A DNA stretch of 64,000 nt, from positions 32,001-96,000 of the forward strand of contig CAWFQB010000006.1 in assembly GCA_963817895.1 (NCBI GenBank), written 5' to 3'. Position numbers and translations under genes: made by a program. This DNA comes from an uncultured Chthonomonadaceae bacterium (GTDB taxonomy: Bacteria; Armatimonadota; Chthonomonadetes; Chthonomonadales; Chthonomonadaceae). Position 1 is the first letter of the stretch. Every line of letters starts with the position of its first letter. Below, piece by piece: positions 1 to 64,000 of this stretch. The notes beneath the pieces were generated by a model. That model was not told the origin of the DNA and did no database searches. It was given only the letters and a program-made list of their open reading frames with translations.

Positions 1-2251
1 CAATGCCGTCAAGCAGGAATTGGACGCGCTCAAACCGGACTTGCCGAAGGATTTGAAACTGGTTGTTTTGCGCGACGATGGCGAAACGGTCGGAGAAGCC
101 CTGAGCGATGTGGATACCAGTCTGGTTTTGGGCGCGCTGCTTGCCGTCACGGTGATTCTGCTGTTTCTGCACAATCTGCGCGGCACGTTTATCGTCGCGC
201 TTGCCATTCCCGCGTGTATGGTGGCGACGTTTCTGGTGATGTACATTGCCGACTTCACCCTGAATCAGATGACGCTGCTGGCATTGTCCCTATCCGTTGG
301 TATTCTGGTAGACGACAGCATCGTGGTGTTGGAAAGCATCACGCGGCATTTGAATCAGGGCGAATCGCCCCACGAAGCCGCCATCAACGGACGGTCGGAA
401 ATCGGCTTCGCGGACATTACGACAACGCTGGTGGATGTGGTCGTGTACGTGCCGATAGCGTTCATGGGCGGCATTGTGGGCGGCTTTTTCAAGCAGTTCG
501 GCCTGTGCATCGCAACCGCAACCCTGTTTTCGCTGATTGTCTCGTTTTCGCTGACGCCCATGCTGGCGGCGCGGTGGTACAAACAGGGCGAAAATCTGGA
601 ACACAAGCGCGGCCTATACGCCCTGCTGGACAAGTTATATCTAGGATTGGAGGTTCGTTATCGGCGCGTTATCGGGTGGGCGCTGCATCGCCGCTGGATT
701 GTGCTGCTTGTAAGCGTTTTGGCGCTTGGCGGCATCTTTGTGGTCGCGTTCACGCATCTTGGGTTTGAATTTTTGCCCGGTTCGGATCAGGGGCAAATCG
801 CTATCAGCGTGGAATTGCCGCCCGGAACCAGTCTGGACGCGACCACGCAGGCGGCGAAGCGGGTCGAGCAGGCGATAGGGCAACGGGCGGATGTGACCGC
901 CTCGGTAACAAACGTGGGGCAGATTTTGGGCGGCTTCGGTTCCATACCGCAGCAGGGAGCGCAGTACGCGCAAATCAACCTGCGACTGGCGGATAAGGCA
1001 ACCCTGCTGGACAGGATACGCCATTCGGAACGTCGCCTGCGCAATCAATCGGATCAGGAAATCACCACGCAGTTACGCAAGCAGTTGAAGCCGCTGGAAA
1101 CAACCCTGGGCAGCAAGATTAGCGTGTCTGCGGTGCGTTCCGTGACGGGCATATCGCTGCCGGTCAACATCCAATTGCGCGGCTCGGACGTGAACCAACT
1201 CGCTAAATTCGCCGAACAGGTGCGCGACGAAATGAAAACCATGCCGGAACTGCTCGACCCGGACGTGTCCTCGCGCAGCGGCAAGCCGGAAGTGCGGGCG
1301 CAGATTGACCCGGTTCGGGCGGCGCAGTTGAACGTTCCCCCGGCCTTCGCGGGAGCCATTGTGCGCGACGCCATTGCGGGCAACACGGACGCGGTTTACC
1401 GGGATGCCGGGTTGGGCGACGAGTTTCCCATTCGGGTACGCCTTGCGGACGTGGATCGCGACGATCCCGCTGACGTAGGCAATGTGGTTGTGGGCTATGA
1501 CACGAGTGGCAATGGGGTTGCTCTTGCGGACGTGGCCGACATTCGGACGGAAACCGGGCCGAGCGCGATTGAGCGCAACAACGGGCAGCGCATGATTACG
1601 GTCACGGCCAATCTCGCGCCGGGTATTCCGCTTGGCAACGCCCAGCAGCGAATTCAGCGCGAAGTTTTGGACAAACTGCCGCACCCCAACATTAACATTC
1701 ACTGGAGCGGCGAAACAGAAACCCTCAACGAAAACGCCATTCCGTTCGCGACCGCGCTGATACTGGCGGGCATTCTGGTCTACATCGTAATGGCCTCCCT
1801 GTTCAACAATTTAGGCACGCCGTTCGTGATTATGTTCGCCCTGCCCATAGCCTTAGTGGGCGCGTTGGGCGCGTTGGTAATCACGGGCGAAACCATGTCG
1901 CTGATCGCGGCCATTGGCATTATCATGCTTGTCGGCCTGATGGGGCGCAACGGAATTCTGTTGCTGGACTACGCCAATACCCTGCGTTCGCGCGGTCTGG
2001 AACGCAATGAAGCCCTGATGGAAGCCGGAGCCACCCGCCTGCGCCCCATTCTGATGACCACAACCGCCACCATTGTCGGCATGATTCCCGTCGCCCTGCG
2101 CATCGGCAAAGCGAGTGAAGTACGCGCGCCGATGGCGATAGTGGTAATCGGCGGCCTGCTCGTATCCACCGTCCTCACCCTCGTTCTCATCCCCGTCCTC
2201 TACTCCCTCTACGACGATGTAACCGGTAAAAAGCCTCCGGTTCAGGATTGA
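1..2251 (+). CDS. RND efflux permease, AcrB/AcrD/AcrF family (5'-truncated by window edge)
   Basis: Motifs GILVDDSIVVLE, SLTPMLAAR, RNGILLLDY, RLRPILMTT and multiple TM helices. Confidence 0.95.
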   Translation, partial: NAVKQELDALKPDLPKDLKLVVLRDDGETVGEALSDVDTSLVLGALLAVTVILLFLHNLRGTFIVALAIPACMVATFLVMYIADFTLNQMTLLALSLSVGILVDDSIVVLESITRHLNQGESPHEAAINGRSEIGFADITTTLVDVVVYVPIAFMGGIVGGFFKQFGLCIATATLFSLIVSFSLTPMLAARWYKQGENLEHKRGLYALLDKLYLGLEVRYRRVIGWALHRRWIVLLVSVLALGGIFVVAFTHLGFEFLPGSDQGQIAISVELPPGTSLDATTQAAKRVEQAIGQRADVTASVTNVGQILGGFGSIPQQGAQYAQINLRLADKATLLDRIRHSERRLRNQSDQEITTQLRKQLKPLETTLGSKISVSAVRSVTGISLPVNIQLRGSDVNQLAKFAEQVRDEMKTMPELLDPDVSSRSGKPEVRAQIDPVRAAQLNVPPAFAGAIVRDAIAGNTDAVYRDAGLGDEFPIRVRLADVDRDDPADVGNVVVGYDTSGNGVALADVADIRTETGPSAIERNNGQRMITVTANLAPGIPLGNAQQRIQREVLDKLPHPNINIHWSGETETLNENAIPFATALILAGILVYIVMASLFNNLGTPFVIMFALPIALVGALGALVITGETMSLIAAIGIIMLVGLMGRNGILLLDYANTLRSRGLERNEALMEAGATRLRPILMTTTATIVGMIPVALRIGKASEVRAPMAIVVIGGLLVSTVLTLVLIPVLYSLYDDVTGKKPPVQD

Positions 2252-2334
2252 AGCGGCAACATTGACCGCCTGCAATTTGTGCGTTATAATGAACCAAGAA
2301 CGAACAATGAATATCGTGATGGAGGATTAGAATC

Positions 2335-2601
2335 ATGGTAGCTGTCAACATTTCCCTTCCCGACCAGTTGAAGCAGTACGTAGATACCCGGCTCAATGAG
2401 GGCGGCTACAACGACACCAGCGCGTTTATCCATGACCTGATTTCCGCAGACCAGAAACGGCGGGCGCAGGAGCGTCTGGAAATGCTGCTTCAGGAGGGGC
2501 TTGACAGTGGGGAACCGATTGAACTGACCGATGAGACGGTTCAGCAGATGCGCAGGGAGTTGATAGAACGCATCAGCAAGGACACAGCCAGTGGCAACTA
2601 A
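2335..2601 (+). CDS. ParD-family RHH antitoxin
   Basis: MVAVNISLPDQLKQYVD...GGY..SAFIHDLI...LLQEGLDSG; GGAGG RBS. Confidence 0.8.
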   Translation: MVAVNISLPDQLKQYVDTRLNEGGYNDTSAFIHDLISADQKRRAQERLEMLLQEGLDSGEPIELTDETVQQMRRELIERISKDTASGN

Positions 2602-2812
2602 ACGTATAAAAGTCCAGTCGCAGGCCAGATTTAGTGCCAATCAAGAGCAGGATGAAATTCGCCGTTTGCGGCTGGAAGAACTACACCGGGAGATTGGTCG
2701 TGGCGAGGAAAGTTTGACGCGAGGCGAATCGCGCGTGTTTCACTCCGGCGAGGAACTTGCGGCGCATATTGAAGCCGCAGGGCAGAAACTTCTCGGTGAG
2801 AAGTTGGCATGA
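2591..2812 (+). CDS. small protein resembling the C-terminal half of a ParD antitoxin
   Basis: RLEELHREIGRGEESLTRGE pattern; overlaps both neighbours. Confidence 0.45.
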   Translation: MATKRIKVQSQARFSANQEQDEIRRLRLEELHREIGRGEESLTRGESRVFHSGEELAAHIEAAGQKLLGEKLA

Positions 2813-3616
2813 ATGACATGGACGAATTAGAACTATTGCGGCAACGCGTTCAACAACTGGAAAAAGAACTGGCCGAAGCGCGTCAAGTTCAGTCAATGGA
2901 TCGAATTTCGCCAATTGAATTGTATAAAATGCGCGCGTTTCTTACGCCATTGAAAGGATTTGTTCGCACTCTGCTCGACGACGAAAAAGAGGAGTGGTAT
3001 ACCCGCGAAGACCGCCGTGAGTTTTATACCATTTTGGAAGAAAACATTGATCGGCTGTCTGATCTTAATAGGGTTTGGCAGGGTGGAAAGAAAGAAGCAC
3101 TGCCCTCTGGTCTTGATATGTACTGGCAAGCCGATGTAGATGTACGCAAAATCGTGGAAAGCGTTGTTGCCGTACATCAAAGACAAACTAATAAGCATAC
3201 GCTGGTAGTTGATTTTGAGCCTCAGCAAATTTTGGTTGAAGCCGATGCGGGAAAACTTGAGATTCTTCTGGATACTCTGGATTGCCAATGCAATCAAATA
3301 TTCACCGGACGGGGGAGAAGTTCGGATTCGCGCTCGTCTGGAACCGCCGAATACCGAATGGGCGTGTGGAACGCTTCTGCTGCAAGTGAAGGATCAAGGG
3401 CTTGGGTTGAGTAAATCCGAGTTGAAACCAGTAGGTCATATATTTATCACTCCAAAACAGGGACAGCGCAACCCGGATGCTTCCAAGGGGCTGTGGCAGA
3501 CCAAAGGCATCATCAAGGCGCATCATGGCAAATTCCGGCTTGAAAGTGAGGGACATGGGAAAGGCTTAACCTTCAACGTCCGTATGCCCATGAAGCAGCC
3601 AGAGGCAGAAGATTAG
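2809..3616 (+). CDS. degenerate histidine kinase (HisKA-like + HATPase), frameshift near 3270-3285
   Basis: LTPLKGFVRTLL...DRLSDL in ORF 2809-3414; NAIKYSPDGG, VKDQGLG, ESEGHGKGLTF in ORF 3209-3616. Confidence 0.75.
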
Positions 3617-3711
3617 AACCTGAATGATGGAATACAGGAGAAGTCTATGACATTGACTATTGAACTTATGCTGGAACAGGAAGCGCAACTTACAAGATGG
3701 ACAGGTGAAAA

Positions 3712-4272
3712 TTATATCTCTGCTTGATGAGGCTGAAGCAGGCTGACTGTCTTGTAAAGTCCACACTGGACCAGAGTTGCAAGGTACTCTTCAACGGTTT
3801 TGGGTGGGTTTACCAATGCCTCACGATGGCGCTTGACTAATTGTACAAATTGCAGCGGGTCGGCTTTATACAGACCTGCCGCAAAATCGTCCGGGTGAAC
3901 GGCCTGCACATGGTAAGCGGCAAGAATCTTCGCGGGAAAGTCCGACAGGTTGAAAGTGACGATCACGGGAGCCTGCGCGGTGATGGCAGCGGCGAGTACA
4001 TGCCGGTCATTGGCATCAGGAAGCGTCAGGGTAGGAATCAGTGTTTCATAACCCGTCACCAGACACTTCCCGCCATGAAGGTTCATCAGGTCGCGTGTGC
4101 GCGTAAGTTGCGCCAATGTCACATCCGGGCGATCCGCCAGCACGTTACGTATCCATTCCTCATGGATGGTGTCCGTCCATTTTGGCTGATACAGCCTAAC
4201 CGCCAGACGCATAAAGAAGTCTCGCAAGGCAGCCGGATAGAGAACGCAAGCATCTAAAACAGCCGCCTGCAT
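3712..4272 (-). CDS. PIN-domain toxin (VapC-like, PIN_3 type)
   Basis: AVLDACVL...LPDANDRHVLAAA...IVTFNLSDF. Confidence 0.9.
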   Translation of the reverse strand: MQAAVLDACVLYPAALRDFFMRLAVRLYQPKWTDTIHEEWIRNVLADRPDVTLAQLTRTRDLMNLHGGKCLVTGYETLIPTLTLPDANDRHVLAAAITAQAPVIVTFNLSDFPAKILAAYHVQAVHPDDFAAGLYKADPLQFVQLVKRHREALVNPPKTVEEYLATLVQCGLYKTVSLLQPHQAEI

Positions 4273-4748
4273 CAGTACATTCCCAACTTCTGCGCTTCCG
4301 CAACCAGTTCGTCCAAGCCCCGATGCCGTTCCGCTTCCTCTTGTTCTTTGTAGCGCAGTAAGTCGTTTAGCGTTACACGCCGCCGCGAACCTACTTTGCG
4401 AAAGGGAATTTTGCCTTGTTCCAGCAGTTTGACAACATAAGGGCGTGAAACATTCAGGAAGTCAGCAGCCTGTTGCGTGGTAACTTCAGTATCCGTAGTC
4501 AGCACCACAATATTCTTACCGTAGCCCAATTCTCGCAGGATTGTGGAAAGCAGAGGGAGAACAGCGTTGGGCAAAGTAATTTCGGCCTGTTGCTCATCGG
4601 CCTGTTCTATATTCACGCGCAGAGTTGCGTTTTGAAACTTTTGTTTCGCTTTGCCCAAATCGTGCAGCAGCGCAATGCCGGATTCGTTGGCAAGGCGCGC
4701 TTCGTCTTGTGAAAGAGGGTTACTGGCATATTGGCCTAAAATTTGCAT
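4272..4748 (-). CDS. excisionase-type HTH DNA-binding protein (antitoxin partner of the PIN gene)
   Basis: VTTQQAADFLNVSRPYVVKLLEQGKIPFRKVGSRRR; GGAG RBS before ATG at 4748; coupled to the PIN gene. Confidence 0.88.
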   Translation of the reverse strand: MQILGQYASNPLSQDEARLANESGIALLHDLGKAKQKFQNATLRVNIEQADEQQAEITLPNAVLPLLSTILRELGYGKNIVVLTTDTEVTTQQAADFLNVSRPYVVKLLEQGKIPFRKVGSRRRVTLNDLLRYKEQEEAERHRGLDELVAEAQKLGMY

Positions 4749-5060
4749 GATTGTCTCCTGCCCTATTATACGAAATAAGCGAAAAGAACGCAAGGAACGA
4801 AACACAAATAGTGGAGCAATGTTGCTGAAATTCGCCGTAGTTAGTAGAATGAGACAGGAAAAATTATGGCACTAACATCGTATAGAGGAGGAAATCAGCC
4901 CTTTTGTATAGAAATGGCAGCCACCTGCGATAGTGGCCGTCCGCCTTTTCATAAAACGTTTGTACTCATTCAATTATTTCTGTATAGCGAAAACTGGCGA
5001 TACTTCTTCACAGAACACGCCGGACGGTCAGCGGGTGAAAGGGAAAGGTGACTCTTGTTG

Positions 5061-5540
5061 ATGTACCGAAACCGATCTATTCTGAGCGCGGGGTTTTTTG
5101 TCGCGCTGCCGTTGTGCGTGTTGCTGGCGGCGGGGTGTTCCAAATCGCCGGATGCGGCAACCTCCCCAACTTCTTCCGGTTCTGCTTCTGACGCGCCGAT
5201 GCCGGGCGGGGGTGGAGGAGCGGGACAAAACGGCGGCGGGCCGGGTGGGGGCATGCGCGGCGGTGGCGGACCCGGAGGCGGCGGGATGCGCGGCGGTGGG
5301 CGCGGTGGCCCGGTTGCCGAAAACGCGACGGGCGTGGAGATTTATCAGGCGAAATGCAACTGTCACGGGCCGGAAGGCAAAGGCGGACGCGCCCCGGTAC
5401 TGACGAGCGTTGCCAGCCGCTCGGATGAGGATTTAACGAAAATCATCCATGACGGACACGACAAAATGCCGGCTTTTAGTACGCAGTTGTCAGACGCGCA
5501 GATTACAAAGGTCGTCGCGTATCTCAAACAACTCAAATAA
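5061..5540 (+). CDS. lipoprotein class I cytochrome c with Gly-rich linker and atypical CNCH heme motif
   Basis: Lipobox LAAGC; G.EIYQAKCNCHG; distal KMPAF...LSDAQI..VVAYL. Confidence 0.8.
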   Translation: MYRNRSILSAGFFVALPLCVLLAAGCSKSPDAATSPTSSGSASDAPMPGGGGGAGQNGGGPGGGMRGGGGPGGGGMRGGGRGGPVAENATGVEIYQAKCNCHGPEGKGGRAPVLTSVASRSDEDLTKIIHDGHDKMPAFSTQLSDAQITKVVAYLKQLK

Positions 5541-5563
5541 CTCCTGTGTTCTTGCGAAAGTCG

Positions 5564-5596
5564 GACGCGCAACTCATTGCCAGTGAGTTGCGCGTC
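5564..5596. terminator. 13-bp hairpin between convergent genes
   Basis: GACGCGCAACTCA-N7-TGAGTTGCGCGTC. Confidence 0.6.
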
Positions 5597-5654
5597 TCAT
5601 CTTATGAGAGGGTTGTCTATGGGAAGAACTGGTTTGTGCCAGTAGGCAAAGTTC

Positions 5655-8330
5655 TCAATACTTTCTTTGCTCTTCCAGACGGGCCGCGAACGTGCCGATC
5701 ATAGCGTTGAACGGGCCGATGAGACTGGCGCGGCGGTCGTATTCGTTGCGAGATGGGTCGCCATACGTATAGATGAACACGATGGGATTGCCGGGTTGCA
5801 GCGATTTCAGGTTGGGGCGGTCGGGCGGAATATGGCCCGGAATGTACTCGATGCGCAGCGTTGGATTTTCCATACCCTTGCTGCCGGGGCGTTTATCGGT
5901 GTCGGGATCATACACGGCCAGCGAAATGAACTTCTTCTGCAAGGCCAGCGGCAGTTTGTTGGCCTGTAGTTCTTTGCCATTGATTAATTCCCAGCGCATT
6001 TCGGCGGGAACAGTCGCCAGAAACCGCCAGTGGTCGCGCAGGTTGGTGGAGCGGGCATAGTTCCATTCCTGTAAATTGTACATGGCAAGCGCCCCTTCAA
6101 ACGTTGTCAGCGCGTCCAGTTGCGTATTGGACAACTGCCCTATTTCCGTTAAATCATCCAGTGTCAGGACGCCGTGTTCGCGCCGGGACGCGGCCCATCG
6201 CGCCAGTTTACGGGCAGGCACTTCTTTGGGACGGTCATAAAACCAGCTTGTGCTGCGGAACGTGAGCCAGTCGCCATCCCGCGTCCAGCGCTCGTGCAGG
6301 GTATCGCCCAACCGGTTCAGCGCGTCGAAAACGGTCGCGTTAGTTTCCGTCACTTTGGCGGGCGCGTACAGTCGCGTGTAAGCATCGCCAATCACGTCCT
6401 TCCCGGTTGCCTTGAAAATGGCTTCCAACACATCCCCGGTCACGCATTTCTTACCCGCGAGTTCACTCATGCCCTCCACATCCGGTATATTCGCGCCAAA
6501 TTCCAGTTTGCAGGAGGGCTGCGGTTCAATCGTAACCTGCTTTTGCAGGTCGGCGTCGTGGGCGTGTTTCGCGTTGGCAAGCGCGTTTTGCGGACTGGAA
6601 ATGGCGGGGCTGCTCACCTCCGCGAACGTGATGCCGTGTCCGATACCATCCTTGCCGCCGTCCGTTGTGACGTTCAGATTGATGTCGCCTTTCAGCGTCA
6701 ACTTTCCCAACTGGCTGCGATCCAGTTTTAGTTCCGACGTTATGTTGATTGCTTTCGCGCTGGAAAGGGGCAGGCTGTCGGCGGGAATATTATGCGACAT
6801 CAGGGGCGGGCCGGACGCGCCCGGATGCGGATTGATGCGCGTGTCCTCAAACGATTTCAGGATTTCCGGTCGGAGCGCGGCGGGCAGACTTCGGCTGCCG
6901 TTTTCCCCGGACATAGAGAAACTGAGCGGCTGCCCGGTTCTCAATAACTGCATGTCTTCGGGCGACAGGCCAAAGTACAGGTTTGCGGGCAGCCAGCCGC
7001 CATACGCGAGGGGGAACACGTTGATGGCGTCTTCGGGCTTCAGGGTTTTTTCCAGATCGCGCAGTCGGGAGGCGTCCATTCCTTTGTAGCGCCGGTACTT
7101 CTCCATGGCTTTATCCAGCGCAATCAACGCCTCGTCCTGATCCTGATTCCGCGCCTCCTCTTCCAGCAGTTGTGACCGCGTGGATTGCGTGAGTTCGTAC
7201 TTATACGCGCCTTCTACCCCTTCGCGCAGCCACTGAAAGCCGAAATGCTTGCTGATCTGCCCCATGATGTCGCGAACCGGACGCTCGTGGCAATAAATCG
7301 TGACGTTATCATCCGCAACCCGTGAGTTGGCGACAAGCGTAAGCCCGGTTTCTTCGCTGATCTGTTTCAGCAGCGCGGACAGCGCCATTTCCTTGACGCC
7401 AAGCCGGATTTTACGGGCAAGCCGCGTATCCACAATCGCCTTTGCCTGCGCGTAAACCTCAAGAGCCGCCCGTAATGCGGGTTTCCCTCCTCCGGCGAGT
7501 TGCGGCAGGGGAACAGTCACGAAATCATCTCCCTTGCGCGAAGCGGCAATCAGGAGCGCGACTTCGGCTTCCAGGGCGTGGGATTTGACGGGCGAAGCCG
7601 ATGTCCAGCGTTCCATAGTTTCGGCGGGTGAAGAGTTCAGGAAGGCAAGGTCATCCTGAGCCGCAACTGTCCGACGGGTATTCTGTTCGGGCTTTGTTCC
7701 TATCTGCCGTTCAATTTCAACAATGGCTTTGCGCGGCATTGATATTCGCGTCCGGCTAGTTTCTTGCGTCGTTTCGGTGAGCGCGGGAGAAAGAGCGATA
7801 TGCGTGGTCACAATGTTGGGTTGGCTCGATACTGTTTTTTTCTGCGCGACCGGGTGAGCGCGTAACTGTACAATGGCCGGCAAGGTTATCGCCTGTTCTG
7901 GATTACTACAGCAAGCTGAAATGTCTTGCGCGAGAACAGACGGCGCAACAGCGGGAACGTCCTGCGAATTTGTCCACACGCGCGGCATCCACAAGGCCAA
8001 TCCAGTTATACTTGCAAGCGCCACGCCCATTCCTGCCAGATACCTCACCCCAACCCCTCTTCTTGCCGCTCGTTCCTCACTAAAAGAGGGGCTATTTTGT
8101 TGCAATTGCAGGCGCAGGGTTTCCCATGTAGCCTGTGAGGTTGGCTGCGGTTGCTGAAGCGCGGTTGTCGCAAGATTTACTGCACGACGGTATTCGGCTG
8201 CCTGTGCGCTGCAATCCGCGCACTGCCGCAAGTGCTGTTCCAGCGCCGTTTTCTGTGACGCAGGCAGGCGATCCAGAGCGTAATCAAGCCAGTAGGACGA
8301 CCATTGTTTACATTTCCATCGCGCGAACAT
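5655..8330 (-). CDS. large anti-sigma factor-like protein: zf-HC2 zinc finger, TM helix, long extracytoplasmic region with STN-like segment
   Basis: HLRQCADC (HxxxCxxC); hydrophobic segment YLAGMGVALASITGLALWM; directly downstream of ECF sigma. Confidence 0.75.
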   Translation of the reverse strand: MFARWKCKQWSSYWLDYALDRLPASQKTALEQHLRQCADCSAQAAEYRRAVNLATTALQQPQPTSQATWETLRLQLQQNSPSFSEERAARRGVGVRYLAGMGVALASITGLALWMPRVWTNSQDVPAVAPSVLAQDISACCSNPEQAITLPAIVQLRAHPVAQKKTVSSQPNIVTTHIALSPALTETTQETSRTRISMPRKAIVEIERQIGTKPEQNTRRTVAAQDDLAFLNSSPAETMERWTSASPVKSHALEAEVALLIAASRKGDDFVTVPLPQLAGGGKPALRAALEVYAQAKAIVDTRLARKIRLGVKEMALSALLKQISEETGLTLVANSRVADDNVTIYCHERPVRDIMGQISKHFGFQWLREGVEGAYKYELTQSTRSQLLEEEARNQDQDEALIALDKAMEKYRRYKGMDASRLRDLEKTLKPEDAINVFPLAYGGWLPANLYFGLSPEDMQLLRTGQPLSFSMSGENGSRSLPAALRPEILKSFEDTRINPHPGASGPPLMSHNIPADSLPLSSAKAINITSELKLDRSQLGKLTLKGDINLNVTTDGGKDGIGHGITFAEVSSPAISSPQNALANAKHAHDADLQKQVTIEPQPSCKLEFGANIPDVEGMSELAGKKCVTGDVLEAIFKATGKDVIGDAYTRLYAPAKVTETNATVFDALNRLGDTLHERWTRDGDWLTFRSTSWFYDRPKEVPARKLARWAASRREHGVLTLDDLTEIGQLSNTQLDALTTFEGALAMYNLQEWNYARSTNLRDHWRFLATVPAEMRWELINGKELQANKLPLALQKKFISLAVYDPDTDKRPGSKGMENPTLRIEYIPGHIPPDRPNLKSLQPGNPIVFIYTYGDPSRNEYDRRASLIGPFNAMIGTFAARLEEQRKY

Positions 8331-8360
8331 GGTTTGCTCCCTTAGAATAGTGAGGAACAC

Positions 8361-8425
8361 TGAACGCTGAACGATGAATAGTATTCTGCCACTTATTCAT
8401 CCTTCATCCCTCATCCTTCATCCTT
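8361..8425. repeat. heptamer tandem repeats (TGAACGM and TTCATCC units)
   Basis: tgaacgctgaacgatgaata...tattcatccttcatccctcatccttcatcc; supplies the last codons and stop of the sigma gene. Confidence 0.75.
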
Positions 8426-9037
8426 TATTATGGCGGTGACGCGCGCTTTGTATTGATGCGTGGCGCGGAGAACGCGCATTTTGGCGGTTGTGGGCGCACA
8501 TCCCAGAATTTGCCCGATTTGTTTGTAGTCCAACCCCTCCACAATGTGCAAAACAATCACGCTGCGCTGTGGAAGGGGCATGGCTTGCAGGACGCGCATC
8601 AGGATTTGCAGCGTGTCAGCGCGATCCAGAATGGAGTGTGGGTCATTGCCGGACACATGGGGCAGATAGTGCTGCGCCTTCTGTGGGTCGAACGAAATCT
8701 CCCCGCGCTTCTGCCGATGTTTCAGGCGGTCATAGCACAGGTTGCCGCAAATGCGCAGCAGCCACGTCAGGAGTGAACTGTCACGGCGAAAGGTGTGCAG
8801 GGCGCGATACGCGCGTAAAAATGTCTCCTGCTTTATGTCGTCGGCATCCTCATGGTGTCCAGTCAGGTAGAACGCATGGCGAAAAACCGCGTCGCTATAG
8901 CTGGCGTAGACCTGCCCGAAAGCATCCAGATTTCCCGCGACACACTGCGCAATCAACCGCGTGTCCGGGGTTATCGGCTTTTCTTGCGAGTTCACGGTCA
9001 ATTTCGTGTCCACATCGGTTTTCGAGGCCGTCATCAT
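8411..9037 (-). CDS. ECF RNA polymerase sigma factor
   Basis: DADDIKQETFLRAY...F...SSLLTWLLRI..N...D; region 4 EGLDYKQIGQILG. Confidence 0.93.
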   Translation of the reverse strand: MMTASKTDVDTKLTVNSQEKPITPDTRLIAQCVAGNLDAFGQVYASYSDAVFRHAFYLTGHHEDADDIKQETFLRAYRALHTFRRDSSLLTWLLRICGNLCYDRLKHRQKRGEISFDPQKAQHYLPHVSGNDPHSILDRADTLQILMRVLQAMPLPQRSVIVLHIVEGLDYKQIGQILGCAPTTAKMRVLRATHQYKARVTAIIKDEG

Positions 9038-9161
9038 GCCTGTGTTTTCTCCTGTCTCTGCTATAGACTGCGCATCGGGGAAAGCGCAACAGGAAAATGT
9101 AGGTTTTAGAGGTTTATGTTTTTAGGGTTCTAAGGGTCGGTAAATTTATAAGTTCCCAAAA

Positions 9162-9740
9162 TCAAGCGGGCAATTCCATGGTGCGCGGACGTAGGGTGTA
9201 GTTCCATTGCGGACACACTTCATGCCTGGTCAGGTTCCGCGCGGCCATAACCTCTTCGGCGACAGTAATGCCTTTCCGGGACACTTGTGTCACCAGATGC
9301 GCGGTGACTTTCAAGCCCGTTGCGGTACTCGTCTGGCGCAAGTAGTCCAACCCCACTTCGTAATCGCGCAGGGGACATCGCGCCCATGTCTTGTTGCTCT
9401 CGCGCAACACGCGATGTTCAATCGGGTTCCACCTGGAGCCGCCCGTCGGCAAGTGGCATACGGTCACTTCCAGGCTCAGGCGGTGGGCAATCTTCTCTTG
9501 CAACTGCTGCTTCCAGAGTTTACAGCGATAGCCGTTACTGCCGCCGCAGTCGCTGTGCCGCAGCAAGGAGGTGGCATAGGGGGAACGCGCGGGCATCTCG
9601 GTTTCGCGCCGGGTGTCCACTGCGGGCGTAGCCGAAGAAGGACAGCGCGCCAGATTGTCTACGGCGAACTCGCCCGTGTCGCCTGATTGCCCGACGTACA
9701 CCGTCGCCTGATTGCCCGCGATGTCGTACACGCCATAAGG
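9162..9740 (-). mobile_element. ISAzo13-family transposase remnant (3' part only)
   Basis: DCGGSNGYRCKLWK.QLQ...VTVCHLPTGGSRWNPIEHR...TGLKV...WNYT; N-terminal half missing. Confidence 0.85.
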
Positions 9741-9894
9741 AACCGCGCCTGTATGTCGACGCGCCGGAACCCCGCGCCACGGAAGACTTCGACATCGTAC
9801 TCAAACTCAGCCTGCTGGCGGATGTGGCGAAGATGCAGCGGTTTGAATGCAGGCAACACAAATCTACGACACGGCAAATCCGTCTCGACCACAA

Positions 9895-10536
9895 TCAGTT
9901 TTGTTCGACAAATTCCCGAAGTGAATCGCGCCACTCTTCCGGCAGCGCCTCAATTTGCATAGCGCGCCGCATCAACGCGACATCCTCTGTTTCGCCGCGC
10001 TGCCATTGGTTCAAATCCGCAACTCGCGCCTGATGCGTTTCTCGCTCGATGATGTTAATGGTATCTCCTCGGCCCACATCTCCTTCCTGTCGTACCGCCA
10101 GATAAAAGCCGCTGTAGCCGCTTTCCAGAAAATGCCGGACAATATCCGTTCTCCCGAACTTTGCCGCCAGTTTGTAGCAGGGCTGGCGAGGTTGCGTGAC
10201 AACAAGTTCCGTTGTCCCGATTTGAATCCGGTTGCCGATATGAACGTTCTCCTCCGTCAATCCTTCGGTTGTCAGATTCTCCCCGAAAGCCCCCATTGGC
10301 AAATCGGTCACTGCCAGAAAATCGCGCCAGAAGTCGTAATGCTCGATGGGATAGGCGTAGACGGCCTTGTTCGGGCCGCCATGTACCGTCAGGTCTGCCT
10401 GCCGATCCCCCTCCAGATTCAGACGCTTTACGGCGCAGCGGCCTTCGACCGGCGCTTTGAAGATACCGGTATCCACCGTTCGGCCTTTCCAGAGGATACG
10501 ACGCGGCAGTCCAACATTCACGGAAACGATACGCAT
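9895..10536 (-). CDS. MOSC-domain protein, YiiM-like
   Basis: GDRQADLTVHGGPNKAVYAY, FGENL, VTQPRQPCYKL; C-terminal 3-alpha domain. Confidence 0.92.
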   Translation of the reverse strand: MRIVSVNVGLPRRILWKGRTVDTGIFKAPVEGRCAVKRLNLEGDRQADLTVHGGPNKAVYAYPIEHYDFWRDFLAVTDLPMGAFGENLTTEGLTEENVHIGNRIQIGTTELVVTQPRQPCYKLAAKFGRTDIVRHFLESGYSGFYLAVRQEGDVGRGDTINIIERETHQARVADLNQWQRGETEDVALMRRAMQIEALPEEWRDSLREFVEQN

Positions 10537-10578
10537 TTGCTTCTCCAATCTTCAGTCGGGTAATCAATGGTCTCGGCT

Positions 10579-10618
10579 ATTATCGCCAACATTCCCCTTC
10601 AAAAGTCAAAGCGTTCCG
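10579..10618 (-). promoter_or_regulatory. SARP-type direct-repeat promoter motif, copy A (upstream of MOSC gene)
   Basis: minus strand CGGAACG-N15-GGGAATG-TTGGC-GATAAT. Confidence 0.65.
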
Positions 10619-10633
10619 AGTTCCCGCTTCCCC

Positions 10634-13600
10634 TCAAACTATACTGACCTCATCCTCTGATAAGGCGTAGGCGACAGCCTGCTCCCATGTCAAAGTATAG
10701 CCCTGCTTTAAGGCGGTCGCATACATCTCTTCGCCCAGCGCGCTACAGGCCTGATCTACAAAGTGGACGTATGTTCGGCTCTCATTGGGAGGCAGGGGAA
10801 CGCCAATGCTCTCTTGAAGCGCTACGGCCGCTCCCCAGAGGCGCGCGGCCTTTTTTGGCATAGCGAGCGCCAGCATCACAGCGGCCAGTCCTCTCAGACT
10901 GATGGCGACTCCCGGTCGGTCCACCATTTCCTGGAGGAGAAACAGACTCTCCTCATGCAGCGGCTGAGCAACAATGTAATCGCTTTGCGCGTAAGCCACA
11001 TCGCCCAATCCGCTAAGACAATAAGCGATATAAGATCGATTGCCCAACTTCCGGCTGATACCCAGACTCTCCTCATAGAAGGATTTGGCAGCAGTATGAT
11101 CGCCCTGTGAACTCAGCGCGACACCCAATTTGTAGAGTGAAAAGGCGATACCGTTTTGCTCTCCGAGTTCGCGCCGGATGCCCAGACTCTCCTCAATGAG
11201 TGTCCGCGCCAGAGGATAATCTCCCAGATTAGTCGCTACGTCGCCCAGGTTCGTCAGCGACCAGGCAACCCCATGTATGTATTCCAGCTCTTTGAAGAGC
11301 GCCAGGCTTTCCTCATAGGCGGCCCGCGCGACAGCGTGCTTCCCCTGTTCACCCGCGTTGCTTGCCAGGTTATTGAGGGAGAAAGCGATCCCCCGCTTGT
11401 TGTCGAGACTCCGAAAGATGCGCAGGCTCTCCTGCCCCAGGGTATGCCCTGCTGTGTAATCGCCTTGAGAATCCGCTAATGAGCTGGCTCGTAGCAAGGC
11501 CCATGCCCGCATAGATGTATCTCCCTGAACATTCTCTCGCGCCAATATTCGCTCTAAAAACATCCTGCCTTCGCTGACATCACCGCGTATACTCCAAAAA
11601 TTCCACAGGGCTGTTGCAAGTCGCAATCCGGTTTCTTTGGAGTTCCCTCACAGGGCCGTCCCATTGCAGACTGGCCCGGAGGTTATCGCGCTCTGTTTCG
11701 AACCGCAGCAACGCTGCTTCCTGCTCTCCCCCTTCCAGCTGATTGCGGGCCTCTGCAACCACAGCGATACACCAGTCTCGATGCCTGGCATAAACGGCCT
11801 CCCTTTCACCGCTTGCCTGTAGGAATTCCGCCGCGTACTGTCGCACCATTTCCAATAGATGGTAACGTCCACCTTCTTCTCCCCCCCCGTACCATAAACG
11901 CTATCAGCGACTTATCAATCAAAGAAGTCAGCAGGTCGAGAATCTGCGACGCCTGAACTTCCCCTCCCGCACAAACCTGCTCGACGGCGTCGAGCGTCCA
12001 GCCTCCGGCAAAAACAGATAGGCGGCGCAATAACAGGCGCTCCGATTCGTTCAAAAGAGCATACGACCAATCCAGCGTGGATCGCAGCGTCTGTTGACGC
12101 GACTGCGCCGAGCGGCTGCCACCTGTCAACAAGCCTAATTCATTGTCCAACCGGGCCGCAATCTGTTCCACCGTCAGCGCTTTAACACGCGCGGCGGCCA
12201 GTTCAAGGGCGAGCGGAATCCCTTCCAGGCGAAAGCAGACCTGCGCCACCGACAAGGCATTGCTTCTGGTGAGCGCAAAAGTTTTCTGGACTGATTGCGC
12301 CCGCTCCACAAACAACTGTACGCTTTCATAACCCATCAGCGCCCCAGGCAACGTGGCGTTCGCCTGCGGCAGATGGGCCGGGACGGGCGCGGCCAGCGAA
12401 GGAACGGCCCAGGCTGTTTCACCCGTGATGCCGAGCGCCTCCCGGCTCGTCGCTAAGATATGCGCTCCCGCGCACTCGCGCAAGAGGTACGCTGCTGCCT
12501 CCGCGCTCGCCTCCAGAAGATGCTCACAGTTGTCCAGCACCAACAGCAGCCGCTTCGCGCGCAGAGTTTCCTTCAGGCTTTGCAGTAAACTCCGTCCACT
12601 CTCCTTTAGCCCCAACACGGAGGCGATCTGTTGAGCCACCATCTTGTCCTCTGAGAGCGCCTCCAGCGCCACCAGCCACACGCCATCAGGATACTCGCTT
12701 ACGACCTCTTTCGCGACTTCCATCGCCAGGCGAGTCTTCCCGATGCCTCCCATGCCGGTCAGCGTCACCAGCCTAGACCTTCGCAGGCGTTGCGCCACTT
12801 CCATCCGCTCGTCCTCTCGGCCCACCAGGTCGGTGAGCGCGTGAGGCAGGTAGCCGGTGACACGAGGGACAGACGCCACTTCCGCCTTTACTGACGCAGG
12901 CGTACTGGACTGCTGACGCGCCTCTGTTCGCAAACGCTCATACAGGGCGCGCGTTTTCTCATCGGGAACGGCGGTGGGATCGCTTCTGAGAATAGTCAGA
13001 AATTCGCGGTACACCTGCAAGGCCGCGTTGCGGTCGCCCTGCTTTGCCAGCGCCTCCATCCATCCTCGCCGCGCCGCATCCGACCAGGTATCAAGGCTGG
13101 CGGCGCGCTGAAAGTGACGGAGGGCCGCCGCATAGTCGCCTCCCGCCAAAGCGGACTCTCCAAGTTTTTGCAAAGCCTGCAAGCAACACTGCTCACGGTG
13201 GGCGCGCTCCTGCCCAACCCACTCTTCAGCACAGCCTTCGAGCAGTGGCCCGCCATACAGCGCCACCGCCTGTTCCAGATCGGCAAGGTTCCCACTCTTG
13301 ATGGCGGCATCAAAGCGAAGAATATCCACATCCGCGCCGGAAAGTTCCAGAAGAAGCGTTTGACGGTCCGGCGATTGCAGCCGCGCGCCCTCCTCTCCCA
13401 ACGCCCTGCGCAGTTCGCTCAAGACGGGGCGCAGGTTGGCAAACGCCTGGCTCTGCTCCAGATCGGGCCACAGCGTGGCTGCCAGCCACTCCCGTTCCAC
13501 AGGCCGGTCATGGCGCAGTGTCAGCAAGGCCAGCGCCCACAACGCCTTACGCGAACGAAATGGCGGCAGGGGTAGACCTTGCGCCCTTACCTGCATCGGG

Positions 13601-13647
13601 CCGAACAGAGTTATGGTTAGCGTATCGGCAGTCTCTGGCGAGGACAT
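10634..13647 (-). CDS. AfsR/SARP-like regulator 1: wHTH + BTAD + NB-ARC (STAND) + TPR; frameshifts near 11880 (poly-C) and ~11630
   Basis: LFGPMQV...ALLTL...[41 protein letters not shown]; TPRs in 10634-11626. Confidence 0.9.
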
Positions 13648-13732
13648 AAACGCAATCCTTCCTGCGCAACCTGGACCTGGCAAACAAACTTACTGGGAAG
13701 CAAATGGCTCTCACAGCAATATTTCGGGGGAG

Positions 13733-13772
13733 CGGAATGTTTTTCCTGTGCGCGCGGAACGTTGGCGATAAT
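13733..13772 (+). promoter_or_regulatory. SARP-type direct-repeat promoter motif, copy B (upstream of hydrolase operon)
   Basis: CGGAATG-N15-CGGAACG-TTGGC-GATAAT. Confidence 0.7.
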
Positions 13773-13842
13773 ATTCGAGCGCAATACTCATGGTACGGCG
13801 GAGGCATCAGCTTCCACGTTACGCGATAAAGGAGAACATTCC

Positions 13843-14667
13843 ATGACAGGTTTCATCACCACCAAAGACGGCGCGCAGATTTACTACAAGGACTGGGGCG
13901 CGGGACAGCCCATTGTCTTCAGTCACGGCTGGCCCCTGAGCGCCGACGCCTGGGAAGACCAGATGTTCTTCCTGGCTTCACATGGCTTCCGCTGCATCGC
14001 CCACGACCGGCGCGGACACGGTAGATCGAGTCAGCCCTGGAACGGCAACGACATGGACACCTATGCCGATGATCTCGCCACGCTCGTCGAAACCCTGAAC
14101 CTGAGCAACGCGATCCACATCGGTCATTCCACCGGGGGAGGGGAAGTGGCCCGCTACATTGGGCGGCATGGCACAAAGCGGGTGGCGAAGGCCGTGCTGG
14201 TGGACGGAATCCCGCCCCTGATGCTCAAAACCGAGGCCAATTCTGGTGGTCTGCCCATCTCGGCCTTCGACGAACTTCGCGCCAGCGTCCTCGCCGACCG
14301 CTCCCAGTTCTGGAAGGACTTGAGTTTGCCATTTTATGGCTACAACAGACCGGGCGCGAAAATATCGCAAGGGGTGCGCAACTCGTTCTGGCTGCAGGGA
14401 ATGATGGCGGGGATGCCCGCCTCCTATGAGTGCATCAAAGTGTTTTCGGAGACGGATCATACCGAAGACCTCAAGAAGTTCGACGTGCCGACCCTGATCA
14501 TTCACGGCGATGACGACCAGATTGTGCCGATTGGCGCTTCGGCGCTACTTTCGTCCAAAATCGTGAAGGGGGCTATCCTGAAAATCTATCCGGGCGCGCC
14601 GCACGGCCTGCCCGCCACGCACAAGGACCAACTCAACGCCGACCTGCTCGCCTTTTGCAAGGCGTAA
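13843..14667 (+). CDS. cpo: non-heme chloroperoxidase / perhydrolase (alpha/beta hydrolase)
   Basis: [49 protein letters not shown]. Confidence 0.9.
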
Positions 14668-14802
14668 GGAATTTCACTGTCTCATTCGTTTTCCGTATCT
14701 TTGCGCATTTTTAATTTTGGAGATGCGAGCAGGCAGCGCTACATGCTTCTCTCATTTTCCACAAGCGCAAAGATACTGTTCACTCCAAAAATCAAGGAGA
14801 TA

Positions 14803-16122
14803 ATGATGAAACACAACCTATTCGCAGCCGCATTCGCGGGGCTGTTCTGCGCTGGCGCCGTTCTCTATGCCGCGCCCACAAAGCCCGACGGGCAGGCCGG
14901 GAAGCCGGCTATCGTCCTCGTTCACGGCGCTTATGCCGATGGCTCAAGCTGGAGCAAGGTCATCCCACTGTTGCAGGCCAAAGGCTATCATGTGGTCTCC
15001 GTGCAGAATCCGACCACCTCACTCGCGGACGACGTTCTGGCGACCGAGCGTGTCCTCAATCAGCAGACGGGGCCGGTGGTTTTAGTCGGACACTCGTGGG
15101 CGGGCGTCGTAATCACGCAGGCCGGCAACCACTCGAAGGTGAAAGCCCTTGTCTATGTGGACGCTTCCGCTCCTGACAGCGGGCAATCCATCAGCGATGC
15201 GGCGGCGGGCTTCCCCTCAGAACCGGGAGCGAGCGCCGGTATCAAGGACGAAAACGGGTTTCTGACGCTGCCCGATGCGGCGGTCGAGCGCTATTTCGCG
15301 CAAGACTTGACCCACGCCGAACAGGGGATTATTGCGGCCACGCAGCCTCCCTGGGGAATCGGCTGCCTCACCGACAAAGTGACGCGGGCGGCCTGGCATG
15401 ATAAGCCGTCGTGGTGGGTGATCGGCGAGAACGACCACATGATCGCTCCCGGCCTACAGGCGAAAATGGCCGCCACCATCAAGGCGAAAGTCACGAAACT
15501 GCCGACAAGCCATGTCGCCATGCTCGCCGATCCCAAAGCGGTGACAGCCGTGATTCTCGCCGCTGCCGATGAAGTTCACTCCGAGAAGTACGGCAGCGCG
15601 TCTGATTCTCGCAACGGCGTATCCGTTGTTCCGGTGGGCTACAATCCCATCCCGATTGTTCCGCAGGCAGCGCAAGTTCCGGCGCGAGCGGCGACAGCGC
15701 AATCGGCGCGGGATTTGCGTGGGCCAGCCGCAGTCGCGCCGCTTGCAGGCGAAGCCCCGGTAAAACTCATCATTGATCCCCCGTTGGCGGAATCGCTGGC
15801 GCAAGGGCGGGTCGTGATTCAGTACCGGGCGGAAAATCTGCGGATCGTGCCGGTGTTCGGCAAGGCGGCGCTTGCAGTGTCGCCGCGCATCGGACACATC
15901 CATGTAACTGTGGATGACGCGCCCTGGCACTGGCTGGACGCAAGCGGCGAGCCACTTGTCATTACCGGCCTGCTCGCCGGACCGCACAAGGTTCTCATCG
16001 AACTTGTCAACGCGAACCATCAAACGCTCGATTACGGGGTGGTCAATTTTGAAGTCACGCAGCGGTCACTGACGCAACCTGATCCAAAAGCCGACGGCTT
16101 TCGCTCGGCTCCTAAACTTTAG
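14803..16122 (+). CDS. secreted alpha/beta hydrolase fused to a DUF6130-like C-terminal domain
   Basis: Signal peptide; VLVHGAYADGSSW, GHSWAG; C-terminal IVPVFG.AAL.VSPRIGHIHVTVDDAPWHW. Confidence 0.8.
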   Translation: MMKHNLFAAAFAGLFCAGAVLYAAPTKPDGQAGKPAIVLVHGAYADGSSWSKVIPLLQAKGYHVVSVQNPTTSLADDVLATERVLNQQTGPVVLVGHSWAGVVITQAGNHSKVKALVYVDASAPDSGQSISDAAAGFPSEPGASAGIKDENGFLTLPDAAVERYFAQDLTHAEQGIIAATQPPWGIGCLTDKVTRAAWHDKPSWWVIGENDHMIAPGLQAKMAATIKAKVTKLPTSHVAMLADPKAVTAVILAAADEVHSEKYGSASDSRNGVSVVPVGYNPIPIVPQAAQVPARAATAQSARDLRGPAAVAPLAGEAPVKLIIDPPLAESLAQGRVVIQYRAENLRIVPVFGKAALAVSPRIGHIHVTVDDAPWHWLDASGEPLVITGLLAGPHKVLIELVNANHQTLDYGVVNFEVTQRSLTQPDPKADGFRSAPKL

Positions 16123-16197
16123 AATAGTCGGCGCTGAAGCGACCCTCTATCCACTCTGATAACACACTCTAATCACAGAGAACGAAAGGTAATAGCA

Positions 16198-16950
16198 ATG
16201 GAAGGAAAACTGGAAGGAAGGATAGCCCTCGTCACCGGCGGCAACAGTGGCATTGGCCTGGCGACCGCGCAAAGGTTCGTGCAGGAAGGCGCCTACGTTT
16301 TCATCACCGGGCGTCGCCAGGATGCGCTCGACGAGGCTGTGAAGACCATTGGCTGCAACGTTGCTGCCATTCAAGCGGACGCCGCGCGGTTGACGGATAT
16401 TGATAAGCTCTACGCCACGATACAAAAGGAGAAGGGCCATCTCGATATTCTCTTCGCCAATGCGGGGAGCGGAACGCTCCTGCCCCTGGGAGCCATCACC
16501 GAGGAGCAATTCGACCAGACGTTCGATACCAATGTCAAAGGGCTGCTCTTTACAGTACAAAAGGCGCTGCCGCTCATGTCTGAAGGGGCGTCCATTATCC
16601 TCAACGCTTCTATCACTTCCATCAAGGGAACGCCGGCCTTCAGCGTTTACAGCGCTTCCAAGGCTGCTGTGCGCTCCTTCGCGCGGAGTTGGGCGGTGGA
16701 CCTGAAGGGACGCCAAATCCGCGTCAACGCCATCAGTCCCGGCGTCGTCCCAACACCGGGCTACAACCTGTTGGGATTGAGCGAGGAACAAATGCAGGAC
16801 TTTATCGCTTCGCAAGCCGCGACAATTCCGCTGGGCCGCGTGGGGACACCGGAGGAGATCGCAAAGGCGGTTGTCTTCCTGGCCTCCGACGACAGCAGCT
16901 ATGTCAATGGCATCGAATTGTTCGTGGATGGCGGCATGGCCCAGATTTAG
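16198..16950 (+). CDS. SDR-family oxidoreductase
   Basis: [26 protein letters not shown]. Confidence 0.95.
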
Positions 16951-17035
16951 GCGCAGATGCGCCAGAGGAAGCGCGCGCTCTGCCCCGCTCTAACTGTTTG
17001 AAATCAAGCGCATTCGCGCAAAAGGATTTTGCATC

Positions 17036-17980
17036 ATGACAACCCTGGAAATCAACCCGATGAACGCGCCTGCGAACTTCAATCTGGATATGGAACTCTC
17101 CATTCCTGAACTGCCCGGCGTGTTTTACCGCACTGTGAAGGTCAATGGCCTGGACATCTTCTACCGCGAAGCGGGGCCGAAGGATGCCCCCGTGATCCTG
17201 CTGCCGCACGGCTTTCCGACCAGTTCGCACATGTTCCGCAACCTGATTCCGGCCCTGGCCGACGAGTTCCGTCTGATTGCGCCGGACTACCCCGGTTTCG
17301 GCAACAGTTCGATGCCCACCGTGGACGAATTCGAGTACACGTTCGACAATCTGGTGAACGTGATTGAGCAGTTTACGGAGCAGTTGGGGCTGACGAAGTA
17401 TTCGCTGTATGCGCAGGATTATGGCGGGCCGGTCAGCTTCCGCCTGGCCGTCAAGCATCCGGAGCGGGTACAGGCGCTCATTGTGCAAAACGGCAACGCC
17501 TACGATGAGGGCATTGACAACGACTTCTGGAAGCCGATCAAGGCGTACTGGAAGCAGAAAAACCCGGAAAGCGAAAAGTACATTCGCAACATCTGCACGA
17601 GGGAAGGCACCATCTTTCAGTACACCAACGGCGTCCGCGACATCGAAGCGATCAGCCCGGACAACTGGAACATGGACGCGCCCCTCCTGGAGCGCCCCGG
17701 CAATGCGGAGATTCAGCTCGCGCTCTTCTACAGCTACGGCAGCAATCCGCCCCTGTACCCTGAGTGGCAGGCGTACTTCCGCAAGTATCAGCCGCCCACG
17801 CTCATCATCTGGGGCAAGAACGACGTGATATTTCCCGGCGCGGGCGCGGAACCGTACAAACGGGATTTGAAGAACCTGGAGTTTCACCTGCTCGATACCG
17901 GACACTTCGCGCTGGAAGAAGACGGCGCTAAAATGGCCCGCCTGATGCGCAGTTTCCTGCGCAAGAACGTGACGCGGTAA
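17036..17980 (+). CDS. alpha/beta hydrolase (epoxide hydrolase/dehalogenase-type, Asp nucleophile)
   Basis: [30 protein letters not shown]. Confidence 0.9.
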
Positions 17981-17991
17981 GCGCAGTGTAG

Positions 17992-18021
17992 CTGTCCCAC
18001 TCTCCCATGAGAGTGGGACAG
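17992..18021. terminator. 13-bp GC-rich hairpin (terminator or processing stem within operon)
   Basis: CTGTCCCACTCTC-CCAT-GAGAGTGGGACAG; no clear U-tract. Confidence 0.5.
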
Positions 18022-18078
18022 GCGGAACCCAATGCAAAAGTCACTCGCAGCGCATAAAGCTGCAAAGGAAAAAATCTC

Positions 18079-19038
18079 ATGCAAACACCGAGTATTTCAC
18101 GCCGTGGCTTTTTAGCCTCTACCAGCCTCGCCGCCACTGCCGCCTGGCTCGCCCCGCGCTCCGTTTTCGCCTATGACAGGGGCGATGAGGGCGGCATTGT
18201 CGGAATGATCCGTACAGAAGCCGCCACCGGGCCAATCACCGTTCAGTCGCTTCGAGGAAATGTCAGCGTCCTGATGGGGTCGGGCGGCAATATCGCTGTC
18301 TTTTCCGGCCAAGATGGCAAACTGCTCGTGGACGCGGGCATCCCGGCCTCGCGCCACAAGATCACCGAGGCTCTTGCCGCCATCAGCGCCGCGCCAATCA
18401 AACGACTCATCAATACGCACTGGCATTTCGATCATACCGATGGCAATGCCTGGCTCCACGCGGCGGGCGCGACCATCCTTGCCCACGAGAATACGCGCAA
18501 GCGCCTGGCCGTTGACACGCGAGTGGAAGGCTGGAATTTTACCTTTCCGGCTTCACCCGCAGGAGCGCTTCCTGCCGAGGTCTTCACAACGGAGCGTACC
18601 CTGCGCTTCAATGGCGCTGCCATCGCGCTCAAATACTACGGCCCGGCCCACACCGATTGCGACATTTGCGTCCACTTCACGGACGCGGATATCCTCCATG
18701 TCGCGGATACCTGGTGGAACGGCTACTATCCCTTCATTGACTACTCGACCGGCGGCTCCATCAACGGCATGATTCAGGCTACCGAAGCCAATCTCGCCAG
18801 AGTTACGGACAAGACCATTATCATTCCGGGACATGGGCCGGTTGGCAGCCGATCTGAACTCATCGTGTACCGTGATATGCTTGTCACCCTTCGAGATAAA
18901 ATTGCAGCCCTCAAGAAGCTGGGACATTCCTTGAAGGAAGTCGTGGCGGCCCACCCGACTGCCGCCTACGACGCGAAATGGGGTGGGTTCGCGACGAAGC
19001 CCGATGCTTTCACCCGGCAGATTTACATGGGTGTCTGA
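18079..19038 (+). CDS. Tat-exported metallo-beta-lactamase-fold hydrolase (cyclase-like)
   Basis: SRRGFL twin-arginine motif; THWHFDH, AHTD, IPGHG. Confidence 0.9.
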   Translation: MQTPSISRRGFLASTSLAATAAWLAPRSVFAYDRGDEGGIVGMIRTEAATGPITVQSLRGNVSVLMGSGGNIAVFSGQDGKLLVDAGIPASRHKITEALAAISAAPIKRLINTHWHFDHTDGNAWLHAAGATILAHENTRKRLAVDTRVEGWNFTFPASPAGALPAEVFTTERTLRFNGAAIALKYYGPAHTDCDICVHFTDADILHVADTWWNGYYPFIDYSTGGSINGMIQATEANLARVTDKTIIIPGHGPVGSRSELIVYRDMLVTLRDKIAALKKLGHSLKEVVAAHPTAAYDAKWGGFATKPDAFTRQIYMGV

Positions 19039-19081
19039 ACTTCGCGGCAACCTTGATGTTTTACGCGGATGGAGCAAAACA

Positions 19082-19252
19082 ATGGGCAAAATCATCATGG
19101 GACTTTTTCTGGGCTTTCTGATTGGCGTCGGCTGTCGCGGCTTCGACATTCCGCTGCCTGCCCCACCCAAACTGATCGGGGCGTTAGTGGTGCTGTCCAT
19201 GACATTCGGCTATGTCGGCATGGATTACCTGCTATCCTGCCATGCAAAATAG
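19082..19252 (+). CDS. XapX/DUF1427-family small membrane protein
   Basis: MGKIIMGLFLGFLIGVGCRGFDIPLPAPPKLIGALVVLSMTFGY. Confidence 0.8.
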   Translation: MGKIIMGLFLGFLIGVGCRGFDIPLPAPPKLIGALVVLSMTFGYVGMDYLLSCHAK

Positions 19253-19331
19253 GCAGCAAGCCTTGGTTGCAATCTGCTTTTGGAGCGGTTTCATTGACGG
19301 AATCGTAAGAATTATGAAGGAGGTGAAAATA

Positions 19332-19502
19332 ATGGAGTGGGTACAATTTATCGGGTTCATAGCAGTCTGGATCGTGCTACAGCGTTTTATCCTGCCCAAA
19401 CTTGGCATCACTACTTGAATGGCTCCAGGTGGCTGCGCGGTGGAACCGCGCGAAAAGAAACGCGCAGACAAAACAGAAACCGACGCCGACCAGATACGAT
19501 GA
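19332..19502 (+). CDS. putative small membrane selenoprotein (in-frame TGA at 19416-19418; UxxxxxC)
   Basis: AAGGAGGTG RBS; MEWVQFIGFIAVWIVLQRFILPKLGITT-TGA-MAPGGCAVEPREKKRADKTETDADQIR; hairpin at 19435-19451. Confidence 0.55.
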
Positions 19503-19508
19503 AAGCAA

Positions 19509-19548
19509 CGTCCAAACGACATTGAACGTATCTCATGTCGTTTGGACG
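19509..19548. terminator. 14-bp inverted repeat between convergent genes
   Basis: CGTCCAAACGACAT-N12-ATGTCGTTTGGACG. Confidence 0.65.
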
Positions 19549-19549
19549 C

Positions 19550-22500
19550 TCAGCACCCGGATGCAATCATGAGCATGGCTGAATGAGAGTTTTCTTCCGC
19601 ATCGCCGTCAAACCGCTCGGAACCCCTCTCCGACAAAGCGACTGCAACGGCCTCCTCCCAGGTCAGCGCCCGCCCCTCCTCCCAGCCTCGCGCGAACGCT
19701 TCATCTCCCGCGACAGCGCAGGCGGCTGCCACATCGCGCTCGTATTCTTCTCGCGCGCTGGACGGCAGCGGCGCGCCAATCTGTTCCCGCAACGCCTGTG
19801 CCGCTCCCCACAAGCGGGCCGCTCTTTGCATTTCTACGCCCGCCTCGTTGCTCCCCCCTGCCGTTTCCACCGAAGTTGTAGACGCAAGCGTTTCTACCGC
19901 GATAAGAGCGGCGAAGGCATCCAGAAACGAGAGAATGCCAGGCCGACATTCGATGCTCCGCCAGATTGCGAGGCTCTCTTCGTGGCAAGCGCGGGCGGCA
20001 ACATAGTCAGCCCGTATGCGTTCCCGACACCCCAGATTATGGAGTGAGGCGGCGACAGCAAGGGGTTTTCCGATCACTCGTCGGAGCGCCAGGCTCTCCG
20101 CATGGTAAGCTCGACCGGCAGCATCGTCGCCCCGTTTATAGGCTTCATCCCCCAGTTCATACAGGGTGGCAGCAATACCCGGCCGATCTCCGATCTCTCG
20201 TCGAATCGCCAGGCTCTCATCCAGGTAGACCTGCGGGGCAGCATAGTCGCTCCGGTTCCAGGGCACCCTCCCCAGGTTCGTGAGACTACTGGCTATACCC
20301 GGCAGATCTCCGAGTTCCCGAGAGATTGTCAGGCTCTCATTATAGTAGGCCCGCGCAGCAACAGTGTCGTCCTGATCGCTGGTAACATTTCCCATAGAAT
20401 TGAGGACGGTAGCAATACCCAGCCTATCTCCGAGTTCCCGAGAGATTGTCAGGCTCTCAGCAAAGTAGGCCCACGCAGCAGCATAGTCGCCACGAATATA
20501 TTCCTCTTCCCCCAGGTTATTGAGACAGCTGGCTATACTCTGCCGATCTCCGAGTTCCCGAAAAATTGTCAGGCTCTCATTATAGTAGGCGCGCGCGGCA
20601 ACAGTGTCGCCCTGATCGCTGGTAACATTTGCCAGGCAGTTGAGTGACGCCGCGATACCCATCCGGTTTCCGAGTTCCCGCAGGATTTCCCAGGCACTCT
20701 TCAAGGTAGGCGCGCCCAACCGCATAGTCACCCAGAATGCAGGCCAGCATCCCGGCCCCAATGAGTCCTCTCGTTCGCGCCGCCGTTCGCTCCTGCGCTC
20801 CTTTGGCCTGCAATGCTTTCTCGCACCATGCCCGTCCCTCCGTTAGATACCCGCGCGTATGCCAGAACTCCAGCAACGCGCCGCAGATAAGCAAGGGGAT
20901 GGTGGAATACGGCTGAAATTCATCCTGGTTCCCTCGTCCCTCTTTCTCCTCTTTCAGGCTCCAGTCAAGAGCGGCCCGCAAATTCCCATGCTCACTGTCC
21001 AAACGCGTCAACCACGCCTCCTGCTCCGCCGTTATCAGCGCCTTCTCGGCCTGCTCGGCAAATGTCAAACACCACGCCAGATGCCGGAGTTTTACCTGCT
21101 TTGCCTCCTCTCTCGCTTGCAATTCCTGCGCGGCGTATTGTCGCACCATCTCCAGTAAACGGTAACGCCCATCTGCGTGGCCCCGTTCCTCGAATAAGAC
21201 CAGGGACTTGTCCACCAGAGAGGTCAACAGGTTCTGCATCTGCTTCTCCTCAACACCATCCCCGGCACACACCTGCTCTGCCGCTTCCAGAGTGCAGCCA
21301 CCGGCAAAGACAGACAGCCGCCTCAGCGTTGCCCGCTCCGCTTCACTCAACAGGGCGTAAGACCAGTCCAGCGTAGCCCGCAGCGTTTGCTGACGGCCGG
21401 GAGCTGTGCGGCTCCCGGCCGTCAGCAAACCCAGGTTGTCGTGCAGGCGCGAGGCGATCTGCTCGACGGTCATGGCTCTCGCCCGTGCCGCCGCCAGTTC
21501 AATAGCAAGAGGAATACCCTCCAATTGTTGGCACACCTGCGCTACCATCCGCGCATTGCTGCCCGACAGGGTAAAACTTTTTTGTACCGCCTGTGCGCGC
21601 TCTACGAACAACTGCACACTTTCATAACTCATCAGCACGCGAAGCAGGGTGGTGTTCGCCTGTGGCAGATGGGCTGGATCGGGCACAGCCAGAGCAGGAA
21701 CGGACCAGGCTGTCTCGCCCGTGATCCCCAATGCCTCTCGGCTAGTGGCTAAAATTTTTACCGTCGCGCATTCCCGCAAAAGATGGGCTACAACCTGAGC
21801 GCTCGCTTCCAGCAGATGTTCACAATTGTCCAGTACCAACAGGAGCCGCTTCGGACGCAGATGCTCGGTCACACGCTGCAAAGGAGTTCGGTCCGGCTCT
21901 TCTCTAAGCCCCAACACGGAGGCGACCTGTTGGATCACGAGTCTGCCATCGGAGAGCGTGTCCAGCGCCACCAGCCACGCGCCATCGGCATATTCTCGAA
22001 CGACCTCGCTGGCAACCTCGCGCGCCAACCTGGTTTTGCCGATGCCGCCTGCTCCCGTTAGCGTCACCAGGCGAGAACGTCCCAGCCTCACTGCTATCTC
22101 CTGCCGCTCGTCCTCTCTTCCTACCAGGTCCGTCAAGGGATAGGGAAGATAGCCTAAGACCTTCGGAACCTCTAACACGTCCGCCAAAACAACCGCATGG
22201 GAATGTTTTTGTGTCTGCGCTTCGGCTCTCAAACGCTCATACAGGGCGCGTGTCTGTTCATCGGGAACGGCGGCAGGATCGCTCCTCAGAACCGTGAGGA
22301 ATTCGCGGTACACCTGCAAGGCCGCATTACGGTCGCCCTGCTTCGCCAGCGCTTCCATCCACCCGCGCCGCGCCGCATCCGACCAGGCATCCAGACCGGC
22401 GGCTTTCTGGAAATAAGTGACAGCCTCCGCATAGGTTCCTGCCCTCAGCGCGGCTTCTCCTAACTTCTGCAACGCCTGCAAGCACTGCTGTTCCCGGCTG

Positions 22501-22979
22501 GCGCGTTCCTGCGTCACCCATTCTTCCTGACAGCCTTCCAGCAGCGGCCCGCCATACAGCGTCACCGCCTGTTGCAGATGGGCAAGGTTCCCGCTCTGGC
22601 TGTCCCTCTTAATGGCGGCATCAAACGCGAGGACATCTACTTGCGCGCCGGAAAGTTCCAGCAGAAGCGTTTGACGATCCGGCGATTGCAGCCGCGCCCC
22701 TTCCTCTCCCAATGCTCTGCGCAACTCGCTGAGAACGGGGCGCAGGTTGGCAAACGCCTGGCTCTGCTCCAGTTCCGGCCACAGCGTTGCGGCCAGCCAC
22801 TCGCGTTCCACGGGGCGAGAATGGCGCAGGGTCAGCAGCGCCAGCGCCCACAGCGCCTTACGGGAACGAAAAGGCGGAAGGAGGTTGCCCCCCACCCGCG
22901 CCTGCATCGGCCCGAACAGAGTAATGGTTAACGCTTGAACAGCGGTTTGCGCTTCCGCGCCGATCTCTGACGAGGGCAT
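19550..22979 (-). CDS. AfsR/SARP-like regulator 2: wHTH + BTAD + NB-ARC + 40-aa TPR array; frameshift near 20700
   Basis: Close paralog of regulator 1 at the N-terminus; [28 protein letters not shown] repeats. Confidence 0.9.
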
Positions 22980-23077
22980 CGGCCCCCCCTTTCTTCCATC
23001 AACGGAATGTAGAGGAACACTTACGAGACAGCAGATTACAGAGGAATAAATTGTTTGTACAGCAACATTCGAGATAC

Positions 23078-23117
23078 CGGAACGCTTTTCCTGTGGGAAC
23101 GGAACGTTGGGGATAAT
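23078..23117 (+). promoter_or_regulatory. SARP-type direct-repeat promoter motif, copy C (upstream of DUF1269 operon)
   Basis: CGGAACG-N15-CGGAACG-TTGGG-GATAAT. Confidence 0.7.
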
Positions 23118-23209
23118 GTTCGGGTGCCATACTCATTATACGTTCGGGGCGAAAAGACGCTTCGGCGTCAGGGATAAAGTTTACGCGCTCACATGTAAGG
23201 AGAAATCTT

Positions 23210-23713
23210 ATGGCTACGTTGGTATCAATCGTTTACCCCGACAAGAATCAGGCTATCGAAGCGCGCAACGCTCTCACCAGGCTGCAATCGCAGTATCTGA
23301 TTGATGTGATTGACGCTGTCGTTGTCACACGCGACGACAAGGGTAAGACCCATCTCGACCAACTCGCGCCGCTGGTGGAAATGGGCGCGATGAACGGGGC
23401 TTTATGGGGCATGCTCATCGGCATCCTGTTCTTCGCGCCCCTTCTGGGCGTGGCGGTGGGGGCGGTTTCGGGCGCGCTCGCCGGAAAGTTCTCGGACTAT
23501 GGCATTGAAGACAACTTTATGCGCGCGCTGGGTGAGCAACTACAGCCGAATACCTCGGCACTGTTTGTGCTGGCGCACGGCGGCACGCCAGAGCGTGTGC
23601 TGCCTGAAATTGCTCCTTACGGCGGCACCGTGCTGCAAACCTCGCTTCCTGCGGCAGCCGAAGAGCAGCTGAGAGTTGCGCTAAGTCAGGGACAGCTTGC
23701 GGGACAGTCGTAG
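23210..23713 (+). CDS. DUF1269-family membrane protein
   Basis: DAVVVTRDDKGK...GALWGMLIGILFFAPLLG...DYGIEDNF...SALFVL...GGTVLQTSL. Confidence 0.85.
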   Translation: MATLVSIVYPDKNQAIEARNALTRLQSQYLIDVIDAVVVTRDDKGKTHLDQLAPLVEMGAMNGALWGMLIGILFFAPLLGVAVGAVSGALAGKFSDYGIEDNFMRALGEQLQPNTSALFVLAHGGTPERVLPEIAPYGGTVLQTSLPAAAEEQLRVALSQGQLAGQS

Positions 23714-23808
23714 CGGCGCGCAGAGGTGAGCGGAAGCAGGCCGGAACAGGGTCGCCGTGTTCAGCCTGTGCCGGTGGAACACTGCTGTGACGACACAAGG
23801 AACAAACG

Positions 23809-24495
23809 ATGAACCCTGCGAACGAACAATCGGTACTGGCTCTGCTGCTGGGAGCCTTGTCCATTGCGGCTCTGCACGCGCTGATCCCCTCGCATTGGCT
23901 GGCGTTCGCATTAGTCGGACGGGCGCAACACTGGACAGCGCGACGCACCCTGATTGTTACCGCGCTGGCCGGAACAGGACACGTTCTGCTGACGATAGCG
24001 CTCGGAATGATCCTGGCGGTTTTGGGAAAGGGGCTGCTGCGCGCGATACCGCCCGCCGCGGAACACGCCGCTACAACGGTGTTGCTCATCGCGCTCGGTC
24101 TGTACTTCGCGGTGGGGGGAATACGCCACAAGGGGAGTTGTCATCATCACGGTCACGCGCATGGGGAGGATGGCGTGTGCGCGCCTCCTGAACGGGGATT
24201 GCGCGGGAAGTTGGGAGAGGGGCCGACGGTCATGGGCGCGCTCGTTCTGGGCATGACTCTATCTCCCTGCCTGGACTTGCTATCCGTATATGTGGCCGCG
24301 TCCGCCGCTCCCTGGCCCGTTCTGATCGCCATCAGCGTCATCATGGCCTCCACAACCATAGGACTCATGCTGCTGCTGGTATGGCTGACGCTGCATGGTC
24401 TGGAGCATGTCAAACTCGACTGGCTGGAGCGGAATGAGGGCCTGGGACTTGGCGTTATATTGATCGCATTGGGGGTGCTGTTGTTCTTTTTGTAA
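23809..24495 (+). CDS. His-rich membrane protein, Ni/Co transporter-like (NicO/UreH-like)
   Basis: LHALIPSHW, GHV, HHHGHAH loop, SPC motif, ~6 TM helices. Confidence 0.65.
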   Translation: MNPANEQSVLALLLGALSIAALHALIPSHWLAFALVGRAQHWTARRTLIVTALAGTGHVLLTIALGMILAVLGKGLLRAIPPAAEHAATTVLLIALGLYFAVGGIRHKGSCHHHGHAHGEDGVCAPPERGLRGKLGEGPTVMGALVLGMTLSPCLDLLSVYVAASAAPWPVLIAISVIMASTTIGLMLLLVWLTLHGLEHVKLDWLERNEGLGLGVILIALGVLLFFL

Positions 24496-24571
24496 GCAGC
24501 CATGTTGCGAAATATGGCAATTGTACTGAGGCGCAATGATCCGCTCCTCATTGTGAAAGAAGAGGATTTTC

Positions 24572-25435
24572 ATGTCACAAGTTTGGTTGATTACGGGCAG
24601 TTCCGCGGCCTGGGCCATGCGCTTGCCGAAGCTGCGCTTGCCGCAGGACACCAACTCGTCGCTACCGCGGAATCCCGCGCAGCTTGCCGGCCTGGTGGAA
24701 TGTTACGGCGATCAGGTTCGCGCCGTCGCCCTGGATGTAACCGACCCGCAGGCGGCCAAAGATGCGATAAATACGGCTGTGGAAGCGTTCGGGCGGCTGG
24801 ATGTGCTGGTCAACAACGCGGGCTATGGCGACATTGGCTCCATTGAGGATACGAGCCTCGAAGACTTTCGCGCGCAGATCGAAACCAATCTTTTCGGGGT
24901 CATCAACGTTACCAAAGCCGCGCTGCCGTTGTTGCGGCAGCAGGGAACGGGGCATATCATTCAGGTTTCTTCCATCGGGGGAAGACGCAGCTCACCAGGC
25001 TTTGCTCCTTATCAAGCCGCCAAATGGGGGGTAGAAGGCTTTTCAGAAGCGCTTGCAAAAGAGGTCAGGCCACTGGGAATCAAGGTGACGATCCTGGAAC
25101 CGGGCGGCTTCCGTACGGACTGGTCCGGCGCTTCCATGACCATCCATACCAGTCGGCCTGAATACGATTCCACGGTGGGCGCGGTGGCCCGGTTTCAACG
25201 CGAATACGATGGCACCCAACCGGGCGATCCCCGTAAGGCCGCGGCGGTTATCCTCCAGGTCGCGAGCCTTGAGGAACCACCGCTGCGGCTGCTGCTCGGC
25301 AGCGACGCCGTTCGACTGGCGGAGCAGAACGACGAGACGCGGCGCGAAGCCGACCAGAAGTGGCGGGACCTGAGCGTCTCGACCGACTTCGAGACGGGCG
25401 ACAGTTCTAAAAACTATCCCTGGAAAGAAAAGTGA
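24572..25435 (+). CDS. SDR-family oxidoreductase (N-terminus scrambled by compensating indels)
   Basis: WLITGSS, VNNAGYG, YQAAK, LEPGGFRTDW. Confidence 0.9.
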   Translation: MSQVWLITGSSAAWAMRLPKLRLPQDTNSSLPRNPAQLAGLVECYGDQVRAVALDVTDPQAAKDAINTAVEAFGRLDVLVNNAGYGDIGSIEDTSLEDFRAQIETNLFGVINVTKAALPLLRQQGTGHIIQVSSIGGRRSSPGFAPYQAAKWGVEGFSEALAKEVRPLGIKVTILEPGGFRTDWSGASMTIHTSRPEYDSTVGAVARFQREYDGTQPGDPRKAAAVILQVASLEEPPLRLLLGSDAVRLAEQNDETRREADQKWRDLSVSTDFETGDSSKNYPWKEK

Positions 25436-25482
25436 TACGCGAGACAGCTTTGCTTGCCATATCAAAGAAGGAGGCCGTAAGA

Positions 25483-25966
25483 ATGTTTTCGACAAAGAAC
25501 GATTTACCCGAAGCTACGCGCGCTGCCATGATCGAGACGCTGAACCTGCGTCTGGCGGACGCCATCGCCCTGCAAACGCAGGTGAAACAGGCGCACTGGA
25601 ATGTCAAAGGTCCGAACTTCATCGGGCTGCACAAGCTGTTCGATGAGATTTCCGGCGCGATGCTGGAAACCATTGATCTTCTCGCGGAACGGGCGGTGCA
25701 GTTGGGTGGCGTGGCGGAAGGCACGGCGTACATGGCGGTGAAACGCTCGCAATTGAAGCCGTATCCCCTGGACATCTCGACCGGCAAAGACCACTGCGAG
25801 GCGCTCTCCTCCGCGTTGGCAACGTTCGGCAAGGCGGCTGCGCAAGGACATTGACGCGGCGGACAAAGCGGGCGACAAGAACACTTCCGACATTTACACA
25901 GAAATCTCGCGTGGCATGGATCAGTGGCTGTGGTTCGTGGAAGCGCACTTGCAAGCCGACGCTTAA
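25483..25966 (+). CDS. dps: DNA starvation/stationary phase protection protein Dps (frameshift near 25840)
   Basis: KQAHWNVKGPNFIGLHKLFDE...AERAVQLGG; tail DIYTEISRGMDQWLWFVEAHLQ in another frame. Confidence 0.9.
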
Positions 25967-26003
25967 AACACTATCACTCTGAAAGAGGGAAGGAGGTATT
26001 CCG

Positions 26004-27842
26004 ATGGCAACAGTTTTACAGCGATTCTGCGTTCTCAGCGCCCTTGTTATGGGAACTCATTTATGCCTGCCTGCCGTTTCTCAGCAGCAACACAGGGTAC
26101 ATGTGAACGCGAACCCGGCGTTTGCGCGTGAGATGATGGACAGCATGGCGAAGATGGACAAAGCCATGATGACCGCGCCCATGACTGGCGACCCCGACCA
26201 TGACTTTGCGGCCATGATGATCCCGCACCATCAGGGGGCTGTGGATATGGCGAAAGTCGTGCTGCTGCATGGCAAAGACCCTGTGCTGCGGCGACTGGCG
26301 CAGGAAATCATTGTCACGCAGCAGCAGGAGATCGAAGTCATGCGTCTCCGACTGGCTGGCGCTGAAAGGCGGCATGCCGATGCCGCGCAAGGCCAGCCTG
26401 CCCGACGCCGCGCGACGAGTTCGTCTCGACGGACAAGCCTGCCGCATAAGGAAGAACCAAAAGCCGCCGCTTCGATTGCTCTTTCCAGCCATGACCGGGT
26501 TTATACCGCTGACCAGACCTCCAACACGGTTTCGGTGATTGATCCGGCAACAAATACTTTGCTCGGCGTCATTCGGCTTGGCGATCCGGTTCCGGGCGCG
26601 CTCAGTCCGCTTTATAGAGGACAGTTGCTGGTACACGGCATGGGATTTTCGCCGGATCACCGAACGCTCGCTGTCGTTTCCGTCGGCTCCAATTCGGTTA
26701 CTTTTCTCGATACGGCGACCAACAAAGTAAAGGGAGTAGTCTATATCGGGCGTTCGCCGCACGAGGCGTTCTTTACGCCGGACGGCAGGGAACTCTGGGC
26801 AACAGTGCGCGGCGAAGATTATGTCTCTATCATTGATCCTGTAAAAATGAAGGAGACGCGGCGCGTCCAAACAGCGAACGGGCCGGGAATGGTTCTATTT
26901 CGCCCGGATGGGCGGTACGCCTTCGTAACTTCCAGCTTTACCCCGGAGTTGGATGTGGTGGATACAACGACCTACAAGGTCATTGCGCGCGTTCCGCAGG
27001 TAAGCCCCTTCTCGCCTAATCTGGCGGTCAGCCAGGATGGGCAGGAGGTCTGGTTCACGCTCAAAGACAGCGGCAAAACGCAGGTGATGAGCGCGATTCC
27101 GCCGTTTCATGTTCTCGCGACACTTGCGACCGGCCCGATTTCCAATCATGTCGCGCTCGTTGAAAACGCCAATGGAAAGTTCGCTTATGTGACGGTAGGC
27201 GAAGAAAACGTGGTAAAAGTCTACCGCCGGGGTTCAAAGCCAGAATGGGTTGCAAGCATTCCGACGGGCGATCTGCCACATGGCATCTGGCAATCCGGGG
27301 ATGGAACACGGGTCTATGTCGGGCTGGAAAATCAGGACGCGGTCGTAGCCATTGACACGCTATCGAACACAGCTATCGCTACTATTCTGATTGGTCAGCA
27401 GCCGCAGGCGCTCGTTTATGTTCCCAATGCCGTGCCTGAAGGCGATGGCGTTTCCAATTTGACGCCGCTCGGCGACGCCGGGAACGCCGGGCATCTGACC
27501 ATGAGCGCGCCGGAAGGCAGCGGCAGTCGGGCGCATGCAACGGTTTCGGTGAATGTGTTGGGGCCACTCGACCTGCTGCAAATGGCGGTTTCCGGTCTGA
27601 AACCGGGGCAAATGTACCGGCTCTGGCTGGTGACCTCTCGGACTGCGCCGTTTGGACAAAAGCAGCCGCTTGTCACCTTCAAGACGAATTTGGCCGGGGC
27701 GCAGGTGACGCAGGCGATTGGCCCCTTTCGGCAGGCGCTAACCTCCGCCGGCGAAAATGCGCGGGAACCGCTTCCGCAACGATTTCTGCTGCTCACTGCG
27801 GGAGACAGGGAAACGCCCGAACTGATCCAAAACGCTCCGTGA
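26004..27842 (+). CDS. secreted DUF305 + YVTN/YncE beta-propeller protein
   Basis: GDPDHDFAAMMIPHHQGAVDMA; RVYTADQTSNTVSVID, SPHEAFFTPDG. Confidence 0.85.
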   Translation: MATVLQRFCVLSALVMGTHLCLPAVSQQQHRVHVNANPAFAREMMDSMAKMDKAMMTAPMTGDPDHDFAAMMIPHHQGAVDMAKVVLLHGKDPVLRRLAQEIIVTQQQEIEVMRLRLAGAERRHADAAQGQPARRRATSSSRRTSLPHKEEPKAAASIALSSHDRVYTADQTSNTVSVIDPATNTLLGVIRLGDPVPGALSPLYRGQLLVHGMGFSPDHRTLAVVSVGSNSVTFLDTATNKVKGVVYIGRSPHEAFFTPDGRELWATVRGEDYVSIIDPVKMKETRRVQTANGPGMVLFRPDGRYAFVTSSFTPELDVVDTTTYKVIARVPQVSPFSPNLAVSQDGQEVWFTLKDSGKTQVMSAIPPFHVLATLATGPISNHVALVENANGKFAYVTVGEENVVKVYRRGSKPEWVASIPTGDLPHGIWQSGDGTRVYVGLENQDAVVAIDTLSNTAIATILIGQQPQALVYVPNAVPEGDGVSNLTPLGDAGNAGHLTMSAPEGSGSRAHATVSVNVLGPLDLLQMAVSGLKPGQMYRLWLVTSRTAPFGQKQPLVTFKTNLAGAQVTQAIGPFRQALTSAGENAREPLPQRFLLLTAGDRETPELIQNAP

Positions 27843-27966
27843 GCGCGTTCAGCGGGAGATTACCGTATACGTCTGCCGTCTTCGCGGCGAGCCAACCGTT
27901 CCTGTGGACGGGAATATATCCGCTGTGGAGATTGGTCTCAAAGATGTGAAAAGGAGAGTGACGACA

Positions 27967-28803
27967 ATGAGCCAGACTCGAGTTTCGATGTTGAGCAAAG
28001 GAATAGCAGGCGAGGACAAAACACAATCCTCCCGCCCGAAGGCAAGCGAGGATACATGCGATCAGACAGGCGAACGCTTGTTTTTGGCAGGCGAATACGT
28101 TGCGCCGGGGGAGTATGTGGAGATGGAGACAAACCGGCGTATTGCCCTGCCCGGGCCGGGTTTCCTGCCCGCCCGTTTGGATGGACACGTCGCCTGTTAT
28201 CGCCTGGCGCGGCGCGGCCTGGGAGGAACGGGGGATATGGCGCTGGCAAGGCGACAGGCGCAGTTCCAATGTCTCGCCGAGCAAACTCACAAACGCCTGT
28301 ACAACTTTGCGCGCCGCGCCCTGAATAATCCCCAGGACGCCGAGGATGTGACCCAGGAAGCGCTCACCCGCGCCTGGACGCACTTCGAGACGTTCGATCC
28401 GCGCTACTCTTTCGACGCCTGGATATTTCGGATCGCCGGCAACATACTGATTGATCAGAGTCGCCGCCGCAAACGCCGACAGGAGATCTCGCTGAATGTG
28501 CCCGCGGCCCGCTCGGAAGAAAACGAGGGATTGGGCTGCATGGAACTTGCCGACAGCGCAAGCGACCCGCACGAAAGTTTGATGGCAAAAGAGATCAGCG
28601 CCGAGTTGAAGTGGGCGTTGCGTTCGCTCCCGCCCCTGCATCAGACAATACTTTTACAAGTGGCGCAGCAGCGCTCGTATGCCCAGATCGCTCTCGCAAT
28701 GAATTGCCCCGAAGGAACCGTGCGTTCGCGCGTGTATCGGGCGCGGGTCATGTTGCGGCGCACTCTGAAAGAAAGGACATTCCATGAATACGCAAATGAA
28801 TAG
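27967..28803 (+). CDS. ECF sigma factor with an extra N-terminal domain
   Basis: DAEDVTQEAL.RAW..F..FD...SFDAWIFRIA.N; SYAQIA....PEGTVRSRVYRAR; ~90-aa N-terminal extension; start uncertain. Confidence 0.85.
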   Translation: MSQTRVSMLSKGIAGEDKTQSSRPKASEDTCDQTGERLFLAGEYVAPGEYVEMETNRRIALPGPGFLPARLDGHVACYRLARRGLGGTGDMALARRQAQFQCLAEQTHKRLYNFARRALNNPQDAEDVTQEALTRAWTHFETFDPRYSFDAWIFRIAGNILIDQSRRRKRRQEISLNVPAARSEENEGLGCMELADSASDPHESLMAKEISAELKWALRSLPPLHQTILLQVAQQRSYAQIALAMNCPEGTVRSRVYRARVMLRRTLKERTFHEYANE

Positions 28804-29590
28804 CCAGACAGATGCCACGAGCGCGGCGCGTGAGAGGATGGCGCAAGGGGCGTGTCTGCCCCCTGACGCTTCCATGACACCTTTCCCCTGCGCAGATACG
28901 GAGCGGGAAAACGCCCGCTTGCGTTTGGCGTTGCGGGAAGCCCATCATCGCTCCGGCAACCAGTGGCAGTTGTTGCTGGGACTGGCGGAACTGGAACGGA
29001 TACAACCGCAGGCCGAGGGTGCGGGGGGCAGTATGCGCCTGCGGGCCATGATGTCTGCTTTTGCCACCCTCAACCAGTCGCTGGACACTGATGCTGATGT
29101 TTTGACGGGCAGCCGGAATGTCAGCATTCGAGACGCTCTGGAAAACATTCTGGAACCGTTGCAAGCGGCTGCCGAAGAGGACGCCCTTGCTTTTGCGGTG
29201 CAGGATGCGTGGCTGTCGGAGAAGGGATGCGCCGCGCTCCTTCTCATCTGCGCCGAATTGGTGTGTAACGCCACCAAGTACGGGCGCAAGACCACGCAAG
29301 TTGCCTTTCGCGCGCAGGACAGACAGGGTATCCTGGAAGTGCGCGATGATGGCCCCGGCTTCCCGGATGGGTTCCGCATTGAGGAACAAACCCGTCAGGG
29401 ATTACAGCTTGTGGAAACGTTATGTCGCTGCGACCTGAATGGAGAGATGCGCTGCCACAACCATGCGCAGGGAGGCGTCGTCACTCTGACATTTCCTGTC
29501 TTGCCTGCCCCGGAAACCGCCCCGGCAGCGCAAGTAAGCGAAGGCTTATGCGGAATGGAAGGAATTATTTGTCCTCCCGACATTGGATAA
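28784..29590 (+). CDS. sensorless HisKA_2-type histidine kinase
   Basis: LREAHHRSGNQWQ; ELVCNATKYG; VRDDGPGFP; QGLQLV. Confidence 0.75.
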   Translation: MNTQMNSQTDATSAARERMAQGACLPPDASMTPFPCADTERENARLRLALREAHHRSGNQWQLLLGLAELERIQPQAEGAGGSMRLRAMMSAFATLNQSLDTDADVLTGSRNVSIRDALENILEPLQAAAEEDALAFAVQDAWLSEKGCAALLLICAELVCNATKYGRKTTQVAFRAQDRQGILEVRDDGPGFPDGFRIEEQTRQGLQLVETLCRCDLNGEMRCHNHAQGGVVTLTFPVLPAPETAPAAQVSEGLCGMEGIICPPDIG

Positions 29591-29667
29591 TCGTAAGTAA
29601 AACAGCAGGTAAGCGCGGGGAAACTCCTCGCGCGGCAAAGGGAAAATAAAAAGGGAAGGATAAACGC

Positions 29668-31356
29668 ATGGACAACGCTGTAACTCCTGTACAGGTTCCT
29701 GACGCTCTGGCAGCCCGGGTAGACCAGATGTTTCCGACGCTGACCCCGGCTCAACTCGCGCGCGTTGAATTGCATGGGCGACAACGTCAGATTCGCAAGG
29801 AGGAGGCGCTGATTGAGCCAGGCGATCAGAATCCGCCGTTTTTCGTGATCACCCGGGGACAGGTGGAAATTGTTCGTTTGTCCGGCAAGACAGCCGATCT
29901 CATTACGACGCATGGACAGGGCGCTTTTACCGGCGAGGTGAACATGCTTTCCGGTCGCCGCTCACTCATCCAGGCGCGCGTTACCGAAGCAGGCGAAGTG
30001 ATCGAAATGGATCGCGAACGCATGTTGGCGCTCGTGCAGACAGACTCGGAACTGGGCGAGATTATCATGCGAGCTTTCATCCTCCGCCGAGTGGGGTTGA
30101 TATCCAACGGGCTTGGGGATGTCGTGCTTGTCGGCTCGATGCAGTGTGGGCATACGCTTCGCGTCAAAGAGTTCCTGACGCGCAACGGCCATCCTTACGC
30201 CTACATGGACCTCGACCAGGAGGCCGATGTTCAGGAGATGCTGGATCGCTTCGGAGTCGGCGTGGGGGACATTCCCGTCCTGATCTGTCGGGGCGAGGTG
30301 GCGCTTCGCAATCCCACTAACGAGCAGATTGCCGACTGCCTGGGCTTCAATGCGGGGATTGATCCGACCTACATCCGCGATGTGGTCATCGTCGGCGCGG
30401 GTCCGGCGGGGCTGGCCGCGGCCGTGTACGCGGCATCCGAAGGTCTGGATGTCCTGGTGCTGGAAACGAACTCGCCGGGCGGGCAGGCCGGTTCAAGCTC
30501 CACGAATTGAAAATTATCTCGGGTTTCCCACTGGCATCTCCGGCCAGGAACTCGCGGGCCGCGCGTACAACCAGGCGCAGAAGTTCGGCGCGCAAATCGC
30601 CATCGCAAAAAGTGCCAGTCGGCTCGTGTGCGCCGAGCAGACCCTACGCGGTCGAAACCGGGAGCGACGCTGCTGTTCCGGCGCGAACGGTTATTATCGC
30701 GACGGGCGCGGAATACCGTAAACTGCCCCTCGATACCCTGTCGCAGTTTGAAGGCGTCGGGGTGTACTACGCGGCGACCTTCATGGAATCACAGGTATGC
30801 GGTGGTGACGAAGTGATCGTGGTGGGCGGCGGAAACTCGGCGGGACAGGCCGCCGTCTTTCTCGCCCGTACAGCAAAACATGTGCATCTGCTTATCCGGT
30901 CGGATGGCCTGGCAGAAAGCATGTCGAAATATTTGATACGGCGCATCGAGGAAACGCCTGCTATCACCCTGCACACGCAGGCGGAAATCACGGCTCTTGA
31001 AGGGGAGAGACATCTGGAATGCGCGTACTGGCGAGACAACGAGACCGGAACGATTACGGGCCACGACATTCGCCATATTTTCGTGATGACAGGAGCCTCT
31101 CCGGCAACGCAATGGCTGGCCGGGTGTGTCATCCTGGACGCAAAAGGGTTCATCAAGACAGGGCCTGACTTATCTCCTGAGGAATTGGCCGCAGCGCGCT
31201 GGCCCCTTACGCGGCCCCCCCCATCTTTTGGAAACGAGCCTGCCCGGAGTGTTCGCGGTCGGCGATATTCGGAGCGGCAACATCAAGCGCGTGGCGTCCG
31301 CCGTAGGCGAGGGGTCTGTGGTGGTCTCCTTCGTTCATCAGGCGCTTAACGAATAA
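29668..31356 (+). CDS. cNMP-binding domain + thioredoxin-reductase-like FAD oxidoreductase (frameshifts near 30500, 30630 and 31215)
   Basis: GAFTGEVNML; VGAGPAGLAAA; IENYLGFPTGISG; VGGGNSAGQAA; FAVGDIRSGNIKRVASAVGEG. Confidence 0.9.
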
Positions 31357-31437
31357 GAGCCTATCCCGATAGGTTTCCCTTCTCCCAAAGTTGGGAGAAG
31401 GGGTCAGGGGTTGAGGGCCATTTGGGATAGGCTCTTA
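31354..31437. mobile_element. MITE-like element, copy 1 (TIR GAGCCTATCCC; internal REP-like hairpin)
   Basis: TAAGAGCCTATCCC...GGGATAGGCTCTTA perfect 14-bp IR; internal CCCTTCTCCCAA-AG-TTGGGAGAAGGG. Confidence 0.7.
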
Positions 31438-31510
31438 GCAGAAGATAACGGGAAGTCCTCCTACCGGGGCATCCGGGCGTAATCTTAAAGAAGACGAAAG
31501 GACATCTGCT

Positions 31511-32914
31511 ATGACGATTGAGAATTGCCGGAACCTCATTATCGGAAGTGGAGAAGCGGGCAAGTACCTGGCCTGGACGCTGGGCAGGCAGGGAGAACAG
31601 GTCATTGTGGTTGAACGCGCTTTAATCGGGGGATCGTGTCCGAACATTGCCTGCCTGCCGAGTAAGAACCTCATTTACAGCGCAAAGGTGGCTGCTCTTG
31701 TCAGCCGCGCGCGCGAATTCGGTATCGAGACGGGGCCGGTGAACGTGAATATGGCCGACGTCATCCGCCGTAAACAGGAGATGGTAGACGGACTGATGCA
31801 ACTGCACGCGAATAACTTCAAAGCCAGCGGAGCGGAGTTGTGGATGGGTACGGCGCGCTTCACCGCTCCCAAAACGGTGCAGGTAACGCTGGCCGATGGC
31901 GAAACGCGGATGCTGCGGGGAGAGCGCATTTTTGTCAATGTCGGCAGCCGCGCCAGCCGCCCCAATGTTCCGGGATTGGCCGAGGCTGAACCGATGACCC
32001 ATGTAGAACTCCTGAACATTCAGCATCTGCCGGAGCATCTCGTGGTGTTAGGCGGCGGCTACGTAGGGCTGGAATTCGCGCAGGCGATGCGTCGCTTCGG
32101 GAGCCGGGTGACGCTGATCCATCCCGGCAAACAGCTTCTCGACCGCGAAGACTCGGATGTCGCGGACGCGCTCTTGCAGTTGATGAAAGACGACGGCATC
32201 ACGATTCTGCTGGAGACAGACCTGCGAAGCGTGACCGGCCGCTCCGGCGTACAAGTGCAGCTTCGCGTACAAACAGGAAGCGTAGCCTACATAATTGAAG
32301 CGACGGACATTTTGTTAGCAACAGGCAGAACACCTAATACCGATACGCTGGACGTGGAAAAGGCAGGCATTGCTCTGGATACGCGCGGCCATATTCGTGT
32401 CAACGACAGGCTGCAAACAACCGCCCCGGAGGTATGGGCAATGGGAGACTGCGCAGGAACGCCGCACTTCACCCATGCCGCCTACGACGACTTTCGCATT
32501 ATTCGCGACAACCTTAATGGGGGGCAACGTACTACGCGGGATCGTCTCATCCCGTATTGCCTGTTCACCGACCCGGAATTGGCGCATGTGGGTTTGAACG
32601 AAACCCAAGCGACTTCCAAAAGTATCTCTTATCGCCTGGCGAAGATGTCCATGTCGGCAATACTCCGCACCCGTACCGTTTCCGAGCCGCGCGGTTTCAT
32701 CAAGGCGTTGGTTGGGGACGATGACCGTATTATCGGATGCACCGTGTTTGGCCTGGAGGCCACTGAAATCGTAGCGACCGTTCAGGCGGCAATGCTCGGC
32801 GGTATGGCCTATACGACGCTGAGTAGTGGGATATTCACGCACCCGACGGTTTCCGAAGGATTGACAATGTTGTTTGGAACCATGCCTCCCTCCCACATAG
32901 CGAGTGCCTTGTGA
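31511..32914 (+). CDS. pyridine nucleotide-disulfide oxidoreductase (MerA/RclA-like, no C-terminal Cys pair)
   Basis: IIGSGEAG; GGSCPNIACLPSK; GGGYVGLEFA; FTHPT. Confidence 0.9.
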   Translation: MTIENCRNLIIGSGEAGKYLAWTLGRQGEQVIVVERALIGGSCPNIACLPSKNLIYSAKVAALVSRAREFGIETGPVNVNMADVIRRKQEMVDGLMQLHANNFKASGAELWMGTARFTAPKTVQVTLADGETRMLRGERIFVNVGSRASRPNVPGLAEAEPMTHVELLNIQHLPEHLVVLGGGYVGLEFAQAMRRFGSRVTLIHPGKQLLDREDSDVADALLQLMKDDGITILLETDLRSVTGRSGVQVQLRVQTGSVAYIIEATDILLATGRTPNTDTLDVEKAGIALDTRGHIRVNDRLQTTAPEVWAMGDCAGTPHFTHAAYDDFRIIRDNLNGGQRTTRDRLIPYCLFTDPELAHVGLNETQATSKSISYRLAKMSMSAILRTRTVSEPRGFIKALVGDDDRIIGCTVFGLEATEIVATVQAAMLGGMAYTTLSSGIFTHPTVSEGLTMLFGTMPPSHIASAL

Positions 32915-32984
32915 ACATAACCAGAGCAAAAACAGCGAGCGGACGGCGTTTTTGCCCCTGTTTTGTTCAGGAAAGTGGTAAAGC

Positions 32985-35628
32985 GTGAATCAAATGGAAA
33001 GAACCCTTACGTTTCTGTTTACCGACATAGAGGGCAGCGCGAAGCTATGGGAGGAGTATCCCGAAACCATGCCGTCCGCTCTTGCCCGCCATGACGCGCT
33101 GGTATGCCAGGCCGTCGAGACACACGGCGGCCATGTTTTTAAGACGGTCGGAGATGGCATTTACGCGGCTTTCGCCACAGCCCCGGACGCCCTTGCCGCT
33201 GCCCTTGCCGTACAAAAAGCGATATGTTCCGAGGCATGGCCGCTTCCTATGCGCGTTCGCATAGCCTTGCATACCGGCGTGGTTAAACAGCGCGGAGATG
33301 ACTATTTCGGCGCTCCCCTCAACCGCGTTTCCCGCCTCGTGTCTCTCGGATATGGCGGGCAGATTCTGCTGTCTGCCGCCACACAGGAATTGACGCGGGA
33401 TACTCTGCCTCTGCAATCAGGCCTGCGCTATCTGGGAGAGGTCCGGCTCCGCGATCTGGCGCGTTCCGAACATGTGTTTCAACTGCTCCATGCCGAATTG
33501 CCGGCCGATTTTCCGCCGCTAAAATCGTTCGCCAATCCTGACGCTCCCCATAACCTTCCCCGGCAGGTCACAGCGCTGATCGGGCGCGAAAAAGAGAGCG
33601 CGGAAGTCTTTCGACTGCTACAAACGTGTCCTTTGCTGACGCTGACGGGCGCGGGGGGCTGCGGTAAGACACGTCTCGCCTTGCAGGTCGCCGCCGAAAC
33701 GCTTTCAGACTGCTGCGATGGCGTCTGGTTTATCGAACTTGCGCCGCTGTCCGATGGGCATCTTGTCCTGCAGACCATCGCTGCAGATTCTAAATGTTCA
33801 GGAAGAGGCCGGAAAATCGCTTTTGCAATCCGTTATTGAGCGGCTGAGAACGAAAAAAATGGTTTTGGCGCTGGACAATTGCGAACACCTTCTCGTCGCG
33901 GTTGCGACGCTTGCAGATGCGCTGCTCCATGCCCTGCCGCGCCTGCGTATCCTTGCCACCAGTCGCGAAGCTCTGGCAATCGCCGGTGAAACGATTTACC
34001 GCGTTCCGTCGCTTTCGCTTCCCGACCCGAATGACACCCCAACGCCGGGAAGCCTTGCGCAATGTGAAGCGGCACAACTGTTTATGGCTCGCGCCCGCGC
34101 TGCTGCGCCCACCTTCACCGTCACCAACGCCAACGCGCCTGCCATCGCCGCCATTTGTCATCGGTTAGACGGCATTCCGCTGGCCCTTGAACTCGCCGCC
34201 GCCCGCTCCCGTTCCATGCCCATTGAACAAATCTCCGCGCGCCTTAACAACCGCTTTCAACTGCTCATCGGCGGCAGCCGCGCAGCGTTGCTCCGCCAGC
34301 AGACCCTCCGCGCGCTTATAGATTGGTCGTTCGATCTGCTCACCGGGGCAGAACAAGAGCTATTATGCCGCCTGTCGGTCTTTTCCGGTGGCTGGACGCT
34401 GGAAGCGGCGGAAGCGATTTGCGGCAATGACGGCCTGGAAGAGCGGGACATTCTCGATCTGCTGACCTCGCATGTCGATAAGTCGCTGGTCGTTTATGCA
34501 GAGCGAGAGGGCGCGGCGCGGTATCGGTTGTTGGAAACGATGCGGCAATATGCGGGCGACCGATTGACTGAACGCGGCAGCGATCAATCCGCGCAAATTC
34601 GCCATCGCGATTATTACCTGACGCTGGCGAAACAATCTTTCCCGCAGGGCAAAGACGCGCCCCGTAATCTTGCCCTTCTGGAAACCGAACACGATAACAT
34701 CCGCGCAGCATTATCCGCCTCATTTAGCGATCCGGCAAGCGTGGAACAGATGCTGGAGAGCCTCGTGCCTATCAGCACATTCCGCAGAATTCGCGGCTAC
34801 TATAGCGAAGCGCGAGATAGTCTACAGGCGGCGCTGACGGCGGAAGGAAAAGGCCGCACGACGGCGCGAGCAGGGGCTTTAAGTTCGGCGGTATTGGTCA
34901 ATATGGCGCTTGGCAATTATGACGAAGCGCGCCGACAGAGCGAGGAAAGCGTGGCAATCCAACGCGAACAGGACGAGCCGCTGACGTTTGCCGACGCGCT
35001 GATGAGTCACGGCAATCTCCTCATCGAAATGTGCCATTTTACGGAGGGGCGGCGTCTGCTGGAAGAGGGGCTGGAAATCCACCTGGCGCATGGTGGTTCC
35101 GGCATGGGCTTCTACGGCAATCTTGGGAATGCGCTCATCTATCTGGGGGAATACGACCAGGCGGAGCCTTTGCTGCAAAAACATATTTTGTTGTGCCAAC
35201 AGGTGGGAATGCAGGAATGGGAATCTGTGGGAAGACATAATCTGGGACGTATAGCGCTTGCGCGCGCTGATTACGACACAGCCCATCATTGTTTGCAGCG
35301 AAGCCTGGAAATTAGCTGCTCGTTAAATTACAGGACAGCGCTGCCTTACGTTTTTTTGAGTTGCTCCATGCTTGCTGCCGCCCTGAACCAGACGGAACGC
35401 GCCTGCCGCTTGCTCGGCGCGCACGATGTTTTGAATGAACGTATGGGATCACGTATTCCGCCCGCCGATCAGCCGGACTATGACCGCCATCGCGCTGCCC
35501 TCAGTTCCGCGCTCGGGGCCGACGCGTTTGGCTCGGATTATGATGCCGGTCGTAGGCTGGATTGGTTGCAGGCAATTACACTGGCAGCGGAAGACACCAT
35601 CTGTTCCGAATGTTTGCCTCCTGTTTAA
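32985..35628 (+). CDS. adenylate/guanylate cyclase-like domain + NB-ARC + TPR protein (frameshift near 33785)
   Basis: [60 protein letters not shown]. Confidence 0.9.
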
Positions 35629-36017
35629 CCTTCCATTTTTTGCACAATCCGGCAGTAGTGAAGGGGTTGGTCATTGCTACTGACAACAACGAGCAGCGCA
35701 ATGCAGATGTAGCAGCGGGCATAGACAACACGCCTTCCTCTTCCACGCTGGTATGACTACATTTTTGCGCGACATTTGTCAGATCGTTCAAAAAGTCCCC
35801 TGCGTCTGCTCGCGCCGTCTGTAAACAAATCGTGTGCCTAAGGGTTTAGAATTTTGGGGTGGCAGATACTTATCCTGTTGGCATGAGTGGAAAAGTTAAT
35901 AGTAGTGTGACGGACGCTTCACTTGCAGCAGGAAGTACGCTGTTTAATAGTGAAGTAAACACCACCTGAAACCTTAGAACCCTGAAAACTTAAACCCCTA
36001 TCCCCGGAGGTCCTGAC

Positions 36018-36770
36018 ATGATTCCCACGATTACCGACGCGCAGAAGCGGCAACTGGAAACCGATGGCTATTTTCTGCTTGAAAATGTGTTTACCGAAGA
36101 CGAAATGAACACGCTGGCGACGCAAATCGAAGCGCATCAGAAGCGACACGAGGAGCGCATTGCCGCGAAGGGCGGAACGGAGGGCATTTCGCGCGCGAAG
36201 GAGATTTCCTTTACTCCGTTTCTGGCGGAACAGGATGCGGATGTCCGCGCCTTTGCCACTCGCCCCGAATTCGTTGCCATCGCTACCGAATTACTGGGGC
36301 CGGATATTGACCTGTACTGGAATCAGGCCGTGTTCAAAGAGCCGGAGGGCGAAAAGGAGTTTCCCTGGCATCAGGACGATGGCTATACGCCCGTTTCGCC
36401 CTCCCCGTATCTGACGCTGTGGCTCGCGCTCAACGACGCGACGGAAGCAAACGGGTGTATCTGGGTTCTCCCCGGTTCACATAAAAACGGCGTCGTGGAA
36501 CACAAACCCTCGCCCATTGGTCTTATCTGCCACTCCTCGGATGATCCTGACCAGGGCATTCCGATTCCTGTCAAAGCCGGCTCTATGGGCGTGTTTTATT
36601 CCCTGACGATGCACAAAAGCGGCATCAATCGCTCGCAGGGTTCGCGCAAAGCCTACATCCTCCAGTACAGCCACGCCGAATTGAAAAACCTGCGCACAGG
36701 GGAAGTGCTGAAAGACAAAATTCCCGTCGCCCGCAACAGCAAGGCGGCGGAGTTGGTAAACGTTGACTGA
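36018..36770 (+). CDS. phytanoyl-CoA dioxygenase (PhyH) family Fe/2OG enzyme
   Basis: WHQD, WLALNDATEANGC...PGSH, HKSGINRS...R. Confidence 0.9.
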   Translation: MIPTITDAQKRQLETDGYFLLENVFTEDEMNTLATQIEAHQKRHEERIAAKGGTEGISRAKEISFTPFLAEQDADVRAFATRPEFVAIATELLGPDIDLYWNQAVFKEPEGEKEFPWHQDDGYTPVSPSPYLTLWLALNDATEANGCIWVLPGSHKNGVVEHKPSPIGLICHSSDDPDQGIPIPVKAGSMGVFYSLTMHKSGINRSQGSRKAYILQYSHAELKNLRTGEVLKDKIPVARNSKAAELVNVD

Positions 36771-36992
36771 CAAATCGCGCATTAACACGGCAGGCGCATA
36801 AGAGTTACCAATTATTGTGAAATCATGCAGGCAGAGCAATGGCGCATCAAGATATTGCGACATGATGAAATGCTTGCGAACGGTTGTCAATGACCGATAC
36901 ATTTTTAAGTTGTAGTCGTCTGCGGTAAGTGTCGTCTTCCGTTTGTCCACTGCCGGTCTGTGCGCAGGCCGGGTGTCAGGGAGGTGCTTCCA

Positions 36993-37916
36993 ATGCGAAC
37001 GTTCCGATTAATGTCCGTCCGTATCCGCCTTGCCCGCTGTTCCCGCGCCGCGATGTGGTGCGCTCTCAGTCTTTGCGCTATGCCGCTCAACGCCCACGCG
37101 CAGCAATCGCCGTCTGTTCCCGTGCTGCGCGCTGTGCCGCTGATAGGCCTGTTGTTTACCACGCCGCCGATTGCGAAAGCGCCGGTTGCAAAAGTGCCGG
37201 TACTTAGCGACCTGCCCATTATCGGCAGGCTGTATCGCGTGGAACCGAAAACGCCCGCGCAGCCGAAAGTGGCAGGCAGTCAGGATTCCAGTGGGCAGAT
37301 TGTCAGCCTTGAGGCCAAAAGCGCTACGCTCGGACAGGTCATCGAATTGCTGATGGATCAGGCGCATCTCAGTTACACGCTCGATCCCACTCTGGAAAAA
37401 ATTCCGGTCGGCAGCCTGAAACTGCGCAAAGTGCCGTTCGAGATCGCGCTGCGAACGCTTCTGAAAAGCGCGGCGGGACGCGCCACGTATACCTTTGAAG
37501 ACGGCATCTACCGCATTCTGCCGCATGAGAACCTGGACGTGGAACATCACAACTCTGTCGTACCCAATCCCGCTATCCCCGTAGTACCGGCAGGAGACGA
37601 TGCCAAAGCAGGCGTAGAAGTGTCGGACACCCCCTTTTTAGACGCGGGAAAAAAAGTCAATCTTGAACTTGACAACGTTCCGCTGTCCTTAGCGTTGAAA
37701 CTTCTGTTTGCTCAGGCCAAAATCAACCATACAATCGTGGTTGATCCAACGCTGCTCAACGGCCATATCACAGCGCATCTAAAAAATCTGGACGCGCGTT
37801 CTGCTCTGGAGCAACTGCTTAAATCCGCCGGAACCGGGTTTACATATCGCGTGGACAATGGCGTGTATCAAATCGTTGCCAGACCGAAGGACAATCCCGA
37901 AGGCGCAAAGCCGTAA
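36993..37916 (+). CDS. secreted protein with two secretin-like VPxLxxxPxIGxL[FY] motifs and two STN/N0-like domains
   Basis: Signal peptide ending AHA; VSLEAKSATLGQVIELL and VNLELDNVPLSLALKLLF domains. Confidence 0.65.
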   Translation: MRTFRLMSVRIRLARCSRAAMWCALSLCAMPLNAHAQQSPSVPVLRAVPLIGLLFTTPPIAKAPVAKVPVLSDLPIIGRLYRVEPKTPAQPKVAGSQDSSGQIVSLEAKSATLGQVIELLMDQAHLSYTLDPTLEKIPVGSLKLRKVPFEIALRTLLKSAAGRATYTFEDGIYRILPHENLDVEHHNSVVPNPAIPVVPAGDDAKAGVEVSDTPFLDAGKKVNLELDNVPLSLALKLLFAQAKINHTIVVDPTLLNGHITAHLKNLDARSALEQLLKSAGTGFTYRVDNGVYQIVARPKDNPEGAKP

Positions 37917-38019
37917 CAAAAAGGCTGCGAACGATGTAACTCTATCGCGGCAGTCAACGTCCAATCTTCGGCAGGCGAATACATCGCTGCCGGAGATTTC
38001 TTTTTGTGGGAGCCAATTC

Positions 38020-38763
38020 ATGTTTTTCAGAATTTCGCAATGCCGAGAAACGGCCCGACTGCGTTTTGCCGCGTTTTGCCTGCCTGCGGTTCTGGCAGGG
38101 GAACTGATGGCCGGTTTGCCCGCGCAGGCGCAGGAGGGGGCGGGCGCGTCCAACTCGCCCGCGTCGCCGATGGCAAAGGCCGTCACGGTAGACGCCGAAA
38201 ACGCCACTCTCGCCAGCGTGATTACCACGCTGATGCAGAGTGTCGGCGCGAACTACACGCTCGACAACAGCCTGCGAACCATTCGCGTCACCGCCCACCT
38301 GCATAACATTCGCCTTGACATCGCGCTGAATGTGCTGCTGCGCAACGCGAACCCGCCGATTACCTACAAATACGAAGACAGCGTGTACAGTTTCTTTCCG
38401 AAAGTGGAGCCGCCCGCGCCGGAAATCGTCGGCTCGGCGAATGAGGGGCTGCCTGTATTGAGCGGCCTGAGACACATTCAAGTAGTGCGCTCTAACTTTA
38501 TGGATGCGGCGGTACTGGCGCAAATTCTGGGCGGCATTCCCATCCGCGCGCCCGAAGGACAGACGTATGGACTGGTGGACCCCGCTAAACTGAACGGGGC
38601 CATTTCGACACCTCTGAACGGCGGCGCGAATGGCGGCAGCGCGGGGGCAGGCGGAAGCGTACAGGGCGGCAACAACCCCGCCGGGGGCAACGGCCAGAAC
38701 AGCGCGCTTCCCGCCAACCTGTTCGACTACATCTGGATCGTCAACGCGGGCGCGTATCGCTGA
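38020..38763 (+). CDS. secreted STN/secretin-N-like domain protein with Gly-rich tail
   Basis: Signal peptide ending AQA; VTVDAENATLASVI...NYTLD...VTAHLHNIRLDIALNVLL. Confidence 0.6.
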   Translation: MFFRISQCRETARLRFAAFCLPAVLAGELMAGLPAQAQEGAGASNSPASPMAKAVTVDAENATLASVITTLMQSVGANYTLDNSLRTIRVTAHLHNIRLDIALNVLLRNANPPITYKYEDSVYSFFPKVEPPAPEIVGSANEGLPVLSGLRHIQVVRSNFMDAAVLAQILGGIPIRAPEGQTYGLVDPAKLNGAISTPLNGGANGGSAGAGGSVQGGNNPAGGNGQNSALPANLFDYIWIVNAGAYR

Positions 38764-38788
38764 CACCATTTCGGCTGAAAACAACGGG

Positions 38789-38870
38789 GTAGGGGCGCTG
38801 CTTGCCGCGCCCTCTGCGAACTTGCAAAGGGCGCGGCGCAAACTTACAAGGGGCGCTGCTTGCCGCGCCC
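38789..38870. repeat. GTAG-type REP cluster
   Basis: GTAGGGGCGCTGCTTGCCGCGCCC, a second AGGGGCGCTGCTTGCCGCGCCC at 38849-38870, and an inverted partial GGGCGCGGC between them. Confidence 0.7.
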
Positions 38871-38898
38871 GTGCAAACTTGGCCGAAGGATAGTGCGG

Positions 38899-40065
38899 CT
38901 AATGGTTTTCGATGGGGACAGTAGCCGCGTTTCGGCGCAACACGACCTCGATCTTCGCCTTCTGGTAATCCGTGGGAACCTGAAACAGCGCGTCATCTAA
39001 GGGGGCTTCCGTAATGGACTTGACCTGCATCGTTATGGTCATGGTTTTGCGGCCCCCACCGCCGTAAGCGCCTCCGTAACTGCCGCCCGTACCGCCCGGA
39101 GACAGGCGCGTGGTGACAATCGTAGACAGAGGAACGCATTTCAGTTTGTTGATTTTGTCGCAAATCGACTTCAAAACGGCTGTGTCGGGAAGGGTTCCCT
39201 GTAGCAGCGGGAGCAGCGGGCTTTTGACTCCACCCGGCCATGCGGCGGCATCCGCCAGCCACAAATCACCCTGCATTTCGGAAGTCGGCAATGCCCTGCC
39301 TGCACCAGAACGCCCCCCGCCCTGTGGTCCACCGCCGCCCTGACCGCCGCCATCGGGGTAGCCACCACCGCCGCCACCGCCGTATCCTCCACCTCCACCT
39401 CGTCCGCCTCGCCCGCCCCTGCGTCCGCCCCCACTGCCGCCCATTCCGCCCCCGCCACCCCCTCTTGAAGGCGCTTCCATGCTGACGCGATCCGTGGCGT
39501 CAAGCGTGTATTTCAGCGTGTTGATGTCGTTGACGGTATGCTGCAAACCGGTCTTTTCCACATCTACTTTGGTATCCCGGCGCATACCTTCCGGCAGAAC
39601 TTCGGAAATAGGCAACAGGAAAGGCGACTGCGCGGGCGCGTCCAGCGCGTTCAGCCATTTGAAAACGTCTTTTGTACCCACGACGCTGTAGGTTTTCTGC
39701 GTGGGATTGAGGGCGTAGACTTTGCCCGCCGCGCTGTCATAAAGCATGACCAGCCCGCCTGCTGTTTCCCGACGCGCCATGCCGCCTTTGTAGTAGATAG
39801 TCACGGTTTGAACCGGGGTTTGCGATCCCGGCGGGGAGGGTTCCCCATCCGTAGACGGGTTCTGCGGCGGGCCAGACGGAGGCTGCGCGGGATCGGAAGG
39901 ACCGCCCACACCGGATACGGATAGCTCTGTGACAACTTTCACGTCTGCCCATACGGGTCGGTTTGCCGCGCACATCAGGATTGCGCCCGTGAGGAGCAGG
40001 GGAGTATAACAGCCTGAAAAGACTGCCAGGCGCTTGACTTCGCGCCTCATTCTGAATGTTTGCAT
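38899..40065 (-). CDS. exported protein, DUF4412-like, with Gly-rich insert
   Basis: VTIYYKGGMARRE...YALNPTQKTY; PLDDALFQVPTDY; start uncertain. Confidence 0.55.
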   Translation of the reverse strand: MQTFRMRREVKRLAVFSGCYTPLLLTGAILMCAANRPVWADVKVVTELSVSGVGGPSDPAQPPSGPPQNPSTDGEPSPPGSQTPVQTVTIYYKGGMARRETAGGLVMLYDSAAGKVYALNPTQKTYSVVGTKDVFKWLNALDAPAQSPFLLPISEVLPEGMRRDTKVDVEKTGLQHTVNDINTLKYTLDATDRVSMEAPSRGGGGGGMGGSGGGRRGGRGGRGGGGGYGGGGGGGYPDGGGQGGGGPQGGGRSGAGRALPTSEMQGDLWLADAAAWPGGVKSPLLPLLQGTLPDTAVLKSICDKINKLKCVPLSTIVTTRLSPGGTGGSYGGAYGGGGRKTMTITMQVKSITEAPLDDALFQVPTDYQKAKIEVVLRRNAATVPIENH

Positions 40066-40313
40066 GTTTCTTTCTGTCCATTTCGCTTGAATGTATGCCG
40101 CCAACAGGGGGAATACGAATCTGACGCCTGCTGTTGAGGTTAGTAACGGTAAATGTGGTTACAGGCAGACACGACTGGCGCGTCTGTAAAAGCGGAGTGG
40201 AAAAAGGGTAAATCTTCACGCCGGAATTGCCAACAATGCGGAAAGAGGCAGTTGATGGGCATCTGCTTCTTGACCCTGTTACACGGTGTAACAGTACCGC
40301 ACAGGAGGGCAAC

Positions 40314-40907
40314 ATGAGTGATTTAAGCATCAGCAATGCGCAACTGGTTTTGAACAATAACGCCACAACGGGCGTACAAAGTGTGGGAACCACGACGGAC
40401 TCCTCTCCGGACAGCAGCCTGGCGTCTGCCATTTCTTCCGGCAGCAGTACCACGCAGGCGGCGTCGGTTGACATTTCCAAACCGGGAGAGTTGTTCAGCA
40501 AATTGCAAAAGCTGAAAGCGCAGGACCCGGACAAGTACAAGCAGGTGGTTTCCGATCTCGCCGACAAACTCAAAACGGCGGCAAGCAGCGCGACCGGCAA
40601 GGATCAGGAGGTTCTGAACAATCTGGCCTCCAAATTTCAGGACGCGGCAAACGGGGGCGATTTGACGCTCGGCCCGCCCGCGAACGGCGCAGGCAGTCCA
40701 AAGGGCGCGGCAGCCGCCTACGCGCAGAACAGTTCCTCAACACAGCAGGGGCTGTCGGGCGTGGGGCATCACAAAGGCGGGCATCATCATCAGCCGAGCG
40801 CGGCTGTTCAGCAGGCGTTCAAGAGCATCTCGGGTGAAGTGGACACTGCGCTTGGAGCGACCTCCGACAGCAGCAGCCAGTCTGCCACCACTGCCGTAGC
40901 AGCTTAG
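40314..40907 (+). CDS. hypothetical Ser/Ala-rich protein
   Basis: AGGAGG RBS; ISKPGELFSKLQKLKAQDPDKYKQVVSDLADKL helical core; His cluster. Confidence 0.7.
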   Translation: MSDLSISNAQLVLNNNATTGVQSVGTTTDSSPDSSLASAISSGSSTTQAASVDISKPGELFSKLQKLKAQDPDKYKQVVSDLADKLKTAASSATGKDQEVLNNLASKFQDAANGGDLTLGPPANGAGSPKGAAAAYAQNSSSTQQGLSGVGHHKGGHHHQPSAAVQQAFKSISGEVDTALGATSDSSSQSATTAVAA

Positions 40908-41011
40908 AGCCTATCCCAACAGGCGATTGCATTTGCGTCCGAAGGACGCTTGGCCGCAGGCCACTCAGACGGGTACGTTCTTTGTACCCGGCCTATTGGG
41001 ATAGGCTCTTA
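40904..41011. mobile_element. MITE-like element, copy 2 (TTA duplication; three internal hairpins)
   Basis: TTA-GAGCCTATCCCAACAGGC...GCCTATTGGGATAGGCTC-TTA. Confidence 0.75.
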
Positions 41012-41018
41012 GAGGTTC

Positions 41019-41079
41019 ATAGTTGATAGTTGATAGTTCCTGAATTTTCTATCAACTATCAACTATCAACTATCAACTT
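41019..41079. repeat. inverted heptamer arrays (ATAGTTG)n / (CAACTAT)n
   Basis: atagttgatagttgatagtt...ctatcaactatcaactatcaactatcaact. Confidence 0.8.
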
Positions 41080-41088
41080 CTCAACTCC

Positions 41089-42414
41089 TCAACACGCTTC
41101 AATTTCAGCGATGTAACGCAGGGTGCATTGGGAGGTTTTGTACACGATGAACTCGTTGTGCGCCAGATACAGCCCTTTGCAGCCCTGTACGCTGTCGTAG
41201 CCTTCGGGAGCCTGTTCGCGATAGCAGGCGAGTTTCTCTTTTTTGATGTTGCCCAATGCGACATCCGATAGAAATAGATACCCGCTTTGCGGCTTGCCCG
41301 CCCCGTTCCACAGATCACAATACTGTGCGCTTTTGCTGCTCTGATCCGCGAAATAAATCCCCTTGCCGAACATGGCCCCGTTGCATGGCGCGCTGCGGGG
41401 CGCGATCAGCAGGCCGCGCGACAGGACGCCGACGAGATTGCAAGTGAGCGTTCCGTGAAACAGTTCCTGCACGTTGCCGACTGCCTGCCCCTCACCAATA
41501 AAACGATTTCGCTCTTCCGGCAGGGTCAGCGCGAACACGCGCCTGACGCGCAGTTTGAAATTGTGCCGCCACGAATGCGCCCCCGTAATTTTATGCTCCA
41601 CGCGCTGATACTCGGCGGAAACTCTGTCCAGAACGCGCATTTCGGCCCCCAATGCCCGGTATTTGCGCTCTACATCCGCTTCCAGATCGTTCTGCACGGC
41701 AAACACGTCCCGCATCAGCTGCAGCAGGTCTTCCTCGTCATCCGCTTTCTTTACGGTATCAATCACTACAGCGTTGATATCAAAGCGCAGTCCAAGCCGG
41801 TGCGGAACCAGAGAGTAATACTCCCCGGTCAGGTTCACCAGCGTATCGCTGCGCCTTCGGGCAATGGCAAAGCGTATTTCGCGTAACTTGTCCTGCCCGC
41901 GCTCAATTTGCGTCCGACTCAGGCTGCCAAGCGGCGTTTCGATACGGCGTACCAGTTCCGACTTCGTGGCGTCGTAAATGCGATCCACAAAGCGGGCCAC
42001 GTCCGGGTGCAGGGTCGGGGAGGGAGCAAGGCGGTAAACGGGCGGCGGGACGGGGCGGGCGTAGAACGGGAAACATGGTCGCGCAGGGTTGCGCTGCCCA
42101 CAGTTAGCCTGCCGAACATCTACGGGAACATACCCTTTGCTTTTTCCGGTCTTTTCGCGGTACAATCGCTCAAATTCGGCCAGCGCGTCCTGCAAATCGT
42201 CCGTATAGCGCCCCTCCCGAACTCCGGGCGTTCCCACGCGCCCGTAATTGGTAAACAGCCGGTATTGGCCCTGCGCCTCATGCACTTCCAGCACATAAAA
42301 TTTATTGTTGTTCGTTCGCAAGTCCGCGCGGTTCAGCACGGCGGTTTTCAGGATGCGAAAGTTATCGGGAAAGGCGGGATTGCCGCTTTTGTCCAGATTG
42401 AATGTCGGTAACAT
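41089..42414 (-). CDS. bacterial PARP-family ADP-ribosyltransferase (WGR + regulatory helical + catalytic domains)
   Basis: NNNKFYVLE...YGRVG...EKTG; PLGSLSRTQI...EYYSLVPH; LFHGT, GAMFGKGIYFADQSSKSAQY, DVALG, NEFIVY; GGAGG RBS. Confidence 0.92.
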   Translation of the reverse strand: MLPTFNLDKSGNPAFPDNFRILKTAVLNRADLRTNNNKFYVLEVHEAQGQYRLFTNYGRVGTPGVREGRYTDDLQDALAEFERLYREKTGKSKGYVPVDVRQANCGQRNPARPCFPFYARPVPPPVYRLAPSPTLHPDVARFVDRIYDATKSELVRRIETPLGSLSRTQIERGQDKLREIRFAIARRRSDTLVNLTGEYYSLVPHRLGLRFDINAVVIDTVKKADDEEDLLQLMRDVFAVQNDLEADVERKYRALGAEMRVLDRVSAEYQRVEHKITGAHSWRHNFKLRVRRVFALTLPEERNRFIGEGQAVGNVQELFHGTLTCNLVGVLSRGLLIAPRSAPCNGAMFGKGIYFADQSSKSAQYCDLWNGAGKPQSGYLFLSDVALGNIKKEKLACYREQAPEGYDSVQGCKGLYLAHNEFIVYKTSQCTLRYIAEIEAC

Positions 42415-42749
42415 GGTTACGGATTCCTCCATGCGCGTCGGGCAGGTTTCAAAAGAATGAACCGTTTTGAACACTCTTATGGCCCTACTACACCGGCAGG
42501 AAGAAACCCGGAAAAAGAATCGTAAAAATAATTTTGCCGCGTCAGCAACTTCGTTTTAACTAGCATCTACTCTGCCAAAAGGTATATTTTGGCGCTGTAT
42601 GACGATTTCAAGGAACTAGCATCTTTGTTCGTGCGTCTCCCTGTCAGTTGATGAACAAGTAGAAGATGTTCATCGTCTGCTTCGCGTTTGTACCTCTGAA
42701 CGCTTTTTTTCACCGTACCATCCAAAACCAACCTACAGGGAGAGACCTG

Positions 42750-43868
42750 ATGCCGAAACGTGTGTTGATTACGGGTGGGGCCGGTTTCATTGGCTCGCAT
42801 CTTGCGGATGAATTGCTGCGGCACGGCTACAAAGTGCGCGCGCTCGACAGCCTGCTGCCGCAGGTGCATGGTTCTCCCGCCGCGCGCCCCGATTACCTCC
42901 ATCCCGACGTGGAACTCGTTGTGGGCGATGTGCGCGACCCGGATGCCGTCCGCGCCGCCTTGAAGGGCGTGGATGCCGTGTACCATTTTGCCGCGCTGGT
43001 GGGCGTCGGGCAAAGCATGTACCAGATTAACGAGTATACCGATGTGAACAACCGGGGTACGGCGGTTCTGCTCGAAGCCCTGGTGGAAAAGCCCGTCGAG
43101 CGGCTGGTTGTCGCGTCCAGCATGAGTTTGTACGGCGAGGGTCTGTACCGCGCGCCGGGCGGGCAGATTGTACAGGGGCAGGAGCGCAGTCTGGAACAGC
43201 TCAAGCAGCACGATTGGGAAGTTCGGGATGAGAACGGCGACGCGCTTGCGCCCCTGCCCACGCCCGAATCCAAAACGCCCTGCCTGTCTTCCGTGTACGC
43301 GCTGTCCAAATACGATCAGGAGCGATTGTGCCTGATTACCGGGCGCGCGTATAAAATTCCCACTGTCGCCATGCGCTTTTTCAACGTGTTCGGGACGCGG
43401 CAGGCGCTTTCCAATCCGTATACCGGCGTCCTGGCGATTTTCGCGTCCCGGTTCCTGAACAACCGCGCGCCCATGATTTTTGAAGATGGCTGCCAGCGGC
43501 GCGATTTCGTCAGCGTGTACGACATTGCGCAGGCTTGCCGCCTGGCGATGGAGGTTCCGGGCGCGGCGGGACACGTTTTCAATGTCGGCAGCGGGCATCC
43601 TTATGCCATTGCCGAGGTTGCGGAGCGCATGGCAGGCGCATTGAACTGCGAACATCTCGCGCCGGAAATCACCGAGCAGTACCGGGCAGGGGATATTCGG
43701 CACTGCTTTGCCGACATCAGCCACGCCCGGAAAATACTGGGCTACGAACCCCGCGTCACGCTGGAAAACGGCATGAGCGAACTGGCCGAATGGCTGCAAG
43801 GGCAGGTCGCCCATGACCGCATCGCGGAAGCCCACGCCGAACTCAAAAAACGGGGACTGACGGTATGA
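42750..43868 (+). CDS. NAD-dependent epimerase/dehydratase
   Basis: ITGGAGFIGSH, YALSK, RFFNVFG, RDFVSV. Confidence 0.95.
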   Translation: MPKRVLITGGAGFIGSHLADELLRHGYKVRALDSLLPQVHGSPAARPDYLHPDVELVVGDVRDPDAVRAALKGVDAVYHFAALVGVGQSMYQINEYTDVNNRGTAVLLEALVEKPVERLVVASSMSLYGEGLYRAPGGQIVQGQERSLEQLKQHDWEVRDENGDALAPLPTPESKTPCLSSVYALSKYDQERLCLITGRAYKIPTVAMRFFNVFGTRQALSNPYTGVLAIFASRFLNNRAPMIFEDGCQRRDFVSVYDIAQACRLAMEVPGAAGHVFNVGSGHPYAIAEVAERMAGALNCEHLAPEITEQYRAGDIRHCFADISHARKILGYEPRVTLENGMSELAEWLQGQVAHDRIAEAHAELKKRGLTV

Positions 43869-44844
43869 CAAAGGACAGGCTATTGATGCGCGAGCCGCAG
43901 TGGTTGTGGAGCCGGGGCAGGTTCGTATAGATGCTGTGCCGGTGCCTGTTCCCGGCCCGGACGAGGTGCTGATACGCCTGGAAGGGTGCGGCGTCTGCGC
44001 GTCCAATCTGCCGCCCTGGCAGGGGCAGCCCTGGTTTACCTATCCCTTCGCGCCGGGCGCGCTTGGGACATGAGGGGTGGGGCGTGATTGCGAGCGTGGG
44101 CGCGGACGTAACGGAATGGCAGATCGGAGATCGCGTTGCCGCGCTGTCGCAAAACGCTTACGCCGAATACGACATAGCTCATCGCCATGCCGTTGTTCGC
44201 CTGCCGGATGGCTTGAACGGACAGCCGTTTCCCGGCGAACCGCTCGGCTGCGCGCTTAATATTTTTCGGCGCAGCGACATTCGCGCGGGCCAAACCGTCG
44301 CCATTGTCGGTATCGGATTTTTGGGCGCGTTGCTCACCCGGTTTGCCGCCAACGCCGGGGCGCGCGTGATCGCCATTTCTCGCCGCCCGTATGCGCTGGA
44401 AGTGGCGCGAAGCATGGGCGCATGCGGAAACGTTCCCGATGGAAGACCACTGGCAAATCATCGAGCAGGTGAAGCAGTGGACGGAGGGGCGGTTCTGCGA
44501 CGTGGTGATTGAAGCGGTCGGCAAGCAGTGGCCGCTGGATCTGGCGGCGGAACTGACGCGCGAACGGGGGCGGCTCATCATTGCGGGGTATCATCAGGAC
44601 GGACTGCGGCAGGTCAACATGCAGATGTGGAACTGGCGCGGCCTGGATGTTATCAACGCGCACGAGCGCGAACAGCGCATTTATATTGATGGCATGCGGG
44701 ACGCGGCGCAATTGGTTGGCAGCAGGTATCCTTGACCCGTTTCCGCTGTACACGCATGTGTTTCCTCTGGAACAACTGGCGGACGCGCTGAACGCGACCC
44801 GCGACCGTCCCGACGGCTTTATGAAAGCGCTGGTGCGAATGTGA
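43865..44844 (+). CDS. zinc-binding (MDR) dehydrogenase, several frameshifts
   Basis: EGCGVCASN, GHEGWG, VGIGFLG, DVVIEAVG across frames. Confidence 0.8.
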
Positions 44845-44902
44845 GACACATCTTTACGAAACCGGCATCGCCTGCCCGACGCTCGAGACGAACGGCGCGC
44901 CG

Positions 44903-46154
44903 ATGGCGCGAACGGGACGGGCCGTTCAGCAGCGCGTTCAGCCGCACAGTCTGGTCAGCAGTCGCGAACATCTGCGTCCTGACCGCGTGTTGATGACGGC
45001 GGACTGCATTGGCGGCGTGTGGACGTATGCGCTCGATCTGGCGCGGGGACTGGCGGCGCAGGATGTCGAAGTTGATTCTGGCGACAATGGGCGATCTGCC
45101 CTCTCCCACACAGCGCGCGCAGGCCCGCAACATTCCCGGCTTGACCCTGTGTTCCAGTCCGCTTGAAATTGGAATGGATGCCGGACTGCTGGGCGGATGT
45201 GGCTCGGGCCGGTGATTGGCTGCTGGAACTGGAAGCGCGGTTCGCGCCCGATATTATCCATCTGAACGGCTACGCGCACGGCGCGTTGCCCTGGCACGCG
45301 CCCACGCTGGTTGTCGCGCACTCGTGCGTGCTGTCCTGGTGGGAAGCCGTGAAAGGGGAACCCGCCCCCGCGGAGTGGGAAACGTACCGCGAACATGTCA
45401 CGCTCGGCCTTCAATCCGCCGACTGCGTGATTGCGCCCACCGTCCGCCATGCTTGCCGCGCTGTCACCGCCATTACGGTCCCTTTCACCATTCCGACGTG
45501 ATTCCCAACGGACGCCAACATGCCCTGTATCGCGCTGCCGAAAAAGAGCCGTTTATTCTGACGGCGGGCCGCGTGTGGGACGAAGCCAAAAACGTCGCCC
45601 TGCTGGAACAAATCGCGCCCCAATCTGAAATGGCCTGTTTATGTCGCCGGCAGCCAAGCAGTCAGCCTAGATACGGCCAACATCCGAGACACTCAACACC
45701 TCAACACCTCAGTCCGCCTCCTAACTTTCATCTGCTCGGCGCATTGCCTGCCGGAAGAACTGGCCGATTGGTATGCCCGCGCCGCCATTTATGCTCTGCC
45801 TGCCCGCTATGAGCCGTTCGGACTGTCCGCGCTGGAAGCCGCGCTTTCGGGGTGCGCGCTGGTGCTGGGGGATATTGGCAGCCTGCGCGAAGTGTGGGGC
45901 GAGGCGGCGCTGTATGTCAGTCCGAACGATGCTGACGCCTGGCAGCAGACGCTTGCGAGACTGATTGCCGATCCCGAACTGCGGCAGGAGATGGCGGAAC
46001 GGGCGCAGACTCGGGCGCAGCGCTACACGCTTGACGCTATGACGGCAGGGTATCTGGACATCTACGGTCAATTGCTGACCATTCATGCCGCGGCTTCCCC
46101 ACTATCGCTCATGCCATGTCGTTCCCGCCCGAACCGGAGGAATCGCTGCCGTGA
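44903..46154 (+). CDS. glycosyltransferase family 4, several frameshifts
   Basis: VLMTADCIGGVWTY, AHSCVLSWW, AGRVWDEAKN, YEPFGLSALEAA across frames; start uncertain. Confidence 0.8.
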
Positions 46155-47370
46155 GCGTTCCCGGTCAGATCGTTATTTTCTGCCATTCCCTGCTGTCGGA
46201 CTGGAATCACGGCAACGCGCATTTTCTGCGCGGCATCGTTTCGGAATTGCAGGCGCGCGGCCAGGATGTGGTTGTTTACGAGCCGTGCCACAACTGGAGC
46301 CTGCAAAATCTGCTTGCGGACCGGGGCGTGGAGGGCGTGGAGAGTTTTCGCCGCGCCTATCCCACGCTGGACAGCGTTTTCTACGAGCCTGCCCTGCTCA
46401 ATCTGGACAAAGCGCTGGCAAACGCCTCCCTCGTTCTGGTACATGAGTGGAACGACCACGCGCTTGTGAAGCGCATCGGGCAGCACCGGCAGAAAAACGG
46501 CCACTACCGCCTGCTGTTCCACGACACGCACCACCGCTCCGTCACCGACCGGGGAGGCATGGCCGCCTACGACCTGAGCGGCTATGACGGCGTTCTCGCC
46601 TTCGGCAACATCATCCGCGACCTCTATCTTTCCGAAGGCTGGACGCGCGCCGCCTGGACATGGCACGAAGCGGCGGACACGCGGGTGTTCCACCCGCAAA
46701 GGATGAAGGATGAAGACAGAAGGATGAAGACCTGCAGATACAGAGGCTTTCTGATATACAACAGCGGCAGCAAATAATGCGCTCTTCAGCCTTCACCTTC
46801 ATCCTTCATCCTTTGCGGGTGATTTGGTCTGGATCGGCAACTGGGGCGATGAGGAGCGCACGGCGGAACTGCATGAGTTTCTGCTGCGCCGGTGAAGGCG
46901 TTGGGATTGCGGGCGCGGGTGTATGGCGTTCGCTACCCGGAACATGCGTTTCGCGCCCTGGCGGATGCGGGCATCGAGTACGGCGGCGGCCTGCCGAACC
47001 ACGAAGCGCCCGAAGTGTTTGCGCGGTACCGCGTTACGGTTCATATTCCGCGCGGCCCGTATGTAAAGTTTCTGCCGGGTATTCCGACGATTCGCGTGTT
47101 CGAGGCGCTGGCCTGCGGGATTCCGCTCGTCTGCTCGCCCTGGAACGACGCGGAGCACTGTTTACGCCGGGCGAAGATTTTCTCGTCGCCCAAAACGGTC
47201 AGGAGATGCAGCAGCATCTCCAAACCCTGCTGGAAAATCCGCAGCAGGCCGAGGCAATGGCGCAGCGCGGCCTGCAAACCATCCTTGCCCGCCACACCTG
47301 CGCCCACCGCGTAGACGAACTGCTTAACATTTATGAGCTATCGCCTGATATGGATAGCGCAGGTAATGAC
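46151..47370 (+). CDS. CgeB-like glycosyltransferase 1 (repeat insertion at ~46698-46812; frameshifts)
   Basis: HSLLSDWNHGNAHFLRG, FHDTHHR, WHEAADT, IPTIRVFEALACG, HTCAHR; end approximate. Confidence 0.8.
46698..46813. repeat. inverted heptamer arrays (AAGGATG)n / (CATCCTT)n inside a CDS
   Basis: aaggatgaaggatgaagacagaaggatgaag...cttcagccttcaccttcatccttcatcctt. Confidence 0.75.
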
Positions 47371-48447
47371 GTGAACGGTTTGAACATCGCTTTTTTCGGC
47401 TTCCAGCCTGGTTTCCGCGTATTGGAACGGCGCGGCGACCTATTACCGGGGCATCATTCGCGCGCTGCACGGGCGGGGGCATCGGGTCACATTTTATGAA
47501 CCCGACGCTTACGAGCGGCAGCAGCACCGGGATATGGACGATCCCGATTGGGCGCGCGTTGTCGTGTATGCGGGCGAGGGCGAGGAGGGGTCAACAGCGC
47601 GTTGGAGCAGGCGCGAAGCGCGGATTTGATTGTGAAAGCAAGCGGCGTGGGCGTATTCGACGAACTGCTGGAAGCGCGGGTTCTGGACATCAGACGCGCC
47701 AGGCGCTGTTGTCGCCTTTTGGGACGTGGACGCGCCCGCCACACTGGAACGGGTCCACAACGATCCGGACGATCCTTTTCGCGCCCTGATTCCGCGCTAC
47801 GACCTGATTTTGACGTATGGCGGCGGCGATCCGGTTGTGCAGGCGTATCAGGAATTGGGCGCGAAGCAGTGCGTTCCCATTTACAACGCGCTCGACCCCG
47901 ATACGCACTATCCGGTTGCGCCCGATACGCGCTTTGCCGCCGACTTGGGCTTTCTTGGGCAATCGCCTGCCCGACCGGGAAGCGCGGGTGGAGCAGTTTT
48001 TCCTTCACGCGGCTGAGTTACTGCCAGCAAAAGCAGTTTTTGCTGGGCGGCAGCGGGTGGGGCGACAAAGCCATGCCGTCCAACGTTCGTTACGCGGGAC
48101 ATGTATATACGCCCGACCACAACGCGTTCAACTGTACGCCCCGCGCCGTGCTGAACATCAGCCGCGACAGCATGGCGCGTTTCGGATTTTCCCCTGCCAC
48201 GCGCGTGTTTGAAGCGGCGGGCGCGGGCGCGTGTATGCTCACCGACTACTGGCAGGGAATCGAGCAGTTCTTTGCGCCGGAAACCGAAATTCTGGTGGCG
48301 CATAATGGCGACGAAGTGGCGCGGCATCTGGAAACCCTGACGGCGGAACGCGCAACCGAAATAGGGCAGGCGGCGTACCGGCGCGTTCTGGCGCAGCACA
48401 CCTATGCGCAGCGCGTGGTTCAACTGGAACAACTTTTGAGTAGTTGA
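47371..48447 (+). CDS. CgeB-like glycosyltransferase 2 (frameshifts)
   Basis: IAFFG...SAYWNGAATYYRG, FWDVDAPATL, GNRLPDRE, FSPATRVFEAAGAG. Confidence 0.8.
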
Positions 48448-48530
48448 TAGTTGACAGATAGAACGATGCTCGCTGTGACGCCTGTTTCCTCGGAACTGAA
48501 ACGTATTTCGAGCGTGGAGCGAACCTTCTG

Positions 48531-49626
48531 ATGCCTGATCGCCTGAAAATTGTGATACTTGGCCTGTCCATCACCAGTTCGTGGGGCAATGGACACGCGA
48601 CGACCTATCGCGGGCTTGATGCGCGAATTGTGCGATCAGGGGCATGACGTGTTGTTTCTGGAGCGGGACGTGCCCTGGTACGCGTCCAATCGCGACATGC
48701 CCCACCCGCCCTTCGGGCGAACCGAATTGTATTCCACGCTTGGACGAATTGCGCGACCGGTTTACGACTGCGGTACGTGACGCGGATTTTGTGATTGTCG
48801 GCTCGTATGTTCCCGAAGGCGTTTTAGTCAGGCGAATGGGTTACGAGCGATGGCGCGCGGCGCGACCGCATTTTATGACATTGATACGCCCGTAACGCTT
48901 GCCAAACTGGAACGCGGCGATTACGAGTACCTGACCCCCGAACTTATTCCCCGCTACAACCTGTATCTATCTTTTTCCGGCGGCCCGACGCTGACCCGAC
49001 TGGAACAGCAGTACGGTTCTCCCTGCGCCCGCCCGCTGTACTGTTCGGTTGACCCCGCTTTGTATTACCCGGACGAGAACCGCAGCGAATTCGACTACGA
49101 TTTGGGCTATATGGGAACGTACAGCGACGACCGGCAGCCGCCCCTCGAACAACTGCTATGCGAACCGGCGCGGCAGTGGCAGGCAGGACGCTTTGCCGTT
49201 GCCGGCCCACAGTACCCGGCTGCCATTATCTGGCCGTCCAATGTGGCGCGCATCGAACATCTTCCGCCCGCCGAACATCGCGCCTTTTACAACGCGCAAC
49301 GATTTACCCTCAACATCACGCGGGCGGATATGATACGGGCCGGCTACTCCCCAAGCGTCCGCCTGTTTGAAGCCGCGGCCTGCGGCGTTCCCATCATCAG
49401 CGATTACTGGGACGGGCTGGACACGTTTTTCACCCTTGACACCGAAATACTGGTTGCTCATTCGCCAGCGGATACGCTTCGCTACTGCCGCGAATTACCG
49501 GAAGCGGAACGGCTCGCCATCGGCGAACGCGCCCGTCAGCGCGTCCTCGCCCACCACACCGCCGCCCACCGCGCCCACGAACTCGCCTCCTATGCCCGCG
49601 AAACCCTCAACAAGCATTCTGTATAA
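48531..49626 (+). CDS. CgeB-like glycosyltransferase 3 (frameshifts)
   Basis: LGLSITSSWGNGHATTYRG, FYDIDTPVT, GTYSDDRQP, SPSVRLFEAAACG. Confidence 0.82.
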
Positions 49627-49779
49627 GTTTTCATCTGCTCTGTTCGCCGCTAAAATTATATCTTTAGTTAAATATAGGAACGAGCCTAAAGAACTCTGTG
49701 TCATTTGTCAATAATAATGTTACTAAATTATGAGTGAGATTATTCATGACAAACCCGACCTTCCAAAGCAGAGGTTTCA

Positions 49780-51865
49780 ATGGCGAATTCAACGCTTCGC
49801 GCTTCGCAACTGCTTCAGCAACATGAACTCCTGCTCCACCAGCGCATTGACCGCGTATTTGCGGGCCTGATGCTGTTTCAATGGATTGCCGGGATCTGCG
49901 CCGCGTTGTGGCTGTCGCCGCGCACCTGGATCGGAGCCGCCAGCCAGACGCATATTCATGTATGGGCGGCTGTTCTGCTCGGCGGGCTGATTACTCTGCT
50001 GCCTGTCTGCCTTACCCTGTCTTTATTCCGGTAAGACCCTCACCCGTCACGTTGTCGCCATTGGACAAATGCTGATGTCCGCGCTGCTGATTCACCTTAC
50101 GGGCGGGCGGCTGGAAACCCATTTTCATGTGTTCGGGTCCCTGGCGTTTCTGGCCTTTTACCGGGATTGGCGCGTTATTCTGACGGGCACAATTGTCACG
50201 GCGCTCGATCATTTCTTGCGCGGCTGTTCTGGCCGCAGTCCGTGTACGGCATTGCCGCTGTGGAAACCTGGCGCTGGCTGGAACATGCCGGATGGGTGGT
50301 TTTTGAAGATGTTTTCCTGATTTTGTCCTGCCTGTCAAGCCGCCGGGAAATGCGCGAAGTTTGTGAGCGGGACGCGCACATGGAGCAGCAAAACAGCGAA
50401 TCTGGAACAATTGGTTGCCACGCGCACAGCCTCGCTGCAAGCCGCGAACGAGGTTTTGGAAAAGAGACATCACGCAGCGGAAAGAACTGGAAGCGCAAAT
50501 CGTGCATCAGGCGTATTACGATGCGCTTTCCGGCCTGCCTAACCGTACCCTGTTCAATGACCGTCTGGAGCAGGCGCTGGCCCGCGCCCGGCAACTGCGC
50601 AGCGCGGTCGCCATCATGTTCATTGACGTGGATAACTTCAAGTTTATCAATGACAGCCTGGGGCATGAGGCTGGCGATGAACTGCTGGTTGTCGTGGCGG
50701 ACAGGCTGCGGGAATGCGCGCGTCCGGGCGATACGATTGCGCGCATGGGCGGCGATGAGTTTACTATTCTGCTGGAAAACATCACCGGCACCGAAGAAGT
50801 GACACGGATTGCGGAGCGTATTCTGCAACGGCTTGCGCCTGGCAGTTCCGCTTTCGTCTCACGAAGTGTTTATTACAGTGCAGTATTGGCATTGCTGTGA
50901 GCGATTGGGACACGGCCTGGGTGGAAACGGTTCTGCGCGACGCCGATACAGCCATGTATCAGGCCAAACTGAACGGCAAAGGGGGTTATGTCGTTTTCGA
51001 TCCCAGCATGAACGAGCGCATTGTGGAGCGGGTGGAGATCGAAACCGGACTGCGGCGCGCGGTGGAGAACGAAGAGTTCCGCGTCTATTACCAGCCGATC
51101 ATAGACCTGGAAACCGGGCAGCATCAACGGAGCCGAAGCCCTTGTTCGCTGGGAACATCCCACGCTTGGGCTGATGTCTCGCCGGCAAAGTTTATTCCCA
51201 TTGCGGAAGAAACGGGCTTGATCGTGCCGATTGGAACCTGGGTGCTGGCCCAATCCTGCCGACAGGCTAAAATATGGCAGGAGGAGAGCGCGGCGAACCG
51301 GTCCTTTATTATCAGCGTCAATCTTTCCGGGTCGTCAGCTTACAGGACGAGGATTTATGCCGGAAGGTCGCCGCCGTCCTGCGCGAAACCGGGCTTGTCT
51401 CCTGCCAGTCTGAAACTGGAAATTACGGAAAGCGTGATGATGGAGAATCTGGACGCGGCGATCAGCCGATTGAAGGAGTTGAAAGCGTTGGGCGTACTGC
51501 TGTCCGTAGACGACTTCGGCACGGGCTACTCGTCCCTGTCCTATTTGCAGCGCCTGCCAATTGACAACGTAAAGATTGATCGCTCGTTCGTGAATGTCAT
51601 GGGCAGCGAAGCGCAGCCCCGCGCCGTTGTTGAAGCGATTATCATGCTGTGCCGAGCCATGAACCTCAACGTTACCGGCGAGGGCATCGAAAATTCCGAG
51701 CAACTGACGCAATTAAAAGCAATGGGATGCGATTACGGGCAGGGCTATCTGTTCGCCAAACCCATCGTCGTCAGCGCGTTCAGCGCGTTGCTGAACAACC
51801 CTTTGTGGGTTTCCGCTCCGCCTGCCGCGCTGCCCCCGCTGGAAACCAGCAGACAGGCGGCGTGA
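49780..51865 (+). CDS. membrane-anchored GGDEF-EAL protein (several frameshifts)
   Basis: TM region with ETHFHVF; DALSGLPNR, DVDNFK, ARMGGDEF; LEITES, DDFGTGYSSL, KIDRSF, QGYLF. Confidence 0.88.
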
Positions 51866-51938
51866 AAGATTGTCTTCCAGGTAACTCGGTCACGGGAATT
51901 ATTTTGGAGTGACCTTGCTCCGCAAGTGGGGATGTGAA

Positions 51939-52010
51939 TGATTACCATGATGAACGCGCCTGCCCAATCATGGTAATCACGAAAATCATGAAAAATCATG
52001 GTTCAGACAA
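51939..52010. repeat. AATCATG-type short repeats with inverted arm between convergent genes
   Basis: TGATTACCATGAT...ATCATGGTAATCA followed by aaaatcatg x2. Confidence 0.6.
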
Positions 52011-53634
52011 ATTTGGTATGGTGACAGGCAGGCGTCCGGTGGGAGTAAACGCGCCGAAAAGGGCGTCTGCAATGGCTTCCAGACTGCACGAGCGGTGTCC
52101 ATAACCGCAGACGTAGTTTTCTACTCGGGAAAATGGCGCAGGTCGTAGGGTTCGCGCAGGGCAACGACAATCAGATTGCCCCCAACGCGCTTGCTCAATT
52201 CCCGCACCAGTTCCGCCTGCTTGCCCATATCCATGCGTTCGCTGGCTGAACGCTTCCGGCGGACTAGTCGCCACAATCACCTGGTCTGCCTTTGCCGCCT
52301 GTTCCAGCGCGTTTGCGAAACCATCTGCTTTGCTCTTCGCGTTCAGACAGCAAACAAGCTCGTGTTGGCATGATGCGCCTGCAAATAGTGCGTCAACGCC
52401 TTTGCGCGGGAATGGGCGGAAATCACGAGCAGCGATTGTTCCGATTGTAATTTCAACGGCAGCGCGTTGTTATGCCGTACAAACGTAACGGCCGCGCGGG
52501 CAATTTCCCGTTCCAGCGCGTCATGGCGGGATCAAGATACGCGGGAACGGACTAGCCTGTATCCGTCGTACCAGATTGACCTTCTTCCTGTGACTGCGCA
52601 AACCGCTGTTTCGCCGCGAAAATCCGCTCCACCGCTTCATTCAGTCGCGCCAAAGGCAATTCGCCCGAACGAGCGGCTTCCAGCAGCAGTTGAAACGTTT
52701 CGCGTTGCGTTTCCAGCGTGTGACAGATGAGCGCCATATCCGCGCCCGCCTGCAACGCCAGCAACGCGCCTCGCGCCGTCCCTACCGTTTCGGAAATGGC
52801 ATGCATCTCCAGACAATCCGTAATCACGACGCCATCAAAGCCCAATTCCTGCCGCAGCAGTCCCGTCAAAACCGGGCGCGAAAGGGTTGCGGGAAGTTCG
52901 TCTGTCCAGCGCGGGAAACAGAATGTGCGTGGTCATAATGGCTCCCACGCCCGCGCCAATCAGGGCGCGAAACGGCTTCAACTCTATCGCGTCCAGGCGT
53001 TCGCGGCTTCCGGGCACAGTGGGCAGGGCAAGATGCGAGTCTACGGACGTGTCGCCATGACCGGGGAAATGCTTGGCGCAGGCGAGAACGCCCTGTTTCC
53101 TGATAGCCCTGCATCATCGCCATGCCCAATTCGGCCACGCGCTCCGCGTCTTCGCCAAACGAGCGGACGCCGATAATGGGGTTGTCCGCATTGCAGTTGA
53201 CATCCACAACGGGCGCGAAATTCCAGTTGACGCCCACGCTCGCGCAACTCGCGCGCCTGCGCCTGCCCCTGCTTCCGCGCAAACGCTTCGCCACCGGTTT
53301 GCTATGCTGCTTCCGGTAATCGCGCCAAGCGCCATATTGCCGGGAAACGCATGGAACGGCGGCCCGAACCGGTTCACCATGCCGCCTTCCTGATCTACGG
53401 CCACAAACAGCGGCATGGCGGAACGCGCCTGCAATTCGGCAACACAGGGCGCGCGTTGTATCCGGGTCAGGCACATTGCGCCCCATCAAAATCACCGCGC
53501 CCGCGTGAAGTTCCTCCACAATCGCCTGCGCATGGGCATTGAAAAGGTGCCGCCGATTCGGTTTCAGTCGCGTCCCACCCCAGGCACAACACCTGCCCCA
53601 CCTTCTGCTCCAGCGTCAAATCCTCGATGTTCAT
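51996..53634 (-). CDS. nagZ: GH3 beta-N-acetylhexosaminidase (heavily frameshifted)
   Basis: AVDQEGG, APVVDVN...NPIIGVRSFG, KHFPGHGDT..DSH, ITDCLEM across frames. Confidence 0.82.
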
Positions 53635-54699
53635 TTTGCTTCTACTACGTGTATTCGCGTGGATTCGCGTCTAAATTCTTTTCTTCCAGGTTTCGCGGGC
53701 GCGTCCAGAAAGCGTCGTCGCGTCCGTTGTAGTAGTCGGACAAAACCAGTATCTATCACTTCCGAGGTTCGGGTTGCCGTATGTCCCGTGCTTGGACACT
53801 CGCCCCTGCCGTTAAGATGGTTGACAATGGTTTCGATCAGCGGCGTTTGAATGTGGCGCGGGTTGGGCAGGTCGAAGGTTTCATCACCGTGCCGATGCTG
53901 AAACTGTACCGGCTCATTGCTGAACGTGGACAGCGAAACGCGCCCGTCCGTGCCGGAAATCTCAATCACATCTTCGCGGATATGACCGGCAAAATTCCAT
54001 TGCGCTACTCCGAGCGCGCCGTTGCAATGTGAAACCGCATGGCAACGCTGTCTTCCACATCATGCGGACGTGGCGACATTGGCGGCGGTTCCGCTCACAT
54101 CCTGCAGCGGGCCGAGCATAAAATCCAGAATGTCAAGCGTATGGCAGCCCAGGTCGAGAAACACGCCCCCGCCCGCGTCTTCGGCAACCACGCGCCAGGG
54201 CAGATTTTGCGGGTCGAGATTCCGGTGCATCGGGCGAAGAGAAGCGGTAAGCTACGCCCGTCACGGTTCCAATGGCCCCTGTTTCAATCAGTTCTTTCGC
54301 TTTCAGGAACCGGGGCAGGGCGCGGCGGTAATACGCGACAAAAAGGGGCAATCCCGCCTTATCAAAGGCAGCCGTCATTGCCCGACATTCGACTCCGCTC
54401 CGCGCCATCGGCTTTTCGATATACGCGGGCTTGCCTGCCGCACACGCCTGCAGCGCGTAATCCAGATGCGAACCGGGCGGCGTGGCGATATAAATCGCGT
54501 TCACGTCGGGATGGTGAATAATCTCTTCGGCCTTGTCCGACCAGAACGGAACACCATGCCGATCGGCAAAATCCTTCGCCTTTTCGCCATCCCGCCGCAT
54601 CACAGCAACCAACGCGCTGCCGGCCACATTCTGGAATCCCGGCCCGCTTTTCACCTCGCACACATCCCCGCACCCGATAATGCCCCATTGTATGGTCAT
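53631..54699 (-). CDS. Gfo/Idh/MocA oxidoreductase (frameshifts; 3' end approximate)
   Basis: WGIIGCGDV, IYIATPPGSH, YIEKPMA, VAYYRR. Confidence 0.85.
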
Positions 54700-54792
54700 A
54701 GAAACTCCTGAAAACCGTAATGAATAACAAATCAACACATGTTCAAGAACACGCCAGAAGCGCAGTTACTGAACAGCGTCTAAAACATGTGG

Positions 54793-54809
54793 GAAGTATA
54801 CCATAGAGC
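54793..54809 (-). promoter_or_regulatory. 17-bp repeat copy 1 containing an extended -10 (TGGTATACT)
   Basis: GAAGTATACCATAGAGC, identical to 57022-57038. Confidence 0.5.
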
Positions 54810-55033
54810 CATTTGCGCGAGGACGCTTTTGCCCCGTAAATTAGGAAAAGCAGCAGGCTAATCGTTTTTCCTATCCAGCATAGCGCGCTTCCTGCGAAAT
54901 CGGTAAAACATTCGTGAGTACCGGTTGTGATGTTGTAATGCCCACAACTGAAATTGTTGAAAACGATAGGCAGGTAGTGTACAATAGAAGCGGGTACAGT
55001 CCGCTGCCCGCCACTATCTGAGAGGAGTAGACC

Positions 55034-55276
55034 ATGACCGTTACCATTGCGCCGGAGGTAGAAGTCAAATTGCAAGCCAAAGTCATCCAGGACGGCGACG
55101 ACATGGATAGCGTTGTGAACCGTCTTCTGGTTGCCGCGCTGGAGTGGGACGCCTTAGACCGCGAAGAAGCCATTGCAGGTATCCAGCGCGGTCTTGACGC
55201 CGGCGCGGCAGGGCGCGTCCGTCCGGCATCCGAAGTGTTTGCGCAGATGCGCGCGACGTTGAAGGCAGAAGCATGA
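55034..55276 (+). CDS. putative antitoxin
   Basis: GAGGAG RBS; EEAIAGIQRGLDAGAAGRVRPASEVF; ATGA overlap with toxin. Confidence 0.75.
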   Translation: MTVTIAPEVEVKLQAKVIQDGDDMDSVVNRLLVAALEWDALDREEAIAGIQRGLDAGAAGRVRPASEVFAQMRATLKAEA

Positions 55277-55598
55277 ACTACGAAGTCGAGTTCACCGATG
55301 TTGCCCATATGGAAGTTCAGGACATTTTGCTCTGGATGATAGGGCGTGACCCAAACGGGGCCAAACGCTGGCAGGAGGGTTTGGAAACAGCAGCAGAATC
55401 GCTTTCAATGTTCCCACGCCGTTGTCCGTTGGCTCCTGAGAACGAGGCATTCGATGTAGAAGCGCGTCAACTGCTGTATGGAGCCTACCGTATTCTGTAT
55501 ACGCTCATAGATAGCGACGATGATGGCGAGAACGACATTTGCACGTTCGGCGCGGCGCGCGCCAATACCTTCACCAGCAGGACGATCACGCCAGGTAA
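55273..55598 (+). CDS. RelE/ParE-family toxin (frameshift near 55538)
   Basis: YEVEFTDVA...SLSMFPRRCPLAPE...RQLLYGAYRILY; LHVRRGAR in shifted frame ending TAA 55596-55598. Confidence 0.8.
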
Positions 55599-55734
55599 GG
55601 CGAACCTTGCATTGTAACCACACGCGGCAAGTTCATCCAGTAAGTTGATGTTGACGGTTAAAGTTTTCCATTGGCCTGACGGATCACAAATGGGAGTGCA
55701 GCCATTTGTGATCCCATTTTGTAATCCTCTTGTT

Positions 55735-56184
55735 TCAGCCAACCAAACCTGTGCCTTTGTAGCGCCTGTTCTTCGCGGCTTCTGCCTGTTCAATAAATTC
55801 CATTATAACTTCCTTTTTGATACCGCCAGCATTGATACAAATCGTAGCCCCAGCCGACCCGAAAGCTAGTACTTGCTGCCGTGTTCCGAAGTAAAGCCCA
55901 ACGAACAATAAAGCAATCACGAGGCCAACAACAAAGAGAATACTGCCGTCATTGTGAACACCGAAAGCCGCAAAGGCCCCTGAGATCAAAGAGATGGCAG
56001 CGATGATGAGAAAGACAGAATTGCTGGAACTTACAGTAGCACAGGAAGCTAATTCCTCCAGCATGATGCTGATTAGCTCACCACTTCCGGTTGCCTGTAC
56101 GTCATAACGAATGCGGTGAGAGGTAAGGACAAGACTGCCACTGGGGGACTTGAGCAAGATTTGCTCATCGGGAAAAAGGTTCAT
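55735..56184 (-). CDS. hypothetical 2-TM membrane protein, lower GC
   Basis: GGAGAG RBS; PH-like LVLTSHRI start plus two hydrophobic helices. Confidence 0.65.
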   Translation of the reverse strand: MNLFPDEQILLKSPSGSLVLTSHRIRYDVQATGSGELISIMLEELASCATVSSSNSVFLIIAAISLISGAFAAFGVHNDGSILFVVGLVIALLFVGLYFGTRQQVLAFGSAGATICINAGGIKKEVIMEFIEQAEAAKNRRYKGTGLVG

Positions 56185-56277
56185 GCACTCTCTCCTTATA
56201 TGTAAATACTGTTGTTATGACTATACTTCAAAATTGTATTCGATTGTATGGTTTGCAAAATTGTATTTGCGCGAAGT

Positions 56278-56613
56278 TCACGCGATGGCAAAGTCGGTGT
56301 ATTGGCGCAAGTCTGCCGGGTGGAATGCGAGAACGATGTTTTCTTTCGGTACGCCCTCCTGCATTAACATTTCCGCGAGGCGCAGGTTGGTTCCGTCGTG
56401 TTGAATCCAAACTTTATCGTCCAATACGTCCACATGCAGATACACATCATCCACGCGCCGCTTGCCTTCCCAACCCACCTGCCCTAGCTGGTAATGCCCG
56501 ACCGTTTCATCACAAATCAGTTCGGTTCGCAGGTCGGCTTCGGAAGGGGTCATGGCGGCAACCTCTTCAAAAACACGCCGGACAATCACGCGAAATTCGC
56601 AGGTTCGATCCAT
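56278..56613 (-). CDS. xisI: XisI-family protein
   Basis: HYQL..VGW.GKRR....LHVDV.DDKVWIQHDGT...L...GVPKENIVLAFHP..LRQYTDFA. Confidence 0.9.
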   Translation of the reverse strand: MDRTCEFRVIVRRVFEEVAAMTPSEADLRTELICDETVGHYQLGQVGWEGKRRVDDVYLHVDVLDDKVWIQHDGTNLRLAEMLMQEGVPKENIVLAFHPADLRQYTDFAIA

Positions 56614-57017
56614 TCCATTGCCTCCTTTTCCTGTGGGTCGTAGAAGATCAAGTGGGCGCGAAAGGCGCGCAGAATATGGCGAAAATCTTTCTCATCCAGC
56701 AGAAATTCGCGGATGCTGTTGGGGACAGCCAGATAGAGCACTCGTTCCGGCTCACGCAATTCCAGAATCGCCTGATAAATGCCGTATTGACCGAGCGCGT
56801 CTTCCAGATCATCCAACTCGGATAATCCAAGAAAACTCTTGATCTCAACAGCAATCTTCTGCCCTTCCTTTTCGGCGGCAATCGGCATTTCCGCTGCCAG
56901 ATCAATGTAGGCTTTACGTTTGCCGATTACAAGGCGGTAAGGATCATGCGTGATGTTCCATCCCTCCTTGATGAGCGCATTGCATACTTAAGTATGAAAA
57001 GTATCTTTAACAGGCAT
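56586..57017 (-). pseudogene. xisH: XisH-family protein with in-frame TAA at codon 10
   Basis: MPVKDTFHT*VCNALIKEGWNITHDP...IDLAAE...KIAVEIKSF...ALGQY..Y...EPERVLYLAVP. Confidence 0.8.
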
Positions 57018-57021
57018 AAGC

Positions 57022-57038
57022 GAAGTATACCATAGAGC
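57022..57038 (-). promoter_or_regulatory. 17-bp repeat copy 2; extended -10 six bases before the xisH ATG (leaderless-type)
   Basis: minus strand GCTCTATGGTATACT-TCGCTT-ATG. Confidence 0.55.
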
Positions 57039-57475
57039 AATCCACAGATTGCTTTGCTTCTGGCAGTGCGTCGGAGAAAGCATCTGAGTCCTCCGTCTAA
57101 TGTGCCATACTTTGTACAATGAGCAGACAATTCAGAACCGTAGATTACGCGGCTACCAGATCAGCGCGCAGGCCGGGGATACGGTGACAATTCACTACAA
57201 AATCCGCGCCATTGCGGGCAAAGCCATTTCTTAACCTGTGAGAGAATTTCAGATACTTCTCTCCGACAGACTGCCGGCGAGGAACAAGCGGTCAGGAGAG
57301 GGGCCGTGTCCACAAGTGGACGCCCGGTGAGGTAATTACGCTGCAAAACTACCATAAATGCGATACAATAGGAAAAGCAGTCGGCAATGTTTGATGCTTC
57401 TGAATCCTATGCGCGTACATTCGCGTTCATTCGCGGCTAACTCTGTTTTATTTACATTGGGAACAAGGCGGTATT

Positions 57476-58114
57476 ATGGCGGCGGGGACAGATAAATCGC
57501 GGGTAACGGCGTGGCGGATTGTGGGCGCGTTTGCAGGCGTGTGGCTGCTCGGAACGTGGTTGTGGAACATCGGGCAGGCGCATCGTAACGGCCTGCCGCC
57601 CGAAACCGGCCCCGTCGTACTCGCCATGCAGAAGATCGGACAACTGCATACGGCCTCCTTCACGATGAAAGATGTGGTGCGCGACGAATCGCAGGTGGAA
57701 CCGGAGGGCGTGATCGGCAGCGTGCCGGGCGTGTCCAACGTGGTGCATTGGGCGACCCGCAATCAGGTGTTGGTGGTGGCGGATGGCGTGGTGGAAGCGG
57801 GCATTGACCTGTCGGCCATTACGCCGAAGGACGTGACGGGAACCAAAGACGCGACCGGCAAACCCGTGTGGCGCGTTCATCTTCCGCCCGTGACGATTTA
57901 CCCGCCGAACGTGAAAGTGCGCGTCGAGCAGAACAATCCCGGCTGGATGTGGCACGACGACAACATTGTTCCCAAAGCGCAGGAAAAAGCCTCGCAACGC
58001 CTGCGCGAAGCCGCCGACAACAGCGGCATCCGCAAGCAGGCGCAGGACAACGCCATCCAAACCCTCCACGCCATGCAGCAAACCATGGGCCGCGACGTAG
58101 AGTTTTACTTCTAG
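57476..58114 (+). CDS. DUF4230-family protein
   Basis: N-terminal TM; IGQLHT...VLVVADGVVEAGIDLS...VHLPP...GIRKQAQDNA. Confidence 0.8.
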   Translation: MAAGTDKSRVTAWRIVGAFAGVWLLGTWLWNIGQAHRNGLPPETGPVVLAMQKIGQLHTASFTMKDVVRDESQVEPEGVIGSVPGVSNVVHWATRNQVLVVADGVVEAGIDLSAITPKDVTGTKDATGKPVWRVHLPPVTIYPPNVKVRVEQNNPGWMWHDDNIVPKAQEKASQRLREAADNSGIRKQAQDNAIQTLHAMQQTMGRDVEFYF

Positions 58115-58182
58115 AACGAAGCGCAACCCACACTTTAAAGGAGTTGAGGGAGTACCTGTGATGGTCAAGGTAATGAACCTTT

Positions 58183-59346
58183 TTACGGTTGTGAGATCAT
58201 TGAAATACACCATTTAAGCAATACATTGCGAACAATATACTCAAATGTGTGAAGTAGCATGGGCGTGTCCTCATGTTGCCAAGAAGCAGCAAATGTATAT
58301 GTCGCAATTCCACTCGGCACTTCGGCGTAACCAGATCCTTCTTCTATATTTCCTAAGAGACCAGGTGATTCACACATTGGTAAGGGAAAGGGTCTTCCTT
58401 CATGCAAAGCTTTCGACCTATAATCATAGATTTGGCTTAATGCTGCCCGCATATTAGTTTTCGACCACCTAAAACGCGCGTACTCGGGAGGGCAAAGTGT
58501 TGGCGCATCGGGAAGAAATTGCATAATAAAGCGGATGAACTTGCTTGTCACTCCTAATGAGGGTGCAATTTGCGCCGCAACTTTATAGGCCAATTCAGGC
58601 CCGCCCGAATTCATGAGTAGACTGAAAATTTCAGGCTTTGAGGCTTCGAGCTTATCTAATGGCGCTTCTGCTGCGCCATCCCAATGAACGGCAGCAGTTT
58701 CGATAGCAGAAACTAACATCAACCAAGCCAGTTCAGGGGCTGCTTCTGCAACCCACATGGCATTCTGATATGTCCGAGCGGCTACAACCAGAGCGGTGGC
58801 ACTCTGCGGCTTCATTCGTGGAATAGATGTGAAAGTGTTTATCAGGTTGATATTGTTAAGGCTATGTTCTCCTAGAGCATAAGGCATGATATATCGTCGG
58901 CCTGAGTATCTGCGTGACAGTACAGGCTGCGGATTATCGTTTAAATTTCGCGGCCTGCCACGAGGATCAGATTTAGGAACAAACTCGCGTAATACTCCGC
59001 CTACCTCCACGCGAATACCCAACGCCAGAGAAATGAGTGCTGCAATCTCATCGTGAAGGCCTCCCGCATGATAACGAGAATTATCCGTCTGTTTGCTTTG
59101 CCTGTTCTGGTACTCATCATCAAGTTGAATGCTATCAAACCGAAGTATGATGCCTGGTCGCAGAGAATGATCTTCTCCAAAGGCCGCCCCATTTAGTAGT
59201 TGAAATGGGCCGATCCCCGAAGACAACTCTCCAGTGATATGAGCATCTGTAAAAAGCGATAACTCATAAGATGTACGGATAGGGTTGTCATTGTAATATG
59301 CCTTCCAATTAGCATACACTTCCGGCCCTAATGGAATATCAGCCAT
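58183..59346 (-). CDS. ApeA-like HEPN-domain protein, putative RNase toxin or defence effector, low GC
   Basis: LAWLMLVSAIE followed by IYDYRSKALHEG (R-x4-H); own TATAAT upstream. Confidence 0.65.
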   Translation of the reverse strand: MADIPLGPEVYANWKAYYNDNPIRTSYELSLFTDAHITGELSSGIGPFQLLNGAAFGEDHSLRPGIILRFDSIQLDDEYQNRQSKQTDNSRYHAGGLHDEIAALISLALGIRVEVGGVLREFVPKSDPRGRPRNLNDNPQPVLSRRYSGRRYIMPYALGEHSLNNINLINTFTSIPRMKPQSATALVVAARTYQNAMWVAEAAPELAWLMLVSAIETAAVHWDGAAEAPLDKLEASKPEIFSLLMNSGGPELAYKVAAQIAPSLGVTSKFIRFIMQFLPDAPTLCPPEYARFRWSKTNMRAALSQIYDYRSKALHEGRPFPLPMCESPGLLGNIEEGSGYAEVPSGIATYTFAASWQHEDTPMLLHTFEYIVRNVLLKWCISMISQP

Positions 59347-59418
59347 AACAAAAACTCCAGCGTTATTATAGAATAAGGAACAGGTAGATCGCGTTTTTGT
59401 AATCACCTGCTCCTACGC

Positions 59419-59448
59419 TTGCGATAAAGGGGCGTCGTATGTTACAAT
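59419..59448 (+). promoter_or_regulatory. sigma70-type promoter
   Basis: TTGCGA-N18-TACAAT with TGn extension. Confidence 0.6.
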
Positions 59449-59454
59449 GGGTTG

Positions 59455-59533
59455 TGAGGTCATTGCAGGTCGACGCCCATTCAGGACGTTGGAAGGCGGC
59501 GGGGGCGACGGGTTGCAGCCTGTCGCTTTTTGC
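59455..59533 (+). ncRNA. candidate ~80-nt small RNA
   Basis: Promoter upstream; terminator GCGACGGG-TTGCAG-CCTGTCGC-TTTTT at 59505-59531; no complete ORF inside. Confidence 0.4.
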
Positions 59534-59571
59534 TTTTCTTCCAGAGTTACTTAGCCTATTTGTTGCTTGAG

Positions 59572-60165
59572 CTACACCAGTTTGCAGCGTTCCAGCGCAA
59601 TCTCCACGACTTTGCCGGACACCTCGAATTCACGGGCAATCCATTCCGCCAGATGCGCGATACCAAACTGATCCAACTCGGTGGTATCAATGCCCCGCTC
59701 TTCGGCGTACCGTTGCGCCCTCGCCCACGCTTCCGTTAATTCTGTGCGTGGAACCAGCATCATACCGGCCATGCGATTAGCTTGCGTTTCCATGCGCGTG
59801 TACAATTTGGCGTCCCTTGCGATCAGCCAGCGTTTCCAGTCGGCAATGTTAGCCGGACAATTTTCCCGAATGTAATCGCCATGCAGAAGAATGTGCGCCA
59901 ATTCATGCGCAATGGTAAAACGATACCGGGCAGGATGCCGCGTCATGACTTTTTCATCAATCATCAAATCCTGCTGATCCGTACTGAGGTAGCCAACGAT
60001 GCCAAAACGGTCACTGAAACCCGGAATAGGCACAATGCCAACGCGGAAATCCGTTTCCAGTATCTCCTCAATTGGAATGGGAATAATCCTCTGAGGCAGA
60101 TACTCGGCAAGAAAGGCTTCAGCGCGTTCTTCAAGCATTTCATCTGGAAGAAATGGTATGTTCAC
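59572..60165 (-). CDS. ImmA/IrrE-family metallopeptidase
   Basis: IPIPIEEI; RYRFTIAHELAHILLH (HExxH); METQANRMAGMMLVP. Confidence 0.92.
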   Translation of the reverse strand: MNIPFLPDEMLEERAEAFLAEYLPQRIIPIPIEEILETDFRVGIVPIPGFSDRFGIVGYLSTDQQDLMIDEKVMTRHPARYRFTIAHELAHILLHGDYIRENCPANIADWKRWLIARDAKLYTRMETQANRMAGMMLVPRTELTEAWARAQRYAEERGIDTTELDQFGIAHLAEWIAREFEVSGKVVEIALERCKLV

Positions 60166-60170
60166 GCAAT

Positions 60171-60617
60171 CTAATACTCCCTTCGTATAGTGGCGATTAG
60201 CTCATCAAGCAGTGTCTCATCAACGGCGTCTCCTTCCAGTGTGCGGAACAGCGCGGGAAGTTTGCCCACAAGCTGTTCATCGTTGAGTATGCGAGGCGGC
60301 ACTTCGCCGCGATAAATGGAAGCAAGACGTACCGCTTCACGCCACCGCGAATCATTGGCATCAAGGCACAACGCTTTGCGATAGATGTCCAGCTTCGTGG
60401 CATCGGCAGGAGGAGCCATCTTTCCCCGTTCAATTTTGCTGTAATTGCCGGGATCGGAGCCGATAGACTCAGCAAACGCGCGCAGCGAGACACGCTGTTC
60501 GAGACGCAGCTCCTTGATGTACTCCCCAAAAGTGGTTGGTGTGGTCAATAGTTGTCTCCTCGTTGGGGTTTTACGCCGACTCCTTTTCACAATGTATTCA
60601 TAAGCAGAAGCCATCAT
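60171..60617 (-). CDS. XRE-family HTH repressor
   Basis: FGEYIKELRLEQRVSLRAFAESIGSDPGNYSKIERGK; start uncertain. Confidence 0.9.
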   Translation of the reverse strand: MMASAYEYIVKRSRRKTPTRRQLLTTPTTFGEYIKELRLEQRVSLRAFAESIGSDPGNYSKIERGKMAPPADATKLDIYRKALCLDANDSRWREAVRLASIYRGEVPPRILNDEQLVGKLPALFRTLEGDAVDETLLDELIATIRREY

Positions 60618-60652
60618 GAGCTTCTTCAGTTACGCTGCCGAACACGAACAGC

Positions 60653-60713
60653 GTTGTATAAATTTTACAACAGTTTAACTCGAATGTCAAGTCTGTTGTA
60701 GAAAATTAACAAC
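60653..60713 (-). promoter_or_regulatory. sigma70 promoter flanked by two GTTGT-N9-ACAAC operators
   Basis: minus strand TTGACA(60690-60685)-N17-TAAAAT(60667-60662); operators at 60653-60671 and 60695-60713. Confidence 0.78.
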
Positions 60714-60834
60714 ACCAAGCGCCTGCGTTCCGTAACGCTGTTTTGTTCTCGTTCATAAACGTGCGCTGAATGTCACTTTTCGCCATTGAGACGAAAAACA
60801 TGACTTGAAGCCAGGTATACATAGGTTCAAACAA

Positions 60835-60877
60835 AAACAGGATGCTACGACACAAAGTGTGTCGTAGCATCCTGTTT
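60835..60877. terminator. 19-bp perfect hairpin downstream of BolA-like gene
   Basis: AAACAGGATGCTACGACAC-AAAGT-GTGTCGTAGCATCCTGTTT. Confidence 0.75.
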
Positions 60878-60902
60878 CTTGCCTGCAAAGTCGGCAGACG
60901 CT

Positions 60903-61151
60903 TCAAGCGGCTTGCAGTTGGTCGTATTCCGCAGGCGTATATGTGAACAGCATAGAGATGCGCTGCGTGTCTGCTCCCAGAGTAGCGCGTAGAATGTTAA
61001 ATACCCTCTGTTGCCGCTCGACAAAGGACAATCCCTGAAAATTTTCGGAGAGAATACGACCATTATAGCGGTCTGTATCCGCTTCCAGCGTAACGTCACC
61101 CTGCACATCAGGAAAATTGGGGCGCAAGGCGTTCAAGATTTCTTGTTGCAT
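60903..61151 (-). CDS. BolA-like small protein
   Basis: ILSENFQGLSFVERQQRVFNIL...TYTPAEY. Confidence 0.55.
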   Translation of the reverse strand: MQQEILNALRPNFPDVQGDVTLEADTDRYNGRILSENFQGLSFVERQQRVFNILRATLGADTQRISMLFTYTPAEYDQLQAA

Positions 61152-61193
61152 CGGTTTACAATTTGACTCACTTGCTGCCAGTTGGAACGCGCG

Positions 61194-64000
61194 TTAATCC
61201 ACGAAGTTGAATTCGTTGGTCATGAGCAGGGCTTGAATGTAGCGCTCCCAGTTGGACAGGGCGGCGGGAAGCGGGGGCGTGGGGCCGCTGAAGCCCTCCC
61301 GCGCGTTCCACGATTGCAGGGCAGGCGCGTTTGACGCCGCCAGTTTTGGGCCATCGGAGACGACGTGAATGGTCGGCATCCATGTAAAGCCGTCGAAACT
61401 CGGCTCTTTATTACAGTCTACGACAAAGTCCAGCATGTCGCCCTTCTGCACGATCACTTTGGCAACCGGCGTGGACACGCTGCTGTGAAACGCCGTCCAT
61501 GTTCCGACTTCACCGACGCGGCTGGAAACCACGCGCCCGCGCACTCCGTCGCCTTTGTCGGCTGGATGGTTTAAAGCGCCATCAATGGCGACAAAGCCGT
61601 TGACTGGCGATACCCACCGGCGAATGACCGTGTGCTGAATGTCGCCGCCCGGATGCCCGCCCTGCGCGTTCAGACTCAGGAATTGCAGTTTCGGGTCGGG
61701 GAAGGTCGCGCTGCCCTGCCACTGCTGGCCGGCATAATGCGCGAACGGCGCGAAGCCCACAACATGCCCGCTTTGCGCGTCGAAACCGCCCCATCCATAC
61801 TGCCAGGGCGACGCTTCCGCGGCTTCCGGCGCGCCCGCAAGCGGCTGATGCAGGAAGCTGACGCCCAATGCGATCTCATCTGCGGTCGGCATACGTCCGA
61901 ACACGCGGCGATACAGGTTCCGTATTCGCGCCGCCTCTTCTTTGGAAGCCGCAATCTGCGCGTCACCGGCAATCGCCTGCGCCTGCTGCACCACAAACGG
62001 GCTGTTCATCAAATAAAGCGCCTGCTGCGGCACACTGGTATTGATGCGCTGCGCCGCGCTCTGGTCCGGGCTGGCAAAGTCGAACGTGCGGTACAATCCC
62101 TGCAAGTTGTTGCGATTGATGTAGCCGTACAGCGTCCGGCGATTGGTGTACGGCATGGTTGTCAGTTCCACAGCCGGACCACCCAATGTGGTATCCAGTT
62201 TGCCGGACACGAACAGCAGGCTGTCGCGCAGGCTTTCCAGATCGAGCCGCTGCCGGTTCTGCCGCCACAGCAGGCGGTTTTCCGGGTCGGCGGTGAACGC
62301 CTGCTTCGCCACGGCGGGAGTCGCGTCGCTGCTCATCTGGTATGTGCTGGAAAGCAGAATGGCGCGATGCAGCTTTTTCACGGACCAGTTCTGCTCCATG
62401 AAGTTGTGGGATAGCCAATCGAGCAGTTCGGGGTGCGTGGGCTTTTCGCCGCGTATGCCGAAGTCGCTTGGGGTTCGCACGATCCCGTAAGCCCGAAGTG
62501 ATTCAGCCACACGCGATTGACGAAGACGCGCGCCGTCAGGGGATTGTCTATGCTGGTGATATACCGCGCCAGTTCCAGGCGTCCGCTGCCGGTCGGAGGC
62601 AGGGGTTTTTCGCCCGCTATGGAAAGGCACGTCAGGAAGCGGCGCGGAACCACGTCGCCCTGATTGTTGATGTTGCCCCGCACAAAGACGCGCTGCGGAT
62701 CGTTCTTGCCGTTGTCCTTCATCGCCATGCCGAAGTCGGGTTTAGGCGGAATATGCTTGTTCAGGTCGGTCATGGTGGCTTGCAGGGCCGTCACGCGATC
62801 CCTGCGCCGGACTTTCAAACAGGGGCGCAAGGGTGGCGTACTGTGGCGGCGTTGGCAGTTGATCCTCCCGCAGCGACTGCAGCGTGGCCTTTGCTTTGGC
62901 GGGAATGCTGTCGGGCGACTTCACCACCATTCCGCGCAAACGTCGTATCTGTTCGCGCGTCAGTTTATCGGTTTCCCCCTGCGCGGCATTGAGTTTTTGC
63001 TGATACTCCTCGTAGGGGCGCGACTGCTCGGCGGGCGAAACCGCAACCGTGTTTTCCGCCGTCCGGTCGAATACGCTGTACATCGCGTAGTAGTCTTTGT
63101 TGGAAATTGGATCGAATTTATGGTCGTGGCAGCGGGCGCAGGCAACCGTCAGGCCCATCAGGCCCCGGCTGGTCACGTCTATGCGGTCGTCGTTAATCAA
63201 CTGGTTGTCGTTGAGGAATCGGCGCCCAATCGTGATGAAGCCCATTGCGGCCTGCGCGGGCCGGTTTTCGGGGCAGGCAAGGTCAGCGGCCAGTTGCTGC
63301 GTCACAAACTGGTCGTAGGGCAGGTCGCTGTTGAACGCCCGCATCACGTAGTCGCGATACGTATAGGCGTTGTGGAAATCGGGGTCTTCCGTGAACACGT
63401 AGCCTTTGGTGTCGGCGTAGCGGGCCACGTCCAGCCAGTGCCGCGCCCATCGCTCGCCATAGCGCGGGCTGGCAAGCAGCCGATCCACCACTCTGACGAA
63501 GGCATCCGGGGACTTGTCAGCGGCGAAGGCGTCTATCTCTTCGGGCGTGGGCGGCAGGCCGGTCAGGTCGAAAGTGGCGCGGCGAATCAGCGTCCGGCGG
63601 TCGGCGGGCGGCGCGGGCTTCAAGCCTTTGGCTTCCAGTCTGGCAAGAATGAAACGGTCAATCGGAGATTTGCACCACGCCATATTCTTCACGGAGGGCA
63701 GGGCCGGGTTCTTGACGGGCTGAAACGACCAGAAACTCTTTTGCGCGTCGGATAAAACGTACTCGCCCTTCTGCGCCGCGCGCGCCGCGTCCGAAACTTT
63801 CGCGTTGGGCCAGGGAGCGCCCATTTTGACCCATTCCGTCAGCGTAGCGATCTCGTCATCCTTCAGTTTGCCGCTCGGCGGCATTTTCAGCGCGCCGGTA
63901 TAATGTATGGCAGTCAGCAAGCGGCTTTTTTCCACATTGCCGGGAACCAGAACGGGACCGCCGCCGCCACCCTTGAGCATGGCATCCAGCGAGTCAAGCC
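61194..64000 (-). CDS. planctomycete-type cytochrome c / DUF1549 / DUF1553 protein (5'-truncated; frameshifts near 62800 and 62490)
   Basis: MPP...WVKMGAPW; YGERWARHWLDVARYAD; CARCHDHKFDPI; NPLTARVFVNRVW; PTHPELLDWL; QQALYLMNSPFV. Confidence 0.9.

Follow-up and report, generated by a model that had tools for sequence, protein, structure and literature searches.

A family of very short membrane proteins with a probable selenocysteine beside a single N-terminal helix in Armatimonadota and other phyla

We identified a 56-codon gene in a 64,000-nucleotide stretch of an uncultured Chthonomonadaceae genome (the whole stretch analysed, hereafter the window), in which a mid-gene TGA almost certainly encodes selenocysteine (Sec, U). 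Its product has one membrane helix, then the motif LP-K-LG-x-x-T-U-M-x4-C and a charged unstructured tail, and it belongs to a widespread family of such very small proteins. The features of the gene, in window coordinates, are as follows.

19317-19325, forward strand: Shine-Dalgarno sequence AAGGAGGTG, read from the sequence, 6 nt 5' of the ATG
19332-19502, forward strand: 56-codon probable selenoprotein gene, with Sec at codon 29 and the true stop TGA at 19500-19502
19335-19400, forward strand: single transmembrane helix (residues 2-23), predicted N-out/C-in from AlphaFold2 and lysine/arginine bias
19392-19415, forward strand: conserved helix-breaking motif L-P-K-L-G-x-x-T, with P and G invariant
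19416-19418, forward strand: in-frame TGA, the probable selenocysteine codon, assigned from the codons at this site across homologs
19434-19436, forward strand: codon of the partner cysteine C35 (U-x5-C here, U-x4-C in most homologs), an invariant column in profile A1
19435-19451, forward strand: putative bSECIS stem-loop of 7 bp plus one flanking U-G pair, with a GGA loop that starts 23 nt past the UGA
19437-19499, forward strand: charged low-complexity tail, unconserved past about 6 residues
19509-19548, no strand assigned: strong hairpin, probably a terminator, between the gene and a convergent STAND/TPR gene, with one copy in the genome

The reading frame runs from the ATG at 19332 through 28 codons to LPKLGITT, passes the TGA and continues for 27 codons (MAPGGC...) to a second TGA. 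When the sequence was re-read, this geometry proved to be as the initial annotation had described it, from the ribosome-binding site and the 28-codon transmembrane peptide to the U-x5-C spacing, and the 7-bp stem with its GGA loop about 23 nt from the TGA was located where it had been placed. The gene had also been called invisible to ORF calling; it is not entirely so, as a 34-aa product that ends at the TGA is already in a database (P0002), and a word-index protein search with the single query matched only this truncated record. The proposed terminator is likewise a strong hairpin (folding z = -4.4), but it has no U-tract on the forward strand and the terminator scan made no call there. Its T-rich side lies on the reverse strand, which fits a terminator of the convergent gene. 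No sigma-70 promoter was called upstream of the gene by the promoter scan.

One line of evidence for read-through comes from the codons found at the site. A DNA pattern that allowed TGA, TGC or TGT there and required the downstream Cys gave at least 120 matches in species genomes; all 120 listed proved to belong to the family and to have a hydrophobic segment, and they carried TGA in 113 cases, TGC in five and TGT in two. Where any codon was allowed, TGA stood at 57 of the 57 sites read (a few of them duplicates or second copies), and neither TAA nor TAG was seen in the loci read, which exclude one weak match with one TAA (G579). Among the carriers in the host phylum, 54 of 55 genomes have the TGA form and one has TGT. 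Eight loci carry a Cys codon (TGC or TGT) within a continuous open reading frame, so the Cys/TGA pairs that had been named in advance as a check on recoding are present at the DNA level.

Conservation also extends past the TGA. Over 165 distinct proteins the next residue is M (75%), L (21%) or V (4%), and it is followed at +5 or +6 by a Cys that is encoded by both TGC (90) and TGT (52; n = 142). In the 47 phylum loci found without the Cys requirement, U and Cys were 4 residues apart in 31 and 5 apart in 12, and a spacing of 4 was also read at 55 of another 57 sites; one homolog (L227) lacks a Cys at the usual position. On a tree built from 41 columns the Cys forms correspond to three changes, and a single origin may also fit.

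Two other readings of the TGA have to be weighed. It could be a plain stop that leaves a 28-aa peptide, perhaps with a relic behind it or a mini-ORF coupled to it through TGA-ATG; alternatively, UGA could be read as Trp or Cys throughout the genome. An ATG does follow the TGA in most copies, but the +1 codon is often CTC, CTG or GTC, and since CTC and GTC are unable to start translation a coupled stop-start is ruled out as a general reading. Of 7971 candidates in the protein database, 2708 matched the family; among the 120 listed of these, every named protein is a 'hypothetical protein', and the residue at the site is C in 115 and W, R or S in five. The C in these records may partly be U rendered as C. 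The lack of TAA and TAG among the 57 sites and the continuous frames of the Cys-codon homologs also speak against a stop.

The hairpin bears on the same question. According to the legend of Fig. 2 in PMC13188914, the bSECIS consensus has a loop of 3-9 nt with an early G, a stem of 4-16 bp, a distance of 16-37 nt from the UGA and an energy of -7.5 kcal/mol or lower. The window hairpin agrees on all four points, with a GGA loop, 7-8 bp, 23 nt and -13.1 kcal/mol. Taken alone it is weak, which had kept the plain-stop reading in play: z was -1.0 to -1.4 in wider cuts, where a competing fold is present, and -1.6 and -2.9 in narrower ones. A filter for motif plus hairpin passed 78 TGA sites in the host genome, nearly all of them spurious. 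Because the single hairpin does not rise above chance in its wider context, the case is carried by comparison across the family. A hairpin whose stem scores at least 5 and whose loop has a G near its beginning was present in 141 of 156 distinct TGA copies versus two of eight Cys copies; after synonymous shuffling it was present in 21 +/- 3.5 of 156 (maximum 34), and at ordinary TGA stops of the host genome in 323 of 2544. Distances between the loop and the Cys codon are 5, 8 or 11 nt, giving three codon-shifted hairpin registers. Paired columns swap bases, for example GC 24, CG 17, AT 7 and TA 2 in one column (n = 54); sorting by best hairpin inflates the paired fractions and not these swaps. 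One Cys copy (L036, genome G094) retains a strong SECIS-like hairpin in a genome where selA was not detected, and possibly represents a recent change from Sec to Cys.

The machinery for Sec insertion follows a similar distribution. The host genome has selA and selD above their cut-offs and a tRNA-Sec, and its selD gene itself contains a UGA and a hairpin. The initial annotation had asked for the whole set, and selB is the part that stands less firmly: its coding sequence, though of full length, is broken into several frames (C14:204959-206888). An unrelated gene on the same contig is split in the same manner (C14:192618-193926), so assembly indels are likely in selB, though unproven; selB was above the family cut-off in all three relatives searched. 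In the host phylum, selA was found in 51 of 54 TGA-form genomes, compared with 218 of all 401; those TGA genomes in which it was not detected are 92%, 72% and 63% complete, and it was not found in the single Cys-form genome. Among 40 genomes of other lineages it was present in 27 of 32 TGA carriers and four of eight Cys carriers; as related genomes are not independent, these comparisons are given without a p-value. The frame-split selB can be set in favour of a plain stop, but both hairpin and selA track the TGA form. Reassignment is opposed by the use of TGA as a normal stop in the host (2544 long ORFs) and by its only tRNA with a TCA anticodon being the tRNA-Sec. We consider a plain stop or a reassigned UGA very improbable.

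Three further tRNA features of the host genome were recorded. At C11:90528-90599 ARAGORN reported a tRNA of 72 nt that has the anticodon CTA and is labelled Pyl; it may be either an amber suppressor or a degenerate array tRNA. Another tRNA, at C1:603139-603212, has the anticodon ACA, and 16 tRNA genes form an array at C4:227906-230044.

Homologs in the host phylum were sought with profile A1, reading through stops, and were found in 55 of 401 genomes. Close to the host the distribution is patchy, with none in the two genomes of its genus and four in the 32 of its family. The gene was present in 71 of 87 genomes of a family centred on Geomobilimonas luticola (Geobacteraceae) and in 99 of 121 genomes of an order centred on a Desulfobacteraceae genome (Desulfobacterales). 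By these counts the selenoprotein family looks near-core in two large anaerobic groups, with scattered members in several further phyla. Carriers include the cultured strains Geomobilimonas luticola JCM 17780 (locus L079) and Pelotalea chapellei DSM 13688 (locus L093). The 80 titled records among the pattern matches listed include Desulfobacterales, Geobacteraceae, Syntrophaceae, Planctomycetota, Acidobacteriota, Chloroflexota, KSB1, Spirochaetes, Armatimonadota and others, and the six titled Cys-form records among them are all from Planctomycetota.

The 165 distinct proteins are 45-85 aa long (median 56), with invariant P(-7) and G(-4) and T(-1) in 99%; in the phylum loci 13-53 residues follow the Sec. 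Tandem duplicates about 225-240 nt apart occur at L222 (G570) and in G643, and a second copy in G364 (L233) is degraded, with stop codons in the helix region. L233 was set aside, as were L055 (weak, no motif), L003-type matches weaker than about E 1e-2 and P0003 (a repeat protein). Plasmid tblastn gave one weak match (E 0.8), a sequence search of the PDB nothing below E 0.79 and Rfam no match at E <= 1; one unnamed cluster in the ESM Atlas, at 0.88, is taken as a lead only.

The gene has the marks of the known bacterial SelB/bSECIS selenoproteins, namely a UGA, a hairpin within the coding region, Cys homologs and co-occurrence with selA. Among the 119 selenoprotein families in Table 1 of the May 2026 inventory PMC13188914, a few rows of which (CDD/PANTHER identifiers) could be compared by name and motif alone, none has U-x4/5-C right after a single N-terminal membrane helix. 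No family in NCBIfam r20 (June 2026), which does contain recent selenoprotein models, or in Pfam was reached by any of 62 members (best E 0.0048), the family was not found in the supplement of BSepDB (PMC13326102), whose Table S2 possibly falls outside the part searched, and no earlier description was found in the literature. It is likely that the family is undescribed, with the reservation that the candidates of Haft and Tolstoy 2025 or Deng et al. 2026 could include it. Its absence from Table 1 of the 2026 catalogue and from NCBIfam r20 is probably due to each half of the gene being shorter than 30 codons, and very short selenoproteins as a class appear to be a blind spot.

AlphaFold2 predicted one helix at residues 2-23 (pLDDT about 90) followed by low-confidence coil. 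Lysine and arginine are commoner on the C-terminal side of the helix in 159 of 165 proteins (means 0.3 vs 4.2), and E, K, P and D are abundant in the tail, which has no conserved sequence. The positive-inside rule is the basis for reading the topology, and this K/R excess accordingly places the U/C pair in the cytoplasm. The protein is thus very likely oriented N-out/C-in, with U29 and C35 predicted to lie just inside the membrane.

We propose a chain of three steps and regard it as a whole as somewhat more probable than not. In the first, which we hold to be nearly certain, SelB would bind the hairpin that lies 16-26 nt beyond the UGA, and insertion of Sec would give the 56-aa product. In the second, held with high confidence, the N-terminal helix would anchor the protein in the orientation just given, followed by the disordered tail. 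In the third, whose chances we put slightly above even, U and C would close reversibly into a small selenylsulfide ring and so scavenge or relay oxidants and sulfane sulfur. The selenolate may attack such species on the inner side of the membrane, or else a disulfide of a partner protein in the membrane; the Cys would resolve the adduct, and thioredoxin-type reductases could reset the pair.

A functional parallel for such a switch is eukaryotic selenoprotein S (SelS). PMC13524514 describes it as a single-pass membrane protein whose Sec and resolving Cys lie in a disordered segment and form a selenylsulfide loop, and which acts as a reductase in vitro. Like SelS (and SelK), the present protein is predicted to cross the membrane once and to carry its Sec in a disordered cytoplasmic segment. 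SelS is 189 aa long, has Cys174 before its C-terminal Sec188 and uses a SECIS in the 3'-UTR, whereas members of this family have 45-85 aa, with Sec 4-5 residues before the Cys and beside the helix. No sequence link to SelS or SelK was found, and there was no Pfam match; the U/C switch would therefore resemble SelS in its working and not by kinship. The 56-residue product is within reach of peptide synthesis and the natural Cys forms would serve as controls, making it testable why Sec is used over Cys in a disordered setting outside the thioredoxin fold.

Two small membrane proteins were considered as relatives and rejected. DUF6132 (PF19628) has a similar-looking C-x-S-G-x-C (a C-x4-C loop) after a helix and is adjacent to the gene in L070, but profile comparison gave a probability of 0.4% and DUF6132 has two helices. 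The anchor of F0F1 ATP synthase subunit b/b' gave a weak match over the helix and LP-x-x-G with six of 62 members (best E 0.0048); this is far below significance, with no coiled coil and no atp neighbours seen.

Small membrane proteins such as AcrZ and CydX are accessory subunits of membrane complexes, and the present protein might be one too, with the U/C pair as a redox switch on its complex. Conserved W/Y, L, Q/M/N, L-P and G along the helix suggest a packing face, and the gene is near-core in two Desulfobacterota groups. No membrane partner is conserved in the neighbourhoods, however, and no longer fused form was found among 8000 candidates scored, which counts weakly against it; an accessory subunit is improbable.

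For the U/C pair we infer a redox or metal-binding role, and the neighbours across the family speak to both. In 167 loci the recurring neighbours were ArsR (15), ECF sigma factors (13), zf-HC2 anti-sigma factors (13), thioredoxin/redoxin (12), FmdB zinc ribbon (10), CoA-disulfide reductase/rhodanese (6), RND efflux (6) and DUF302 (5). A thiol, sulfur or metal-stress gene (ArsR, zinc anti-sigma, thioredoxin/redoxin, DUF302, FmdB, rhodanese/CoA-disulfide reductase, YgaP, CcdA, SQR, YeeE, DsrE, OsmC, CsoR and others) lay within 1 kb in 51 of the 111 loci with 1 kb on either side versus 2.4% of random positions in the host genome, an enrichment that is overstated because the set was picked post hoc and the profiles were built from the same neighbours, and in which the background is one genome and related loci are not independent. 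The remaining 60 loci, the window locus among them, have no such neighbour within 1 kb. According to PMC12423496, ArsR repressors that respond to sulfane sulfur target the sqr, rhd, RND, TauE and YeeE genes. It is not clear that the ArsR proteins encoded next to the family belong to the two-Cys BigR/SqrR type (39.6 bits with the BigR model against a cut-off of 155), and several neighbours look exported, whereas the U/C pair is predicted to be cytoplasmic.

On the metal side, U and C could act as soft ligands for metals or metalloids (Hg, Cu, As(III), Zn), buffering them or handing them over to efflux at the inner membrane face. This is suggested by the ArsR and RND neighbours (15 and six of the 167 loci), by the isolated occurrence of CsoR, of HMA and of an SO_0444-family Cu/Zn exporter, one case each, and by extra Cys residues in some Cys forms. 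Metal-specific transporters are nevertheless a minority and thiol/sulfur enzymes are the commoner neighbours; there are also two conserved ligands only, and the tail is not rich in His or Met. We therefore think a metal ligand role unlikely.

Members of the Geobacteraceae-centred family carry the gene on its own, in surroundings that vary from locus to locus. At 11 of 15 of these loci an AT-rich inverted repeat precedes the gene, in most cases some 30 nt from the start; overall the repeat was found at 15 of 211 genes versus 0.8 in shuffles. In L179-L193 it lies about 25-40 nt upstream and overlaps a likely -10 box, and it may be a repressor site. No upstream motif common to the whole family was found. 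The contexts are best explained, from sequence comparison, if the gene is a portable, stress-regulated unit and not a fixed subunit of one operon.

Among the 30 best-scoring loci of the Desulfobacterales-centred order, an ECF sigma gene is directly downstream in 17 and an anti-sigma gene is present in 16. In 11 such loci the ECF gene starts 34-43 nt past the U of the UGA, inside the tail and just beyond the hairpin, and the same overlap occurs in ten loci of another set (L076, L087, L088, L091, L099, L115, L138, L144, L169 and L173). These ten and L195-L222 share an operon of the small gene, the ECF sigma gene and a Cys-rich zf-HC2 anti-sigma gene, with an overlap of 35-38 nt and probably a TGTAAC promoter. 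The motif TGTAAC-N16-NNTC[AT], which was derived from the ECF-linked group itself, lies upstream of 11 of 211 genes, nine of them ECF-linked, versus 0.14 in shuffles. The ECF16 group (SigF/EcfF/BcrS) is described as oxidant-responsive with a -35 TGTAAC (PMC3420878, PMC8315932), and the -35 and 16-nt spacer are alike here, but the -10 is NNTC[AT] in place of CGAA and the anti-sigma is a soluble zf-HC2 protein in place of DUF1109.

This arrangement suggests that the gene could be a regulatory leader, in which Sec insertion, or SelB on the SECIS, would set translation of the ECF sigma factor and so link a stress regulon to selenium, while the peptide may relay redox state to the zinc anti-sigma. 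A precedent is found in E. coli, where SelB-GTP-Sec-tRNA on a SECIS-like element represses selAB (PMC13449736), and the same anti-sigma family adjoins the gene in Planctomycetota and Acidobacteriota as well. As a general account it fails: the next gene in the window is convergent, and no ECF gene was found in 15 Geobacteraceae-family loci or in 13 of the 30 Desulfobacterales-order loci. The strongly conserved transmembrane helix would also be needless for a pure leader, and the ECF overlap may stem from one inherited event. We judge it decidedly improbable. For the Desulfobacterales gene we raise, as a doubtful possibility, a combined role as a Sec-dependent leader gating the ECF stress regulon by selenium and as a minimal membrane Se/S sensor, analogous to SelS/SelK, that signals redox state to the zinc anti-sigma. 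The conserved overlap with the ECF start offers a testable case of selenium-gated regulation. The SECIS loop as Shine-Dalgarno sequence of the ECF gene was dropped, lying about 15 nt from the ATG, and an ECF-like promoter in the window (19268-19294) was discounted because its loose pattern was written after it had been seen. The best matches to the anti-sigma in the host genome do not, by eye, look like close orthologs. In four Planctomycetota loci (L057, L059, L061 and L072) the Cys form lies between the anti-sigma gene and a conserved gene resembling cytochrome bd subunit I, and in two of these a YgaP-type gene lies in between.

In the window itself, the gene had been taken to close a redox operon, which found no support. 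The genes upstream encode three alpha/beta hydrolases, an SDR, an MBL-fold protein and a XapX-domain protein; the two nearest, MBL and XapX, occur beside no other family member, and one hydrolase recurs once. As MBL and XapX are non-recurrent, there is no conserved redox operon at this locus. The hydrolase-SDR-MBL-XapX cluster is flanked on both sides by BTAD/NB-ARC/TPR regulators on the reverse strand, each split into two ORFs (19550-22979 and 10634-13683).
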